DNA from: Pseudomonadota bacterium
GTDB taxonomy: Bacteria; UBA10199; 2-02-FULL-44-16; JBDRGF01
Assembly: GCA_043818055.1 (NCBI GenBank)
Contig: JBDRGF010000093.1
Span: 1-10,379 of the forward strand
Direction: 5' to 3'
Length of the DNA stretch: 10,379 nucleotides
A program made the translations under genes and the position numbers. Within the stretch, counting starts at the first letter, position 1. The number at the start of each line of letters is the position of its first letter. Positions 1 to 10,379 of this stretch are shown here, piece by piece. The notes under the pieces were generated by a model. The model was not told the DNA's origin. It did not search any database and saw only the letters and a program-made list of their open reading frames with translations.

Positions 1-1
1 C

Positions 2-673
2 GTGGACAAAAAATCAGATAACATAATTTTACAGTTCGATTGTGACGATATCACAAGCAAACTCGACAAACATGGGATTCCACCCCTTCCACCATACATA
101 CTGAGAGGGGATGATTTGAATCTGGAAGATAAAGAACGCTATCAGACAATATATGCAAAGCACCCCGGTTCAGCAGCTGCCCCGACTGCCGGACTCCATT
201 TTTCAAAAAGCCTTGTAAAAAAAATCGGACAGGCTGGTATCAAAACTGCCTCGGTTACACTCCATGTAGGTCTGGATACATTCTCCCCTGTCAGGGTTGA
301 AAATGTCCTTGATCATAAAATGCATGGAGAGAAGTTCATTATCGATCATAAGACTGCTTTGCTTATCAACGAAACCAGAAAATCAGAGGGAAGAATAATA
401 GCGGTTGGAACAACTTCCGTGAGGGCTCTCGAGTCATCGTGGAATGGATCTATCTGCCTTCCCGGAGAAAGATCCACCGACATATACATCACACCCGGTT
501 ATAAATTCAATCTGGTGGATGCGATTTTAACTAATTTTCACCAGCCAAAATCGACCCTCCTGATGCTCGTCTCAGCATTTGCAGGGCGGGAATTTATTTT
601 AAAATGCTACGAAGATGCAATTCAACATAAATACCGGCTTTTCTCATATGGCGATTGCATGTTCATCATATAA
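2..673 (+). CDS. queA: S-adenosylmethionine:tRNA ribosyltransferase-isomerase, C-terminal part (5' end outside the window)
   Basis: QueA signature motifs: GIPPLPPYI, DKERYQTIYA, GSAAAPTAGLHF, VTLHVGLDTF, AVGTTSVRALES, LTNFHQPKSTLLMLVSAFAG, YRLFSYGDCM. The frame is open to the left edge of the window. Confidence 0.97.
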   Translation: MDKKSDNIILQFDCDDITSKLDKHGIPPLPPYILRGDDLNLEDKERYQTIYAKHPGSAAAPTAGLHFSKSLVKKIGQAGIKTASVTLHVGLDTFSPVRVENVLDHKMHGEKFIIDHKTALLINETRKSEGRIIAVGTTSVRALESSWNGSICLPGERSTDIYITPGYKFNLVDAILTNFHQPKSTLLMLVSAFAGREFILKCYEDAIQHKYRLFSYGDCMFII

Positions 674-695
674 TCACTTCCTCAAAAACCTGAAA

Positions 696-751
696 TGTAG
701 GCCCCTCGTGGTTGCCTCTTAGAAGGGCAGGCACAGGGACCTGCCCCTACA
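696..751. repeat. GTAG-family REP doublet (REPIN/BIME-like), left arm partly deleted
   Basis: TGTAGG-CCCCTCGTGGTTGCCT-CTTAGAA-GGGCAGGCACAGGGACCTGCCCCTACA has inverted GTAG...CTAC ends. Its reverse complement aligns end to end with 6171-6230 apart from a 5-nt gap. Confidence 0.8.
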
Positions 752-856
752 ATAATTCGATATACAAACAAGTTCAGCAACAGACTCCTCAATGAGGGAT
801 TGAACAAAGAGCCAGACCGTGCTAAATTGGTGCCTGAAAAAAATTAGGGGGAAAAA

Positions 857-2185
857 ATGAACAACAATGTGATGATCGTCGATGATGATCTCGATTTTGT
901 TTCGCTGCTTTCTAAATATCTGACCTCTCAAGGTCTGAATATCACCACATCAGGATCCGCAAATGAGGCCGTTGCCAAGGTGAAGGAGAGCCACCCCGAG
1001 GTGATACTCGTCGATGTAAAACTCCCGGATCAATCAGGCGTCGAGCTGGTTGGAACATTAAAATCAATTGATGAAAACTGTTCTGTGATAATGGTGAGCG
1101 GCTATGGTGAGCCAAAACTAATAGTCAGCGCTATTCAGGCAGGGGCCTCGGATTATATTACCAAGCCCGTAGATAACAAGGAACTCATGACCAAAATCAA
1201 CGGGATCCTTGAACTTCGCCGAAAAATAACGCTAGAGAAGGAAATCGGTGGCTGCGGGCTCATACTAGGCATAAGCACACAGACAAAACAATTGATACAT
1301 GAAATAGGCAGGGTAGCCGATTCAAATGCGCCTGTACTCTTGCGCGGTGAGAGTGGAACAGGAAAAACACTGGTCGCCCAGATCATTCACTCGCTGAGTC
1401 CCAGAAATAAACACCCCTTTGTTGTCATAAACTGCCCTGCGATTCCCAGGAATCTGCTGGAATCTGAGCTCTTCGGCCATGTCAAAGGTTCGTTCACAGG
1501 CGCGATCGTTGATAAGATCGGAAAGATGGAAACGGCTGATCAGGGAACTGTCTTTCTCGACGAAATAGGCGATCTCTACCCCGAACTTCAGGCTAAACTT
1601 TTACGTGTGATTCAAGGACATGAGTTTGAAAGGGTCGGTGGCCTAAAAACTTTTAAAATCGATGTAAGGGTTATAGCAGCAACAAATCAGGATCTTGAGG
1701 TAGAAATCAAAGAACACCGTTTCAGGGAAGATCTGTTTTACAGGCTCAACGTATTGCCTATATACATTCCCCCCTTACGCGAAAGGCCTGAGGATATACC
1801 AATTTTAGTTAAACATTTTATAAAAGAATACAGTCAGACTGCGAATAAAAAATTCGACGAACTGCCGGACAGAATTTTACAAATGCTCACCAATTATTCC
1901 TGGCCCGGTAATGTCAGAGAACTACAAAATATCATTGAAAGAGCCATCATTCTTGGAAAAGAGCCAGAGCTCAAAGAGTCTGATTTCGTGATCAGTGACG
2001 CACCTCTATCAACAAAGCTTGAGAGCTCTGAAGTTGCCTCACTTAAAGACATGGAACACGAAACCCTCATCAACGCCCTTCAAAAAACAGGCGGCAATAT
2101 CAGCAAGACAGCAAAAATACTGGGCATTGGAAGGGATACGGTATATCGCCGTCTTAAAAAATATAAAATCGATCTTAAAAATTAA
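857..2185 (+). CDS. Sigma-54-dependent (NtrC/AtoC-family) response regulator: receiver + AAA+ + Fis-type HTH
   Basis: Receiver (MIVDDD, ILVDVKLP, YITKP), Walker A GESGTGKT, ESELFGHVKGSFTGA, Walker B FLDEIGD, FREDLFYRLNV, WPGNVRELQN and C-terminal HTH GNISKTAKILGIGRDTVYRRLKKY. A G-rich RBS (AGGGGG) lies at 846-851. Confidence 0.96.
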   Translation: MNNNVMIVDDDLDFVSLLSKYLTSQGLNITTSGSANEAVAKVKESHPEVILVDVKLPDQSGVELVGTLKSIDENCSVIMVSGYGEPKLIVSAIQAGASDYITKPVDNKELMTKINGILELRRKITLEKEIGGCGLILGISTQTKQLIHEIGRVADSNAPVLLRGESGTGKTLVAQIIHSLSPRNKHPFVVINCPAIPRNLLESELFGHVKGSFTGAIVDKIGKMETADQGTVFLDEIGDLYPELQAKLLRVIQGHEFERVGGLKTFKIDVRVIAATNQDLEVEIKEHRFREDLFYRLNVLPIYIPPLRERPEDIPILVKHFIKEYSQTANKKFDELPDRILQMLTNYSWPGNVRELQNIIERAIILGKEPELKESDFVISDAPLSTKLESSEVASLKDMEHETLINALQKTGGNISKTAKILGIGRDTVYRRLKKYKIDLKN

Positions 2186-2190
2186 TTGCA

Positions 2191-3708
2191 ATGACTGGAG
2201 ACAGATTGAGAAACAATTCCAAACCTCATATTTCAGATCTCAAAGATAATTTTAAAACAATACTGGAGAATATCAATGATGTGGTTTTTCAATTAACCCC
2301 CAAAGGCATCATCAAATACGTGAGTCCAAGAGTTAAAGATGTCTACGGATATGACCCTGATGATCTTATCGGAAAACGTTTTGACGTCACAACTCCTCCA
2401 GAGGACGTGATAAAAGCCAAAGAAGCTCTTAAAAATGTATTGATGGGAATAGAGATAAAAAATTTTGACATCAAACAATATGATCAAAATGGAAATATCA
2501 TCCACATGTCCATAAATTTTACACCGATCATCGATAACGATAAAGTTGTTGCTGTGCAGGGGATAATGAGAGATGTCACCGCTCACAGACATGCAGATGA
2601 AGAGCTGATGAAATTTAAAGCGATCGCTGATAATGCTAATTATGGCGTCGCGATTTCTGATTTGAAAGGAAAACTAACTTATATCAATGAGTATTTTGCG
2701 AATCTACACGGATATAGAGCATCTGAACTGATCGGCAAAAACATTTCAATTTTTCATAGCAAAAAACAGCTATCTTACGTCAATAAAATCAATAAAAGAA
2801 TAAAGGAAGAGGGGAATATTAGCACTGTTGAAGTTTGGCATACACGAAAAAATGGCTACGAATTTCCCATGCTCATGAATGGAATCACCATCAAAGACAA
2901 CGAGGGAAGACCTCAATTCATGGCAGCAACAGCAATCGATATAACCGAAAGAAAATTCGCAGAAGAACAGATTCTAAAAAGCAACCAGGAGTTAAAACGT
3001 CTTAACAAAACGAGGGCTGATTTTACATCCATGATATCACACGAGATGAGAAGCCCTTTAAGCTCAATAAAAGCCGGGGTCTCTATAATTTTAGAAGAAC
3101 TCGACGGGCCCTTAAATCGCTCTCAGAAAGAGACCTTAAATATTGCGGAAAAAAATATCAACAGACTGTCCAATTTGATAAATAACATTCTAGATCTGAC
3201 TAAATTTGAAGCAGGGATGATGAATCTGGATCTCAAAAACAACGACATAAACGAACTGGCAAACAATGTATATTTGTTGATGAGACCTTTGGCTGACCGA
3301 AAAACAATAGAGTTCATACTTGATACACCGACTAAAACCATAAGTGCAATGTGCGATGCGGAAAGATTGAAACAGGTCATGGGAAATCTCATCGATAACG
3401 CGATTAAATTCACTAATAAAGAAGGTAAAATCAGATTGGCAATATCGCAATCACAAGACTGGATCGTCTTAGAAGTAGAAGATAACGGATTGGGAATTAA
3501 GGATGTGGAAAAGGATCTCATTTTTGAAAAGTTCAGGCAGGGATCTCACAAGGAATTAATTAGCGTTACGGGATCGGGATTGGGACTGGCTATTTGCAAA
3601 CAAATCGTTGAAGAGCATAAAGGAAACATCTCGGTTCAAAGCAGATTTGGAAAAGGGAGTAAATTCACAGTCAAGATACCGGCATCAAATCAATGCCATA
3701 CTTCATGA
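2191..3708 (+). CDS. Cytoplasmic sensor histidine kinase with two PAS/PAC domains, HisKA and HATPase_c
   Basis: Two PAS-like segments end in MRDVT and AIDITERK. H-box SMISHEMRSPL, N-box QVMGNLIDNAIKF, G1 VEDNGLGI, F-box IFEKF and G2 GSGLGLAIC are all present. No hydrophobic TM stretch is visible. The gene starts 5 nt after the regulator stop. Confidence 0.95.
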   Translation: MTGDRLRNNSKPHISDLKDNFKTILENINDVVFQLTPKGIIKYVSPRVKDVYGYDPDDLIGKRFDVTTPPEDVIKAKEALKNVLMGIEIKNFDIKQYDQNGNIIHMSINFTPIIDNDKVVAVQGIMRDVTAHRHADEELMKFKAIADNANYGVAISDLKGKLTYINEYFANLHGYRASELIGKNISIFHSKKQLSYVNKINKRIKEEGNISTVEVWHTRKNGYEFPMLMNGITIKDNEGRPQFMAATAIDITERKFAEEQILKSNQELKRLNKTRADFTSMISHEMRSPLSSIKAGVSIILEELDGPLNRSQKETLNIAEKNINRLSNLINNILDLTKFEAGMMNLDLKNNDINELANNVYLLMRPLADRKTIEFILDTPTKTISAMCDAERLKQVMGNLIDNAIKFTNKEGKIRLAISQSQDWIVLEVEDNGLGIKDVEKDLIFEKFRQGSHKELISVTGSGLGLAICKQIVEEHKGNISVQSRFGKGSKFTVKIPASNQCHTS

Positions 3709-4985
3709 TGTTTTCGATCCAGTTTGAGCTTGTCGACATCGAGCTTTTGGCCATCCACATACGTCGACTCGATAACACCACCATGGCCACGATACATGAG
3801 AAGAGATAACACTTCATCGGTATCGAGATCCTTTAGGCGATAGTGGTAATCGATGCCCGTAATATTAAGGACTGCAAAATCGGCGCACTTTCCCTTTTTA
3901 AAATTTCCAACATCATCTTGCATCGATAGAACATGCGCTCCGCCAAGCGTTGCCAGATAGAAAACTTTTTCAGGAGTTACAGAGAATTTATGTTGGATAT
4001 AATCTGCATGTCGCATCTCAGAAAACATCGACATCGAAGTCCCTGCACCTACATCGGTTCCCAAACCATAGATACATCTAGCCTCTTCTATTTTTTCAGC
4101 CGGCATAGTGCCACTCTTCAAAAAGAAATTTGAAGTCGGACAGTGAGCAATTTTAACTTCAGATTTTGACATCCTTTTTATTTCGTCATCGGAGAGATAT
4201 ATCGCGTGCGCCAATATCGTCTTAGCTGTCGCGCAGGAAGTCTCTTCAAAGAGAGAAAAATAATCCTTGAAGGTGGGAAAAAATTCTTTCACCTTATCGT
4301 TTTCCCGCAAGGTCTCGGCGATATGGCTCTGAAGATAAGCACCACTATCCTGTAGCAATTTTCCGATACCTTTCCAAAGATCGATACTACAAGTAGGAGC
4401 AAAACGCGGGGTGAAGGCATACCTCAAACGTCCATTCTCGGCGTTATGCCACTTCGCGCAAAGTTTTTCGCTTAAATTCAAAGAGTCCGAGGTCTTTTCC
4501 TGCAGTTCGGGAGGTGTATCCTGATCCATCATCACCTTGCCGATGATCGCCCTCACTCCCGATTCTTTTGCAATCTCGAAACAACGATCTGTCGCTTCAT
4601 AATGCACCGTGGAATAAAGCGCGGCTGTTGTCGTTCCGTTGAGGATGAGTTTCTTAAAAAAACGTTTTCCCACATCATCAACAACTTTTAAATCTGAGAA
4701 TGACCTCTCTGCGGGAAAGATAAAACGTTTGAGCCATGCAAGCAATGTCGCACCGTGTTTTCCGCGACAATCAAGCTGTGGAATATGCGAATGACAATCG
4801 ATGAGCCCGGGGATGATGAGCCTGTCCTTCAAATCCACGACATCACCCTGAAATCCTGCATCCCATTTTCCAACGGATATGATCTTTCCGTCATCGCCTA
4901 CGATGAGCAATCCATCCTTGATATCCTGAATATCATCCGCATCCAGCGCATGGATGATCCTTGCCCTATATCCCTTAGTCACCAT
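3690..4985 (-). CDS. guaD: Guanine deaminase (amidohydrolase superfamily)
   Basis: Motifs PGLIDCHSHIPQ (HxH metal site), NGTTTA, TPRFAPTCS, QSHIAE, LAHAIYL, AHCPTSNFFLKSG and GLGTDVGAG. The length of 431 aa is typical. Confidence 0.92.
   Translation of the reverse strand: MVTKGYRARIIHALDADDIQDIKDGLLIVGDDGKIISVGKWDAGFQGDVVDLKDRLIIPGLIDCHSHIPQLDCRGKHGATLLAWLKRFIFPAERSFSDLKVVDDVGKRFFKKLILNGTTTAALYSTVHYEATDRCFEIAKESGVRAIIGKVMMDQDTPPELQEKTSDSLNLSEKLCAKWHNAENGRLRYAFTPRFAPTCSIDLWKGIGKLLQDSGAYLQSHIAETLRENDKVKEFFPTFKDYFSLFEETSCATAKTILAHAIYLSDDEIKRMSKSEVKIAHCPTSNFFLKSGTMPAEKIEEARCIYGLGTDVGAGTSMSMFSEMRHADYIQHKFSVTPEKVFYLATLGGAHVLSMQDDVGNFKKGKCADFAVLNITGIDYHYRLKDLDTDEVLSLLMYRGHGGVIESTYVDGQKLDVDKLKLDRKHHEVWH
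4921..4967. repeat. 47-bp direct repeat, copy 1 (within the 5' coding end of guaD)
   Basis: ATATCCTGAATATCATCCGCATCCAGCGCATGGATGATCCTTGCCCT is 44/47 identical to 5859-5905, with a 24-bp identical core at 4932-4955. Confidence 0.95.
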
Positions 4986-4987
4986 TC

Positions 4988-5833
4988 TTATCCCTTGATT
5001 TTTTTCTGTTCAGGCTTTTGCGGAAGAAAGTTTTTGGAAGTCACAACCTTGCTTCCCGTTTCAATTTCAAGTTTTTCTCTGGCATTGCCCGCTATATTGC
5101 CACCAGTTTGTGCGGCATATTTGTTTTCTTCAAAACCTTGAGCATTTTTCTTTCTGGTGATCTCTGTCGTTGATGCCTCACCAAGCATCGAAAAAATAAG
5201 TTCCAAGTCCGTCATATGATCGCGAAGGTTTTCACGTTCCAACCCTTTAAGTTCTTTATATTGACTTGGTGTCATGCCAAAAGTTGCTTTTGATATTTCA
5301 GCCGTTAATATTGAATATTCCTTTTGTTCTTCAATTCCTCGTTTTTGCCATTCATCTGTTAATTCTTCACGAACGGCAATGCCGCGCATTCTTTTTTCTA
5401 TCCAGACATCAGGATAACCTTTTGCCTTGTAGATCGTTTTTGTGCGCTTTGTGGCAATTTCGGGGTCTTCTATTTCTTGTATGCGTTCATATCCAACGCG
5501 AGCCAGCCATCGTTTGAATGGTTCTGCTTTTGGCGATGGAATAGATTGGATTATGCGAAACATCGTTTCAGTACTTGCCATGTCGGTTTCACGCAATTTG
5601 CCGTCTTGAGCTTCGATTTTCAACTGTACGATTTTTCCGTACAGTTCAAAAAAACCTTCTTTTTCAGTTACTTGCCGTTTTAAATCCGACCAATAACGAC
5701 GCGGGTTATTACTGTCTGTCAAAACTTCTATCACATCAATAACCGAAAAATGCCATTCATTATTGTGTAATATTCGGCGGATCTGTTTGCCTTGAAAAAC
5801 GGCTAATTTGGGATGTTCCAATTCTTTTTTCAT
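4988..5833 (-). CDS. Bro-N domain-containing protein (phage antirepressor-like; C-terminus reminiscent of DinD-type proteins)
   Basis: N-terminal Bro-N pattern FQGKQIRR..NNEWHFSVIDVIEVLT..PRRYWSDLK, then RIIQSIPSPKAEPFKRWLA and a C-terminal ENLRDHMTDLELIF motif. The family was recognised by eye, not by HMM. Confidence 0.85.
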   Translation of the reverse strand: MKKELEHPKLAVFQGKQIRRILHNNEWHFSVIDVIEVLTDSNNPRRYWSDLKRQVTEKEGFFELYGKIVQLKIEAQDGKLRETDMASTETMFRIIQSIPSPKAEPFKRWLARVGYERIQEIEDPEIATKRTKTIYKAKGYPDVWIEKRMRGIAVREELTDEWQKRGIEEQKEYSILTAEISKATFGMTPSQYKELKGLERENLRDHMTDLELIFSMLGEASTTEITRKKNAQGFEENKYAAQTGGNIAGNAREKLEIETGSKVVTSKNFLPQKPEQKKIKG

Positions 5834-5836
5834 AAA

Positions 5837-5929
5837 TTATTTTCTTTCATAGTCATCTATATCCTGAACATCATCCGCATCCAGCGCATGGATAATCCTC
5901 GCCCTGAAACCGACATGATTACTCGTCAT
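5837..5929 (-). pseudogene. 30-aa truncated duplicate of the guaD 5' end (stub)
   Basis: Translates to [30 protein letters not shown], versus the GuaD start MVTKGYRARIIHALDADDIQDIKDG. Its ATG overlaps the last codons of yacG and its TAA lies 3 nt before the Bro-N ATG. It is not in the supplied ORF track. Confidence 0.85.
5859..5905. repeat. 47-bp direct repeat, copy 2 (within the guaD stub)
   Basis: ATATCCTGAACATCATCCGCATCCAGCGCATGGATAATCCTCGCCCT lies 938 bp from copy 1, with the identical core at 5870-5893. Confidence 0.95.
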
Positions 5930-6110
5930 TTTTTTCCTCGTTCGTTTCAGAGAATCTCTCCTGAGTCGGAATTTTGTATTCCTCGGAGGCCCAACTTCCC
6001 AGATCGATTAACTTGCACCTCTGGGAACAAAAGGGACGATATGAATTGTCCTTCCACGCAGCTTTTTTTCCGCATTTCGGACAGCCGACATATTTGAATT
6101 CATTCTCCAT
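5919..6110 (-). CDS. yacG: DNA gyrase inhibitor YacG (zinc finger)
   Basis: 63 aa with CPKCGK...[25 protein letters not shown], the canonical YacG CxxC...FCSxRC..DLG.W pattern. Confidence 0.95.
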
Positions 6111-6119
6111 GATTTTCAG

Positions 6120-6147
6120 ACTATAGATATCCGGAATTTGAAATCAA
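6120..6147 (-). promoter_or_regulatory. Putative sigma-70 promoter for yacG and downstream genes
   Basis: On the - strand: TTGATT (6147-6142), a 16-nt spacer, TATAGT (6125-6120), then 9 nt to the yacG ATG. Confidence 0.55.
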
Positions 6148-6170
6148 GACAAAAGAAATTTTATGGATGT

Positions 6171-6230
6171 TGTAGGGGCTGCCCCCTGCGGCCGCCCTTC
6201 TGAAGGGCAACCACGGGGGGTTGCCCCTAC
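6171..6230. repeat. GTAG-family REP doublet (REPIN/BIME-like) overlapping the stop codon of the Pal-like gene
   Basis: TGTAGGGGCTGCCCCCTGCGGCCGCCC-TTCTGAA-GGGCAACCACGGGGGGTTGCCCCTAC consists of two inverted GTAGGGGC-type units. It is homologous to 696-751. Confidence 0.85.
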
Positions 6231-6697
6231 CTTGGAACAAGCTCAACCCTTCTGTTTTTCCTCCATGCCTCTGGAGTATTGCGAACATCAGCGGGCTTTG
6301 TCTCTCCGTAAGAGATGACGGCGGCGATTCTATCCTTTGAAACACCTTTGGACAAGAGGTAAGCCCTTACACTGCGAGCACGTCTGTCTCCCAGCTCCTT
6401 ATTATAAGCCTCTGAACCTCTATTGTCACAATGGCCTTCCAGGACGAGTGCTACGTCACGATTTTGAGCAAGCCATCTCACATCCTGATCGAGGACACTG
6501 GCAGATGAGGGAAGGATTCCGACCGAGTTAGTCGCAAAATAGACGGTGCTTATAAGTTTCAAGCCCTCTTCCTTTGCTACCCGCTCATCTTCGGCCGCCC
6601 TTTTACTGGCAACTCGCGAAAAAACACATCCTGCAACAAGCGAGACGCTACAGATGATTAAGAAAAGCACGATCCATTTGTTCTCTTTGAGTTTCAC
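6227..6697 (-). CDS. Pal-like OmpA-family peptidoglycan-binding lipoprotein
   Basis: GTG start with AGGAGG at 6709-6704. A hydrophobic signal ends in the lipobox VAGC (Cys24). OmpA_C/Pal motifs are VYF, EGHCDNRGSEAYNKELGDRRA, ISYGETKP and AWRKNRRVE. Confidence 0.9.
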   Translation of the reverse strand: MKLKENKWIVLFLIICSVSLVAGCVFSRVASKRAAEDERVAKEEGLKLISTVYFATNSVGILPSSASVLDQDVRWLAQNRDVALVLEGHCDNRGSEAYNKELGDRRARSVRAYLLSKGVSKDRIAAVISYGETKPADVRNTPEAWRKNRRVELVPR

Positions 6698-6734
6698 AGT
6701 TGTCCTCCTAAAAACAGCATGTAGTAGTATTATT

Positions 6735-6762
6735 GTAGGGGCGGTTCGCGAACCGCCCCTAC
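6735..6762. repeat. Perfect 28-bp palindrome, GTAG-family REP
   Basis: GTAGGGGCGGTTCG-CGAACCGCCCCTAC is an exact inverted repeat with the same GTAGGGGC ends as the doublets. Confidence 0.88.
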
Positions 6763-6764
6763 TT

Positions 6765-6778
6765 CATGCTACATACTA
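6765..6778. repeat. Heptamer tandem repeat (CATGCTA CATACTA)
   Basis: Two units matching those at 9417-9444. The 12-mer CATGCTACATAC at 6765-6776 is identical to 9431-9442. Confidence 0.6.
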
Positions 6779-6792
6779 TTTTTTCTTTTCAT

Positions 6793-9324
6793 TTACTCTT
6801 CAAACACGCCGATATCAATAGTCCCACGTGTAACAAAATTATAATCCTTCAGCACCTGTCCATCCGCAGGCGTTGGAGCGGCATAACCATCGTTGATACC
6901 ATCATTTCCTGAGCCATCGGATTGTAAATGATACTGATCGTTGATCATGGTTGTGTATGTATTATGCCTTCTCACAACATTACCGCTAACCGTTGATTTG
7001 CCAAATGTAAATCCTATTGTCGTATAGGGACTTCCATCACAGCCACGGACTAATATTTGGGATGTTGAATCAGGGGACTGCAAAAAGAGATTATTCCTAA
7101 CATGATTCGTCGGCTCGCTTGTTGCGCAACTCAGCGGTATGCCATCTCCACCGCCAAAGGTCGCGAAGACATTGTTCACCAGCACCGGATCAGATGCATC
7201 GACGATCAGCCCCTCCAACACACCAACGCCTTTGGATGACGAAGCTTTGAGGGTGTTATTTGCGACAACCAGATCGGTCTTTGATTTGTAAAGTTTAAGG
7301 GCTGCCTGCGAATATGCGCTGCCAGCATCTATAATATTATTCACAACCGTACCCTTGGTAAGGTTAGCAAGATATGCGCCCTGACTGAATGTTCCGGCAT
7401 CTGTCGTATGACTGCCGCCGATGAATTTATTTGCTGAAAGAACGAGTTCCATCGCGCCGTCTGCCCAGAAAGCCGTAGTCTGTAACAGAGTCGCATTCCC
7501 CTTCACCGTGCAATTTTTGAACGTCTTTGCACCTGTGCCCTGCAAGAGCACCGTCTTTTGACCATCAATTGATGAAGTTGAGTTCGCAGTATTTTCGATA
7601 TGGAAACCGTCGAATAAAACATCATCGAGCGAGCCGATGAGAAGTGTCACGTCGGAATCGGATCTTGTTAATGTCGTCCTATAAGTTGCACCTGTGTCTC
7701 GATAATCGCGCGTTGTAAAAGCCGAATTGAATCCTCCAAACATGTGCACTCCTGCCTGCCATGTGATGCCGCTCATATCATAATTCCCTGCCGCTACTAC
7801 GAGTGAAACGCCGTTCGTCTTTGCCTTCGTCAAACCTGCGGCGAAGGTCTTTAGAGGTGAACTCTTTGTACCTCTTGCGCTGTCTGAACCTGCTGCCTGC
7901 TCGACAAATACCGCAAACTGTTCATTCTGGGCCATGTTGTCTGCACCGAACGTCGCCCAGATCGTCATGCCTATCGATTCATCCTTATCGTCGAGATCAC
8001 AATCCTTTGCAATTCCATCTATATCTTCATCCGTCGCTGATTGACCTACATTCGACACATACGGACAATTATCCGTTGAGTTTAGTACAGCATCTCCATC
8101 GATATCATCATCGCAAACATCGCCAAATCCGTTTGAATCAACATCAGACTGAAATGCGTTTGCTTTAAGATTACAGTTATCATCACAATTAGCTTTCGCA
8201 CCGCCTATGCAGGTGGCATCTCCAACCACTCCACTGCTATCACCATCATCCAGTATGCCATCGTTGTCGGCATCCGGATCACAAACATCGCCTATCTTAT
8301 CACCATCGACATCCCCCTGCGGAAGGTTCGCATTGATCGGGCAGTTATCGAGATTGTCATTTATAGTATCGGCGTCTGAATCGACCAAGAGCGGATTATA
8401 ACCTCTCGTGACCTCCCAGCCATCTCCCAGACCGTCGCCATCGGTGTCGGCCTTCATCGGATCTGTCCCGCGATTCGCCTCATCCGTGTTGTTCAAACCA
8501 TCGCCATCCGGGTCATCCGAGCAGATATCTCCCACGCCATCCTTGTCCTGATCGGCCTGATCGGAGTTTGCAGTTGATGGGCAGTTGTCCTTCCCGTCAT
8601 TCAATCCGTCGCCATCACTGTCTGCATTTCTGGGATCGGTATTCTGCAAGGTTTCCGCATCGTTCTTTACACCATCACCATCGATATCATCATCCTGATT
8701 GTCGCCGATGCCGTCTCCATCCATATCTTCCCACTCCGTTGCCAACATGGGAAAGAGGTCGAGCCCATCCTGCACACCGTCGCCATCACTATCAACATTT
8801 GCAGGATCGCAACCGTTCTCTATCTCAGAGATGTTGAACATCTTATCTGCATCTGAATCTATATTGTAATCATAAGTCCCCGCTGTGAGATCCTGACCCG
8901 CGACATACGGCACATACTGTCCGGCAATCTGCAGATCTCCCTCTGAAATCGCACCTGCCTCCTTCGACTGCGTCGTCGTGGAGGATGTAGCACGATACCA
9001 GACCTCTATCTTTAAATAGACATTTGCCGCCGGCACATCGGACGAAGGCTCGAATGAAAATTGATATTTGTCATCCTTATATTCGCCAACAAGGCGCGAA
9101 GAGAGCTCTTCATCACCTGCCGGATCCAAATCTGATGCCTTTGCGGTACCTGTGCTATTCACAACTAGCTTTCCGGCAACAATAGCCTCGCCGCTCAGAT
9201 CGGTAATGCGCTTTGGAAAAGCAGGGGCGACTTTCACATCAAGCTTGCCGCTGCCTCCACCGCCACACCCGACCAGTGCGGTCATCACAAAACCTAAAAC
9301 CAACATTCCAATTAGACGCTTCAT
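6793..9324 (-). CDS. Large surface lipoprotein with thrombospondin type-3 Ca-binding repeats and a DUF1565-like/right-handed beta-helix C-terminal region (843 aa from the corrected start)
   Basis: ATG at 9324 is preceded by GGAGG (9335-9331). The signal peptide is MKRLIGMLVLGFVMTALVG-C followed by a Gly-rich linker. Many DxDxDG and DNCP..N.DQ.D.D.DG.GD.C repeats follow. VFVEQAAGSDSARGTKSSPLKT resembles DUF1565, VVNNII/VANNTL/LVNNVF look like beta-helix strands, and the protein ends in DIGVFE. Confidence 0.88.
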   Translation of the reverse strand: MKRLIGMLVLGFVMTALVGCGGGGSGKLDVKVAPAFPKRITDLSGEAIVAGKLVVNSTGTAKASDLDPAGDEELSSRLVGEYKDDKYQFSFEPSSDVPAANVYLKIEVWYRATSSTTTQSKEAGAISEGDLQIAGQYVPYVAGQDLTAGTYDYNIDSDADKMFNISEIENGCDPANVDSDGDGVQDGLDLFPMLATEWEDMDGDGIGDNQDDDIDGDGVKNDAETLQNTDPRNADSDGDGLNDGKDNCPSTANSDQADQDKDGVGDICSDDPDGDGLNNTDEANRGTDPMKADTDGDGLGDGWEVTRGYNPLLVDSDADTINDNLDNCPINANLPQGDVDGDKIGDVCDPDADNDGILDDGDSSGVVGDATCIGGAKANCDDNCNLKANAFQSDVDSNGFGDVCDDDIDGDAVLNSTDNCPYVSNVGQSATDEDIDGIAKDCDLDDKDESIGMTIWATFGADNMAQNEQFAVFVEQAAGSDSARGTKSSPLKTFAAGLTKAKTNGVSLVVAAGNYDMSGITWQAGVHMFGGFNSAFTTRDYRDTGATYRTTLTRSDSDVTLLIGSLDDVLFDGFHIENTANSTSSIDGQKTVLLQGTGAKTFKNCTVKGNATLLQTTAFWADGAMELVLSANKFIGGSHTTDAGTFSQGAYLANLTKGTVVNNIIDAGSAYSQAALKLYKSKTDLVVANNTLKASSSKGVGVLEGLIVDASDPVLVNNVFATFGGGDGIPLSCATSEPTNHVRNNLFLQSPDSTSQILVRGCDGSPYTTIGFTFGKSTVSGNVVRRHNTYTTMINDQYHLQSDGSGNDGINDGYAAPTPADGQVLKDYNFVTRGTIDIGVFEE

Positions 9325-9416
9325 ATAAATCCTCCCTTGATCTCTCCCTCGCGCAAAATTTTTTATAAAAATGGGTAATTTCTTCATATTTTTTTCATGT
9401 TTTAAGTTTTTCACCA

Positions 9417-9444
9417 CATACTACATGCCACATGCTACATACGC
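9417..9444. repeat. Heptamer tandem repeat, 4 degenerate units
   Basis: CATACTA CATGCCA CATGCTA CATACGC lies in the intergenic region between the PEGA gene and the TSP3 lipoprotein gene. Confidence 0.7.
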
Positions 9445-9457
9445 CTTATTCTTTCCA

Positions 9458-10378
9458 TCATTTCCCTACAGATGTCCCTAAATCGACCTTCAGTTCGCCC
9501 GTAGATGAACCGCCTCCAGAGAGCGCTATCGCAAGTCCGCCTCCCAATCCGCCCAAAAGTAGCCCCACTCCCGCCCAGAATAGCGGCCTCTTATATATCG
9601 GCTTATTCATGGAATTAAAAAATGTCGCGGGGGTATCGGGGCTGATCTCGGCAACCTTGAGCGTCCCCTTCTCTATATCATGCTTTGCCTGCTCGGAAAT
9701 TTTATCCGCCAGCTTCATAAGGTTAGAATCGTAATCCCTTGAGCTCGAGTTTATCCTGAAACTGACCGGCTTTTCTGCGACTGAAAATCTGCGGTCTATC
9801 ACCTGAGCCGTTACGAGATTTTGTGATGGGTTCGTCGATAGCAAAACAAGTTTATCCGCCTGCAGAAGGCCGGCAAGCCTTGAGCTCTTGGCAACTTTAT
9901 TCAATTCAATCTCATCAACAGCATTTTCACTCCATTTAAGTTTACCTTTTACGCTGGCCGATTTTCCATCCTTCAACGTAACAACCTGATTAAAATGTTC
10001 ATAATGGCTTGCCTTCAAGGTAACCAGATATTCACCAACCGGCATCTTTTCAAAGGAGACCGGCGTCATTCCCTGACTCACACCATTTATAAAAAGTTCA
10101 ACCGATTTAGGATTACTCGTGATTTTTATTTTTCCGGATCCGGCCTCAAAAAGTTTAGCACGGGCATCCTCTACCCTCTTTGCAAGAGATGGCGGCAGAT
10201 CCCCTGTCTCCAGATTGATATTCGGATCTATCCTGACAACCTCAGCGGCAAGGGAGGAGATGATCTCCTCTTCATTTAGAGCCTTGGCGACAAGCATCCT
10301 CAGGAGCATAGCATCGAGCAGTTTACCGCCTGCGCTCTGGTATCCGACCTTTCTCAGCTCCTTAATAACTTTATCGGC
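9458..10378 (-). CDS. PEGA-domain protein with C-terminal membrane segment (5' end outside the window)
   Basis: PEGA pattern GKIKITSNPKSVELFINGVSQGMTP...PVGEYLVTLKASHY and C-terminal PIYKRPLFWAGVGLLLGGLGGGLAIAL TM helix. The frame stays open upstream of Met 10309 to the window edge (ADKVIKELRKVGYQSAGGKLLDAM). Confidence 0.85.
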   Translation of the reverse strand, partial: ADKVIKELRKVGYQSAGGKLLDAMLLRMLVAKALNEEEIISSLAAEVVRIDPNINLETGDLPPSLAKRVEDARAKLFEAGSGKIKITSNPKSVELFINGVSQGMTPVSFEKMPVGEYLVTLKASHYEHFNQVVTLKDGKSASVKGKLKWSENAVDEIELNKVAKSSRLAGLLQADKLVLLSTNPSQNLVTAQVIDRRFSVAEKPVSFRINSSSRDYDSNLMKLADKISEQAKHDIEKGTLKVAEISPDTPATFFNSMNKPIYKRPLFWAGVGLLLGGLGGGLAIALSGGGSSTGELKVDLGTSVGK

Positions 10379-10379
10379 A

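Follow-up and report, generated by a model that had tools for sequence, protein, structure and literature searches.

Integrase-free insertion of DNA with a long duplication of the target has been described for restriction genes (Furuta 2010, PMC2853133), where the repeats in the examples given measure 45–47 bp and often lie across start or stop sites, and where single-gene cases such as mcrA are included; the first description of this insertion mode is reference 37 of that article. For gene turnover without an integrase, double recombination at flanking core genes has been proposed (Oliveira 2017, PMC5635113), and homology-facilitated illegitimate recombination is discussed in PMC5361080 and PMC2884548. 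Here we analyze a Bro-N gene, bro, that sits at the start (5′ end) of guaD, the guanine deaminase gene, in a stretch of 10,379 nucleotides, an entire metagenome-assembled contig that we refer to as the window. Our best explanation, which we hold to be probable, is that this gene was inserted without a recombinase and with a long target duplication, and then spread by host homologous recombination, and that it is not a new mobile element.

The locus contains the following features, given as positions in the window:

5919..6110, minus strand: yacG, DNA gyrase inhibitor gene and conserved upstream neighbor of guaD (PF03884 above cut-off)
5840..5929, minus strand: guaD stub of 30 codons, its ATG overlapping the last yacG codons and its codons 1–14 matching the start of the empty-site allele
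5859..5905, minus strand: upstream copy of the 47-bp repeat (RARIIHALDADDVQD), with a putative recombination joint at about 5888, directly after RARIIH
5834..5858, minus strand: non-guaD tail of the stub plus the 6-nt gap to the bro ATG, with no promoter-like site; the tail is also in a congener's contig from run X5
4988..5833, minus strand: bro gene, 281 aa, with a Bro-N domain and a helical C-terminal domain (PADLOC PDC-S13; phrog_15286; DdrC-like predicted fold)
4968..4985, minus strand: start of the working guaD (MVTKGY), 2 nt past the bro stop; KGY starts are known in other GuaD proteins
4921..4967, minus strand: downstream copy of the 47-bp repeat, within intact guaD
3690..4985, minus strand: intact guaD, guanine deaminase (TIGR02967 above cut-off)
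4836..5887, no strand: putative exchanged tract, 1,052 bp against 114 unaligned bases of the empty-site contig, net 938, the joint with the contig from run X4 being 4835–5888

As the sequence-only reading had described, the Bro-N gene is bracketed by two 47-bp direct repeats that are identical at 44 of 47 positions, spaced 938 bp apart, and distinguished by two synonymous mismatches and one V/I exchange. In all 20 dinucleotide shuffles of positions 4401–6400 the best 47-nt match reached 27–30/47, and in the 2.93-Mb genome the repeat has two copies only. The 30-aa guaD stub over the end of yacG and the intact guaD beginning MVTKGY were likewise recovered, the latter as a TIGR02967 match. Gene packing is tight, with the stub ATG inside the end of yacG, 6 nt between the stub stop and the bro ATG, and 2 nt between the bro stop and the guaD ATG. 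A purine-rich 8-mer overlapping the end of bro occurs a second time 20 nt downstream.

Were the contig a chimera assembled from two strains, the duplication would be an artifact, and two facts leave room for this reading: the contig is metagenome-assembled, and no single piece spans the unit. The guaD–repeat–bro junction is nevertheless matched by zero-difference contigs in runs X1 (4887–5474), X2 (4864–5270) and X3 (4843–5219), the bro-into-stub junction by one in X3 (5668–5891), and the stub-into-yacG junction by one in X1 (5877–6051). These three runs represent two studies, one of them possibly the source of the assembly, and cover the unit piecewise, never by a single contig; contigs of runs X6 and X7 leave the junction uncovered. 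Since each of the two junctions lies within overlapping contigs that match the window exactly and come from two studies, the arrangement first read from the contig withstands this check and a chimera is unlikely; with the stub and its tail also found in a contig of a third study, we give it a negligible probability.

Pfam searches of nine window proteins revealed no integrase or transposase, in agreement with the earlier claim that the unit encodes no mobility enzyme, and the seven PF00589 matches in the genome all lie off the window's contig. No inverted repeats at the unit ends were present among the longest 25 of 36 pairs, and with no transposase match either, the 938-bp unit does not qualify as an insertion sequence or a MITE, which would have a transposase as well as terminal inverted repeats. 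GC3 is 0.33 for bro versus 0.45–0.52 for guaD, yacG and pal; the window's histidine kinase is also low in GC3 (0.39). A promoter scan found 3 sites versus 2.5 expected, which is the chance level, and none that was promoter-like between yacG and bro, so bro is probably transcribed from yacG. RNA run X4 contains a piece of bro that does not differ from the window; as a contig from an RNA library, it is no proof of transcription.

The sequence-only reading had taken yacG–guaD as the ancestral order, and this adjacency is ancestral: in 16 of 21 relatives (L002–L022, guaD-orthologue loci from relatives in the order and class, each with the guaD 5′ end present) guaD is immediately preceded by yacG. 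Measured between YacG residue 47 and GuaD residue 7, the distance is 62–133 bp in these 16 loci and 1,005 bp in the window, or 67 bp once the unit is subtracted. The remaining five have small genes in between (L014, L021), yacG absent from the fetched stretch (L012, L013) or yacG downstream (L022). None of the 40 relatives returned was a same-family genome, and a metagenome scan with GuaD residues 7–90 yielded four loci, all distant (38–61%), without a close empty site among them; each of the 90% clusters that contain GuaD, Bro-N and YacG has a single member.

These comparisons bear on the possibility that the locus is the remnant of a prophage or integrative element, with the 47 bp as an attachment core in the guaD 5′ end and a replacement start supplied by the element. 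No large element occupies the site in any of the 21 relatives, the unit holds no integrase remnant and, apart from bro, just some 25 and 20 nt, and the repeats bracketing eight Bro-N loci elsewhere (see below) are unrelated sequences of 39–220 bp with no conserved attachment sequence. What speaks for such an origin is that the closest homologue of the Bro-N protein (80–81% aa identity) is encoded on DNA also present as a viral contig (L031, the same as L116 and L169), so that phages may carry bro between hosts, and that the family has a PHROG. On balance we judge a remnant to be highly improbable.

An empty site was found in run X4, where a 468-nt contig aligns to guaD at 4591–4835 (26 differences in 245 positions) and to 5888–5995 (11 in 108) and has 114 letters in place of the window's 1,052, making it exactly 938 shorter in net length. 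This contig and the X5 contig come from congeners, other species about 88–90% identical to the window. The X4 allele begins MTSNHVGF, as the sequence-only reading had expected of an empty site in a relative, and agrees with the stub start at no fewer than 43 of 45 positions, through RARIIH only. Past RARIIH, where the comparison covers 30 of the 114 unaligned letters, the X4 allele (SLNPSQVEDI) matches either window copy at 18/30 positions, versus 28/29 for the window's two copies against each other over that stretch (hand count); the first 18 repeat bases, by comparison, match. The X4 allele represents a true empty site and, being unlike both copies past RARIIH, is not an excision product.

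Judged by these identities, the window's two copies are of a single allele type along the greater part of the repeat. The stub looks recombinant, its first 14 codons appearing to derive from the empty-site allele type. The exchanged tract probably measures about 1,050 bp. Three earlier claims are amended by these alleles. The proposal of two diverged guaD alleles holds at the start codons and fails over most of the repeat; the 938-bp unit survives as an exact net difference, although not as a clean unit, since a tract of about 1,052 bp appears to have replaced 114 bp; and excision that restores guaD retains its basis in the shared codon register of the two copies, because of which it would keep guaD in frame, but the X4 allele is no instance of it. 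Neither a circle nor a precise excision product of the 938-bp unit was seen.

A filled allele is present in the X5 contig, from a separate study, which differs from the window at 27 of 223 positions (88% identity overall) and has nine listed yacG-side alleles in common with the X4 contigs. It carries the stub, running through ALDADD and the non-guaD tail, and can be followed to 5834, with one listed difference in 5864–5885 and a stop at codon 15. None of the four listed differences in RARII changes an amino acid in the guaD frame, and 6 of the 27 differences are unplaced and could fall in the tail. The empty and filled alleles are each represented by one contig of low depth (6.3 and 3.9, respectively).

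We also searched the window's own genome for similar loci. Self-comparison produced 157 direct-repeat pairs 250–4,000 bp apart, including 23 two-copy pairs not within one ORF, about half of which are tandem paralogues. With a bracketing direct repeat counted at a score of at least 50, 15 of 900 crude ORFs (200–400 aa) were bracketed, mostly by multi-copy repeats, and the only two-copy brackets among the 15 were the window locus and two tandem paralogues. Twins of the window locus involve radA (95 bp, 85%, a 5′ stub terminated by a stop, 158-aa cargo), miaA (101 bp, 94%, 465-aa cargo, the 3′ end carrying an alternative tail), a type IIG restriction gene on contig C48 (66 bp, 97%), an AAA_14/DUF4143 gene (50 bp, 96%) and a RhuM gene after hsdM (96 bp, 74%); the names radA, miaA, hsdM and dinD were assigned from domain matches. 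The type IIG restriction gene is itself a restriction-modification (RM) unit. For the radA twin no empty site was definable, its neighbors being too variable in 19 relatives, and its cargo or stub was present in 0/19. The genome contains recA and comEC; dprA was not found in it (94% complete).

GuaD residues 13–50 vary strongly, with identities of 0.53–1.0 in most pairs that are 85–91% identical in the body. Protein P0004 (start MGIKGY) is the most similar to the window's first 50 residues, with an identity of 0.68 over residues 13–50 that lies 3.7 SD above the trend, but a tree of the GuaD body (44 sequences) also places it as sister to the window GuaD, with support 0.98. That sister position made us drop P0004 as a proxy for the donor: it does not prove a foreign donor, and transfer may have run in either direction.

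These alleles also allow a history in one step, in which foreign DNA brought in bro fused to a guaD start of its own, had its homologous anchor within the guaD body and became joined, by illegitimate recombination, immediately after the resident start. In that case the stub in its entirety would be the resident allele, the repeat would be two close alleles, as the sequence-only reading had suggested, and the X4 allele would have changed separately in its own lineage. Such a mechanism has been proposed for displaced T6SS/rhs gene ends (PMC5361080), although the same article places the process orders of magnitude below plain homologous recombination in frequency. P0004 suggests that the ALDADD type is old in the lineage, and the radA and miaA twins retain diverged alternative ends outside their high-identity cores; both points favor displacement. 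However, the sole empty allele seen is without ALDADD, and the donor would have to be 28/29 identical in a hypervariable stretch yet carry an unrelated start. We therefore regard displacement in one step as unlikely.

The Bro-N protein scores 43.4 bits against PF02498 (curated cut-off 25.6), matches phrog_15286, and is covered over its full length, residues 7–278, by the PADLOC PDC-S13 profile (E 2.5e-120). PDC-S13 paralogues and homologues are located in type I restriction and cas loci, and bro is a candidate, predicted anti-phage gene; the 145 PDC systems are themselves predictions, and the main text that reports them (Payne 2024, bioRxiv 10.1101/2024.01.29.577857) makes no mention of S13. 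A literature search by the name PDC-S13 returned nothing, and the supplementary tables of that preprint may describe it. In both structure searches with the largely helical AlphaFold model (pLDDT 86), the top match, far ahead of the next rows, was full-length Deinococcus DdrC (Foldseek E 5e-6; VIA Z 11.7, 191 aligned, rmsd 12.9; identity 12–16% and rmsd 13–15 Å for DdrC). The other leading matches were KilA-N/Dachshund-type DNA-binding domains and helical bundles; no recombinase or nuclease was prominent among the structure matches, and a search for a PDB sequence relative of the Bro-N alignment found none. DdrC pairs DNA breaks and circularizes linear DNA, acting as a homodimer that bridges two nicks or ends (PMC11347143), and this makes it conceivable that the Bro-N protein assists its own insertion. 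We found nothing in the literature linking DdrC with Bro-N, or Bro-N genes with target duplications.

The footprint extends beyond the window. Among 80 Bro-N homologue loci from many phyla, 78 of them with usable flanks, 8 are bracketed at a score of 50 or above, compared with 1/124 shifted controls; L109, among the 8, is a repeat family, and the single control match is this same locus. The brackets copy the 5′ end of a neighboring gene at L079 and L105, the 3′ end at L072, L075, L051 and L089, and a terminator-like hairpin at L078; the sequence-only reading had asked for duplicated gene starts at the flanks of other Bro-N homologues, and the footprint does occur around some of them. The window's genome has five bro paralogues, and one of four is bracketed by a 47-bp, 81% repeat of its own. 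A matched test confined to loci from the window's phylum (at most 30 loci per family, short-flank loci removed, repeat copy number checked in the own genome only) gave brackets at 3/29 Bro loci with the window locus counted, 3/27 RhuM, 3/28 DUF4143 and 3/27 ORF6N loci, and at 0/37 housekeeping loci (radA 0/17, guaD 0/20). Bro-N loci did not differ from those of the three other families (10/106 versus 9/82, Fisher p=0.81, pooling two Bro sets that share a few loci and treating non-independent kin as independent). The footprint is present at about one-tenth of small accessory genes of several unrelated families and is not Bro-specific. The dedicated Bro-N cassette element of the sequence-only reading finds no support here, since three other accessory families show the footprint at least as often. 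Bro-specific mobility was likewise rejected on the matched test, the repeat rate being equal in the other families.

The same test bears on whether the Bro-N protein aids its own movement by holding nicks or ends in the manner of DdrC, thereby generating long duplications also in trans, whether by circularizing incoming linear DNA or by fixing widely staggered nicks. The best structural match being full-length DdrC, with the activities described above, and the presence of five paralogues in the genome are compatible with such a role. The fold match has low identity and a high rmsd, there is no repeat enrichment relative to RhuM, DUF4143 and ORF6N, and the footprint is phylum-wide even though a close Bro-N match is present in just 31 of 93 genomes searched. 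We consider self-movement improbable.

We return to insertion accompanied by a lengthy duplication of the target and followed by homologous recombination as the probable explanation. Under this explanation, bro would be a passenger, without a detected recombinase, that was inserted at the guaD 5′ end together with a second gene start; on the simplest reading the duplication arose in an ALDADD-type guaD allele. The resulting stub–bro–guaD cassette would have guaD sequence on both flanks and could, because of this, enter a relative's plain yacG–guaD locus through a pair of crossovers, one of them within the conserved RARIIH codons and the other close to codon 51, leaving the resident guaD start fused to the cassette's ALDADD copy. 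Without a promoter of its own, bro would be read in a yacG–stub–bro–guaD run by way of the tight stop–start spacing. Support comes from the empty site, the match of X4 to the stub start only and the X5 stub; from the equal footprint rate in four accessory families against 0/37 housekeeping loci; and from the same-genome twins with unrelated cargo together with the presence of recA and comEC. The homology-assisted recombination suggested by the sequence-only reading is the likely route. We count against this explanation the low-depth single contigs of X4 and X5, the variability of GuaD residues 13–50, dprA not being found, the sisterhood of P0004, and the absence of the repeat at about 90% of Bro-N loci.

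The insertion mode itself is already known; we did not find the Bro-N/PDC-S13 class of cargo in print for it, and the case stands out for how well an empty and a second filled allele document it. With these data, a mode on record chiefly for restriction-modification genes extends to small accessory genes generally in an uncultured phylum, and the rare natural trio of filled, congener filled and congener empty alleles suggests that a cassette can spread without a mobility enzyme while leaving the target gene and operon intact. A far broader model may be imagined, in which widespread recombinase-free cassettes of small defense-type genes use a spare housekeeping-gene end to enter related species via short conserved motifs, with DdrC-like Bro-N proteins as break-bridging makers of long target duplications for themselves and in trans; taken as a whole, we regard this as a long shot. 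If a DdrC-like protein did cause duplications, it would offer a testable handle on the origin of long target duplications, although the matched comparison argues against this.

The locus differs from prophages, ICEs and IMEs in that the bro unit is without its own integrase or an integrase remnant and without a conserved attachment sequence. Relative to other PADLOC PDC-S13 genes, the window copy is distinct in sitting in a housekeeping operon. DdrC (PDB 7QVB, 8U0G) may resemble the Bro-N protein in a predicted two-domain fold, matched along the whole length, but it has no sequence match to it and is a chromosomal repair factor. The sequential displacement described for T6SS/rhs loci (PMC5361080) is similar in that a displaced gene end lies beside incoming DNA with a new end, whereas the displaced piece here is a housekeeping gene 5′ end and there is no array. 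As in the insertions of Furuta 2010, the bro unit has a repeat longer than 30 bp, an insert of less than 20 kb without a mobile element, and an empty site, and it shares with the cases given there the lack of a mobility gene, an intact target, a single-gene insert and a repeat identity close to their 44/46 examples. It departs from them in its cargo, which is Bro-N/PDC-S13 without a restriction or methylase domain and is not an RM unit, in having the start codon outside the repeat, and in an empty allele, from another species, that matches the first 18 repeat bases only, which points to later recombinational spread. The turnover proposed in PMC5635113 likewise places an accessory gene between conserved neighbors without an integrase and with a mosaic flanking gene. 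In contrast to the loci considered there, yacG–guaD is not a high-turnover hotspot (other genes lie between in 2/21 relatives), the exchange here would have crossed species about 88–90% identical, and both recombination arms could lie within one gene, the guaD 5′ end, thanks to the duplication.

The radA locus on contig C37 of the window's own genome (G000) is a twin of the guaD/bro arrangement, and on contig C163 the 3' end of miaA is present in duplicate:

G000:C37:16669-17506 (L137): radA twin, in the order 5' stub with a terminal stop, 158-aa opposite-strand gene, intact radA
G000:C163:469-2282 (L144): 465-aa gene lying between two copies of the miaA 3' end (101 bp, 94%)

The radA-twin repeat includes diverged upstream sequence, and the displaced miaA copy retains an alternative C-terminal tail. 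Neither the 158-aa gene nor the 465-aa gene had a match in Pfam or PADLOC.

Runs of small genes (Bro-N, DinD-like and others) occur on contigs C77 (L147) and C16 (L146) of the same genome. Every gene in them lies between short repeats (27, 16, 54 and 57 bp) copied from the end of a neighbour, a pattern that suggests serial insertions. At two other loci the repeat derives from the cargo itself, being the 3' end of the Bro-N gene at L261 and of the ORF6N gene at L257, in each case remaining upstream of the intact copy. Among Bro-N homologues in other settings, with gene names taken from translations, one sits between cas4 and cas1 (L120) and in the type I-E locus L125 another lies immediately ahead of cas1; at L075, two Bro-N genes lie around a single DUF2130-like gene.

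Within the window, a purine-rich 8-base word at the bro 3' end occurs a second time 20 nt on, in the KGY codons of guaD (4969-4996), and this recurrence at the bro/guaD boundary may be coincidental or may be left over from the original joint. Other features of the window are:

701-752, 6170-6230 and 6729-6762: REP-like palindromic repeats, core GTAGGGGC...GCCCCTAC
6227-6697 and 6793-9417: Pal-like OmpA gene and 874-aa thrombospondin type 3 repeat lipoprotein

The palindromic repeat has dozens of copies across the genome. The lipoprotein precedes the Pal-like gene, and two paralogues closely related to the latter (81% and 88%) lie on contigs C10 and C145.

Two more repeats were found on other contigs:

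G000:C3:23978-25758: Rhs-type core end present as a repeat (390 bp, 90%)
G000:C48:1703-5493 (L138): Type IIG/ISP restriction-modification gene flanked by 66-bp, 97% repeats

Repeats on the short contigs C128 and C146, whose gene content is unlike the rest of the genome and which may represent binning contamination, were given no weight. At the Rhs-type repeat, displaced C-terminal modules lie behind a 4,124-aa gene. The 66-bp repeat is hairpin-like intergenic sequence, and the Type IIG/ISP locus is a textbook long target duplication.
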